Positions 1 through 64,000 of a DNA stretch of 64,000 nt are shown one piece after another; position 1 is the stretch's first letter; the number at the start of each line of letters is the position of its first letter. Location of the stretch: NCBI RefSeq assembly GCF_037042905.1, contig NC_087263.1:3162001-3226000 (forward strand), in the 5' to 3' direction. A program made the position numbers and the translations under genes. The DNA comes from Lytechinus pictus (taxonomy: Eukaryota). The notes beneath the pieces were generated by a model. That model searched no databases, had not been told where the DNA came from, and was given only the letters and a program-made list of their open reading frames with translations.

Positions 1-2537
1 CTTCTATTCGTCGATTTCCGTAAACAGGTTACCTATTTTTCTCTTTCAGTTGTTTGTTTCTTGGTTAAAGGGTCGCATTTAGATTCGTGTGAAATCACAC
101 AATTCAATTCTTATCACCACTGTTTGACTAGCACCAAACATGTATTGATTGTAACACTAACTCTGTTCAGTTTTCTTTGTTTTTTGTTGTATTTTTAAAA
201 ACAATTTGGGATACCAAAAATATTAACTAAATAACTGAAATTGATTTTAGATAGAGGGAAAACCCTGGATGTTAGGTTGACTGGAACCATTTGTAAACCA
301 AAAACAAGTATTTAAGATTGATGAAATTAAAAGAAATAATTGTGGCATACTCTATCTTTCAGCCCTCTTCCCTCTTTCTCTCCTTGTCTTTGTAATTGTA
401 ATAACGAACCCAAAACTACTCTCCCCCCCCCTTTTATTGGTGGTGAGGTAATCCCGAAATTTACTTTAGAACCATACGTATTCTTTAGCCCATTTATGTT
501 CCTTTATACGGTTCCATATGTTGTCCATGTTTATAATTATTTGTGAACATTTGGGAAACTTTCCTCCCCTATATATCTCCTTCCACAAACGTCCCCCAAA
601 ATTATTCAAATGCATGAAAACACCCCAGGAATGCCAAATTCATATATACTGAATATTTTTTTGCCCCCTTTCTGAAATTGGTGGAAACCTTTCTCATTTT
701 AATCATATTAAGTGGAGAAACCTTCCCGTGTTTGTCATATTCTCTGTTGCTATCTTGGCAGAGTAAAATATGCCATCAGTCCCATGCATAGTCTTTGATG
801 TCATGTTGTGGTGTTTTGTTTAACAGATATCATGCTGTTCTAACCAAATTTATCCCCATATTCAATAGTTGGTTGTTACTGTTCATTCGGTTTGATTAGC
901 TTGATGTGGCTTGTTTTTTTCTTCACTTCCGTGTTTTTTTCCTTCCAATTTTTATCTTTAAAACCACCATGCATTGTTTGCTGTGATTTATTATTATTAA
1001 ACCCAAAACAAGGATTCTGACCTACCATGCATCGTTACAATTAACACTCGCTAGTTCGTTCGTTCGTTCGATCAATCTGTTACATGGTTTTTTAGTGAAA
1101 TTTTGCTCTCGATCAAAATCAATTAAAATCACATAATTGCAATATTTGATGTTTCCAAGAGCTTTTTGTACTAAATGTTCTCAGTGTCATGCCTGACCTG
1201 TATGCGCCCCCTTCAGTGGGTCCTAACGAACTGTTACATGTTTAAATTCCTAGTGTATATCTTGAAGTCCTTACTGTGCAGACATAACTGTATTATTACT
1301 TGATTCGTCTTGTACTCACAAGCCACGGCATCAACAAAATGAAACTAGTTCCGTGTTAAACTTTGTCTTTGTAACGTTTTTGTCTCGATCTTTTGTACAT
1401 CTATGCCACAACTATTTTTGTGCCTATTTTTGTGTTTGGAATAGTCCATATATATTTTCCAAATTCAACAACTTAGAAAGAAAAAAAGTCTTCATTTTCA
1501 AAAGAGTTGAAAATAAACTTTTGTGATCAATGTTGTTTAAATATAATACATATAGGAGGAGGGCAATATTTTGAATTAATATTTTAAATGGGCACCTCAT
1601 TTGCCACAAAAATGCCTCAAAATTTTTCAAAAGTTATTCACTTATTCCCTGATATTATTTCTCTGTCTTGAGTAAAGAGTAAATGAATTACACATTATTT
1701 ATTTATTTTTGTTAGAAGACACTGTTTATTTTGCTTGATCAATTTCTATGATTACAAATTCCTGCCATTTTATTCAGATTTGAATGAGATGTTTCATTAC
1801 ATCTCATAGAAATGTGTAGAAATGTGTAATATGGAATTCATCGCTGGCAAGACCAGAATGGAATTACAATTGGATTTATAATGGGAACCTATACCATCCC
1901 TTTTTTATGATTCCATATTTTCATTATAAATTGATTGTTAAGGATTGGTATTTGATTTAATACTTGTGGATTATATGAAAGAAAATTTGACTACAACATT
2001 CGCTGAAGTTGGATTCCACTGCTTTCTGCAAGTTTGAGGCAGATTTTAGAATAAATAAATATATTAAGTAAAAATAATATGAATTTTCTTGAGATGCATC
2101 ACACAACTGCCTCAAGAAATTAAATATAACTCCTATTTTGAAGTTCAGGGCTGATATTAAAAACTCTTTACCAGGGTTGATGTAAAAAAGAAAACTAAGA
2201 AATTGACTTTTCGAATCCAACTTTTGAAACAAGGAAATTGAATTTTTTCGCTCATGTCAAAGTTTATGCTCAGTGGAAGATGCAATGCTTTGATATGAAA
2301 CTATAACTATTTTGGGTGAATTAAAGGTTAGTTCAGTTGTAATCAGTTCTTAGAAATCTGATTGTATTTCAAATTTCATGAATAAAGATGAGTAGTGCAT
2401 TTCATAGAAACAAGATATTCTTATAAAGGAAGATGCATCGTGACCTAAAATGATAAAAAATTAATTGTGAATTTTGTTTTTGGTAGATCAAGTCTTTTTA
2501 TATCAAATTTGTTATGTAATGATTCTCTACCCCACAG

Positions 2538-5504
2538 CACAATTTCCCAACGGTTTTGGACCCATCAATGCTTTCCAGCAACAACAACAACAGCAAGTCG
2601 GAGCCGCAGGTCAAAAACAAAAAGAAGGTAAGAAGGGTTTGGCAGACCTGCCAACCAGCACATTTTAGCCGTATTTAGTACGTTTTTTTTAATTTTTTTT
2701 TAAAAACTAAATCGTAATTTATTGAGAAAAATCTCTATATGTCTCTATTTCATAAAACGTACACAAATATGGTTAATAGATCAATGTAATTTCAGGTTAC
2801 TTTTTTTTCAATCATTTTGTTAAAACCAGTGTGAAGATATATACATGTTTTAATGTTTTTTTTTTCATCTGCAAGAGCAGTGCGAATTTTAGCTTGCATG
2901 CAGCTTGAGCGCCGTGATGAGCGAGTGCGCCAAGCATTTTATTATGAAATACACTTTTTTTGGGAAAAATACATTTTTTTTATCGCAGAATAGTTTTTCA
3001 TTCCTAGAGGTTGGCAGGTCTGGTTTGGTGGATACCAAGAAGGGTGCACTGCCACTCAGGTCTATTCTCACTTGGTCCAAAGACTGCATAGTCCAATCAA
3101 ACTGGTTCTGAAGACTTCTTAGTCAAAACCAACTTGGTCTGAAAACTGCTTGTCAAATTTCCTTTCATCTAAATACCACTTAGTCAAAACCAACTTGGTC
3201 TAAAGACTGCATAGTCCAATCGAAGTTGGTCTAAAGACTTCTTAGTCAAAACCAACTTGGTCTAAAGACTGCTTAGTCAAATTTCCGTTCATCTAAGGAC
3301 CACTTCAGTCAAAACCAACTTGTTCTAAAGACCACTTTGTCAAATTCAACTTGTTCTAAAGACCACTTTAATTTTATAGTCAGAACCAACTTGGTCTAAA
3401 GACCACTATGTCAAACGAAGTCCAACTGGGCCGAAGACCACTTGGTTAATTTCCACTTCATCTAAAGCTCGCTCTGTCAAATTCCACTGGGTTTAAATAT
3501 TGCTTACTAGTTTTTGTAATCTGACTTGGTCTAAGGACCGCTTACTAGTTTTCTATTTATATCCAACTAAAGACCACTTTGTCAAATTCCACTTGGTGTT
3601 ATCCAATTTAGTTTAAAGACTGCCTGGTCAAATCCAACTTTATATAAATACTTCTTAGACCACTTGGTCTATTCTCACATGATCTAAAGACCGCTTGGTT
3701 GAATTCAATTTGGGCCGATTGCACTTGGTCTCAAGACTGTTTGGTATCATTCCATATGGTCTATAAGCGTTTTTCCTATTCCCATTTCATATAGTCCCAT
3801 TCCTCATCTAAGTCTTTGACTAAAGACTGTTTAGTCCATTCTTACTTGGTGCATACATTAGGTCTCATGGGCCCCGTTGCATAAGAGTAATACCATTATG
3901 GTAACTTTGCCACCCAATGGTAAGTTGCATGGAATCCTTTGATTGGCTGTTGATCATCATTACCATGGTAGTTACCATTGAATAGCAAAGTTACCATAAT
4001 AGTAATTTTTATTCAACAAGGCCCTGGACCAAGTAGGATAACATTAAACCCTATCCAACTGTCATTATATCAGCTGCTTTTGCATTGCAAATTGGCAAGA
4101 ATTATTAATTTTCTGTTCATTTTCTTACATTAAAGATAAATATAGTTATAATAGAGCCAAAATGAATCCACAGCTAAAAGCTGCCAATTTTCATATTCAA
4201 ACTGCAACAAGCTATAGTCAGAACCCTGATTTTATTCCTATTTCATAAATTATTTATAAACGTGTCTTGTGTATAGGTCCAGAGGGCGCTAATCTATTTA
4301 TATACCACCTACCCCAAGACTACACGGACACGGATCTAATTTCAATGTTCTCTCCGTACGGCGGTATCCTCAGTGCAAAGGTCTTCATCGACAAAAATAC
4401 GAACCTCAGCAAATGTTTCGGTGAGTATCCCGCTCTTCTCTGATGCTCTCGCTCTGGTGACAATATGCACCTATAAATCAAGGACACCACTTTCCAAACA
4501 AATAAGCAGGAACTCATTCTTATTCCACTTAAAGATAAATACCAGTTGTGGTAACTCTCTCAGAATGAGTTTGAACAGAATCCAATAAAATGACCACGCA
4601 AGTGTTTTTCATAAATTAAAAATATGTGCCAAATGGCTCCAGAAACAAAATTGTGTCATTGCTGAGAAATGAGCAAACTAAGCACAGAATTTTCCATTAT
4701 ATGTCAGGTATTTTTCCAAACAATATTAATGCACTGTCCCACATGTGCCTTTCTGTGTTAGTAATCATTTGAATTATCAATTTTCAGCTAAGATTTCATG
4801 ATTTCACAAAGATGAGTTTATTTCAATGTACCAGAACTAGATCTATGATAATTTGGTAGCATTTAACCTTGATTTTAAAGACTTTATCATGGAATAATTG
4901 TTTGCTGCAACTACTTTCTTTCTTCAATAGGGAAGCTAAGACTTCACAATCAAGCGAATGATCACATATTAAAGGTCTTTTTTTTTTAAATCCTAAACTG
5001 TGATGTGTGTTGTATGTAATGTTGTTTATATGAATTAAAAAAAAAAAAAAAAAAAACCTAGAAAGTAAGTAGACCAGGCATAGCAAGATATCTGTCTCTG
5101 AAAATCATTTCATTTGATACTGGTGATTCTAATTGCTCCACAAAATTGGGATAGTGTTTCTCGTCATTTTCCCCCACATTTTTGAAGCACTAAGTAATAA
5201 TATTCAGGCGCAAATTTCTCTCAGGGCTTCAACTTTACAACATATCACATAATTGGGTAGCAAGAAGGACCTAACAGCTTTAGTTTTGTAAAGTCAAATC
5301 AATATTAACCAGTGCATTTAACTAGTAAATTTTCATCTGGGCTTTTGTTTGTTGTTTAATTTTTTTTTTGTGTCAGGTTTTGTAAGTTACGATTCACCGA
5401 TTTCAGCGCAGACAGCCATCCAGGCAATGAACGGTTTCTCAGTAGGCACAAAGAGGTTAAAAGTCCAGCTCAAGCGCTCTAAAGAAGCTAGCAAACCGTA
5501 CTAA
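2538..5504 (+). CDS. CELF2: CELF1/2-subfamily (CUGBP/ETR-3/Bruno-like) RNA-binding protein, 3' part (end of linker + RRM3); exons 2538-2627, 4277-4420, 5377-5504; upstream exons not identified in the window
   Basis: Exons have AG/GT boundaries and join in phase to give ...[123 protein letters not shown]2 (NLFIYHL) and RNP1 (KCFGFVSY) are present. GPEGAN and KRSK..SKPY indicate CELF1/2 rather than CELF3-6. The invertebrate gene is co-orthologous to CELF1 and CELF2, so the symbol is nominal. Confidence 0.95.
3050..3850. repeat. Degenerate minisatellite (~15-16 bp subunits, ~31 bp units, 123 bp higher-order period) in a CELF intron
   Basis: Recurring AAAGACCACTTAGTC/AAAACCAACTTGGTCT units; AGACTGCATAGTCCAATC occurs at 3081 and 3204. 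Confidence 0.85.
3870..4023. mobile_element. MITE with GGCCCCGTTGCA termini (Harbinger-like); same family as 42813-42941
   Basis: Inverted termini GGCCCCGTTGCATAA / TTATTCAACAAGGCC; internal ACCAT..GGTAAC motifs shared with the 42813 copy. Confidence 0.7.
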
Positions 5505-5669
5505 AGGTAAGTGTAAACTGGGTGGCTTGGATGAATGGGGAGAGTGTGGTGGGGAGGTGGGGCAGGTTTCACAACTGATAAATGGGCATATTTTGTTAGC
5601 TATGATTTGATAATCTCTGCCAAGATGGCTATGCAAAGAAGGAAGCAGTAAGGCTTTATGAAAGGTAAG

Positions 5670-5769
5670 ACCACCGTTGCAGAAAGAGTTGCGTTTAAAC
5701 GCAAGTAAAAAAATCAACCGCAAGTCCCAAATGCGCGCTGTTGATTGCAAATCTTTCTGCAACGGGCCC
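5670..5769. mobile_element. Short MITE (CCGTTGCAGAAAGA...TCTTTCTGCAACGG)
   Basis: 14-bp perfect inverted repeat at the ends; GGGCCC-type terminus. Confidence 0.6.
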
Positions 5770-6692
5770 CAGATGTCAAAGGTCACATGGGTCATTATAT
5801 ACATTGAAATACCTTATTTTCACGATTGTAGGTTTATTATTATGGGTTTATAGGATGACAGTTATTTCTATTTCTTTTTTGGGGGGTGGGGGGAAAGTAA
5901 AGTCAGAGGTCATTATTTACATTGAAATACCTTGTTCTTGTGATTATTTGGCTGATATATTGGAGGGATTGGGGGGTTACATGGTGAAAGGTCACAGGTC
6001 ATTATTTGACAATTTGATAAGTTGGGCACGTAGCATATTCTCGGACCGGCGATGGCAGAGGAGTACATGTTGACTGCATGCAGTCGAGAATCCAGTTGAA
6101 TTATGATTTGGTCCTTGAAAACGCCATACCTTTATACTGGATTGACAATGTGTACATGTATTTATATGCTATCTATGCACAACTCCAGTGTATAAAGTCA
6201 CGGAAATAGCACAAATGACAATATGTTGTTGGTGGTTATTTTTTTTCATGTTGAATATATTGTGCAGTGTTTTGCTTTATAATTTGGTAATAGTTTTAGT
6301 GTTTGTTTTTTGTGTAAAATCTAGTCTTACACAAGGATTTTAAGGTGTATGATTTTGTTTAATCATTGAATTGTTGAACAGGTAAATATTGCCAAATTTC
6401 TCTCGATGCAAAGAAATCTGTAAATAAACTTACAAATCAACACAAATTTTAGGTATCTTCGTTTTGGGTAATAAAGTTGGAAATTCAATTCTCGTTGCCT
6501 GTTTTTGGCAAATGAATTCAAGATAACAGACAAACTAGAACTTGACCTTCATGTTGTATACTTGTGTAGGACTGGATTAGAAAAATAACAAAATGAATAT
6601 TATGTTGAGTGTATACACGTAACTACGGCATCACAGTAGTATAATGAATTATGTGCACTGTCAGCCCTGCTTGAATATTTGAGACATGTCTG

Positions 6693-6963
6693 GGGCCCCG
6701 TCTTTCAAGGAGTTGCGATTGATCCGATCAGCCATAACTATGGAAAGCCATCAACATCAACTTTTAAAATGGATGTTTGCTCAAAATATTTTCTAGATAT
6801 GCTGTAAATTCATATATTCATCGCTTTCTTGAATTTCAAAGTGCTTCTCTTTGTTTTACAAAAGACATTGTGCAAGTTTTTCTTACAAAAAGTTATGACA
6901 TCGATGGATTTCCATACAGTTCAGGTTGATTGGATCAATCGTAAGTCTTGGTAAGACGAGCCC
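6693..6963. mobile_element. MITE, GGCCCCGTCTT-TIR family (relative of 17468-17732)
   Basis: ~35-bp imperfect TIRs; colinear similarity along its whole length to 17468-17732. Confidence 0.8.
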
Positions 6964-8139
6964 CAGATACGCGCTACTCCAGATTGTGTACAGAAAGCAT
7001 GAAAGATAACTGTATATATGTGATGCAGTGACTGCTAATCCTCGTCCCACAACATCTACTCTGGCGACATTCACTGAACCAATATATTCTCGGATCAGCC
7101 GACTTCATATGCTCTGCTGATATTTTCTTCCAGGTTCTTAATGTATATACTTGAAAATTATATATATTCATGAAAATTATTTTCCTTAGTTAAATTCGCA
7201 TGGGACGTCTTCAGAATTTTTATCTGACGTAAACCTGTAAAAGGGGTCAGACGTTTTTGTTAAACAGTATGTGAATGGGACCTTAGCCTAACCTTCATCC
7301 TCAAAGCTATCTGAAACAAGCCTACCCCTATTTAATTTGTTTTTTTGCAAGAAATTATCACGGGGGCCAATACATGGGAGCAAAGGGCTTCTCACAGCAA
7401 GGAAGTTGAAGAAAATGATCAGATACTGAGGCATCAAAATGTATATTGAAAATTGATTTGTGGAGCGAATATATATATTCTTGTAATGTTTAAGTATCTG
7501 CCTACCCCCCCCCCCCCTCTTCCTTTTCGCCACAAAGCGGGTATAAACTTATTGAAGATCAAGAAAATGCATTGTACACTCAACTTCATGTGCAGCTGTA
7601 TATTGAAAGTAGTGTAATGATATAGACCCCATGTGTATATAGACATCTATATCTTTCATATCCCCTTCTCTAACCTTATTATTCAGAGGCTATCTCTTTT
7701 CATTTAACCTCAATGGTCATAACAAAATAATTTAAACAGATTACCAAAATGATGATTAAAGATAGATTTTTAATTGAGTTAATTACCAGTTTTTCAGTTT
7801 AAAGTTCTATTATCTTAATGTAGTATTAGTTAAGACATTATTGTTGTGTGGCTTTCATCTTTGTTTCGAGAGAACAATATCAAGATATTTAATGATAGAT
7901 AAATCTATGCGTAACTAAGATGTTTTGTTTTTTTTAGTCTGGGAAGTGGTAAAACCAATCACTATATTTAGAGAAGCTACAAATTGAAATTGAGCTTTTA
8001 CAGGTTTTAGAGATATGAAGAGAGTGAGCACGGCATGAAATAAAGAAAAAATGAATATTGTAGACTTTGTAGAGTGTTCCTGCCCCTCATGTTAATTTGT
8101 GATAGTATTTTGTAGATCTGTTTGCTGTGCTGTGTTTGT

Positions 8140-8490
8140 GGGTCCACCCATTTCCGTTTTCTGCTTACATTTATAGGGAATTAGGATAAGTTGACCACAA
8201 ATCAAAACTTTCTAAGGAAAATGGGGTTGTTTCGTGCTCTGACAATTTCAGTGAAGTCCTTGGGTTTGATTGGCTGCAAAGCACTTGTTGCTGTCCATTA
8301 CTATAGTATTTGTACAACTTGTCAGCGCTGACAAGTTTTGTGAAACCGTGCCCTGGGAAGCATTTCACAAAGTGTTTTGTTGGTGATTTTCAATGAGTAA
8401 TTTGCTCTCAGCCACTCAGATGCAAGGATTTCAGTAGCTTGTAACATTTGTCAGTGAAAATCATTATTTATTTGCTTCATATAAAACTTT
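8140..8490. mobile_element. Two adjacent degraded MITE remnants
   Basis: Palindromic ACTTGTCAGCGCTGACAAGT core and GAAACCGTGCCC/GGGAAGCATTTCAC termini-like motifs; boundaries approximate. Confidence 0.35.
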
Positions 8491-10939
8491 CCAAGTGTTT
8501 ACTCTTATGATACTTGGCATTCATGCCTTCAGTAATTTCTGTTTCAAATTACATTTATCTCTGAATTGACTTGATAATCTTTCTGGAGATTTTTAAGTAC
8601 ATTTCTGTGGCCCCATATAATGTATTATATCTGTCTGTAAGAAACAAAAAAACATACATATTGTTTCAATCATTGTTTTGTGTCGCTTCTATGATATGCT
8701 TTAATGTATTGTTGGTCTGCTGTGGCTTTTAGCTTTGGTTAAAGCTTGTTTTGTGTGTTTGTCAGTTTTATCAACGTTTTTTTTTAAAAAAGGAACACAA
8801 TATCCACATAGTAAACCTTAGAATCAAAATGGTACCTATCACTTTTTTTATATTTCAAAAATGATTTGTGGTCGATCTCTGTTTTGTAAATGAAACATGG
8901 GAGAAAAAATTGGAGGCCCAAAGGGAACGAAAACTTGGTAATATACCGTGTTCAATAATCTGTTTAAAAAACTTTTTTTATTGACTGCCTTGGCTAATGC
9001 GGTCATCATTGGCGAAGTCATTAGCTGTATGTTACTTGATTTGTGTTTTATTGAAAAATTGTTTAGTCCCCCAAAAGTATGGATGTATATAACTTCATGC
9101 TTATACTAAAAAAAATTAATTAAGTTGCTGTGTGTTTTCCACAAAATGCAAAATCTCTTTTATGAAGACAGATTCAAAAACGATATCCCTGCACACAATT
9201 AGCTATTTATCATCTAGCCTTTTTTCAGAAATCTGTTAAGCTAATAGCATATCAGGAATAGGTCATAACACACATTTTATGTTATTTCTCCTTTATATTA
9301 TATATTTATTATATATGTTTTCATACTGTTATAGGAGTAATCACTGCTTTTAATGTCATTATGTTCTCATTCGGGTATATAACCCTTAATCTTTCATGAC
9401 CTTTGACATCGTAGACATACAAATAATCTTCGCTTTGTGTTTTACTATGGGCTTATGTTGACGTACCACTGTCTAACCCCGCTTTCTCTTCCATCTATTT
9501 TTTTTCTTTCTCTTTTATTTTTCCACCAATCAGAACGCTCGATACTTCTGTCCAAGTCATGTGACGTCTGCCTGTACACGTTTGCTCGTTGCCCCTGGAA
9601 ACCATACTGGTTTGCTATTTTATCATGTGACTAGTTCAACGAACTGTCGTCTGTTTGTTTGTCAGAAATCAAATCGTCTCGTTCTCTAAGCAGACTTAAA
9701 AACCTAAGAAACATCACATGTTATATGCATTTGGATTCTTCATATGTGGTGTATGCCTTAGTCTATATCCCAGCACATTGGACCGTTTGACCAGTAGACG
9801 CTTTTTAACATTTTGTTAATGTATGATAATGTCAAGCAATCTCTTTATTAATCCATGTTTACATCATAACGACCCATGGCAATGAGAAATATAAGCGAGA
9901 AATAAAAATCAGACATGCTTGAAATTCAAATGAAAATCAGGGAGGCTTTAGTTTAGAAGGGTTATTAACCGACACCTGTATTGTTTTCACGATCGTAGTT
10001 GGCCATTATGCGTAACTTTTGCTTGTGCGTGTGTGTTAGATTTTATTGGGTCTGAATCTAAGACTATAGTACCTTCATTGATAATTGATATGGCCTTCGA
10101 TGAAGACTACATTAGTTGTATTGTTTGTGTAATGTGCAAAAAAAGCATGGAATGTTTTTATTTCTATATTCATTTTCCTCATGTGTTCCCTTAAGAGGGT
10201 TCGCGGGATATTTTCTTGTAGTTCATTCATATATTTGTGACATCATTTTCCATAGAGGAAAAGAACAGGCCTGTGTGTCAATTTGGAGTTGAATGTTTTA
10301 AAGAAAATAGCAATTTTATCATTGATTATCATACTTGTTTGATGTGGATTTCCCCGGCGTGATAAATCTTATGAAGTCTCATTTATGTTGATATTTTAAG
10401 TTTGTTGAAAACAGGGTGTGGAAAAGTGATAAAAGTTCTTGTACGTTTTAAATCATTATTTATTTACAATTATACCAAGTTTTAAAGAGAAATAAGCGTG
10501 CATCCCCTATGGAGGGAGACACAGTGTGTTTGGAATAAAGTGAGTTTTTGTGTGTGTTTTATTATTGGCGTTCAAGAGATTATTGCCATTAAAGTGTGTA
10601 GTTTTTTTCAGTGATTTTATTTTTTAATGATTATTATTTATTGTTATTCATTTTTTAAACCATCATCCAAACATCATGTAGTATGGTATAAATTGCAGTG
10701 TTGAATTTCTAGTTAAATTTGTTGCCGTGTTGAATTTGCAGAATAAACAAAGGATATTTTGTAACGTTACTCCCATTGAATGTTCATATTTTACTCAATA
10801 TGCAATGGAGCGCCCGCGGAGATATTACATGTGAAAGGTCAGTCATTGTCTTAAAAGCCAGTAAAATGGATTTGAAGCTAAATTGATGCACTAGTGCCCA
10901 TTGGTATGTCGTCAACGTCATTACCTAGCAGCGCTTTGG

Positions 10940-11130
10940 AAATCTGGCAATGCGGTTTCGAAACCAAGTCAAAAAAAGACATTAGTACCCTTCGTTGAGG
11001 CATTGTTCATTATTGCAATTTCTCTCGGAGAGGATGTTAAGCCGTTAGTCTTCACTTTGACAAGTTGATCCTGTATGTGATGCTCGGGAATTTGTTGCAT
11101 TGACGTAATAAAATGTCATGAAGAATCCTG
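10940..11130 (+). mobile_element. Old degraded tRNA-derived SINE relic
   Basis: B-box-like GGTTTCGAAACC followed by a SINE-body-like stretch (CTCTCGGAGAGGATGTTAAGCCGT). Confidence 0.35.
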
Positions 11131-14100
11131 AATTTGCATCCCATCCTCATTTGCCCGATAAGTGGGATGCCCAGGGGGTGTATATCTATATCTATGTGGT
11201 TCAAGCCCCAAAACTAGTGAAAGCAAAACCATATATTTCCTTTGTATTATCCCTCTCCCTACCCAAAACCCCCAAACAAAAGGCGGAAAAAGGGGCACTT
11301 GACAATGTCAGCCCCCCCCCCCTGCCACCCCGATACCTGTGGGTGATCATTAGGATGATCACTCATTTCAGCAGATGTGAAGTAATTAGCTTTAAATTGG
11401 ATGAGCCTGCACCTATGAATGTTTTTAACCGAAATATGGAGCAATACAAATGCTGTGGATCATCATCAGTAGCTAATACCTTTTTAAAAGTGTTCAGCAT
11501 TATGCCCTATTCAAGGACAAGGAGCATATCTATGCAAAGAGCACCTAATTGATATTTGACTTTAAAGTAACACGCCAAACTGATTCGTCAGTCATCGCCA
11601 TGGATACCACTATCGGCATTCTCAATTTAATGACATCGTTAAATCCCATAGATTGAAATTGTTAAGATTGAAATGAGCAAGATCATTTTCTCCATTTTTT
11701 TCAAGTTTTATTTCATACAGATACGGGTTGCATGCGTGTTCCCACTAGTCCGTTCAGTGCATATTGAGTAAATATACTGTTAAATTTGTCAAGCATTTGT
11801 TCTAAAGATATGTATATGTAATGTGTTTCAGATTGATTTTAAACGAGGATAAATCTCAAGAAATTCTTACCCAGATAAATCATATAATTTTTATCCAAAC
11901 CTGGCAGAAATTTGCTTTTGTTTTACTGGAACTATTTATCAAATGAAATTGGATTCAGCTACAATGAAAAACAATTCATAGCATTCAAATAATTTGAATT
12001 TTATTAACAGTAATAATCCAGACATGAAATTATAAGCAGATATATGTAAATGCTGGCAAGATGTTGTTAATTTATTATTTTTTCCTTAAAATTAATAATC
12101 CGCAGCTATTTACCCAAGATGAATTATATTTGCAAATTTTTTGTGGAAAAGTACTATATATATGTATTCAAGAAATCCAGGTCGTTTGATTACTCAAAAG
12201 ATTTTTTTTTTATTTTGTGTGATTTGATGATTTTGTTTTGGTGCTCTGGTCTGCACTGGATTTGAATTTTATCGATTGATTTTGAATTTTAAATCTCACC
12301 AATTTTAACAAGGAATAGTGAATAGAATTGGCTTACGACGCGTTTCAATGGAAAACCAGTGTAGAAGTGCTGGGTCTACTGTATGTAATTCGCACGATGC
12401 ACCATTGAAAATATTTGACAACTTAAGGTTTTAAGAAGTTTCTCCATAAAAAACAGTTATTTTAGCTCTAGGAAGAATTTGTGACCAGTCATTCAATGCG
12501 ATTCATTTGACTTTTTTGCACTGCGGCATATTTAGCTGGATTAAGTTGAATTTATTATGTTAGGATGACACCGGGCAGGATGTATTCACTGAAAAATTTG
12601 GATGCTGAATCAGATGATAACATACATAACAGTTTCAGAAATGACTAGTCCCTACCGTTAATGACGTCAAATTTTGAAATAAAACAAGTTTAAATAAAAC
12701 AAGTTTATTTAGAAAATATAACGACACACCCAGATGTTCAACCGAACTTGTGATTGTTAAACAATGCAATTATTTTAGAATTCAAGCTACCGCTCTTAAA
12801 TGGGGGTTAGTCGGTGTGAAGACACCCAAGTCATATACCCAGAAGGTGCCTGAAAGTTTGATTATAAATTAATTGTAAAGGAAACAATGAATTCACCTTT
12901 TGTGTAGTTAGAAAGGGCAGTGCGAATAGGCCAGTGTAAACCTTTGTTTCTTCTAAACGTTTGGAATCATTTGTTGTGCGTGAATGTAGATTACTTGCTG
13001 TCAAATCGTTTTGTGTACAGAGTTTTATGAGATAAAAAAGGATGCAAACATTTGTCGTGTACTAAGAAGAAAAAAAGATTATTTACGTGTACAGCCTACA
13101 TTTGGAGATTTTTTTCTAAATTGAAAGAAGTATTATGTAATTTCACTGTATTCAATGATATTTCTGTGACTGTATTAAGAAAATTGTTAGGTGTAGTGTT
13201 AATGTGGTTGACATGTTATAGATTATTAATGGTACATTATGCGTACGATATTCAGCATTGGGTTCAAGCCAGAGTTCACATGCAGTTTAAAATCAAGACC
13301 GTAAAAAATGTACTTAATGCTAAAAAATTATCTCTTTCAGAGTTAGCCTTCACTACAGGCTGTGTGAGTTAAAGCCATTCATTAGCTTGTATCAAGTCTT
13401 CATTTCTGGCTTTTCAAATCAACATAACAAACTGACCAGCATAAGCATTACTGCCGACTATATTTGAAATCGTTTGAATTTATCAGCATTTTAAATGTTT
13501 TCATTCAAGTCAATCAGTTTCTTTTTTCAACAGGCTTATTAGGCCAAAAATGATTTGAATTATGATCTGAAACAATCAAGTACTATGAATGCAAAGTGAT
13601 ATTAATTTTTTTTTCAGAAGGCATATAACCCTTGGTATGATTTGATGAAATATTAAATTATAGAATTTTGAGTAAGATTGTCCACAGTGCAGTGAGACAC
13701 AATAGTTAATCAGCCCATATTCGATGACAAACCTATTAAAGCAAATTTATGTTACAATATATAAGGCCATAATTCATATGTATATTTTCCTGAGAAAAGC
13801 TGCAGAAATAAACAAACCCTTTTTTCAATTAGAGCATTAGAATCCATGTTTTCTCTAAAATCGACAAAAAAATCTTGTTTCCATGGATATTGACATGTTT
13901 TTTAATGTGGTGTTGGGCTTATTGAAACGAAAATAAGTTTTATTTCATTGATGTAGTTGAGTTCAGATCATTGGCAATTTTGTGTTTGAAAAAAGATATA
14001 TATTACTGTTGTTTAGCCAATGAAGATGGGGGAAAATAAACCTATGCAATTGAGACATGTCATGTTTGATGATTTTAATTTTACTAATATATCATATTAT

Positions 14101-17100
14101 GTATTCTCCGCAAAGAAAGCAAAAGAGATTATAACGAGACGCCCATGAAGTGCAATTTTTACCGTTAAAGAGCATGTTATGCGTTGTGTCACGTCGTCTT
14201 AAGCTGGCTCATACCGGACAAGTCTGTTTGTTTTTGTTGTCCTTTTTTCCTTGTTTTTAAAGGAAAGTCGTTGAATAAATGTGGAAGTTAACATTGGATT
14301 GTAATGTTAAGCCGTAACCCACCCTTAATGTTTATGTTGGTGATCTTTGACCTTTGAGTAATGACCTAATGTTGACCTGTTGTTGATTTTAATTGTGTGT
14401 TGTATATTGTATAAAAAGTTGTAGTATTCTTAGTGCATTAATCGTTGCATTCATTCATTACATTGTATTCATTCATATTTTTAAAGTATTGTTGGGTTAA
14501 TGGTATTTCCGTCATGAATTTGTTGTTTTTATGTTCCTTCAGCTTGTGTTTAAGTTTACCCTCCCTCTCTCGAATCGTCTAAATGCGAGGTGCGGAAGGG
14601 GGAAAAATGTTTGTTGAAGTTTTAGTGTACATGTTGTAGATTCGAACGCAAGAAAGCAATGTCATGTTCTTTTTTAAACTTGTTTGATTGTATATGTTGG
14701 ATGTGACAGAGAGCAATTTCTTTCCCCGTTTTTTTTTCTGTTCTTCACCCGATTTTTATAATCGTTACGTTCTATGTTCACTTTCGTACTGGATGCATGT
14801 CATACGGTGAAGTATCCAAGTTATAAGCATGCCCTTCCCCCTTATTTTTTTAAAAAGTTCCTGCTTATTCGCCCCCTTTAAACGTTTAATATTTCTATTA
14901 AGTTAGTTATTTGTTACCGGTAACAGAAAGAAATTTCCTTTTCATTCCTTTATTCTTGGGGAAATCAAATTATTTCTTTATCTGCAAGATATTAAGAAAA
15001 ATATTTAAAAACTTAAACAAAGCAGGGAGTTGCATTTTTTAAATCCATTTGTCAGAAATTAATGATGTATCAGCGATAAATCGCACATATTCTTGGTAAA
15101 AAAAGTTCCAAGATTGAAATTTATTAATAAGACTGGTCTCTTGTTCCCAAGTTCATATCAAACCATTGACTATGAATGCTACATCTATGTTATAATAAAA
15201 TGTTCTCATGTGATATGCAGTCATATGGTCATCGTAAAATTATTGTTCAATAAGTCGACAGAATATTTTTATAGCTATACAAAGCAAAACCATTCCAGAA
15301 ACAAAGAAAACAAGGTCATTATGTCCATGCAAAGTCTTTTGGCATCATGTATAATGTAATCTCTGACTGTCGTCAGTATGGTAGCCTGAATGTATCAAAT
15401 CAATTTGTTTATTGATGCGAGTAACATATTCAATATTCCAATAAGATCTTTCCTTTTTCATACACAGTCCGACGTTTGTCTAAAATGTGATTTTGACCAA
15501 GAAATAGTTTGCTTCATAGGTGTTTATATAGGTGTAAAATTTCCCCTCTTTTTAATCCTAGGGTTCCTCTATGATGTGCCCCGACAATGATCAATGTCAG
15601 AAAGATTTGATTCTTTTTCTCTTTATTATTTCTCTGTTTGTACGTTTGTCGGCTTTGATCGTTCATTCTCTACCCTGCTTTTTGTTACCGTTCAAGAAAA
15701 TGAAAATGTTTGGATCGTTCTCTTGTTCTACCTGCGTTTGTGTCTCTTTTTTTTGTGGTATTATTAAAAGGCTAGCTTAGTTCTGTCATGTGAAACTTGT
15801 CTCCTTGTATCTTTCTTGTGTCAACCCTCTGTCTCTTAGAGTGTGTGATCGGCTGCTATGTCTGTTATGTCTGTCTGTCCTTCACAAGATTTCCTTTCTA
15901 TTTATTGCTAAAAGGTTGCAAATCCCTTATGTATTGTATCTCCAATCGTAATCACAGAATTCCTTTTTTTCATGTTTAACGTTATCCTTATTACCAACAT
16001 TTCAAAATTAAACCTGGGATCTCTTTCGTAAATTTTCCATTTATTTCCTTTCCCTCCATTCACATAATTGGCCAGTCATTTGTTATATGATTATGATTAT
16101 AATTTTAGGTACTTCGATCAACTTCATATATGTAATACCGTAAGATCATTAGTCCTGAAATATCTCAAGTGAGGGGGCAATGGTCAGATTTGGGTTTTAA
16201 GACCATCACTTTTGAAAAAATGTAGATAGATGGGTTCCACCCAGGCATCATCCTCTAAAGACAATTTGCCATTTAATACAGAAAGGTTATCTTAAAATGA
16301 AAACAAGAGGTACCTAAACAATTCATGCAGCTCGCCATGTGGATACACATGGAAAAAAAAGTTGAGTAGAAATTAATCAACTCTTGAGTAAAAAGGAACC
16401 TATGTGATTGGTGGGTTGATTTTCTGGTCATTTGAGGTAAAATGAATTTTCCATCTGTGAATTCTAATACAACAATAATCGGATAACATACAGTATTTAC
16501 TATGGTTTTACTCAACAAATGTGCATGATCGATGTTTACCCAAGTTTTATTTTACCCAATATCGCTATAACATGATAACAAAAATTACATTCCGTCAGTG
16601 GGCTGTCAGAAACTTGCCTTCATGTTAATAGCCCTGAAGCTTTTTGGCAAATTCAGCATGCTAACCTGAGGGCCAGGTTATAACACAAGAAGTGTGAAAT
16701 TTCGGAATAAACTTTGCTTTATAATAAAAAAAAGACTCATAAATAAAGGGATGTATGTTTTTTGAAATGCCATATGCACTGATTTAGATGATAGCGTTCC
16801 CATAGTAAAATACAGCACGTGTTGCTATACAAGGCAACATGAACAGTTTGACCAACCTAGCAACATCTCTTGCATGCAGGCTGAGATGGATAACATCCAA
16901 TTTAGTTTCATAATAATACATCTGGCGAGTGTTAGTCGTTGCGATTAAAAGTCGTGAATTTTAATGGCGCATTGAGAATTTTAGATGACGAGTTGATTAT
17001 TTAATGCTGATAAAGAGAAAACACTATTTTATGAAATAAGAGGTCTTTTGTTAGAACGATTTTCACGAATCAAAATGGATTGGATTACATGCTTAACCAT

Positions 17101-17467
17101 ATCGAGCTTTAAGATGTTATCTTCCCATACATTAGTTACTGTTGGAATGAACTTGGTGTTTTATTCCTTAATAGCATCCAAAGATGTATCTAATGTAAAT
17201 TTGTAGTAATGAATCAAAGAGAAATTGATAATTTTATCTGGATAGCAAGATCAAAAGCTGGTATACATCCTGATTCTGCCTAAATATGAACAATGATAAC
17301 CCCCCTCCCCAGAAAATATCAATTTTCAGCTATTGAACTCTGACATTAATCAATATACAATTTAGCTCTCTGATCTTTTTATTTTTGGTAATGGTATGTC
17401 TCACAAACTTTCTGAGGGGCTATAGGTTTAATTTTTCTGTGGGTGTTATGTATGCCTGGTACTCTTG

Positions 17468-17732
17468 GGCCCCGTCTTACAAAGAGTTACGATTGATCCA
17501 ATCAACCACAACTATGGAAAGCCAGCAACGTCAACATCTAAAATACATGTTTGTTCCAAATATTTTCTAGATACCATGCATATTCATACAATCACTGTTT
17601 TCTTGACAATTTAATATGCTTCTCTTTATTTTCAGAGGCAAAATTCTTAAAGAAAAAAATATGACAATGATGGATTTCCAGCATATACTTGAGGTTGATC
17701 GGATCAATCGTAACTCTTTGTAAGACGGGGCC
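17468..17732. mobile_element. Harbinger-type MITE with 3-bp TSD
   Basis: TIR GGCCCCGTCTTACAAAGAGTTACGATTGATCC is a perfect 32-bp inverted repeat; flanked by TTG...TTG. Confidence 0.9.
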
Positions 17733-17842
17733 TTGATCTTCAACCATTCATGTTCATGTAATGTTGCCAATTTGCTGTCACCGTCATCTGGAACCCGTTT
17801 ATCCCCTGTTAACCGTGGGTCTTGTCTAGTTATATGTGACCT

Positions 17843-17975
17843 GTGTCCCGTAACACCAAAGCTTAGCGATTGATCATAGAACTTATTTTTACAATTAATT
17901 GCCTTTACCACAATGTACAATCGATTGTAAAATGTAGTTTACAATCAATAGGTAAGTTTTGTGTCACGGAACTGG
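17843..17975. mobile_element. Degenerate MITE (relative of 56280-56402)
   Basis: Imperfect inverted ends CCCGTAACACCAAAGCTTAGCGATTGAT / ATCAATAGGTAAGTTTTGTGTCACGG. Confidence 0.5.
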
Positions 17976-19719
17976 TTAAACATAATCTTTGCAAAAGGTA
18001 TGCAATGCTATGGTAAGTCTTTTACAGACTTTAGGCCTAGTCTCAAGGCCAGCTGTTTTATGTATTTTGTGGCATTTTGATTCTACACCGAGTACAGTGC
18101 AATCTGGAGCCGTCAGGTATTGGACTACTTGAAAGAAGACTAATTCAGTAATGTAAAGTTCTTATTTTTAGCAAAGCTAAGAAAATGTTGTTCTGGTACT
18201 AATTCAAATTCAGTTAGGATCCATCCCTGTTAATTGTTTCCAAAAATACCGTTTTTGCCATGTATTCAATTTCGCCAAAATGCCAAAATATTTGCTTAAG
18301 AAGTGATATGCAATCGTTAATCGTCAATAAGAAACTGTATGTAACATGTAAATTTAGAAACCTGTTTAAAATATTCTGAGCTTTTTATATGGCTGAGTAT
18401 AAAAATAGAAACTTTGAAAATGTATGTATTATTGGTTTGAAAAAAGTGCCATAATTGTCTATACCAATATGGTCACAAGTTTTCTCATGAAGTTTACTGT
18501 TATTTATTTAAAATTTAAACCCCCGTCTGATATATGTTCCCAGTCCCATATACCCATTTTCCTGCTGTGAAAGTTTGGGATTATGTTATTTTGTAAAGAT
18601 TTTTATTCGAAAAAATGAAATGCAATAAAAACGTTGGGTGGTCGTCATATTATTGTCTGTCGGATGTTTACATATCTTGGTATAGATGAGTCAGTACTGA
18701 AAAAAAGAGAAATTATATCTTGTTTAGAAAAAGTTGTGTATGTATGTGTAATTTACATGCCTCAATATAGATATGAATCTGCATTTTGGACTGTTAATTA
18801 TTGTATTTGAAAGTGAAGAAATGTTATTTATGGTGCATGTGAACCTGCCTAGTAGTCTAAACCCAAATTGTGTATTTAAAAGTGGCCCTGTTCTCACAGA
18901 TAGATATGAAAGTCATAGCCTTGCTCAGAAGTTGAGCCGTATGTTTAGAGCCCAATGCAACGAGATGCATAGATATTCTTCATAGTCCCATGTATGTGAA
19001 TTTGTATCAGGTAAAACTATGTTATGTATAATCAAACTTAATGTTGCACCGTCCAGTGTAAACGCCCCCCTCTCCCCCGAATGTGCCATAGTTAGTTTAC
19101 AATGCCCGTACCACGTACTTAGATCCAACTTTGTTGCTATGGATACCGTGTGATGCCGTATGTTACGTGGTTATTATTTATAATACTTTAGTGTACTAAG
19201 TGAACGTCGTAGTGCATTATAGTCACGTTTCACTTTTTTTTAACTGTTTTGTGCTGGAGCTGAAGTCCTTTTCAGTTTTCTTTTGTAGATAGAGGAGTTC
19301 ACTGTTTTTATCTGTAATTTATTGAATATTTTGGAGTCTAAACCACCCGCGTTACTCTTTGTGAGAATTTTAAAGAAAAAAATAGATAATTGGTGTGTTT
19401 TCAAGGAGGAAAAAAGAGACTTTTGATGTTGGTGTTATTGACCGTTTTTTCGCTGAGCTCCAGCAGAAGGGATATGCTGTCACGTATGTAACACTGCCAG
19501 ATGGACAGCAGGGAGCAGCAAAATGGGTTGATGCTCCGAGAAGAACTGTGTGTGGATTATACATTGGCACAGAGAAATTTCTATTTGTGCTGTGATATGA
19601 TTAAAGGAAGAGAAAAAAATGAATAAAAATTAAATAATGACCTGCAAAATTTTGCACTGAAATCTTATTTATGATGTGTATTGTGGTCAGTGATGTTCTG
19701 TTATGTGGAGGGGAGCAGA

Positions 19720-20170
19720 GTGATGATGAGGATGGTAATGATGATTACGATANNNNNNNNNNNNNNNNNNNNNNNNNNNNNNNNNNNNNNNNNNNNNNNN
19801 NNNNNNNNNNNNNNNNNNNNNNNNNNNNNNNNNNNNNNNNNNNNNNNNNNNNNNNNNNNNNNNNNNNNNNNNNNNNNNNNNNNNNNNNNNNNNNNNNNNN
19901 NNNNNNNNNNNNNNNNNAGGAGGAGGAGATAGTGGTAGTGGTGGTAATGATAATGATGATAATGATGACGATGGCAGTGGTGGTGATGATGGTAATGATG
20001 ATGATGATGGTAATGATAATGATGGTGGTGGTAGTGGTGGTGATGATGGTAGTAGTGGTGGTGATGATTATGGTGTTGAGGAGGAGATAGTGGTAGTGGT
20101 GGTAATGATAATGATGGTGGTGGTAGTGGTGGTGATGATGAGGTCAAGGATGAGGAGGATGGTGTTCGTG
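19720..20170. repeat. (GAT/GGT)n trinucleotide low-complexity repeat containing the assembly gap 19753-19917
   Basis: Seen directly; run of 165 Ns. Confidence 0.95.
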
Positions 20171-20804
20171 ATTTAGAGGAATGGTCATTTGTCGACTCGA
20201 GGGGCCACGGGAGCCGTGGATGATCCACCGATGTGGAGGCAGAGACTATGGAAAATAAGACACCCCTCCCCCTAACACCACCACCATCGGATTTGCGACA
20301 ACCTGTAAGTTTGGGAAGGAGAGAAAATACGACATTCCTTCTATTATAAAAACATTTTGATTAATATTTGCTTGTCAATTTTGGGAGGGCACCGACCCAA
20401 AGTCAAAGGGGGTTTGAAATGTGTGTGGTCTCATTGACTGCGTGTTATATTAAATACATTGAAATATACGTTTTAAGATACCTATACTAAATTACTACAG
20501 AGAATAAATTGACATAATTGTATTTGTACAGAGAAACTAAAACGTTTTGAGAGGAAAAGTAATTGTTTTGCTATTTGGTTACATAACTATTGCGGTATAA
20601 ATTTATTGAATAGTTAATTAGCATATCATTCACGTGGGTGTATATTACTGGACTATGCACTAGCATGGGTCATGAAACTGGCCAGGTATGAGTAGTTGAG
20701 GACTCGAGATGGCGCTATTGGTTTGTATCTCTGTGTGTATTTAAAACAAAAAAGTATCTGCTTTAAGACGGCATTTCTCTCTAGCTTCCCACCTCCCTCC
20801 CTTC

Positions 20805-21412
20805 CAGAGGCGTCGATCCTGGGGGGGGGGGGGGGCGATCGCCCCCCCAATGAAAATATTTGGGGGCAAACATATCATTTTGCCCCCCCCCCCCAATAAT
20901 TCCACATGTGCAAAAATAAAATAAGATTGTAATGTTACACACAAATCAGCAAGCGGGATTGAGATACGCAACTCGTATTTTATTTAAAATCTTGCTCAAA
21001 ATGTCCACTTTTCGGATTAGAATATAAAAATTTTCAGCTCGAGCTTCGCGCTTGCATCGTTTCTGAAGCACAACCCATACTTCTCATGATTAAATAGGTG
21101 AATAGAATGTCCCGTTTTCAGTTCTAAACTTCAAAAGAACTCCCGCTTCGATTTGCAATAATCTTTTGTTGGATATATATCTTGTTCTTTATTAAAAACG
21201 TCCATTAAACTGTCAATTTTTTCTGATCGAAATATCAAAATTTTCAGCTCGCGCTTCGCGCTCGCATCTATTGTTCGTTTAGATACCCATCTTAATCATT
21301 GGTACCAAAAATGTTTAGAATATCAAGCTTTCAGGTCAGAATATAAAGAAGTTTCAGCTCGCTCTCGGCGCTCGCATTAATTTGTTGGTGGGATATGTGT
21401 CCCTTTCTCATA

Positions 21413-21470
<58 letters not shown>

Positions 21471-21570
21471 AGGAGGGTGTGTGGGTGAGTTTGTTTTGTG
21501 TGATCGAGCGCCTTTGGAACGTTGATTCATGATTTCGCCCCCCAATCTGAAAAATGGATCGACGCACCTG
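20805..21570. mobile_element. Non-autonomous hAT-type DNA transposon
   Basis: Termini CAGAGGCGTCGATCC / GGATCGACGCACCTG; exact 8-bp TSD CTCCCTTC (20797-20804 and 21571-21578); internal GCTCGCGCTTCGCGCTCGC repeats and a (TA)n(GT)n microsatellite. Confidence 0.9.
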
Positions 21571-21905
21571 CTCCCTTCTTCCTCCCCACTGCTCTCTCTT
21601 TTACTTCATCTGTCTCTCTTTCTCTTTCTCTGTCTCTCTCTCCCTCTGTGACTCCCCCTCTCTCTTCTCTTTTCCTCTTTTATTTCCCGTTCTCATTTAT
21701 TTCTCATCTCTACCTCTTACCCCATCTTTATCTCTCTTTTTTTCTCTTCTTCTTGTTCTTTATCTTTCTGTTCCTCATTCTTTCTCTTCTTTTTTCTTTT
21801 TCTTCTTCTTCTTTTACTTCTTCTTCTCCTATCCTTCTTCTCCCCCTCTCTACCCTATCTACTTCTCTACTTCTCTACTTCTACTTCTTTCGTCCTTCCT
21901 TCCTC
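21571..21905. repeat. Long polypyrimidine (CT/CTT) low-complexity tract
   Basis: About 330 nt, almost entirely C/T on the + strand. Confidence 0.9.
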
Positions 21906-22835
21906 GGGTGCAATCCAAACCAGTGCTAAATAGGTTGCCTAACTTTACGACACCAAATACCAATATGGTTGAAATACGTCATTACAATCTGTATTTATTT
22001 CAGTACTACATCGGTGCTGCATGTTACAAAAATGGAAAGAGAGTGTCAAACATTTATATCACAAATACATGTTTAGTTTGATTGTCATACTGCAATTTTA
22101 CATTATCATTTTGAGGATTCGAGTTACAAATAATCACTTAATAATCATGAAAAAACTCGAAGTTCTAAAACATAATCCATCTATTTCCACACAATTGCAC
22201 GTATTTCTTCCTTGAAACTCCAACAATTTTTTTTGTAAATAAACAGTCTATTGATTTTGATTCATTAATAATTTACAAATATTTCAAATATATCAAATAT
22301 AAAAATATATCTAATATATACATCAGAAATAAATATCAACAAAAAACATCATCCCCAAAATCTGATGTCAGGATATAGCGTTTACGAAAGTATTTGTCAT
22401 TTTGCGATCAATGTATCTATAAGCAGGGATGTTTCATAACAAGGAAAAACCAATTAGAAAATCATCGACTGATAAAAATAAGGATATAGATTCAAAGAAG
22501 GAGAGGAAACAAATATAGGGTCTGCTAATTACCAGGGCCCTGTCCATGGTCGGAGGATTAGTATATTAATTGTTACTGGGGGTGCTGACTGCTGAGCACT
22601 GTCACAGCATCCCCAGTAACCATGGTAACAATAGATAATCCTCCATGGCCAGGTCCATGCTGCTTTCATCACTTTCCTAAAACGTGTGGATCTTTGTATC
22701 TGGGAATTATGATATTTTTCACTTAATATGAAGAATTGACTGGTTCTGGACTGGGATAAAAGAATGTTTTTAATTTGAAATTTCAACCTGTATACTGCGT
22801 ACCATATTTCTAACTCAAACGAGTTCATCATTGAT

Positions 22836-24668
22836 TTATTCATTTCCACTTTTACCCCCTCCCTCTTCATTGGTCACTTCAGGCGTGACGTCATTCCCAG
22901 CATGTTCCGATTCGAGAGATCCCGAAACGACCTCCGTACCATCTTTCTCATCGGTCTGACTTTCATCCACCTGATTTACTTCCGGATCATGAACAGAAGG
23001 AGCATTTCCATCATTTAAACCACAATCCTCATCAACATCATCACGAACTTCAACCGTCTGATCTGCTGCCTGAGTATTTTCATCACCTGAATGTTGTTCC
23101 TGTTCGTCATCATTATACAAATCTTCAACCGCGCAATCATTGGTGTCCAGGTTTTCGTGATCCGAGTTATTTTCGACGTCATCCGATCGCCCATCGATGC
23201 CGTCGTCATCGACGTCATTCAGGTTTTCAATTGATTTCGACGCCAGGGAATCCAATTGCATTTTAGTCGTCGCAGTCAAAGAAGGTCGTCGGTCTGTTTC
23301 CGTTTTCCAGTCTGTGACCGGCGTGTTGGCGGTGATGCGTAGCCCTGCCAGACTCTCCTGACGCTCAATCTCACGACGTTTGATCGCTTCCGGTAAGAAG
23401 CGGTCACGGGAGAGTTTAGAAAGCAGCGGTGACCGCACGCGAGGTTTACGCTCAATGCATGTTAGTGGTCCGCGTTTGCTCCGTTCCGAATCGAAAACGT
23501 TAGTCTCAATACCTCCCCTGATGGCCGTTTCACCCGGCGTGAGGTGGTTAACCGATTGTGTTCTCAACCGCGGTGCGTCTAACCGCGTTGTTGTGTTAGC
23601 GGCTACCGCGACGGTTGGCAGGCTGGGGAAGCTGTATGACCGCTTCATACGGTGCTTCTCAAGGTTGTGAGACAACTCCATGGCTATAACGTATTCCACA
23701 CCGTGATGTCCCTTTACGAGTTTATTCTCACTCGACAGGTCCTTCTGGACACTGGTCATTCTAGCTTTTGCCTGTTTGTGCAGATGATCAATCTTCGAAT
23801 TCAGCTTCGCGCTTGGCTTCCGTACCGGCTTTGGTGGCGGTTTCTTCAGCGTCCCAATGGGTGAGCGGCCGGCAAGACTCGAGCGTGCTGTCAGGTTCTC
23901 CAGGAACTTCTTGAAGACATAGTCTCTGGATTCCTTGGTTGGGTCGTTCGGTGGTGGCACGGAGTTGGTGATGGTTTGGTACTGCTCTCGATACCTCCCT
24001 GCGGCTCCTTTCAAGTTCGGCTCACCATACGGGCTGATAGCTATGTTCTCTCGCTTCTGATATACGGTATAGCTACTATACGGCCGACAGGTACGCTCCT
24101 TCGAATCACCACCGCTTCCACGGTTAGCATCTTTAATAACCTCACACGTCTTCTTTGTCCTCTCTGTATGAGTGGCGAAAGCCTTCCCTTGATCAAATGC
24201 ATACTTGATCGGTTGACCTCTACCGATCGAACGTCTCCCATCACCCGCATGACTCCGCATGGCTGATCTCGACGGTGGCGGCGGCAGTGTGGAATCAGAA
24301 TAACCTCCCCACGACAGTACCGACATCGCTTTCGAACTCCTCGCCGTGCTCACTCGATTCCTGTCCCTCTCCGGGTCACCATCGTCGAGATCGAAGTCGA
24401 TGCTCCTCGTGGCGCTTTTGCTTCTCGCGCCTCCCCGGCCGCGTTGACCCGCCCGACCTCGTGGCGACTTCGAACCCCGGTTCGATCTCGAGGATGACGT
24501 CGATGTGTGATGGCTGAGGGAGGTATCTGGACGCCATTCCTTCTCGGTCTTGATGATGTCTTGGAAGACACATTCGTCCTCGTCGGCAGGCGGGATGAAG
24601 AAGGTTGCGAAGTAGCCTTTCTTGCTACCGAGACTCGCTGATTTCATTACATCTTCGTTCAGCAACAT
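22836..24668 (-). CDS. Uncharacterised 610-aa protein, predicted largely disordered (Ser/Arg-rich basic N-half, acidic C-tail); single coding exon
   Basis: 1.8-kb GC-richer uninterrupted ORF in AT-rich DNA. Splice acceptor (TTACAG|) with exon boundary at 24673, first ATG at 24668, stop at 22836-22838. A longer N-terminus from unidentified exons is possible. Confidence 0.85.
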   Translation of the reverse strand: MLLNEDVMKSASLGSKKGYFATFFIPPADEDECVFQDIIKTEKEWRPDTSLSHHTSTSSSRSNRGSKSPRGRAGQRGRGGARSKSATRSIDFDLDDGDPERDRNRVSTARSSKAMSVLSWGGYSDSTLPPPPSRSAMRSHAGDGRRSIGRGQPIKYAFDQGKAFATHTERTKKTCEVIKDANRGSGGDSKERTCRPYSSYTVYQKRENIAISPYGEPNLKGAAGRYREQYQTITNSVPPPNDPTKESRDYVFKKFLENLTARSSLAGRSPIGTLKKPPPKPVRKPSAKLNSKIDHLHKQAKARMTSVQKDLSSENKLVKGHHGVEYVIAMELSHNLEKHRMKRSYSFPSLPTVAVAANTTTRLDAPRLRTQSVNHLTPGETAIRGGIETNVFDSERSKRGPLTCIERKPRVRSPLLSKLSRDRFLPEAIKRREIERQESLAGLRITANTPVTDWKTETDRRPSLTATTKMQLDSLASKSIENLNDVDDDGIDGRSDDVENNSDHENLDTNDCAVEDLYNDDEQEQHSGDENTQAADQTVEVRDDVDEDCGLNDGNAPSVHDPEVNQVDESQTDEKDGTEVVSGSLESEHAGNDVTPEVTNEEGGGKSGNE

Positions 24669-25926
24669 GATTCCTGTAAGCAAAGACACGAAAGTATATT
24701 AAAAAAATGATTCATTTGTAATTAAGTGATTCCAAAACATTACAATAAAAAACGGATATTTCAATCACAGTGTTTGCAATAAATTTGGCAGGCAGAAAAA
24801 AAAGAACCAGATATTCTAAGAAATCCGATGAAAATGGTGTAACCCTACCCCCCCCTAAAAAAGTCCAATGCCAAATCTACCAAATTGCAAGTGTTGTTTT
24901 TTCGGGGTGGTGTCTACTTTATGTGGCATGATGAACCTTGCTTTTTGGTTTTATTATAAGCAAGGTAATAAACCAGTCCAAATCCATTCGAATTTGGGCG
25001 GAACCTCATTTGATGTGGAATGTTATCGACTAACATTAATCGATATTCACTATCAAAAGAATGTAATCATCGTAAACTCTTTATCGGAATTACTTCTCAT
25101 GTTTAGACAAAATCGCATCTACCCGTCTCCATAAGTTTAAGTTTGATGTAATAGTCAAAACTTGAGTAATATTGGCATAAACTGTTTCTTAATGACTGTT
25201 TCATTTATTATCTCTATATGCTAACTAATTTAGTTTAATCTAGTAGGCCTGATATAAAAAAATATTTACAAGTAAGACATGCAGTTCACACTTTCGCGCA
25301 GACTAGGTTGGCATGGTTGGGATTCGATATATCGCCTTGGGCTAATCGAGCGATTCATTATTATAATGCTCAATCTGTATCGAGTATTGATCGTCTGCGT
25401 TATACTCCAACATATGAAAGAATTTCTTTAGAACTTCGTGACTTCTATAATATAATAGTAGACTGTGTCGATCGTTACGCTATGAAACAGATTATCACTT
25501 CGCGAGAGTGATGATGAATAGGTGTGTAGCTTACAAAGCTTTAAAAACAAACTGCCCCCTGTCTGCTTCCACACAATATTTCAAAAGCACTGTTTCAATA
25601 CCCATTGCTTTTTCCATTGACATGATTTTGCTTAGTTAGTTGTTTCCTAGTTCATATTATAATCCTATTTAGTATAACAAAACTCTTTAAACAGACTGCC
25701 CCCTGCCAAGTCAAACTATTCTTCCCCAAAATATGACAAATATACCATTTCATCTTCCCCTTGCACTGTCCATTTAACATCATGGTGTGTATTTAGATGT
25801 TTTGTGATTCATATCATAACTTTAATTTAGCACAGGGATATTGGCGCTCAATTAGCCATTAACTAATTTACCAGCGGTCTCTTTATTCATGGTATATACC
25901 ACTTTATAATATTCTAATACTACGAG

Positions 25927-25977
<51 letters not shown>
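25927..25977. repeat. (CA)n(TA)n microsatellite
   Basis: Seen directly. Confidence 0.95.
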
Positions 25978-25978
<1 letters not shown>

Positions 25979-26100
25979 CAGGTTGCGTATGAAAAAAACC
26001 AAAAGTCGTTAAAAGCAACTCCTCAATAAAGTTTTATTATTAATAATTTCAACAAACATGTTTGTTTATTTCCTGTCTCTGCTCAATCAATGACATCCAG

Positions 26101-26314
26101 ATTTCAATTCAATTTAATTCTTTATTCCATTTTCATTTCCATCAAAACAAAATACAAAGTAATATAGAGTAATACAAATCAAGTAAAATTTTACAGACGA
26201 GCATTCTTACTTCGTAAAACAAAAAACAGTATAATATCGAGCATAAATGGAAATGGAGGGGGGGGGGGGTCCGCTAAAAAGCAAAGCTCGTAAAGTGTGG
26301 ATCACCCTTGGAAA
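26101..26314 (-). mobile_element. 5'-truncated non-LTR retroelement 3' end; copy of 46385-46585
   Basis: Reverse complement matches 46385-46585 closely; ends in AATAAA plus a (TTGAA)n tail. Confidence 0.75.
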
Positions 26315-26823
26315 TGGAGAAAATATAGTCGACTTATTCATATATGCGTATATATACAGGAAAGAAAAAAAGAAGGAACTAAAAGATCGAAAACATATTG
26401 ATGTAAACATAGTTACTGATCAAATGCAAATTCAATTTCAAATGCAGATATAATTTTATCTGTGACAACTTTGAGAACTTTGACCTAACCTGTATGCTCT
26501 CCTTATCAAACAAATAAAAAATGAATTGGGTGACCTAAGAAATCGGTTGATGATGAATCTTCATAAATTTCATATAATACTATTTCCGACGTCTTTTGTT
26601 ACGAGCACTGTGGGAAGGAAAGATGGATGATAAAATGATGAATGCATACAATAGAATAGTCTCTATCGACAGGTGTACATCTCTACAGAGTTTCCTTAAA
26701 GTCAGTGTCATCAACAATTTCATTTCTAAAAATTAAAAAAATGACCTAGAGTGCCAGGAAGTATTAGAAATGAAATGAGAGTTTCAATGTGTATACATCA
26801 CATTTGATCGAATTAAACCGCAT

Positions 26824-27056
26824 GGCCCATATTCTGAAGTCGGGTTTAAAGTTGTGGTTTCACTATGGATAGCCACTAGTGGCATAAATCTCTAACAGTA
26901 GAATTCCAATACACCAACTCATTTTTCTCTCAAATCATTCTTAACTGTTTCGAAAGGATAAATACGATAGCTTTCTTCACCATTCATGAGTCAAGAAAGA
27001 GCACAGTAAACGATAAGACCATGGTGTAAGTTAAACCTGACTTTAGAATACGGGCC
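26824..27056. mobile_element. MITE with GGCCC(A/G)TATTCT termini
   Basis: Inverted ends GGCCCATATTCTGAAGTCGGGTTTAA / TTAAACCTGACTTTAGAATACGGGCC; CATG on both flanks. Confidence 0.8.
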
Positions 27057-28887
27057 ATGCGATTTACAGTTACAAGGGTTTTATTTTGACGTCGGTATAT
27101 AACCATGGATTTTCTCCCTAAGTTCATAGTACTTTAAAAAAATAAATCAAATTTGTAGGTTGGGGTGAGATGGGGCAGTGGAAAGAAATAGACATTGCGA
27201 TCAAAGATCTTTCGGAAATCATTCGTTTATCTCGCGATAGGCTGCTCGTTTCAAATTGTCGAAAATTAATTGTTTTCCGAAAAAAAAGTAGTTTGGTTAT
27301 GAAACTATTCGATCCTGCAATGTACTGCACATTTCATTTGTGTTTCTTTAAAAAAAAATGAAGTTGTAATTCAATATCTGCATGTTACTGAATACCTTCC
27401 CTCTAAAAATAACTGAATTTGGGAGGTTATGCCAACACTAATTACGGATCCTAGCGATTTGTGATATTTTACCACTCCAGAAAAAATGGTCTTATGTGCC
27501 AGTGGATATATTATTAGGTTATTTTTGTATGAAAGGTTAAACCTTAGATTCAAGGGAGGGAGAAATTCGAATGCGAATGTCGCAAAAAAATAATGAATAC
27601 GATATTTTCTTAATGATGGTTTTTGTTGGGGTTCAGACGCATCGCGTTCATTGGTGTTGAAGGAAAAACGTTTGCAAGATATTTCAAACTTAAATTAAAT
27701 TCTGTCGAAGTAAAATAGGACATTCTACTTTTTGTATTGTATGCGGGTGCAAGATTGGTTATTTTGGACCGCATTCGCACACTTTCGGAAAACGACTTTC
27801 TGTTCATGTCTGGATAAACCCATCTTCAACAAGTTCAAGACTCTAGATTTAAAGTCGAGAACTTGATTTAAAACAACTAGCAAATGAAACTGATCAAGGT
27901 TAGTCTCCAAGGAGAACTTGTCATTTTTTACCCTAAGTGATGACATCATTTTTAATGGTAACCTGCCGTGCGATTAATGGAATCCTGCACTTAAACAGCG
28001 GCATAGTATATTGATAGAGCTAAATGTCCATGCACCTTCAAAAATATAGAATAAAATAAATAAAGACAAAAACGAACGTGGCTTATAAATAGAAAATATG
28101 GTTATGTGCATTATGCGTGAGCCATCCGTCTTAAACCTCATACTAATATATTTTCTCTCTCATCTTCTAACATATCACTAGAATGTCATGAAATTCAGGG
28201 GGCGGTAACCCCCCCCCCCCCCCCCGCTCCCGAGAGCTGCCCCTGAACCCAATATGAAATTTTTTTTTACTGTGTTGTATCAACTTAACGATGTAGAAGA
28301 ACGATTTATGTTTCCTCGGGGAAGATTACAAACACGAAATTGCTATAGGTTCGCCATAAATCATAGTTAGCGGAACGAGGTTGTCTAAACTGAGATTAAA
28401 CTTAACTGTAATGTGGTGTGAAAATGGGATCTACCAAATATTTGGTAAGAGGGGAGCATGCGCGTTCCTTGTGTAATGTTTTGCCTCATGTTAGACAAAA
28501 TACCTAATTTATGGGTAAAATTGAATGCAACTTTGTGAAAATTCTACATAACATTTGCATATTTGGCATTTATCAAATTAACAGGGGGCGCGGAGCCGCC
28601 CCCGAACCGCCCATGCTGAGGGTACTGCAGCCCCCTCCCATACTGTTCAATAAACAGGTACAAAAACGTAACAATCAGAAAGTTATTTCGATTTTGTACG
28701 TGGCACCCTTTCCCCTCTTTCAAAACCGTTCCGGGACACGACACGGTGATGATGTTCCTTTCACACTGGTCTGATATGATGTATTCATGGACCTTATTTC
28801 ATGAAACTTTTTATAACTCTATGTCAAGTAACGGGGCGGGGATGGGGGTGCTGGGGGCGCCAGGGTATTTTGATAAGGATGCAAATA

Positions 28888-29158
28888 TACTCTCTAAATG
28901 CAAAGGAGCTATCGGTACATAATCACTCTCCTCTTAGAGTGAGATGAAGGACCACTCTTGATGCAACGAGATTTCAATCTTTCAAGAGTGAATTTTTTCC
29001 TTTTTTTTTTAGAGTGAAAGTGCATCTTTTTTACATTTTCACGCCAAACAAGGTACAATTCATTCTTGATAGATTAAAATCTCATTCCATCAGGAATCAT
29101 CTCACTCTGATAGGAGTGTGATTATGTACCAGATTAGCTCCTTCACATTTAGAGAGTG
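28888..29158. mobile_element. Palindromic MITE (CACT-type termini, EnSpm/CMC-like)
   Basis: Long inverted arms ACTCTCTAAATG..AAGGAGCTA / TAGCTCCTT..CATTTAGAGAGT. Confidence 0.7.
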
Positions 29159-29659
29159 GATATAGAGTTATGTGTCCCAGATTTCTCTAGTAGGCCTATA
29201 CATTTTCCTCCCCCTTCCACCTTTTCTTCTTTTCCTCCTTTTTCACTAATTGAAAATTCATGGGGCGACCGCCTCCTGTCCCTCTAATGCACCTCCCCGC
29301 CAATCATCTTTCGTAATTCTCAGAGGCAGGATTTCATTAGTTTTTATATCATATTACACTTTAGGAAACACGGACCAATATCATTAATCGTTCTTTATGA
29401 TTTCATCGTGAATGTTATACGCTAACGCTAACAATTTCCTGATTTTTATCAAAATAAATAATCAGTCGTGTATATTTTCTTTACCCTCATGTTCGGATTT
29501 GATCAATGTCAACATTCATGTTCACGTGGCAACATGGTGATTTATTGACATATAGTTGTGTTATAAACCATAATTTATACTTAAATAATCATATCCAGAA
29601 GTCGGTTTAAACTTGATTCTTAAATTGAAATTGACGTCTGATAATCGTCGATATTCATC

Positions 29660-30075
29660 GAATGAACTGCCAACAATAATATTGTTTAAACTTTCAAAAA
29701 CAACTCGTTTAAATGTTTAAACAATATGAGTGCATGACAGGCTTGAACAGCGTTGCTTTAAAATTTGAAACAACGTTTTTACAGTGTATGGAATTGCCAA
29801 TCTATCATGTCTATTGAAATCGTAAAGTCTGCAAATGTTGTGGGTGTCAACATCATATAAGAAAGTGGTTTTCCAAGAGTTATACACTAAAAACACCGTT
29901 TTAAAATCTTACACAAAACTGTTTCCTTTATTATACATGCTATATGAACATTATACAATAGTTGTTTGCCAGTTTAATCAACCATGCATGCTTGATATTA
30001 AATATAAACATTAATTTAAACATTTGTATAAACTGTTAAGCGCTGTATCACAATTTGAACAGCGTTTTTGCTGTG
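29660..30075. mobile_element. Two degraded CACT/CACA-terminus MITEs (~29660-29787 and 29885-30075)
   Basis: Ends AACGTTTTTACAGTG|TA and TA|CACTAAAAACACCGTTT...AACAGCGTTTTTGCTGTG; related to 46778-46951. Confidence 0.55.
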
Positions 30076-31386
30076 AAAAGAGGGGTGTCTGCAATATAGA
30101 CTATCCTCAATTTGTTGAATTTCAAAACTAGCAGGGAAGGGAAAGAAAGGGGGTTAGGGGTCATGACCTTCACCTCAATGTGACATTGAATGAGAGGATT
30201 ATGTTAAACCATGCATGGGGGCTTCATGCGATACCAGTACCAAACAGGATAGGCGACTGGTATGGAAAACAATAGTATGTCTCTTTTTGACAAATCTATT
30301 AAAAAAATAAGAGTAATTTTGAATCTTTCCTTCATCTGTCAGGTTACCAAATGTGTTTGTCGTTAATAGTACATCTATAATGTTTGATTGTTACATAATT
30401 TTATCATTGTATTATTATAGTTTGTAAATTCAACTTTTTTCAGCCTATAATTGGCTGCGATGTGTGGATATTTTAATAAAACCATAATAATAATGATATG
30501 TCGTTTAAAACGTCATTTTCATATACCAGTCTGTGTTACTACTCTATGGAAAAGTTACATATTTAGTAAAATGTGAACATAAAAACTATAAGTTTGGTGG
30601 GTAAAATTTTGTAAATATTAGGTTAAATACATGTTTCATACTATTATAAGTATTATAAATACCCTAATAATATTTGATATTACAGAGGACCTTCAATTGA
30701 CAAGTTTCATTTTGAATTTATCATTTTCTTAATAATAATTTTTCTTCATATTTTTGCAGTTTTACTTTTATATAAAGAGTACAGTATACTGTCACAATTA
30801 CCAATGTAATCATTGTTGACAGAGATGATTAATCTCTCTCAGGATCAAGCTACCTTTATCAAGCTAAATCAAATACTGAATACCAATTAGGCCTAATTTG
30901 TACGAAAATAGCCCTTATTAGTTTATACAAGTTCATCTAATGTAGGCCTCTAAGATATAGTGTATATAGAAGAAGACAGTCACGAAAACCGCGCAATACA
31001 TGATGATTCCCGTTTTCTACTAGTATTTATTTTTTTTTTAATCTGGTCATGATTAACAAAATAAAACATTAATATAAGTATACATTTACCTAGATTGCGT
31101 CATTGAACACAATGTTTAACTTAATATACTTAGCGATTGTCAGTATATGACCATTATGGGTTGAAATTCCAGTATCAAATTCACGGCGCACATGTGTGTG
31201 TGTGTGTATTTGAGTTTTGTCAGACGTGTATCAATCAGATATGATTATTTACGTCTGGGACCGACCTTTAATGCACCTCGTATATATCATTTATATCATA
31301 TTTCACAACTTTAGGCCATAGTGCATACACCTGCACAAGTTAATATAATGTAATACAAAAGTAATACAGTAATATAATATATTTAC

Positions 31387-31730
31387 CTGTTTCTTTTGGA
31401 GTTGATCTGAACGAATCGTCTGTATCACGAAAGGGCTATTAAACCACAAATGTAAAAAAAAATATTATACTGCCATTTCTTCTAATTGTTTCGACGTGTA
31501 AGAGACTCCTGATTTCATCGTAAAAGCGCTTTAATCGAGAGATTTCGTTTCAATCATCTCCCATCTTGTTTATTGAAAAATATACGTGAGCAATGATAAA
31601 GCCTGGCCGGGTGTAATCCTTTTGAGGGGTGACGATCCATTCACGGTGGTTCCAGCAGCGCAAATCGGCTTATGTCTTTGACGCTATTGAACCGCGCGAT
31701 CCGGCTTCGCACATCAATAGAAGCTATAAA
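31387..31730 (-). other. Probable non-coding first exon of the 610-aa gene
   Basis: Donor CAG|GTAAAT at 31387 on -. An in-frame TAG lies upstream in this exon, so it is likely 5' UTR. CpG-richer promoter-like region at 31600-31830; 5' boundary approximate. Confidence 0.5.
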
Positions 31731-31733
31731 ACT

Positions 31734-31765
31734 CTTGCATAGCAACGCCTGGTTACGTCTGACGC
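31734..31765 (-). promoter_or_regulatory. RFX X-box-like motif plus CRE half-sites in the putative promoter of the 610-aa gene
   Basis: GTTGCTATGCAAG on - (perfect GTTGCTAT half-site), next to TTACGTC and TGACG. Confidence 0.4.
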
Positions 31766-32359
31766 CCCCTTGCACAGCAGGCCGAGGAGCTACCCCATCG
31801 CGGTGGTAAAGAGATCGGTGATCGTGTATTGATTTTTGTGGGGAGGGGGGGGGGGGGTGTTAAAGAAGGGGAGGTAGGGTCGACCTCCGGAAAATACCCT
31901 GAGGTCAGAAAGGGTACTCGAATCGATGAGTAGGATAAAGTGGGCGATGCACTCTGGATAGATGAATAGGCGTTATACGTATATAGGTTGTTTTCGAAGC
32001 GGGACGAGTATTGAGATGGATAAATTATTGGGCCCCACCACTAGAATGATCCAATCTTACGTATACGTAGGCCTACTATTAGTTTTTAGATCACCGATAT
32101 CAGCATATATCCCATATTACTCTACCCGGGGGTCTTTTACTACCCCCCCCCCCCCCCAGGAAGAAGGTTTCGTAGTCCCATGGTCATCTAAGGTACTGGA
32201 TCACAAGGTTGGGGTTCGAATCCTGCAATGACACTAACATCCTTTGGCAATTAGGCGTTAATCCACATTTGCCAGACTCGACCCAGGTGACGTAAATCGG
32301 TTAGCGGGATGGGTATGACGCTAAGGTGTCTTATCAATAGCTTTATGCCGAAGCTAGGG

Positions 32360-35300
32360 CATGGGCGGAAATCTCTCCCCGAAGGTAGGGGGGGACCAGG
32401 GGCGGATCCAGCTCCCGCCAATTTGTTCACCCATATTCTCCACGATCGGTCGCTAAAAGTTGATTTTTGTTTGTTTCTTTGAAGGGGTTGTCCCAGTGGC
32501 GTAATGAGCCAAAAATTTTGAGGGGGCTTGATACGGCGTATCACGTAAAATTAATAAGAAGTTGCGAGCGAGCAAAAATTTCAAAAATGTTCATTACAAA
32601 AATCAGGCTTTATATTTCACCCTTATCCCTTTCCTTTTCTCTTTTTGTTTCTTGGTCGTGAAAAATTGGGGATGGGGGCAAAACGCCGATGTCCTAACAG
32701 TCATTTCTAACTTTATAAAAAACATTAAAAAGTGTAGTAATTTCATAAGCCATATTTAAATAGTGCGAGCGCGAAGCGCGAGCTTATTTTTTTTCGAATT
32801 TCATGTATTTTGTCCTGAAAATTGAATATTCTGGGCAATGTGTGTGAACAAGATGCGTATGTAGCTAAATAATTACTGCGAGCGGTTCTGGCTTCATCTG
32901 TAAAGCCCCTTTAGCCCCTTTCACAATTGACGTACGACCTGTTTACGACCACCTGCAACAGTTTTTTCTTGTTGTTGCACGATCGATCCCTTGGTGTCTT
33001 ACGAGCACTCGCAGTCGTTGTAGACAATCGCACAAACTCGAGGTGGTCGGAGGTGATCGTGACTGGTCGCATCTGAACTTTGAACATGTTCAAAATCCAA
33101 ACGCGATCAAATACGATTGATTCACTCGCAACAGGTCGTACCATCAGTCGGGCGATCATCGTGTGAGTGTTGTTCAACGTTGTACGACTTGGTGCGAGAG
33201 GTGGCACAACTAAGTATAGTCGCATTTAGTCGACTGGAGGTCGTACAACACTTGCACATGTGCTGGAGACCTACAGAGACCAGTCTTGCGACTGGGTGCG
33301 ATAATATAAGACTGTTGCAAGACCGATCGAAATTACAGCTTATAACATTCCACTACCGTTGCATTCGAATGTATGCGACCGTTCAGCCCCTTTCACAATT
33401 GACGTCCGACCAGTTTACGACCGCCTGCAACAGTTTTTTCTTGTTGTTGCACGATCGATCTCTTGGTGTCTTGCGAGCACTCGCAGTCGTTGTAGACGGT
33501 CGCACGAACTCGAGGTGGTCGTGAATGGTCACATCTGAACTTTGAACATGTTCAAAATCCGAACGCGATCAAATACGATCGATTTACTCGCATCAGGCCG
33601 TACCCGAGGTCGTACCATCGGTCGGGCGATCATCGTGCGAGTGTGGTTCAACGTTGTACGACTTGGTGCGAGAGGTGGCACAACTAAGTAGTCGCATTTA
33701 CTTGACTGGAGGTCGTACAACACTTGCACATGTGCAAGCAACCTAAATGTACAGAGACCTGTCTTGCGACTGGTTGCGATAATAATATGGGCCATAAGAC
33801 TGTTGCAAGACCGATCGCAACAGCTTACAACATTGCACTACCGTTTCATTCGCATGTATGCGACCGTTCCACTCGCAATCCCTCGTGCAACACTCGCATG
33901 TGATCGCACGAGCACAATAAGAGCATATGCGACTTACTCGTGCAACGGGGTTTACTGGTTGTTTTTGTTGTACGACAGATGTTGCAACTGTGAAAGCCTC
34001 TGTGCGATCTTATGAGATGACTAGCGATTGATGCCTGTTGCAGCCTGTCGCACGACCAAAAGGTCGCAAATGGTCGTACGTCAATTGTGAAAGGGGCTTT
34101 TCACAATTGACGTACGACCTGTTTACGACCACCTGCAACAGTTTTTTCTTGTTGTTGCACGATCGATCCCTTGGTGTCTTGCGAGCACTCGCAGTCGTTG
34201 TAGACGATCGCACAAACTCGAGGTGGTCGGAGGTGATCGTGACTGGTCGCATCTGAACTTTGAACATGTTCAAAATCCAAACGCGATCAAATACAATTGA
34301 TTCACTCGCAACAGGTCGTACCATCGGTCGGGCGATCATCGTGTGAGTGTTGTTCAACGTTGTACGACTTGGTGCGAGAGGTGGCACAACTGAGTATAGT
34401 CGCATTTAGTCGACTGGAGGTCGTACAACACTTGCACATGTGCTGGAGACCTACAGAGACCAGTCTTGCGACTGGGTGCGATAATATGAGGCTGTTGCAA
34501 GACCGATCGAAATTACGGCTTACTACATTCCACTACCGTTGCATTCGCATGTATGCGACCGTTCAGCCCCTTTCACAATTGACGTCCGACCAGTTTACGA
34601 CCGCCTGCAACAGTTTTTTCTTGTTGTTGCACGATCGATCTCTTGGTGTCTTGCGAGCACTCGCAGTCGTTGTAGACGGTCGCACGAACTCGAGGTGGTC
34701 GTGACTGGTCACTTCTGAACTTTGAACATGTTCAAAATCCGAACGCGATCAAATACGATCGATTCACTCGCATCAGGCCGTACCCGGGATCGTACCATCG
34801 GTCGGGCGATCATCGTGCGAGTGTTGTTCAACGTTGTACGACTTGGTGCGAGAGGTGGCACAACTAAGTAGTCGCACTTACTTGACTGGAGGTCGTGCAA
34901 CACTTGCATATGTGCAAGCGACCTACATGTACAGAGACCTGTCTTGCGACTGGTTGCGATAATAATATTGGCCATAAGACTGTTGCAAGACCGATCGCAA
35001 CGGCTGACAACATTGCACTACCGTTTCATTCGCATGTATGCGACCGTTCCACTCGCAATCCCTCGTGCAACACTCGCATGTGATCGCACGAGCACAATAA
35101 GAGCATATGCGACTTACTCGTGCAACGGGGTTTACTGGTTGTTTTTGTTGTACGACAGCTGTTGCAACTGTGAAAGCCTCTGTGCGATCTTATGAGATGA
35201 CTAGCGATTGATGCCTGTTGCAGCCTGTCGCACGACCAAAAGGTCGCAAATGGTCGTACGTCAATTGTGAAAGGGGCTTTAAAGGGATCTGATAAGGACG

Positions 35301-36753
35301 TTTTGCAGTTAGCCATTTTTGACATTCTAAGCACTATTTGTAATCATTAACGGTATAGGTATAAAACCAAACAAATAATGCGAGCGCGAAGCGCGAGCGG
35401 AAAAATTGAGATTTCAGACCTGATAATGGGACACTCTATTCATGTTTTGTAAATCATGAAAAAAGATGGAAAATTACATTAATAATGCAAGTGTAAAGCG
35501 CGAGCAGCAATTTTATTGACATTCTGATCTGAAACTGGATAAATTTAGCACGTTTTGAATAAAGATCAAGCTGCGTATCTTAATAAAACTGTGTGCGCGT
35601 GTTTTAGAGTTAGGCAGAATCTCATTCTGAATACATGTCATTTTTATCATGAAAATCAATAATGCAAGCGCGAAGCGCGAGCGGAAAATATTTGATATTC
35701 CGGTATGAAAAGGTGAATTTAAGCACTATCTAAAGCACTGTGTAGGGAAATTGTGAAGTGGATACGGATAGCACGTAATAAATGATGCGAGTGAGAAGCG
35801 CGAGCCGATATTTTTATTACTATTTTGACCTGAGACTTAGACATTCTTGGCCTAAGGACATTTTGTCATCATATGAAAATGATGACTATCCTCCTATTCC
35901 TATTTTGAAAAAGCGACAATTTTGTTATTAGGAATTCATGAAAATTTTATCTATCGTATTTATTAATGTTATAAGCATAAAAAGTGAGTGAAATTTGTTG
36001 ACATTGAGGCCTGAAAACTGGATATTTTAAGCACTTTTGTAATCATGAATAGGATTTATGAGTTGATATATATTTTCAACAATAATGCCAGCGCAATCGC
36101 GGACGAAATTTTTGATAAACTGTCAAAAAAGGGGGATTTTAAGTAATTTGTTTTAGAATTAATACCGGTATATAAAGAATATGATGGACTAAACAGAGAC
36201 AATATGTAGGCCTACGTGGCAAATCAAATAAAGCGAGCGCACAGCGCAAAAAGCTGCAAATGATATTCACACAATAAAACGGACATTTTACAGAGCAATT
36301 TGTAAATCAAACAAAATAATAAAAGCTCGATGTTCGAGCTGAAATATATGCATTGTATATTTCAAAACTTGGTTATTTTAAGCTACATATCAGCCTTTTA
36401 AACACGATATGTATTTCGTCGAACAGGCTATGCGAGCGCGAAGCGCAAAACTTTAATATAGTGACATGAAATATATTTTCAAATCATTTTCCAAGTCTTC
36501 CCTTGACCTTATTTCATTCACTCGTCTCCCTCCTCTTATTTTTCCTCCTTTTCCCCCTTCCGTTTTCTTTCTTTCCCTCTTTTTTCCATTTTTTTATCTT
36601 CCAAAATACATGTATTGTTTCGATTTTTATTGATGTATTTCTTTCCATCATAAAAGACCAAAAATAGTAGGGGGGGCAATTGATATTGTGTCCCCCCTAC
36701 TATTTTGGGTAGGGGAACGCGACCCCCTGTCCCCCCTGGGATTTCCGCCCATG
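32360..36753. mobile_element. Non-autonomous hAT-type element (composite)
   Basis: TIR CATGGGCGGAAATC / GATTTCCGCCCATG; exact 8-bp TSD AGCTAGGG (32352-32359 and 36754-36761); internal GCGAGCGCGAAGCGCGAGC repeats. Confidence 0.9.
32904..35279. mobile_element. Tandem array of non-autonomous PIF/Harbinger elements: [3'-truncated copy + full 714-bp copy] x2, period 1180 bp
   Basis: Left TIR AGCCCCTTTCACAATTGACGT at 32913, 33385, (34099, clipped) and 34565; inverted right TIR ends at 34098 and 35278; TAA on both outer flanks (32901-32903, 35280-35282). The TIR start is identical to that of the transposase-coding element at 62441. Confidence 0.9.
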
Positions 36754-36896
36754 AGCTAGGGTAATAATTGTGGAGTGTCAGGACTGTCCTATCTGACCGC
36801 TGACAGTCATAGCGTTGAATAAGAATCCAAACTAGGCCTATTGATTGTGACATTTACCGTTAAAAAGTAGAGTGTACAAATTTAATGTGTTCGTAG

Positions 36897-37113
36897 TGTT
36901 GACACGACATTTGCTCCTGCGATAAATGCTCCGGGCTTTATTTCGTCTGAAATGGGGTTAGAGTTAGCGTTAATACATGTACAAGGATGTTTCATGTTAG
37001 GGTTAGGATTACTAGTGTTAAATCCAGGGTTGAAATAATCATAGTCCCTCGATTATAGTGTGTAGAATTTATAGCGGATCAATAATTGTCGCTGAGGCAA
37101 ACGTCATGGAATC
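36897..37113 (-). mobile_element. MITE with internal TTAGGG-like repeats; inverted relative of 56411-56627
   Basis: Ends GACACGACATTTGCTCC / GGCAAACGTCATGGAATC; colinear with the 56411 copy. Confidence 0.7.
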
Positions 37114-37899
37114 ATTCTTATGCCGAAGATAATAATCAAAGAATATTGACATAGCAATTTATTTGTCGCTTAGTCACTATCTCGCTACATTCTACCAAAC
37201 AAAAATTCACCATGCTTTAAACAGAATTTTTACCATTAATTTATCAGATTGCGTTCTGCAACAGAGAAATAATATTCCCACAAATTGTGAGCATGGTGAG
37301 GCTTATCTTTTAATTGTGTACTTGCTAGTTTTAAGCAACACATTAACACAAGAGACAATGAATTGCTTAATGAAAGACGTAATTATATATTCTAGATTTT
37401 TATTTCTTTTTAAACAAGACAGTATAGAAATTAATAAATTATACAAGCATTTATAGAATGCATAGAATCGAATATCGTGCTGAAATGGAAGTATCCATAT
37501 CAGAGGCGTCAATCCATGCATGTTTCGGATTTGGGGCAAAGTTTTCTTTTTAACATGTCAAAGATTTTTCGGTGCTCTTCGCTGGATAAAATTATAATAC
37601 AGAATTTTGCGCACCGGAAAATTGAAATTTTTGTATGTTTGACAGTATTTTCATGCGAAGATTAATGGTTTTATACTGTTTTCCAATTTGCATTGCATAT
37701 TTGCAAGTTTTCAAGTTGTCAAAATTATCGGGGGGGGGGGTCGATTTGCCACCAATAATTTAATGGGAGCGATCGACGATTACATATAAGGTCCTTGCAT
37801 GTAAATATCGTATTAATAATATATGTTTATAATTTATTTAATTCAATGCCCGATTTGTATTTGACTTCGTTTTCTTTTTTGTTTATTTCGCTATTACGT

Positions 37900-38135
37900 T
37901 TGAGGCCGCTACCCTAGTCAAGCACTGCTTATGGTAGCGGTCTCCAGCATTTTTTTACAACTTATAATATTGCAAACTAATACTATCTATATACATTTTT
38001 GCCAATTAATTATTATTTGTATACATTTTTGTAAAAAGAAATGTATCACTATTATTTTTTATGTTGTACATTATGTTTGTTAAAAATTTCTGTTGGAAAA
38101 ATGCTGAAATAAACTAAAATCAAATCAAATCAAAC
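37900..38135 (+). mobile_element. Non-LTR retroelement 3' end fragment
   Basis: Stem-loop GAGGCCGCTACC..GGTAGCGGTCTC, then AATAAA and an (AAATC)n tail. Confidence 0.5.
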
Positions 38136-38822
38136 CCTCCCTTCCGATATTTAAAAGAGTATCTCCCAAACAGCGCTTAATAATGTAAATGGAAATAATT
38201 GAAACATAATGCAACAGAGTTGTGTTAATTTACTGATTTGAAAACAAAAGAAATTAGGACAAAAATTCATAAATAATTTTTGCTGTTCGCATGGCGGTAC
38301 TTGTCTAGCGTCATCTCTCTTCAGTCTTCATATTATTTGGGTTATTGTCGAAAACGAATCAAATATCGTGAAGATGAAATCTGATCAACCGTTAATGGAT
38401 ATATATCTCTATATCAAAGGTAATATAACTAAATAATTGAGGTAACTAACGAGAGATGGCGCTCGTTCTAAATAATACTACTTTAAAAAAATATCTGATA
38501 TCAATATGCAATAATATTACAATAGGTATTTTTTAAATATATATTTATGTCTCAGAATAATCATAATTATTACCAAAGGCAATTAGTTAGCTTAAACTGT
38601 TCTTGGTCTTGTTTCATAGAAAAAAACCCAAAACAATAAATTAAAAACGCCAAAGCTCTGTATAAAAAATTGTTACTTTTGAAAGACTGTATAACTCGCT
38701 AATACCCCATCCCCTATAAAATAAACGTAGGCGACGCCCTGGTATATCTTTCATAATTATTGGAGCAAAAAGTGTAACCGGTCCTCGAATGATAGCTTTA
38801 AAAAAGTCATGTGGACCAGGTT

Positions 38823-41800
38823 TCACAAACAGTCGTCATCGTTCCACGTCATACGTAAATCTCTTCTTGCATGTTCAAGAAGACGGGCCATCAGCTGGGT
38901 AGATTTCCAACTCATCAAGGGGTGCTCCTTCAAACCTATATGGTGAAAAAAGGAGGAGGTCGGGCATTAAGAACAGACATCGATGTGAACTCTTAAAAGG
39001 GTGACGAATAAATGATAAAAAAAACCATAACGATAGAGAAGATCAAGACATAGGTGGCGACAAGATTTTTTTTTATAGGGAGGGGGGGGGGGTGGACGAC
39101 ATGAATTTGACGTCATATATTTTCTCAGCTGAAGTACTTGGTAACAGAGTTACATAGCCAAAGCTTCTCATTTTTCGATCCTTCTTCGCCCTTCCTTCTA
39201 TTTTTCTCCCTCTTTCCCCCTTTCCCCCCTCTTTTTATACTATTTGAACAATCATTGGGAATGGTCGCCCCTTGCTCCCCCCCCTCCCCTCTCGGCGTTT
39301 TTCCAGGATCAATGACGAGTGTAGATGTTTCGCCAGTTACTCAACAATTCGTCCTTATGGCTTTTGGGCCTGTGGGGTGTGGGCGGGGAGGGGGTAAATG
39401 CCCCTCTTGAGCCCCTCCCCATAAATTACTAACCTCTAGCTATCGCCTGTCTGACCGCTTCAGCCTCAAAGTACATGGCAGACCATTCCTGGCCGAAATG
39501 ATACGATTGGTCTGAGATTGGGTGGGTGAACTCAAAGAATGTAGACTCTTCTTCTTCATTAATCCACTCGAAACTTGATGGACGCCACATATTATTCGGA
39601 ATCTACCGTAGATATTATTGATATAAAATTAGATGGTATAAGTATGCAACTTTCATGCAACAAGTTCTACAACTGACTACACTTTATCGCACTTTGATTT
39701 TATCGATTTTATACATTTGGAATGATCGAATATTTCCTGAAAGGTTGATGTACTTATTTGCTATACAGTGCGTATTAAAAAAAGTTTACACTTTGAAAAA
39801 GACCTGGGAATTAAAAAATATACAACACGTGGGTAATGTTTTCACATATAATCTTGGGTTTGGGTCTCATCTATCCAATGAAAGTAAAAGTTTTGACAGA
39901 ATGTTACACCTGAGTGAGCACTGTCCATTTTTGTAAAGCTCGCAGAAATCTGTTTGCGCAGAAATTCTCGTTTTCAAGCTGTGTCAAGGGGAAAAGGGCG
40001 AAATCAAACTTACCCTGAGAAACATTTCTCATACACTTCCCTTGTGCTTTTAGTCAATTGAAATAAAACGGATACATTCAAGCATTTTGTTACAATTTTG
40101 CCACCAAAATTGAAATTTCAACACTTAGTAAGTACAATCTTTACCCTTTTTGTGCCAGCTGGATCCGAAGACATAACTCAATCTGAACAAAAGTTTATAT
40201 CAGACATCTCCAGCATTTTTTCATTAAGTTTTCATCATTTAAAGTGAGTCTATGTTTTATTTGTCATTTAATACTTGTTTCTCCACACTTTTCCAAAGCT
40301 TGACAATGATTAACAAAATGAAAATCAAGCCTTAGCCATTTCATGTAAATATCGGCTCAGTGTAAAGCAAATATCGTCACGATGGCCTCTGTGTGTGGGG
40401 GAATGGGGTGGGGTGCAATGCACTCTTTGAAGTGTTTTGGGCAAGGAAACAAGTTAAAAAAGGTAAAAGATATCTTCAAATCAATTTTACTAGCTAAATT
40501 CCACATGTTCTTCATGATGAAGGTCTACTTTTATTCGCATAACTATTTCAAAGTTCTGCGCAAATCATTTTTCACTAACTTTACAAAAGTAAGTGGTGCT
40601 CACTCAAGCAGAAATATTTTTCGACAGTTATATCGTCATTTGCTTAAATGGATCTGTACCAATATTAAAATGTGGAAAAATCTTTAGGATATTACAATTG
40701 TATAATTTTACAGGAGTTTTTCTAAGTTTAAACTTTTTTTGATACGCACTGTATATAACACTTCTTCCTATTGCTTGAGTTCAGTTTTGCTTTGGATATT
40801 GTTTCGTTTTTTTTAAATTAACACAAACAATGTTTACAGTAAATTTTCTTATCAATATTTAACTACATGTATTACATAAATGTGTACATCTGATATCTAT
40901 GTTGAAAATTGAAATGAAATGATGTAAACCAATGAATAAAAATATGTACGACCAGGGATGCTTAAAAAGAACACGACATTGTTTGAATCATGTTATCTAA
41001 TCATAATAATGAATTGAATTGAAAATAAAAGAACTATCGGTATTTTCTAATTAGTAAATCTACATCCATTTACCCTTATTCGACCCTTTGTTCCAATTAT
41101 GGTGATGTCATTTTGGTAGTTAGCCTTGGTACTACACGTCAAAGTCGCTATAGCGCCCCCTAGATAGAGCATGGTGGTCGTGAAGGTCTCATCGACGCCT
41201 AAATAAAATTGAGAAACATTGAAAGTGCAAATCAATGATATTCCGTTTACAAATAGAATTTAGAATTGGACACATTGGGGTGCAAGATTGAAGTGAACGT
41301 CTCTACAATGTACTTTACTAACAACGTACAACACCGTAAAACCTTATAATCCGTTTTTTCCGGAGTCCTCCTTTTATAAAACAAATAATGCAGTGAAAGC
41401 TCGGTTTCCTTTAAACAGTGTCAATTGGATACTCGCCTCATGACTCGTCACCACTGGTAAATAGATGGGTGCTTGGGCCCATGACCCCTACCCCCCCCCC
41501 CCAAAAAAAAAAGGTTTCACGCCCAAGACAAAAAAAGGGAAAGAGTGAAATATTACATTAAAATTATTTTCTAAATATTATGTAACCGGATAACCAGAAT
41601 AGTTGAGGAATCCGTGAGGGTATAATGAGAGAAGAGCCAGCCTACCAAACGCGAAGTTAGCCTTGGTTATCAGAAAGCTATCAAGACCCTATAAAACTGA
41701 CCAATCCCATGTAATTGCCTGTAACTGGTTTTAACCAGTGCTGACTGGTTTCAACCAGTCTGGTACATACCGTCCGAGTTGAGGAATCCATGTGTGTATA

Positions 41801-44258
41801 ATGAGAGGGGAGCCCTTCCAAACACCATGGCAGCCCAGTATATCAGGTATCCACCAAGATCATATAAACCACCTCCTCCTAAATCTAAAATAAGAAAATG
41901 GTTACCATAGTAACGTACTTTATATTATTTTTTTTTAAACACTTATCAATTGATATGCTATATGAAAAGCGGTGGTTATATTGTTTTTATACAACGTTTA
42001 AAATATGGGGACGTCTTGTCACTATGATTTTACAAAAAAATTATTTTGTTTATGATACACTATTCCATAACAATAATCGAGAGACAGAATTAAAAGATAA
42101 ATACAAAAACTGAAGAAATATACATCAAAAAAATATATGTAATGTAATACGGGACATTTATCGTGTATATTGTGATTGTAGGGTCACTTTCAAACTGGGG
42201 CCGAGGAACAGTTATGAAATGGGGGGGGGGGGGGACTGGCTGACAATGCAAAAATCCCAATCAGATGGTCACTTTGTGTTTCGTACACTTTTTTTAAGTG
42301 GGGGGGGGGGGGGGGGGGGGCTAAAGCTATCTCACCGATTCCGCGGCCCCATGCAGTCAAAGATTCCTGTCCTTGATTTGATTTGAATTATTTACCCTTT
42401 CTTGAGATGCGCTCTACATGTGATATATTCTGGCCGTGGTTTGCGAGCAGAGCTCTGACGTCACCAAGTTGCCCGGATGTAATGATTTCTCTGATTTTCT
42501 CGCAGGCTGGAAAGAAAGCTGTCCACATTCCCTGTACAAATAAAATGTCACATAAAAAGTAAAAAACACGAGAAAGGAGTAATAAGGAATAACAATATGT
42601 TTCTTCGTAGAGTTCATTCAAAATTCAGTCACTCGTAACCATGGCAACAAAGGAATTGCCAAGAAAAATTATAAACCTCGTCAATGACAATTAGCGGATC
42701 CAGTCGAATTGGATACAATATAATTCCAGGTCCGGCATTGTTTGTGCACAAAACTATTTTGTCTAATCCTGCTGGATCTGTACCTTAAAACGCAAGTAGT
42801 GTTGCTGTTCTGGGCCCCGTTGCACCATCCAACGGTAACTACCATGGCTACGATGATCACAAGCCAATCACAATTGACGATTCCATACAAGTTACCATTG
42901 CATGGCAAAGTTACCATAATACCTTTTTATGCAACGGGGCCCTGGCGATTTGGGAGATTTTTTATGAGTTTGCCTTAATTTATTTATTTATTTTTTTTTT
43001 TTTGGGGGGGGGGGAGGGGCTTATCGCGAAAGCTGTGACAGCTGTCATCTCGGAGTGGTTTATGTGTGTCGTAGAGCACCGACGAAATAAACGAAACGGT
43101 GATTTGTGACTTATTTTGACCATAGTGTCATTTTGAGTGACTTTTTCTTTTAAGTTTTAGTACCAAAATGTAAAAGATGAGATCTGAATATTGCAATCGA
43201 TTGCAAATTCATATTCTCTATGATGTGCACTTACCTCCATAAAAAAGACGCCATTTTGTTTTGCCGATTTGAGGATCTCCTGTGTATCTCTGACCGTTAG
43301 TGATATGGGCTTCTCACACAACACGTGTTTCTTGTGCTCTATGAACAGTAGACAGTGCTCAAGGTGCTTGGTGTTAATAGATGCCACGTAAACGATGTCT
43401 GGTAATAGAGAGAGAGAAAAAAAACAGATAGGGGAGGGAGGAGGGTGGACACAGAGAAGTATCGTCCCGATGTTGGGACAGAAAAGTTAAATTTTAAAAT
43501 TCATTTCTCATATTAAACAGAGAATTTTGCACTGCCACATAATTTCTGTAAAGTTTACATGATGACGAATTAGGCACTAGTGAGTAGGCTTACAATGCGA
43601 CCCCCTGGTTTTAGAATACTCTCTTTTACACGAATCCAAGCATACCCTATAAACTTGCTAAACCTTTGTTTTGCCATAATATGCAAAAAGTATGATTATA
43701 CTTTTAAATATGAAAAAATGACTTTACAAGTGGCAATTCCCCTCTGTTTTCCCTGTTTTGCAATAAATAATAATAGACAGTTCATGTATAGCGCATAACA
43801 CATTATAAATAACGTCTCTATGCACTTCCAAAGGACTTGGATATTAATAAATTAATATTAATAAAGAAACAAAAGTTTAGCCTATTACATTATCATGAAC
43901 GCACGACAAAGTTAAGGTACCCTTAATATGTCTTACCAACACTGGGGTCTTTCGCAAGCTCCTCGTAGCTTCCGTAGGCCTTCTCGATCTTGAACTCGTC
44001 CGCGAATTTCCTCGCCCGATCCGCTGACCGAGACGCCACGGCGACGACCTCGTGCTGGCGTTCATGGCCGACGAGACTGGCGACGAAGTCGTGCGCGATC
44101 AGGCCCGTGGCGCATATCCCCCATCGCAGCGGGGCTGGACCTTCCAAAACGACACTCAAGTCGATGTTCTTAATAGTGACGTCTTCATCAGGGTTTATAT
44201 CGGTAATGCCAAAATCACCAAGATTTACTTCTGGTCTTTCTGGAGCCGATGCCGACAT
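38823..44258 (-). CDS. DHDH: DHDH-like dimeric dihydrodiol dehydrogenase / D-xylose 1-dehydrogenase (Gfo/Idh/MocA), paralog A, 380 aa; exons 44258-43937, 43398-43235, 42531-42396, 41884-41771, 41198-41074, 39602-39434, 38935-38823
   Basis: Seven GT-AG exons total 1143 nt and stay in frame. Motifs: LRWGI..TGLIAHDF (Rossmann), AYGSYEELAKDP, VLCEKP, FFMEGMWT.FFP, LGGGGLYDLGGY, GVDE, IIGTKGRI. Confidence 0.92.
39766..40751. mobile_element. Non-autonomous Tc1/mariner-type element in DHDH-A intron 5
   Basis: TIR CAGTGCGTAT.AAAAAAAGTTTA / TAAACTTTTTTTGATACGCACTG with TA TSD. Confidence 0.85.
41595..41695 (-). pseudogene. Degenerate tandem copy (pseudo-exon) of DHDH-A exon 4
   Basis: Direct repeat offset 176 nt from exon 4; translates GLDSFLITKANFAFGRLALLSLYPHGFLNYSG versus DLGGYLIYWAAMVFGR-APLSLYTHGFLNSDG. 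Confidence 0.75.
42813..42941. mobile_element. Harbinger-type MITE with CTG TSD
   Basis: CTG|GGCCCCGTTGCA...TGCAACGGGGCC|CTG. Confidence 0.85.
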
Positions 44259-44491
44259 AGCTGTTTTTACTGCGTTTCCTCCCAAGACTCAAATTCTGTT
44301 CATGTACATGATGTATTCATAAATCTTCGTCCTAATGATATGATATTAGAAGATTGTGATCGAATCTGGAAGCTGTGTTTCAGACCTTATTTCTGAAAAT
44401 ATCCAGTGTTTAAGCTCAAATATCTATTGATAGAGGTGGGAAAAATACAATCGTGAATTATCATGAATAGGCCTAACAATACGATAGTTAA

Positions 44492-44869
44492 AGTGATTGG
44501 TTAACATTGGTTTGACTTTTAAAAAATCTGAGCTAGAAGGTCACACTTGTCACCTGTGTCTGTGATATGTTACAAAAATGAAGCCCAGAAAAAATTGCGT
44601 TCGAAAATAATTATTTAGTGCTTCAAAAATTGAAATATAAAGTGACCGAAAACACCATCTTAATTTCATCCCATACACTTATGTGTACTATTTAGGCGTC
44701 TATAAGACGCCTATTTACAAAATCGGGGTTTGCCTTGTAGTTTTGGCTTTTCATTCTCAATAATGGTTGTTTTCAGGGTTTATTAGTTCTAATACATGCA
44801 CTTGTACACATTTTTCATCTTGGTTTGATAATTTTTTAAATCGGCTGCTCACAAAGTTAAACAATACCT
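44492..44869. mobile_element. TTAA-target non-autonomous DNA transposon (Kolobok-like)
   Basis: TTAA|AGTGATTGGTTAACATT...AAAGTTAAACAATACCT|TTAA. Confidence 0.7.
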
Positions 44870-45258
44870 TTAAGTTCTTTGAAGACAGTTCGTAGACATC
44901 ACTAACATATGACGAATGAAGCCTTGATGTTGGCGAAATTGAGTCTCAATATAGTAAACCTGTATAAAGAAGATTGAAGATACACATTAAGATACGTTGT
45001 CCAGTCGTTTTTCCCATGTAGGACAGATGGTATATCACCAGATCATAAGATGCTGTATTGAATGATCAAATCCAATATTCGCTATCTTTATGACTTGAGC
45101 TGAATCCAGGTAGACCGGCATATTTCAAATGCTAGTACAACAGGTTAGTGTCGAAATAAGAAATAAGAAACTTGATGTTCCTTCCGGCTTTGTGGATCAT
45201 CACTACCAGAATTGTAAGTAAGTACACAAACGGAAATAAATAGTGTTGAGTGGCTCAC

Positions 45259-45390
45259 CTGTAATTGGTTTGTGAAAATCGCTATAATATAATGAACTTT
45301 GATCTTTTAAGGCTCAAACAGTCTCAATGCCCAACCCCGACTTTCAGGACTCAGAAGATCGTTAACATCTATGTTTGTATCTCCGCTATA
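45259..45390 (-). other. Probable non-coding first exon of DHDH-A
   Basis: Donor CAG|GTGAGC at 45259 on -; matching acceptor ATTTTCAG| at 44392 upstream of the ATG. Upstream boundary is uncertain. Confidence 0.45.
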
Positions 45391-46384
45391 AGCATGGCCC
45401 TGGGAAGCAGGAGTGCTGAATCACCCCCAAAGATTTTCCGATGGGGGAGGGGGGGGGGGGGGGGGGGGCTGCGTGTGTTATTCTCTATAGGCATGCACCC
45501 CTGGAATTCTGTTATAGGTGCAGCAAAATGTAGATGTAGAAAATATATAACTAAAATGACCTACATTTTGTAATGAAATCCTTTTTTATTAATGCCTTTT
45601 TTTTGCTTGGGTTAAATTTCTCTGGAACAGGATGACCTCCATGTTGTAGTAAAACCCCTTTTCTTCTTTTTTTTTTGCTTGTCAATTTTTTCTGGACCAA
45701 ATTGACCTTTGTCCTTGTCAAATTTACATCATTTACATCACCCCCTGTAAAAAAAATCGTTCCCAGGTCCCTGGACATAAAGCTTGTTATACAGTACATA
45801 ATTGTAAACTCAACATTTAAATGAATTTAACAAATTGACCGCTAAATAATGTAACAAGACAACATTATTCAAATAGTCACAAGATTAAGACAATAACGCA
45901 CTATAACTTCATAAAAAAAACTTGGCGCAAAGATTCCCGTTGTTCCCGTCAAAATAATGTAAATATCAATATTTGAGGGGCACCAAATGGCACAAAGACA
46001 AATTCATGAAAAGAAGTCGCTTATCGATCAAAAAACAGAAATTGATGTAATATATATAAATTATTTCACCCTTCTTCCTTTTCTATTTTGTGTTCTTATT
46101 CGTGAAACCTTTGGTGTTAAGTGCCTTCAGCCAGTGAGTGCAATATGTAACTACTGTTTTATTTGTACAAGAGCCGTTTACAAATCATTCAATCAGTTCT
46201 TAGCTTAGCCCGAGTTTTGTAGACATATTGGTCAACATGACGAAAGCTTTAAAAATGATTGGTACATCTTTCTCTAAAGAAATAAACATACTTCAGACGA
46301 GACGAGTTTACAATAAACGTCGAGATCATACAATTTACTTGACAGCTACTATAGAAATAATCAATCAAATAATCAATCAGTAAA

Positions 46385-46585
46385 ATTTCCAAGAGGGATC
46401 CACACTTTACAAGCTTTGCTTTTTAGTGGGCCCCCCTCTTTTCCATTTATGCTCAATATTATACTGTTTTTTGTTTTACGAAGTAAGAATGCTCGTCTGT
46501 AAAATTGTAATTGATTTGTATTACTCTATATTACTTTGTATTATGTTTTGAATGGAAATGGAATAAAGAATTGAATTGAAATTGG
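46385..46585 (+). mobile_element. 5'-truncated non-LTR retroelement 3' end
   Basis: Matches 26101-26314 in inverted orientation; stem-loop, then AATAAA and a GAATT-type tail. Confidence 0.75.
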
Positions 46586-46777
46586 ATTAAAAAAAACTTA
46601 AGTATAAACGATTCTTTATCCTTAATTGAGTAATCCACAATGTTTTAACCTATATCATTGTTAGTACAGCAAATAGGAAATGGTAAACAGTGCTTACGTC
46701 GATCAATGCGACCGGGATGGGTTTTTTCTTCGGGGATTTTTATGTTATTTTTTATTTGGGAATTTTCGTTTTCATTA

Positions 46778-46951
46778 CACAGTAAAAAAAATAGCACATT
46801 GTTTAATCCTGTCACTCTAACAACAAGTTGTTTAAACTTTTTTTTGTAATTCAAACTTTTTAAACAACTTGTTTAAAAAGTTTAAACAGAAGTTGTTAGA
46901 GTGATGGGCCTAAACAACGTGCTTAAAACTTTAAACAGCGTTTTTACAGTG
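46778..46951. mobile_element. Palindromic MITE, CACAG/CAGTG termini, TA flanks
   Basis: TA|CACAGTAAAAA...TTTTTACAGTG|TA with long internal inverted arms. Confidence 0.8.
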
Positions 46952-47352
46952 TATACTATGCTATTATGACACAATGCGTGTCTAATATAATGCCATTGAC
47001 TTTCGAAAGTGATAGTGCCCGGTTTGGATCATGTTTTTTTTTTTTTTATCATGCCCTTTTTTTACAACACAGCGCCCCCCAAATATGAATAGTAACTTGT
47101 ACATATTTGCTGACGTTAAGAGTACACAGCTACCTGGAATATTTCGCGTTTTAGTGTTTTGTGACAAAAACTAACATTTGCATTTCATATTTACAAAGAA
47201 GGCAATAAGCGTTTCAGTAGTTTGTTCAGCATTGTTCAGCAATATGGGAGTGTTGTTTAAAGAATAAAGTCTTTCATGATCATGATGATGGAAAATAAAA
47301 CCAGCCAGGAAAATTGCAGAAACATGTTGGGTGAGAATTCATCAAATTACTC

Positions 47353-47712
47353 TTGATTGTCTACAAAACACTGAATAAACAGGCTCCACAGTATTTAAGT
47401 AACTGCTTGAATCTGTATACACCAACTAGAGCACTTAGGTCGGCCAGTGATCACCTTCGCCTCATATATTCATTAACTCGTACATTAGCTGGTGACAGAA
47501 CTTTTACGGTGTCGGCTTCAAAATCCTGGAACGACCTGCCACTAATAATTAGACAGTCTCCAACATTAGCAATTTTCAAAAAGTCATTAAAAACTCATCT
47601 CTTTCGTACTTTGTAGTTTTTAAAATATTACATTTAATTAATTCATAGTAAGCGCTTTGGGCCTAATGGGAAAAGCGCAGTACAAATAATAAGTAATAAT
47701 AATAATAATAAC
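47353..47712 (+). mobile_element. L2-clade LINE 3' fragment
   Basis: ORF2 C-terminus (APQYLS..L..YTPTRALRS, WNDLP, FKKSLKTHLF), then a GTAAGCGCT..AAAGCGC stem-loop and a (TAA)n tail. Confidence 0.85.
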
Positions 47713-48333
47713 ATAATGATTTTTTTTCAAGTTTTAATTTTTGACATAGCATATGAGCAGTCTCCATAATTATCACTTTCTAAGAAAAATAAAATTGTGC
47801 ATTCAACTTACAATTATTCCTAATGTTTCATACATGCTATTATAAATACAGATCACGAGGCAATAAAATGATAGGTGATAATGATTACATGGTATATGGA
47901 AGATCCGCTGGCACGTGACGTTATAAATCCAAATGCATAACAAATCCACAACTCCGTTATGGATCTTGGCCAAACTTTCATCAATACTTCTCGTATCGTT
48001 TTAGTCCAAACAAAACGATGTCAGGGTGGACTTCCCCTTTTAAAACCAATCCCATACTAGTCATATTACTAACAAACCTGAAGTGACTGTTGAACAATGT
48101 CTTACAGTAATTAAAACAGAACTTTGAGCATCAGCCATGCATGGACTAATAGGTCAATAGCTGTTAAACAAACGTACCATCGCTCAAGTTATTTCGTTAG
48201 CGGTTGACGTTTGTAATGACTTAGTACACATTTGACGAAAAAAATATTCAGGACTGTGAAGTTATATTGATGTTCTTCTGATCGTAATATTAGTGGATTT
48301 GTAAATGTTTATTGAACGAATATTAATATCATA

Positions 48334-48546
48334 CACAGCAAAAACTGTGGTGTTAACCGGTGTACATATATGACCACATGTTATTTTACATCGGTGTTAA
48401 ATTGGTGGTGTTAGTTTTACACCTATAGGTGTTATTACACCTTTGGTTGTTACATTTACACCCTTTGGTGTTACGTTCACACCTCAGGGTGTGGTCCTCT
48501 ATTAACACCAACTTGTGTCAGTTTTAACACCACAGTTTTTCCAGTG
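48334..48546. mobile_element. Palindromic MITE, CAC termini, TA TSD (EnSpm/CMC-like)
   Basis: TA|CACAGCAAAAACTGTGGTGTTAA...TTAACACCACAGTTTTTCCAGTG|TA. Confidence 0.85.
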
Positions 48547-48818
48547 TAATCTTAGGTAGCATACTCCGTTTCTGTGCGATTACTGCCAGAGAAAAAAATA
48601 CCGTTGACCACAGTGTGTCAAAGTCGTCACAGTTTGAACTTCAAATGAGAAGATGTTTGAAGAATGCTTGCATGGTGTCGTGACGAATCGCGGAAGTTGT
48701 TTTCTATACACCATGTGTAAAGTCCTTAGATAATTTATTTATCCACTTTAAAAGTGGATATAGGTAGAAGTGAAATGGATTTGCGAAAATATCTTTCGGA
48801 AATGAATCTAGTCCTAAA

Positions 48819-49393
48819 AGGACAAGTCTACCCCAACTAAAAATTGATTTGAATAAAAAGAGAAAAATCCAACAAGCATAACAATTAAAATTTCATCAAG
48901 GTCGGATGTAATCTCAGAAAGTTATGACATTTTAAAATTTCGCTTAATTTCACAAAACAGTTATATACACATCCTGGTCGGTATGCAATGAGGCGACTGA
49001 TGATGCCATCCACTCACTATTTCTTTCGTATTTTATTACATGAAATATTCTAATTTTCTCCTCAATGTCAAGTGAGACATCGATTAAATCATCCCTGAAC
49101 ATGTGGAATTAGCATTGTTTAATACTAATATATGGTTCAGTCAAGTTTGTCCTTATTGTCAAATCTGTAAAAAATCAAACAATAAAAACAAATATTGAGT
49201 GAGGCGCATCATCGACTCTCTCATTTGCATGTCACTTAGTTGTGCATATCACTGTTTTGTAAAAAATAAGCGAAACTTTAAAATGTCATCACTTTCTTAT
49301 TTTACATCCGATTTTTATGAAATTGTCAGAGTTAAGCTAGTGTGATTTTCTCTATTGATTCGAATCAAAAATTTTCTGGGTTGGACTTGACCT
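48819..49393. mobile_element. TTAA-target non-autonomous DNA transposon (Kolobok-like)
   Basis: TAAA|AGGACAAGTCTACCCCA...TGGGTTGGACTTGACCT|TTAA. Confidence 0.75.
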
Positions 49394-49739
49394 TTAAAAT
49401 TATTGAATTGAGTATGTTGTCAGTGTGAAGCAAACATACACAATTCATTTTCACACAATAAGGTAGAGACTCTCTAGCAATTTCGCACAGTACGAAATAA
49501 TAGTCTCACCATTACATGTACTAACGTCTTTAGTTCTTAAATCAAATGCTCTGAGTTGTAACTGTGAACGCACTGTGTTATTTCGGACAGGTCTGGACTG
49601 TACCTGAAGTCGGTCATTATTTTGGTTAAAAAAAAACATACACAAGAGTATTAATTTCCGTTTATCTTCGTCTATATTTCATAGAAAGATCAGAGCGAAT
49701 GAATATATCAATGCAAGAAAATTGAATCAAGTAAACGTT

Positions 49740-51030
49740 ATGGATTCAGGGGTTCTGTCTACGCATGGTTGTCATCGTACCTGATGGGAAGATCACATGT
49801 AGTAAAGATTTGAAATGACTACTCCCATTAAGTAGGAGATGACTCTGGTGTGCCTCAGGGTTCGGTAATGGGGCCCATTCTGTTCACATTGTAAAGTGCT
49901 CCAATCTATGACATCATCAAGGCTCATGATCTCAACTGCATGATATATGCGGATGATATTCAGGTTTATCTTTCTTTTCCGTCAAATGGAAGGGGCAATG
50001 CCGTTTGTTGTATGAATGCCTGTATTAAATACATTATATTGTGGTCATCCAAGAACATGCTTTTTGTCAATTCTTCTAAGACTGAAGTATTACATTTTAC
50101 TTCAAGATTTGTCTCCAATACACTACCTGCTCTAAATGTCATTGTGGATGGAGTTAATCTACCTGCAGTCCAAAAAGCTCGTAACCTTGGTGTTATCATG
50201 GACAAGCATCTATCAATGGTAGATCACATCACCAAGACTTGTCAGTCAGCTATCATTGCTATTCGTAAAATTGGTCAGATAAGGCATTTTCTTAATCAGA
50301 AATCAATTGCACTACTTGTTCACTCACTAATTATATCTCATGTTGATAAATGTAATTATCTTTTATATGGCCTACCCCAAACCCAGTTGAACCGTCTACA
50401 AAGAATCCAGAATACAGCGGCAAGGCTCATAACAGGCGCTGGCGCACGTGACTCAATTTCTCCTGTACTAGTTAAGCTCCATTGGTTGCCCGTTGAAAAA
50501 CGTATAATCTTTAAGATACTCATCCTCTGTTATAAAGCCCAGAATTGCCTCTTCCCACAGTACATATCAGAACTCATAGAACCATATAAACCAAGACGTA
50601 ACCTTCGATCATCCTCACAACATCTTCTCACTGTTCCATCCGCATATACAAATACATATGGTCAAAGAGCCCTTTCTTTATCTGCCCCTGTACTCTGGAA
50701 TTATCTTCCGTTAAATATGAGAACTGCACCATCCTTCCCCATCTTTAAATCAATGCTCAAAACTCACTTATTTTCAAAATAGTCTTTTTATAATGTTAAA
50801 TATATTATGTTGTTAAATATTGTAAGTTTTCATTTCATTAGTGATGTAACTTTATGTATTGATTTAATTTGTTCTAATTTGTATTAAGTATTTTAGGATT
50901 AAGGTTTAGGCTTATTGTATAATTCAGATAAGATTTAATGTATTAGTTATTGAATATATTTTGTAAAGTGCATAGAGAGTCTTTTGACTATTATGCGCCA
51001 TATAAATTTCAAATATTATTATTATTATTA
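49740..51030 (+). mobile_element. 5'-truncated, decayed L2-clade LINE (reverse transcriptase C-terminal half)
   Basis: GVPQGSVMGPILFTL* (in-frame stop), YADD, ARNLGV, LQRIQNTAARL, LHWLPV..RIIFK, FKSMLKTHLF; 3' stem-loop and (TTA)n tail. Confidence 0.95.
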
Positions 51031-51292
51031 AACCTTAAAATACAATGTATTTTTTTTAAATTATTATATATCAAAGTATTTAATGTCTATTTCAGATCAC
51101 TCAAAGTAGGGCATCATTGGTCGCCCTTAATATCTTAAGTGATTTTTTTTCTTCAAATGGATGATCAGGACGTTAGTCTCTTCACTTAAAACTTGTGTGA
51201 TAAGACACAATAGACGAGGGTTGTGCTATCTCGCTCTCTCGATCGAACCAACGATATTTTTCAGAATAATACCATGGAAATAGAAAATAATA

Positions 51293-51491
51293 CACTCTTA
51301 AAAATGTTGGGCAACACACTGTCCACACAACAATTGGATAAAACTTTATCAAATTCTGGGTAGTTTTAAACCAATAATGTGTGCTTTGGGTGAAACTATA
51401 TACACAGTATTGGTTGAAAACTACCCAGAGTTGGATACATTTTTAAACCATTTGTTGTGTGGACAGTACGTTGCCCAACATTTTAAGAGTG
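51293..51491. mobile_element. Palindromic MITE, CACT termini
   Basis: TA|CACTCTTAAAAATGTTGGGCAAC...GTTGCCCAACATTTTAAGAGTG. Confidence 0.85.
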
Positions 51492-51527
51492 AAATACTCC
51501 CGCCCCTTTATACACAAAGTCCATAGT

Positions 51528-51815
51528 GGGGGCGTCGTGTTCTGGTAGTCATGACTCTCGTCTTGCAATCTGAAGGACGTGAGTTCAATTCCAATCCATG
51601 GCATGTTTTCCTTCAGCAAGAAATGTATCCACATATGTGTTATCCTCAACCCAGGTGAGGTGAATGGGTACCTGGTGGGAATTTATTCCTTGAAACGCAC
51701 TGCGTATAACAGCTGCTCTGCTAAAGCTAGTGTAATAATACTGCCCTAATGTAAAGCGCTTAGAGACTTCTGATAAAGTAAGTGTTAAGCGCTAAATAAA
51801 CAAGTATAATTATAA
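51528..51815 (+). mobile_element. tRNA-derived SINE with L2-like 3' tail
   Basis: tRNA-like head with degenerate A/B boxes (GAGTTCAATTCC); core CAACCCAGGTGAGGTGAATGGGTACC; tail TGTAAAGCGCTTAGAGAC..AAGCGCTAAATAAA. Confidence 0.85.
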
Positions 51816-51925
51816 ATGATCCATTTAGAGCGGATGCTGAACGTCCATGTTCGTGCTTATTTCATGAAATATACGCAATATACAGTCATGATATAGATAG
51901 TGAAATCGTAATTTCGACAGTAACT

Positions 51926-54900
51926 TCAAGCAAGAATGACAATCGGTGATTGGCCTTCATGAATCCAAACCACGCCCAAATCTCGGCGAGCTTTCTCCAT
52001 CACAGTGGCTATCAGTTCGCTCTCCTTCCAACCCATGAGGGCGTGCTCCTTCTTACCTAACGAACAAGAGAAGAACACGAAATAAACGAATCAGGATTAA
52101 AATGAAGTTTAAGGTATAGTAAAATAAAAAATATCAAACTTTTGAATGAATAAGTAGTCAAAATGAATGCATGAATGAATGGATGGATGAATGAAAAAAA
52201 AAATTAATGAACGAATGCAACAACAAATATGGGATTAATGAATGAATGAATTAATTATGAATATAGACATACATCAATAATTAATGAATGAATTCATCAA
52301 TTCATAAATAAAACAAGCAGAAATTTAGTCTAAATTGCGAGGCTATGAATATAATATATAATCAATCCATAACATCTAATACTGGGAGTCCCAAAGAAGT
52401 TTTTATACAAACTAACAACCCTGAAAATCATATAAATTCTTGCGAGGGGCCCCAACCATCCTCCATTTCCAACTAATTCCGTTCACGAGTCCCCCTCCTT
52501 CCCAACCAGATCAGACATTTCGAACAATGCTGAAAATCGTGGAAATTTCGATTGGGGATCTGACGATCCCCCATTCGATCCCCCATTCCCAATAAATTTA
52601 CTCCGCAAGCCCAACCCGCTCCTTCCCCAGGCTTGCCACTCCCCGATCAGCAATTTGATCTACACTCTAGAAAAACAAATCAGTCAAAAAGGACTAGTTA
52701 ATAGGGTCAGCTGGGTGCAACTGTTATTCTAGTCATATTTGACTATTTTCTAGTCGTATTTTACTGGAACATACTAAGTTATTTCTGGCTAGAATATACT
52801 GTAAGAAATGTGACAAGAGATCATTTGCACCCAGCTGACTACTTCGGTCTAGTAAATTTGACTGATTTGTTTAAAGAGTGTATTAGTATTACCTTCTTGA
52901 ATCGCCTGCTTGACAGCATCTGCCTCATATAGCAGCCCGGATGGTAGATCATCAAAGGCTATTCCTGACTCAGTAGGCTTGGGTAAGGGGAAGTGAAACC
53001 TTTCGATGACCTCCCCGCTGGGTGACGTCCATATCAAGTCAGTTGGTGCCCAAACATGCTCAGGTATCTGGTAAGGAATTAAAAGAAATGTTTCTCCGGT
53101 TCTCGAAAGGGGTTTACGTTGTAGGTATGGAACGCGGAAAGGGCAGCACAAAGAAGTTGTCGCCCAAAAATGCTCAGGTATAGTAAAAAAAAATTAAAGA
53201 AATGTTTCGCCGGTGCTCAAAAGGGGTCGCATTATGTATGGAACGCGGAAAGGGCAGCAAAGTCAAACTATTATATAACGATGATCAATTGAAATATACC
53301 AGTAATGGAATAATAAGCCGCTGTGGTGACTCGAAAGCAGCCACCAACTCAAGGTTTTCCTTTCCGCGTTCCATATATAGTACGGTAATTCGAGAGCGGT
53401 AGCCGAAGAGAACAATGCAAATTTATTCGCAAATTGTTGCACTGAGCATCAAACAACTGAAAAGCGTCCCATCTTTACGTTTTTCATGAACATTATATTG
53501 ACAAAATAGCGTCTATTATCTGAATCAGATGGAATAGTGCATGCTTTATGGATAACGAGTATTTAATTAAGACATTTCGCATTTACTCTACAACGCACCA
53601 ATTCCTTTAAAAATGACAATTCACAATGGAGAGCTGAGAGGCTTTTGTCGAAAGCTGGTGGACCGGAACAGCATCGGAATCAATTGACTCTGGATAACGA
53701 CGTGCAAATCTTTGGATGATCTGCTGTCCCAGTCCATCAACTTTCGACAAAAGCCTCTTAGCTCTCCATTGTGATGTTAATTGCATTTTTGCGTTGTAGA
53801 GAGTTTTCCCGTAGTAAATGCGAAAACTACATTTTATTTCGAGGACTGCGGGGGAATCGCCGTTTTCGTTTTCGATTTCGACTGTGGACGAGGGAGAGAA
53901 CGTGACGCATGCGCAGTGTTTGGGATGACATTACTCGCAGTACCGTAGTAGTCCACTATGTCGACGTGCAAATCTCAAACTCCCTTACGCATTATCTGTG
54001 AAATCTGACAATTTTTTTTATAATGGGAAAAAATGCGTTGACAGTGAAAGGGATTCGGGAAACCCTGTTCCAAACAGTTTCATATTAGTCAGAAAGTGGC
54101 AAGGGGGCTTGACATAACTGTTCTTGCACTTATCAGTTGCTACCAGGAATGATTACTGATTGGAACAATTATGAAAATCCCTTCCTTTTTTATATGCTGC
54201 AGATATATTATGAACATAATTGGACGTGTTCGATATAGAGGTCAACGGAATTGCGCTTTGCCTTGTCAAGTGTTGGCATAAAATGCACAAAATAGGTCAT
54301 ACCCTTAAACGTCCTTTTGTGCCAATGATGACCGCGTCATTTGGATATTGGACCTTGAAACTACTCGAGAGCGTTGCTATGGCGTTCTTAGGGAACTTCA
54401 TCACAGTTGTATAAGATTCATCAACACCTGAATAAAAATTAATTTATTGAAGTTTCGTGAGACAATATTTAGGGAAACTCAAATTTCTGCTACAATTAAG
54501 ATGCTTGTAATGAGGCAGTCGATGCAACTTAGAACAAATGTACTTTATACACTGCAAAAACACCGGTGTTAATTTAACACCAGCCTGGTATCTATATCGG
54601 AAAACACCACCGGGAAGTGTTGAAACAACACCAGTTAACAATCAAACCGATATTGGTTTAGCACTGAATAGTGTTGTTCAAAATAATGCCTATAAATAGT
54701 GTTAGCCTAACACCAAGCCGGTGTTTTTTCAACACCTCTCTGTTGTTTTCCGATATAGATACCAGGATGGTATTGAATTAACACCGGCGTTTTCAGTGTA
54801 AATATTAATCTTATTTTAAGTAAACGTAAGGGGACAAACTACAACTTTTTCGGAGAGAATATACACCTACACGCTTTTCCCCTCGGTTTCGCTTCGGAAA

Positions 54901-57900
54901 TTATCTACATCCAAAATAACCTTGGTGGTTGAAGTTCGTCCCATCATCTTTCGACTGCAGCTAACTTTTTGTTTAACTCTAACCTACCATGCCTTACGTG
55001 ATTTTATTATGATTATTATCATATTTTTTTTTTGGTAGATGCACGAAATATTTACATCCTAAATACAATACGGAATATTTCAAAATGTACAATTTTCGGC
55101 TCGCTCGCATAGGCATGATAGGTCGCGAGATATGCTGCAATGAAACTGAACTCTGCCCTTTATTTTATTTCATCTCGCTTATCATCCTATTCTCATTCTG
55201 TTGTTAGCTACCTAAAATATCATATTTTGATATTCTCTGTATTTCTTACCGTCATCATTGAGGAATCCCTGCGTGGTCATCGATGACGGTGCTCTTCCGA
55301 AGACCATTGTCGTAAGTTGGATAGGATATATTCCCATGTCGTAAAGGGCGCCACCTCCCAACTCTGCAAAGTAACATATTGTTTTAATTGTATCATATCA
55401 AGTAATACTATCACAGACCTATAATAGGTTCAAGCCCGAATGTCTTTTTTTTTTTTTGGGGGGGGGGGGGAGGTCACATCGTCAAAAGATTCCGGATATA
55501 AACTGAATAAACTGACAAAGATTGTCATCATAATCATGTCTACTGCCGAGTCCACTATTTATTAGTAGGAATAATGTCATTACAAACAGACACGGATCAT
55601 GCAGAGTAAGTGGGTGAGGCGAGCGTGGCCTTACACCGGCTCCATAAATACAAATTCAAATTTACAAATAGTAGCTAAATTGACGTTCTTTAAAGTCATT
55701 GTATAGTATTGGCATTAACGATATGAATGATGTACCAACCTTTCTTCTTTAACCTCTCGACATGGTTTAAGTCAAGTCCAAAATTGACAAATATTGATTT
55801 GACGTCACCGAGTTGCCCCGATGAGACGAGTTCCCGGATCTTAGCGGAGACTGGAAAGAACCGACTCCAAACAGCCTGAAGTATAAAATACCAAGAACTC
55901 TTCATCAGAATACGACATAAATCTGAAATCATAGATTCTATATTACGTTTGTAGTTGAAACTTGACATTTGAAAAAAAAAATCGATACACAGTTTATTGA
56001 TAATAGGCGAAATAAGCAAAATCGTGGACACATTTTTGTTTAGAAATTAACTGAGCTGTGTTTGATGTATTCATAAAAATGAGGCGCCACTTTCTCCTTT
56101 TGCCTGTCACACACACACACACCCGCACCATCACCATCACACACACAACACACACCCTCACCCTCACACACACACACACACACTCACCCTCATTCTCACA
56201 TACACGCGCAAAAAACACACAAATCCCCACAATGAGTGATGATAAACTTTTTTGGGGATTGAAAAGTGCTTCCCATGCTGGGCCTCAACATAAATCTCGG
56301 CAAATAATCAATCCCACAATGTGCGTGATTAATTATGATGCATGCAATCAATCATAGAAATGAGCCCAACGATTAATCGTTAAAGTTTGTGTAACAGGGC
56401 CCTGTTCAATAGTTCCATGACATTTGCTCCGGCGAAAATTGCTCTGGCGACAATTGCTCCATTGTGAATTCCATACACTAATGGAACGACCAACTTCAAC
56501 CATGGATTTAACGCTATACCTTATCCTAACCGTAAACCTAACATAAAACCCTACTGCAACCCTAACCCTATATCTTAGTCGAAATAAAGCCCGGAGCAAT
56601 TGTCGCAGGAGCAAATGTCGTGTCACGTGGTCAATCCTGGATCAGGCCCTGGAGGCCATTTTCTTCCAGAATATAAACATTTATTACCAAACACCATTCC
56701 AAATAATGCATTAAATAGACCTCATGCATTTGACGTCATAATCTCATAGCGCCCTCCCTCAGAGGATATAGGGATACGCGTAAACGGAGTTGTTAGGGAT
56801 GCGCCAGCTATTACATATCACAATGGCTTCATTCTCTAGCGCGATGACGTCAATGCACAAGGTATATTGACACTTACTTCCATGAAGAACACATCATTTT
56901 CCTTCGCAGTCTTCAGAACATCCCGAGCATCCCTTAGAGTGAGCGCCAGCGGCTTTTCGCATAAAACGTTTTTCCTGTGGTTGAGATACAACTTGCTCAG
57001 TCTGACGTGTTCGGTGTTAACGGCTCCAATGTAGACTACGTCTGTCAAAGGAATAAAATGGTTAAAACCATGATGTTAAAACGATATGAAATCAGGAGCG
57101 GCAGTCCAGGGGCCTGGGAACGATTTTCTAAGAGGGGTGCTTGTTTGCTGAGAAAATATTGACAATATTGACAACCCCCCGGGTTTTCATTCCCAAATGA
57201 AGGATATCTGTGTAATACCTACCATATTGAAATAATCGGGTGTACATCAGTCCCCGGCTTCCTATGGCAATGGGCGGCACCACGGTATTATGATGGTTGG
57301 TGGAGAGAGGGTGGTGGGGCACAAGACTTCTTTTTTTTCCACATTAATTACAAGCATAATATAGAGTTACATGACCTATACCTAGCTCTCTTTTCCGTTG
57401 ATTTTCTTTTTTCTTCATGTTCTTTCACTATATATTTTTTTCTTCTTAATTCTTTTCCTCGGTCCTTCATGACTATTTGAAAAAGCATTGAGGATGGTAG
57501 CCCCTTTGCCCCCGTAACGTAGCCCCTACTTGAATCAGAAAAGAAAGAGGTCAGTAACTCGGCGGGCTTCCTGTGTTTAGTCTATGTGATTTATCGATTC
57601 TCTAGATCAGTGTATACACGTACATTTTCACACACAAAAAAGACAAATGCATTTTGTAACAAATTACATGGCTATTTGATCGATTTTACTTTTTGAAAGT
57701 TTCATATTTAATGCAAAATGCGATCTATTCAAAAATCGCGTCGCATCGGATCGCATAGTGTGCGCTGCATGGGCTTAATAAATTACGATTTAGTTACTGT
57801 CTGTGAGCGTGGTATCTACGTTCACAAAGGAATAATTTATGAATCGTTCCTCCCCCGTTTTATGGAACAAGCTCCCAAATTTCCTGAAAACAATTGATTC

Positions 57901-58658
57901 AGTTGACAAATTCGAATCGGCCCCTTAAAACCTACTTATTCAAATTGTACCTCAACTCAACAAAGTGAACTCACCAACACATCTTCTTCCTTCTTTTAAT
58001 TTCCGAGGTACATAGAGACAAATGTATTATTTGTTATGCGTTATATAAAAACTGACAATCATTATTACCATTATTGTAATTATGATCATATTATTTTTCT
58101 TGTATGTCAAAGCACAACAGTGCTATCTATCCTTCAACGAGCGTCGTGGTCTAGTGGTTATGATCCTTGTTTTTCAATCTGAGGGACAAGGGTTCGATTC
58201 CAAGCCATAGTGTGTTTTCCTTCAGCAAGACATGTACCCACACTGTGCTGTACTCGACCCAGATGAGGTGAATGGGTACCCGGTAGGAAGAAGTTCCTCG
58301 AATGCTCGATCGCCCGATCAAGGTAGCTGTGATAAAGACGGATAATAATAGCATTATCAGGGCCAGTGCTGGGAGAACTGTTTTCGGAACTGAAGTGGCT
58401 ACCCTGGGTAAAATATGACATCATCATTATTATAACAGTGTGGCTCCACTCACCTACATTTTCATCTTGAGCAAGTTCTTCATAGCTACCATACGCGGTG
58501 GGAATCTTGAACTTGGTCGCAAACTTCTGCGATCTTTCCAACGTCCGGGTCGCGATGGCGACCACCTGATGGTTGTCGGAATGGCCTTGTAAACTGGAAA
58601 CGAAGTCAGTCGAGATCAGACCAGCTGTGCACATTCCCCATCGTAATGGCGACATCAT
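51926..58658 (-). CDS. DHDH: DHDH-like dehydrogenase (Gfo/Idh/MocA), paralog B, 349 aa; exons 58658-58454, 57041-56878, 55875-55740, 55363-55250, 54427-54303, 53067-52893, 52056-51926
   Basis: Seven GT-AG exons total 1050 nt and stay in frame; internal exons 2-5 (164/136/114/125 nt) equal those of paralog A. Motifs: LRWG...AGLISTDF, AYGSYEELAQD, VLCEKP, FMEAVWSRFFP, LGGGALYDMGIYP, GVDE, IGTKGRL. Confidence 0.93.
52144..52300. repeat. Degenerate (TGAA)n tetranucleotide repeat
   Basis: Seen directly. Confidence 0.7.
52663..52880. mobile_element. Palindromic MITE, CACT termini, TA TSD, 12 nt from the DHDH-B exon 6 donor
   Basis: TA|CACTCTAGAAAAACAAATCAGTCAAA...TTTGACTGATTTGTTTAAAGAGTG|TA. Confidence 0.8.
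53575..53826. mobile_element. Fold-back (long inverted repeat) element in DHDH-B intron 5
   Basis: CACAATGGAGAGCTGAGAGGCTTTTGTCGAAAGCTGGTGGAC pairs with GTCCATCAACTTTCGACAAAAGCCTCTTAGCTCTCCATTGTG; outer arms TTTCGCATTTACT / AGTAAATGCGAAA. Confidence 0.8.
54550..54798. mobile_element. Palindromic MITE, CACTG termini, TA TSD
   Basis: TA|CACTGCAAAAACACCGGTGTTAATT...AATTAACACCGGCGTTTTCAGTG|TA. Confidence 0.85.
56108..56220. repeat. Imperfect (CA)n microsatellite
   Basis: Seen directly. Confidence 0.9.
56411..56627 (+). mobile_element. MITE with internal CCTAAC(C)-like repeats
   Basis: Inverted ends GTTCCATGACATTTGCTCCGGCGA / TCGCAGGAGCAAATGTCGTGTCAC; second copy at 36897-37113. Confidence 0.75.
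57790..58085 (+). mobile_element. Decayed L2-type LINE 3' fragment
   Basis: Residual LWNKLP codons and a CATAGAGAC..TTATGCGTTATATAAA tail resembling the 3' end of the 49740-51030 LINE. Confidence 0.5.
58139..58434 (+). mobile_element. tRNA-derived SINE, antisense within DHDH-B intron 1
   Basis: A box TGGTCTAGTGG, B box GGTTCGATTCC, core ACTCGACCCAGATGAGGTGAATGGGTACC, (CAT/TAT)n tail. Confidence 0.9.
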
Positions 58659-59577
58659 CGTCCGGTAGTTCTAGATGCTTTGTAAAAATAGGCGACGTAT
58701 ACGTTATGTCGAATAAGATCTTGAATCTACCTCCTAAAATGTAGTGTCATTGTTTTGTGATGTCGTAAATAATTGACGCAAATATGGTCTTCTGTCACAA
58801 GGTGTTTGTGTCAGGGTTGTATTGCATACCTGCGCAAACAATGCATACAAAATAATGGGGTCGGTTTCACGAACACAATTCTGAATATAAATTCATAGGC
58901 ATCCCCACATAGCGATTAGTAAGACGTGCCTATCTCAGCACGGTTCAGAATTATTAGCTAGGGCTTTAGACTTGACGGTTTCGAGAAAAGCCGTCACTGA
59001 GATCAAAGTCGAATTTGATGTACACCTTGTAGATGATAAAACATGGCCTTTGTCCCCATATTTTGTCTTGAGTCACGTTTACACCGACTGAAATCGACCC
59101 CAAATTGATCGATTGCATGTCATTGGAAATAACGTAATAACTTTGATCGGTCTGGAGACGGTTTCGTTAGTGTGAATGAGGTGTAACACATTAATGTTTC
59201 GTAGTTCATTCACATCTCATGCACTTCATTTCGGTCCATTGTCAAGGGCAATGTCGTAAAGAAGTGTTGCTTGATTCTCAAGGCAGACATTGTGGATATA
59301 TATTTACAGGTAAATTGGTGATAACATTCGTGAGTCACATAGTACAAACAAAGTCTACAATATATGCCTATGATTAAAAAACAAGATTGCCATTTTCTCT
59401 CTCTATATATTATTTTCATTAGGTTTACTCCGCTTTTTGTTCGAATTTATTTCAGACAGAAGTGCCCTTTTTTAGCCTTTTATTTGAATCTGATCTGTCT
59501 GTCAGCTCAGTAGCGTGCTCCTTTTGCACTGTCTGTATTATTTCCCCACCATCCCGAGAAAACTAATTGTGTACGAC

Positions 59578-59822
59578 CAGTGGCGTACCTAGGATTTTTC
59601 ACAGGGGGGGGGGGGCATAACCGTCCGCCAAAAAATTTGACAAGCCAAAAAAAAAAAAAGGTCTTCAATCACAAATGAAGGATTTCGTCAGGGGGGGCAA
59701 AATAGGTCTTTCAAGCTCGTCAGGGGGGGGGGGGGCAGGGATACGTCCTTTGCATGGGTTGTGGCTCATCAGGGGGGGGGGCAGACTGCCCCCTCTGCCC
59801 CCCCCCCGTAGGTACGCTAGTG
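59578..59822. mobile_element. hAT-type MITE
   Basis: CAGTGGCGTACCTA...TAGGTACGCTAGTG; exact 8-bp TSD TGTACGAC. Confidence 0.9.
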
Positions 59823-60219
59823 TGTACGACCATGAGGAATAATGTCTGCATTTTTGAGGCATGGAAAAAAAGTGTCTCTAAAGACTACATGTTGATCTTC
59901 AGCAAGTCCTTCGCTCATGTCGATACACGCAATGGAAATCTGTAAGTTCGTAGCAAATTTGTTTCCAACGAACGAGTTGCATTCAAAGTCGTCGACCGGA
60001 CACGTTATAGAGTCGTTTGAGATATGTTGATATTTTCTTTATCTCTTTTATGGGGGAGGTCAACTAATCGAAATTCTGTTTTTTTTTTGCCCAAATTGAG
60101 TATCGGTACAGTAAAGCGTCTTTTTCATAATTTGAATTGATTAATAAACTTAGTTCATTTGACATGAACATCTTGTTTTACAATAATACAATGATAACAT
60201 AAAAAAAGATAATTATAAC

Positions 60220-61675
60220 CACTAGCGTAAATCCCGGGGGGGGGGGGATGGAGGGGATATATCCCCCCACTTTTCGAGGAGGGGGGATGGCCTGTACAAA
60301 CATCCCCCCACTTTTTACGAAAGAAATGAAAAAAAAAATCACAAGAGATAATTGTTTTATTGGTGAAAATTCTTCCTAAAATACCGCTTAACAAATAAAA
60401 CAATATTATTGAATCATAAAATGCAAATAAAGACCCAGTTCACCATTTCCAAACGAAATACTTATGTCCTTATTATAACATTGAAGAGAAACCCCCGTTT
60501 CGTCCAATTCATTAATGTTGGGGTCTTTGGGAAGGGAATAAGATGGAATGTCAATTTTTTTTAATGTAATCTCTAATAGAACCATTAAACCATCATGGGG
60601 TAAAACAGATAATAATATTGGAGGGGTATTTGCCATATGGACATACAGTGGCGTAACTACGGGGGGCATGGGGGGCACATCCCCCCCCCCCCCATCGGCT
60701 GACCCCCCAAAAAAAAACGGGGAAAAGGAGAAAAGAGGGAGAAAGGAAGAGAAACGTAGTGGGAAAGAAGAAAATATTATTTATTATAATGTTATATTAT
60801 ATTGTAATTATGTTATGTTACATTATACATAAGAAACATTTTTATCATAACTTTATGAAACATAATTTGCCCAGGGCCTACGTCTTCATTGTTCCTGGTG
60901 CTCGCATTGTCTGTTTAACGAGATATATAATCCTGTTGTACTAAAACATCCCGTTTTCAAGTCAATATAAACCAAATATATTTCCTAGCACTTGAGTTAT
61001 CATTGTTTATGTAGTGACATATGCTTCTTTTTCATGACTCAAAAAAGTGATTGCTCCATGTTAAGGGCTTCGTATATATGAAACATTTCCTGTCCGTGAT
61101 TACGTTCGCATTAGTGGATTGGTGAGATATGTCTGCTCTTCATGAATTCCTAAAATCAGTCCTTAAAATGTCCCTTCTACTGAACTGAATATCAAAAATT
61201 TTCAGCTCGCGCTTCGCGCTCGCATCATTTGGTTAATGAAATACGTATGGTCCTAGTTAATTCCTACAAAGAAACCTTAGAATGCCCCACTTCAGGTCTG
61301 AATTATCTAAATTTTCAGCTCGTGCTTCGCGCTCGCATTGTTTGGCGAGACAGGTACATATCATGATTACACAAATTTGATTATAATGTCCCTTTTTAGG
61401 TGTGAATATAAAAAAATTCAGCTCGCGCTTCGCGCTCGCATTATTTGATCTGTGAGATACATACCCGTTTAATGACATTGTCCTTAAAATGTCTCTATTA
61501 GTTCAGTACAACTGGCAACTTGCTGGTGCCCCCCCCCCCCAATGCCGTGACCCACGATACGCCACTGTGGACATATCAATGACAATTCCTTGCATATCTA
61601 AAAACATGATTGCAAAAAAAATGCCAAAATATTTCAGTCATCCCCCCCACCCATCAACACGGATTTACGCCAGTG
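60220..61675. mobile_element. hAT-type MITE (outer element of a nest)
   Basis: CACTAGCGTAAATCC...GGATTTACGCCAGTG; exact 8-bp TSD ATTATAAC. Confidence 0.9.
60646..61567. mobile_element. hAT-type non-autonomous element nested inside 60220-61675
   Basis: CAGTGGCGTA...TACGCCACTG; exact 8-bp TSD TGGACATA; internal GCTCGCGCTTCGCGCTCGC repeats. Confidence 0.9.
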
Positions 61676-62440
61676 ATTATAACAGTATATCGTATACATG
61701 GTACGCCAGTAATACATCAATAATCGCATAATACAATTTCCGTAGATTTCCAATGAAGAAAATTGACTCAAGGCCTACATTTGTTTTTAAAGTGAGATAT
61801 GTTCTATTTCAATTTCTTTATTTTACACACCATTTAAAGCGATCATCTTTTGTCCAAACAAATATTTTTGTCATTTTTTTCTCCCGTAGCTTGACTTCTT
61901 CGAAAGTGGGTCGAGAACTGGTCTCCATGAAGGCATTCAGGATTTACCAGATTGAGGGAGGGGGGGGGGCGCACTTTAAAAAAATCACAAACACAAAAAG
62001 GGCAAAAGAAAAAAAAATGTGTTAGAGCCACCAACATAGAGAATTTATCTGTACATTATCTTTTTATGCCCACCCCCAAAAAAATGTAAAGGGGAAGAAT
62101 GCAACTCAGACACCCTCCCCCGCCCCCTTCTTCCCGGGTCCAATCTAGTCTGCTGTGCAAACCCTTCACTCGAGTTAAGGGTCTGAATTGCAGCCAAGTT
62201 TTGTATGTGCTAGTCTTTGCGTGGAGACACATTTGTTGATCAAAGTTTCTATCAGGGTCTGTGTCTGCAGACTATAGGTCCAATCCCGCTTGACGCTGTA
62301 CATCTCTGCCTCCATTTCCGTCGTAGGTTATAGAACCAGAAAACTGAGATACCATGTGACTAGACTTTGCTAGACAACGGATGATTGAAGGGAGCAGATT
62401 CATAAAATAAAAATAATCAGTGATTTCCATTGACAACTGT

Positions 62441-64000
62441 AAAGCCCCTTTCACAATTGTTGCCAAACAGACTACAACGGCTTGCGACTCGAAATTTTTC
62501 CCGTTGTACGACTCGTTGTAGCCGTTGTACCACTTATTGTACGATCCAGATGCGACAAAATGGTCGCATCTCGGTCGGGAAAAAAACCCGTGCTGCTCCG
62601 ATATTTTGAGCGACTGACGCGATGAAAAATAATTGCACGACAGGCAGTACGAGTGTTGTGCGACTTTGCACGCACTCGTAAGACCCCGAACGAGTATTGC
62701 ACGAGTATTTTCATGTCGTACGATGATGCATCCTGTCGTACGAGTCCGTTGTACCACCCTAAGACTATTGGAAGACCTGTCTTGCCCCCTTTGCAACGTT
62801 GTACGATTTTTTTTCACCCCCAATATAAGCTCGAGAACTCCTGAGCTTTCATCCAAAATGTCTGGACCATCCATACTGTAAACATGGCTGCTGCTCGACC
62901 AATAGCTCCTGGGAGGCTCTTGCATTTGCTAAGTCTGAGAAGGCAAATCCAAAACGTTCAAGACAGACATGTCATATTGATGGCCTTACTCATCCGTAGA
63001 CGTCAAAGACATGCAAGGCAAAAAAGAAGGTGGTGGGTCAAACCCTGGATTGAGAGACGTGTGCTGTTTGGACAGTATGATAATCTGATGACGGAGTTGC
63101 AGAGAGAATGTCAGGGTGACTTCCTGAACTACATGAGGATGCCACCAGAAACGTTCCTTGAACTGTTGCAGCGCATCACATCGAGGATAGAGAAGTCCTA
63201 TCGCTACCGGCAGCCACTGGATCCTGGGCTCAAACTGGCCATCACCTTGAGATATCTTGCGACCGGCAACAGCTACAAAACCCTGCAGTATGCCTTCCGT
63301 GTTGCCCATAATACCATCTCTCTGTTTATACCAGAGGTGTGCCAGGCCATCATCAGTGAATACCAAGATGAAGTATTTTCCTGTCCAACTACCCCAGATG
63401 AATGGAGAGAAGTGGCACGGACTTACGCTGACAGATGGAACTTTCATCATGTCTGCGGAACCTTGGACGGAAAACACGTGGCCATCAGAAATCCACCAGG
63501 CTCTGGTATGATCTACTATAACTACAAGGGTTTCTACAGCCTCATCCTCTTGGCCCTAGTTGATGGCAATTACAAGTTCCTCTGGGCTGACGTTGGTAAT
63601 CCCGGTTCATCATCGGATGCCCAGGTCTTCAACCACAGCCCGCTGAGACGTGGACTGGAGAATGGTACTCTTGGCCTGCCAGATCCAGAGCCCCTGCCAG
63701 ATGATGACCGAGACACCCCTTACTTCTTAATTGGGGACGACGCCTTCCCTCTCAGGACATGGATGCAGAAGCCGTACTCCAACCGTGAGCAGACCGACGA
63801 GGAGAGAATCTTCAAGTACCGTCTCTCGAGGGCTCGCCGTGTGGTGGAGAACAGCTTTGGCATCCTTGCCCATCGCTGGAGATGCTTGTCGAGTACCCTA
63901 CAGCTTGATCCAGAAAAAGCCAGGACAGTCATTATGGCCTGCATGTGCCTCCACAACATAATGAGAGATCGTTTTCCTGGGCTTCAGAACATTGACGTTG
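62441..64000 (+). mobile_element. PIF/Harbinger DNA transposon, left end and transposase gene; runs off the window
   Basis: Left TIR AAAGCCCCTTTCACAATTG, ~400 nt of subterminal GTACGAC/TGCGAC motifs, then the transposase ORF. Confidence 0.9.
62884..64000 (+). CDS. Harbinger DDE transposase (HARBI1/ALP1-like, DDE_Tnp_4 type), >=372 aa, open to the window edge
   Basis: Hand translation from ATG 62884 shows no stop: RRWWVKPW, FLNYMRM, KLAITLRYLATGNSY, CGTLDGKHV (D1), YYNYKGFYSLILLALVD, DVGNPGSSSDAQVF, LIGDDAFPL (D2), RLSRARRVVENSFGILAHRWR (E), CMCLHN. Confidence 0.95.
   Translation, partial: MAAARPIAPGRLLHLLSLRRQIQNVQDRHVILMALLIRRRQRHARQKRRWWVKPWIERRVLFGQYDNLMTELQRECQGDFLNYMRMPPETFLELLQRITSRIEKSYRYRQPLDPGLKLAITLRYLATGNSYKTLQYAFRVAHNTISLFIPEVCQAIISEYQDEVFSCPTTPDEWREVARTYADRWNFHHVCGTLDGKHVAIRNPPGSGMIYYNYKGFYSLILLALVDGNYKFLWADVGNPGSSSDAQVFNHSPLRRGLENGTLGLPDPEPLPDDDRDTPYFLIGDDAFPLRTWMQKPYSNREQTDEERIFKYRLSRARRVVENSFGILAHRWRCLSSTLQLDPEKARTVIMACMCLHNIMRDRFPGLQNIDV

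Follow-up and report, generated by a model that had tools for sequence, protein, structure and literature searches.

The window, i.e., the whole 64,000-nt stretch of Lytechinus pictus DNA that was analysed, carries at its right edge a PIF/Harbinger element of 4,598 bp with 17-nt TIRs and TAA/TAA flanks. The left end of this element, its 5' third, occupies window positions 62443-64000, and the remainder was followed in an extended locus beyond the window end (L013; window coordinate = L013 coordinate + 62000). The features of this long element are the following:

62440-62442: left flanking triplet TAA; the right flank is also TAA (L013 5041-5043)
62443-62459 (+): left TIR, AGCCCCTTTCACAATTG, 17 nt; the right TIR is at L013 5024-5040
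62460-62883 (+): left subterminal region, rich in GTTGTACGA(C/T) and TRCGAC words, upstream of the transposase gene
62884-64000 (+): DDE transposase (DDE_Tnp_4), codons 1-372 of 433; the ORF ends at L013 2185, equivalent to window position 64185
L013 4564-4186 (-): exon 1 of the MADF gene, followed by a GTAAGT…TTTTCAG intron (GT..AG)
L013 4068, start (-): exon 2 of the MADF gene

The perfect 17-nt TIR was found at both ends in L013 and in all eight full copies. A reading made from the window letters only (the sequence-only reading) had described a 19-nt end identical to the right TIRs of short elements elsewhere in the window. Exact occurrences of AAAGCCCCTTTCACAATTG were indeed observed at 62441-62459 (+), 34082-34100 (-), and 35262-35280 (-), together with three copies with 2 mismatches at 32911, 33383, and 34563, where 0.03 matches were expected by chance in the window. 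However, the first two A's are supplied by the flanking TAA, so the TIR proper is 17 nt long. Similarly, the CTGT noted before both outer left ends is shared, but it consists of CTG and the T of the TAA flank.

The transposase ORF (L013 884-2185, 433 aa) starts with the ATG at 62884 and stays open for 372 codons to the window end. The uninterrupted DDE ORF of at least 372 codons reported from the window was therefore real, and it is completed in L013 with no downstream frameshift. In the Pfam profile search, the transposase matched DDE_Tnp_4 (PF13359) with an E-value of 2e-31 over profile positions 1-158 of 158, and PF04827 with an E-value of 3.5e-9. The three catalytic motifs, D (GTLDGKH), D (WADVGNPG), and E (VVENSFG), all lie within the window, as had been stated. 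No match to the transposase was found among solved structures. A tandem duplication of ~480 bp (83% identical) is located between the two genes of the window copy and is missing from some other copies.

The dense subterminal motifs that had been noticed in both element types were confirmed by counting. Per 100 nt, TRCGAC was counted 1.65-1.94 times in the left and right subterminal regions of the long element, 1.9 times in the short (1,186-bp) element described below, 0.03 times in the background sequence of the window, and 0-0.08 times in coding sequence, which puts the subterminal regions of both elements at ~60 times the background. The left subterminal region (62460-62883) is the presumed binding region of the MADF protein.

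The rightward extension revealed the right TIR and the Myb-like partner that had been looked for: a second gene on the minus strand, converging on the transposase gene and consisting of two exons that encode a MADF (Myb/SANT-like) protein. The MADF exons were searched singly, and NCBI spliced models of sister copies stood in for the joined sequence. Exon 1 alone gave an E-value of 0.0035 in the Pfam profile search. The three NCBI models (P0122, P0123, and P0124, the last being the translated copy in L047) have an identical exon junction, …KLGVT-V-ADIRLWY…, and P0122 and P0123 scored 26.5 and 23.9 bits, respectively, against MADF_DNA_bdg (cut-off 22). The complete product, as found in the copy L051, comprises 126 aa, one split codon, and 302 aa (429 aa in total), with basic NLS-like runs, a MADF domain spanning the intron, and a Q-rich C-terminus. 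No spliced contig for the MADF gene was found among the assembled read contigs. RNA-library contigs at L013 3932-4091 and 4121-4344 extend into the MADF intron and thus may be DNA or unspliced RNA. In the window copy and its near-twin at C12:18.40M, codon 145 of MADF exon 2 is followed by a TGG>TGA stop, and 8 bp are inserted shortly beyond it; in seven other copies, the gene is read through in one frame. The truncated product of the window copy, 272 aa long, would retain the MADF domain and lose ~157 C-terminal residues. The window copy can donate transposase, but its partner gene is cut short and it is not autonomous by itself, so the autonomous role that had been proposed for it was abandoned.

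The long family comprises 28-29 copies in the L. pictus genome (29 long-type left ends) with 96-100% identity and a median pairwise distance of 1.1% (1.10%) over the first 1.8 kb. ORF states of the copies were taken from six-frame protein searches. An uninterrupted 433-aa transposase frame was observed in 14 copies, and the young multi-copy family that had been predicted from the window was thus found in the genome. The MADF gene is whole in three copies only (C3:77.57M, C9:2.05M, and C13:15.11M), in each of which the transposase is deleted or stopped. The L. pictus assembly contains no copy in which both genes are intact, so that any activity would require complementation in trans. One deletion, L013 3708-4443, which takes out most of the MADF gene, is common to five copies, and four of these have an intact transposase, so the Tnp-only form has itself transposed. 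In the closest pair, the window copy and C12:18.40M, the first 1,560 nt are 100% identical, and the distance over 1.8 kb is 0.4%. Since these near-identical copies have different flanks, the transposition between them must have been very recent. No short deletion derivatives of the long element were found in the L. pictus genome. A 536-bp derivative was seen in one marine metatranscriptome run.

We infer that the long family may be active at present. The alternative that survives best is a recently dead family, in which the burst is over, nothing moves today, and the intact ORFs have simply not yet decayed. The lack of any copy with two intact genes fits such a state, and at ~0.55% from the consensus about half of the 1.3-kb ORFs should have escaped interruption by chance, in agreement with the 14 of 28 observed. 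Neither RNA splicing nor an empty allele was seen in the assembled contigs. As for the latter, no empty-site allele of the window insertion was present among the assembled read contigs and no read skipped the window element, a test weakened by its flanks, which are very high-copy repeats. On the other hand, recent extinction is hard to combine with the very recent transposition that gave rise to the window copy and its near-twin, with the spread of the Tnp-only deletion form to five sites, and with a genome that still holds intact versions of both proteins. We therefore regard it as rather unlikely, although it deserves serious attention.

The short sequences at 32.9-35.3 kb had been read as a MITE array. 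Instead of a tandem array, one 1,186-bp element was found to be nested in the left TIR of another, with duplication of TTT at the insertion point:

32901-32903: left flank of the outer element, TAA
32904-32912 (+): first 9 nt of the outer 1,186-bp element (AGCCCC + TTT); TTT is the target triplet of the inner element
32913-34098 (+): inner 1,186-bp element, with the same 17-nt TIR at its ends
33385-33401 (+): internal TIR copy at the A/B junction of the inner element (outer-element equivalent 34565-34581)
34099-34101: duplicate TTT of the inner insertion
34102-35278 (+): remainder of the outer 1,186-bp element
35279-35281: right flank of the outer element, TTA, which with TAA on the left is not a direct repeat

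The internal TIR copy is preceded by TTC and is thus not an insertion junction. The unit consists of part A (472 bp) and part B (714 bp); part A repeats the left 485 bp of part B at 85% identity and has its own copy of the TIR. The partner is accordingly a composite of 1,186 bp and not the classical MITE that was first assumed; it exceeds the size of Tourist-like MITEs (<800 bp), but its ends and TWA flanks fit. The entire unit was present at 28 of 30 fetched loci with 97-99.6% identity, and forms of ~700 bp with the same ends also occur. The 30-nt end with a TWA flank has 852 exact occurrences in the genome and none in the reversed control, which corresponds to at least ~400 short elements. 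No ORF was noted in the 1,186-bp element. Its young subfamily shows a pairwise distance of 1.36%, and older nested copies of the family are 85-93% identical.

The long and the short element have an identical 17-nt TIR, the same TWA flanks, and subterminal words of 12-13 nt in common. The long element has three subterminal copies of the word CGTTGTACGACT, one on the left at element positions 60-71 and the other two close to its right end, and the short element has two to three. Shared 12-mers occupy 8 positions, compared with 0.22 expected. The two are also of the same age (1.36% pairwise for the young short subfamily vs. 1.10% for the long family). Beyond the TIR and scattered words of 10-13 nt, nothing could be aligned, and the 1,186-bp element was therefore rejected as a deletion derivative of the long one. 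It is plausible from these shared ends that the proteins of the long family cross-mobilise the 1,186-bp element. However, because the short element is no deletion derivative, it could in fact stem from another Harbinger lineage, and the common TIR would then come from a shared ancestor or from convergence. Besides this family, the genome holds a dozen or more Harbinger lineages whose transposase frames, at 47-54% identity, are open, and the nested copies at 85-93% suggest that the 1,186-bp family may pre-date the 1%-diverged long family. Yet the identity of all 17 nt of the TIR, the repetition of the same word in the ends of both elements, the matching age of the young subfamily, and the odd flank pattern that both element types display speak for the long family, so a different lineage as the mobilising source seems improbable to us.

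Eighty half-sites show T at position -3 in 77 of 80, W at -2, and A at -1. At position -4, A is depleted (6 of 80), and C, T, and G at positions -6, -5, and -4 were counted in 25, 24, and 24 of 80, respectively. CTG is not favoured ahead of TWA in these half-sites, and the extended target CTGT, proposed as a preference beyond TAA, was discarded. An observation of a different kind, made beside the main finding, is that the two flanking triplets are identical in 43 of 80 elements and unequal in 37 of 80, distributed as follows:

29 short elements: identical 14; TAA/TTA 11; TTA/TAA 1; other unequal 3
35 additional short elements (pairs assigned by hand, out of the first 100 exact ends): identical 21; TAA/TTA 9; TTA/TAA 5; other unequal 0
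8 long L. pictus copies: identical 5; TAA/TTA 3; TTA/TAA 0; other unequal 0
8 copies in L. variegatus and Solemya velum: identical 3; TAA/TTA 2; TTA/TAA 1; other unequal 2
Total, 80 elements: identical 43; TAA/TTA 25; TTA/TAA 7; other unequal 5

Point mutation was rejected as the source of the unequal flanks, because at ~0.7% divergence it would affect ~4% of elements, compared with 46% observed. Six nested insertions, for which other family copies provide the pre-insertion sequence, all gained 3 nt (6/6). The outcomes were TAA/TTA from the target TAA (in two cases), TGA/TTA from TTA, TAA/TTA from a GAA within a TIR, TTA/TTA from GTA, and TTT/TTT from TTT. Other ways of parsing the flanks, namely a 2-bp TA duplication, a 1-bp duplication with A…T owned by the element, and a blunt T|A insertion, each fail, since some of them miss the invariant T at -3 and others are one base off with respect to the 3-nt gain.

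In piggyBac transposition, the 5' flap of the old site pairs with the gapped target at TTAA. We tentatively read the unequal flanks as a footprint of the transposition chemistry, in which strands of the donor triplets are carried over and the flanks are partly inherited, and we give this reading somewhat less than an even chance. Excision would proceed by staggered cuts within the flanking triplets, one strand per old triplet would travel as a 5' flap and pair with the gapped new target, and the mismatched middle base would then be resolved either way. Because the excised element would keep and pair one strand of each old triplet, the new flanks could be unequal and partly inherited from the donor site, instead of being duplications of the target throughout. 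Staggered cuts inside the flanking triplets were proposed from yeast assays of mPing, in which TAA/TTA donors were also tolerated better than TTA/TAA donors (PMC4561436). Against the carry-over, TCA-flanked mPing gave new insertions with TTA or TAA in 45 of 46 cases (PMC4561436). If the pattern holds, it would provide sequence-level evidence on how PIF/Harbinger transposases cut.

The family is also present in other species. In L. variegatus, three copies of the Tnp-only deletion form and one full-length copy encoding a 423-aa MADF protein were identified, with a 22-nt TIR and a distance of 1.25% from the L. pictus copies. The host flanks of one L. variegatus copy match L. pictus at 78-84%, which, in a locally repeated region, is a rough yardstick, and the insertion site is not shared between the two species at the one locus tested. 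Moreover, the MADF query matched proteins of the clam Solemya velum, in which four copies with TIRs and their own flanks lie in gap-free sequence on three chromosome-scale scaffolds. These copies are 1.7% (1.73%) from the L. pictus copies and 2.2% among themselves, they stand at the base of a star-like tree, and the base run after their left TIR is of the L. pictus type. Of the 31-mers of the element's left end, about half occur in public runs of at least seven differently labelled organisms and in a marine sediment metagenome. The whole element is covered at ~99% by contigs of three runs; in one of these three organisms, no depth was seen on the high-copy flank repeats that are present in the other two, a depth hole that proves nothing.

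The near-identity across species points to recent horizontal transfer between phyla, the direction of which we infer. Contamination or mis-assembly could mimic such a transfer, given that the clam copies are known from a single S. velum assembly. But 9.3 kb of the clam flanks had no match in the urchin genome, urchin repeats included, the four copies sit with TIRs and separate flanks in gap-free, chromosome-scale scaffolds, and they differ more from one another, and show more decay, than the urchin copies do. We consider an artefact of this kind very improbable.

We hypothesize, with a probability of about 0.8, that the locus holds a member of a young two-gene Harbinger family that is complemented in trans, has a short partner, and has spread horizontally. 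The transposon would be cut and pasted by its own DDE transposase, which would depend on the second, element-encoded MADF (Myb/SANT-like) protein. The latter would presumably bind DNA at the repeated CGTTGTACGAC-type words adjoining the 17-nt TIRs and recruit the transposase to the ends, and insertion would target TWA with a gain of 3 nt. The window copy could supply transposase, its own MADF gene being ended early by a stop codon. With intact transposases (14 copies) and intact MADF genes (3) on separate copies, movement would be possible only in trans, a rule that would lapse if the truncated MADF protein still works. The proteins of the long family are the best candidates to mobilise the 1,186-bp element (at least 400 copies), because the latter has the same TIR, flanks, subterminal words, and age. 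The family would have entered L. pictus, L. variegatus, and S. velum recently by horizontal transfer.

Canonical PIF/Harbinger elements, which form the TWA group within the PHIS superfamily (e.g., maize PIF and rice Ping/Pong with mPing), resemble the L. pictus family in the DDE_Tnp_4 transposase, the separate, converging Myb/SANT-like gene, the short TIRs, the flanking TWA triplets, the gain of 3 nt upon insertion, and the numerous non-coding partners that have nothing but the ends in common with them (PMC4482050, PMC2836001). The L. pictus family differs in that its partner, of 1.19 kb, is a composite in which the left arm and the TIR recur internally, and in that the flanking triplets are unequal in nearly half of the elements. 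Harbinger-Snek and related marine elements occur in sea urchins, bivalves, fish, and sea kraits, and horizontal transfer was inferred for them (Galbraith et al. 2021, PMC8437027). The nucleotide distance between phyla is 1.1-2.6% here, whereas it is roughly 10% in the Harbinger-Snek group (PMC8437027). The best S. purpuratus protein match is just 56% identical, and for this reason the L. pictus family is probably a lineage apart from Harbinger-Snek.

The splitting of functions among copies is known in other Harbingers (PMC8437027; bioRxiv 10.64898/2026.05.26.728016). In Harbinger-1M_cIno of Caenorhabditis inopinata, DDE and MADF are located on different copies and mobilisation in trans was proposed; as in L. 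pictus, an intron interrupts the MADF gene (bioRxiv 10.64898/2026.05.26.728016). However, MADF-only derivatives have expanded in that family and one DDE locus is left, whereas L. pictus has 14 intact transposases and 3 intact MADF genes. The added value of the present family lies in the cross-phylum near-identity and in the flank anomaly. An echinoid and a protobranch clam that are ~1-2% apart are among the closest cross-phylum Harbinger matches yet, which makes transfer among marine invertebrates directly testable. Moreover, this nearly undecayed animal Harbinger family offers natural intact versions of both proteins together with a high-copy partner. To our knowledge, few such systems exist for experiments.

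The domesticated vertebrate genes HARBI1 and NAIF1 belong to the same protein families as the two genes of the L. pictus element, but HARBI1 is single-copy, syntenic, and without TIRs, whereas the L. pictus family is multi-copy with TIRs and flanks. That the transposase gene is itself a domesticated HARBI1-like host gene, as the name 'putative nuclease HARBI1' given to cluster members by NCBI/RefSeq would imply, is refuted by copy number and terminal structure, as 28-29 copies are scattered over the genome and bounded by TIRs and TWA flanks. The linked MADF gene, the many copies that are broken, and the Lytechinus insertion site that the two species do not share also speak against it. In RefSeq, dozens of family copies are entered as 'putative nuclease HARBI1' or 'uncharacterized protein' genes, and such entries for transposon copies inflate the gene counts of both Lytechinus species.

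Members of the long element's Harbinger family also occur in the clam Solemya velum (GCA_048127485.1; loci L052, L054, L055 and L056) and in Lytechinus variegatus (GCA_018143015.1; loci L053 and L057–L059). In both species the copies lie on several chromosomes, each with its own flanks, and differ from the L. pictus copies by 1.2–1.7%. Recent horizontal transfer across phyla is a candidate explanation for these copies. In a protein search with the transposase (hits P0008, P0083 and P0053), oyster entries from Saccostrea and Crassostrea were 68–74% identical, and the best match in S. purpuratus was only 56% identical. These identities are another sign that relatedness in this transposase group departs from host phylogeny. 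The L. pictus genome itself contains at least 12 further Harbinger transposase lineages, 47–54% identical and with open frames of 446–476 aa, among others at:

C12:219204-220463
C5:14366056-14367315
C25:142359-143618
C17:8441328-8442587

Deletion forms that retain only the transposase have spread independently in each urchin. The L. pictus form lacks positions 3708-4443 of L013 (the locus that carries the element) and occurs in five copies:

C8:30.13M
C12:28.04M
C16:6.67M
C5:22.26M
C6:20.71M

The L. variegatus form (three copies, L053, L057 and L058) lacks element positions 2439-4190. A contig from the marine metatranscriptome run X17 matches L013 442-872 and 4938-5042, joining 872 to 4938, and represents a 536-bp internal-deletion derivative of the long element with foreign flanks. 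No short derivative of this type was found in the L. pictus assembly, where long-type left ends number just 29. The AT-rich spacer separating the transposase and MADF genes contains the following duplication, one unit of which is absent from copies L014 and L046:

L013 2271-3224 (element 1829-2782), tandem duplication of ~480 bp, 83% identical

Very high-copy repeats surround the long-element insertion (window 62001-62400, equal to L013 1-400, and L013 5001-5800). In two runs the summed contig depth was ~50,000–170,000 on these flank repeats versus ~350–950 on the element; a third organism with the element had no contig depth on them, a gap that does not prove absence. Since the GC-rich word GCGAGCGCGAAGCGCGAGC lies on either side of the nested pair of short non-autonomous elements (window 32760-32790 and 35380-35400), another repeat may enclose that pair.

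The flanking triplets were unequal in 37 of 80 elements, chiefly as TAA…TTA, for example at:

window 32901-32903 (left) and 35279-35281 (right), the flanks of the outer element in the nested short-element pair
loci L017, L025, L031 and L033

Despite these unequal triplets, nested insertions gain 3 nt, and in one case insertion into GAA within a TIR left TAA and TTA as flanks.

Dozens of long-element copies in both Lytechinus species have entered RefSeq as genes (protein clusters of P0001 and P0122), named 'putative nuclease HARBI1' or 'uncharacterized protein LOC…'. Broken transposon copies underlie several of the models, one of which, the MADF-gene model P0124, follows a frameshift.
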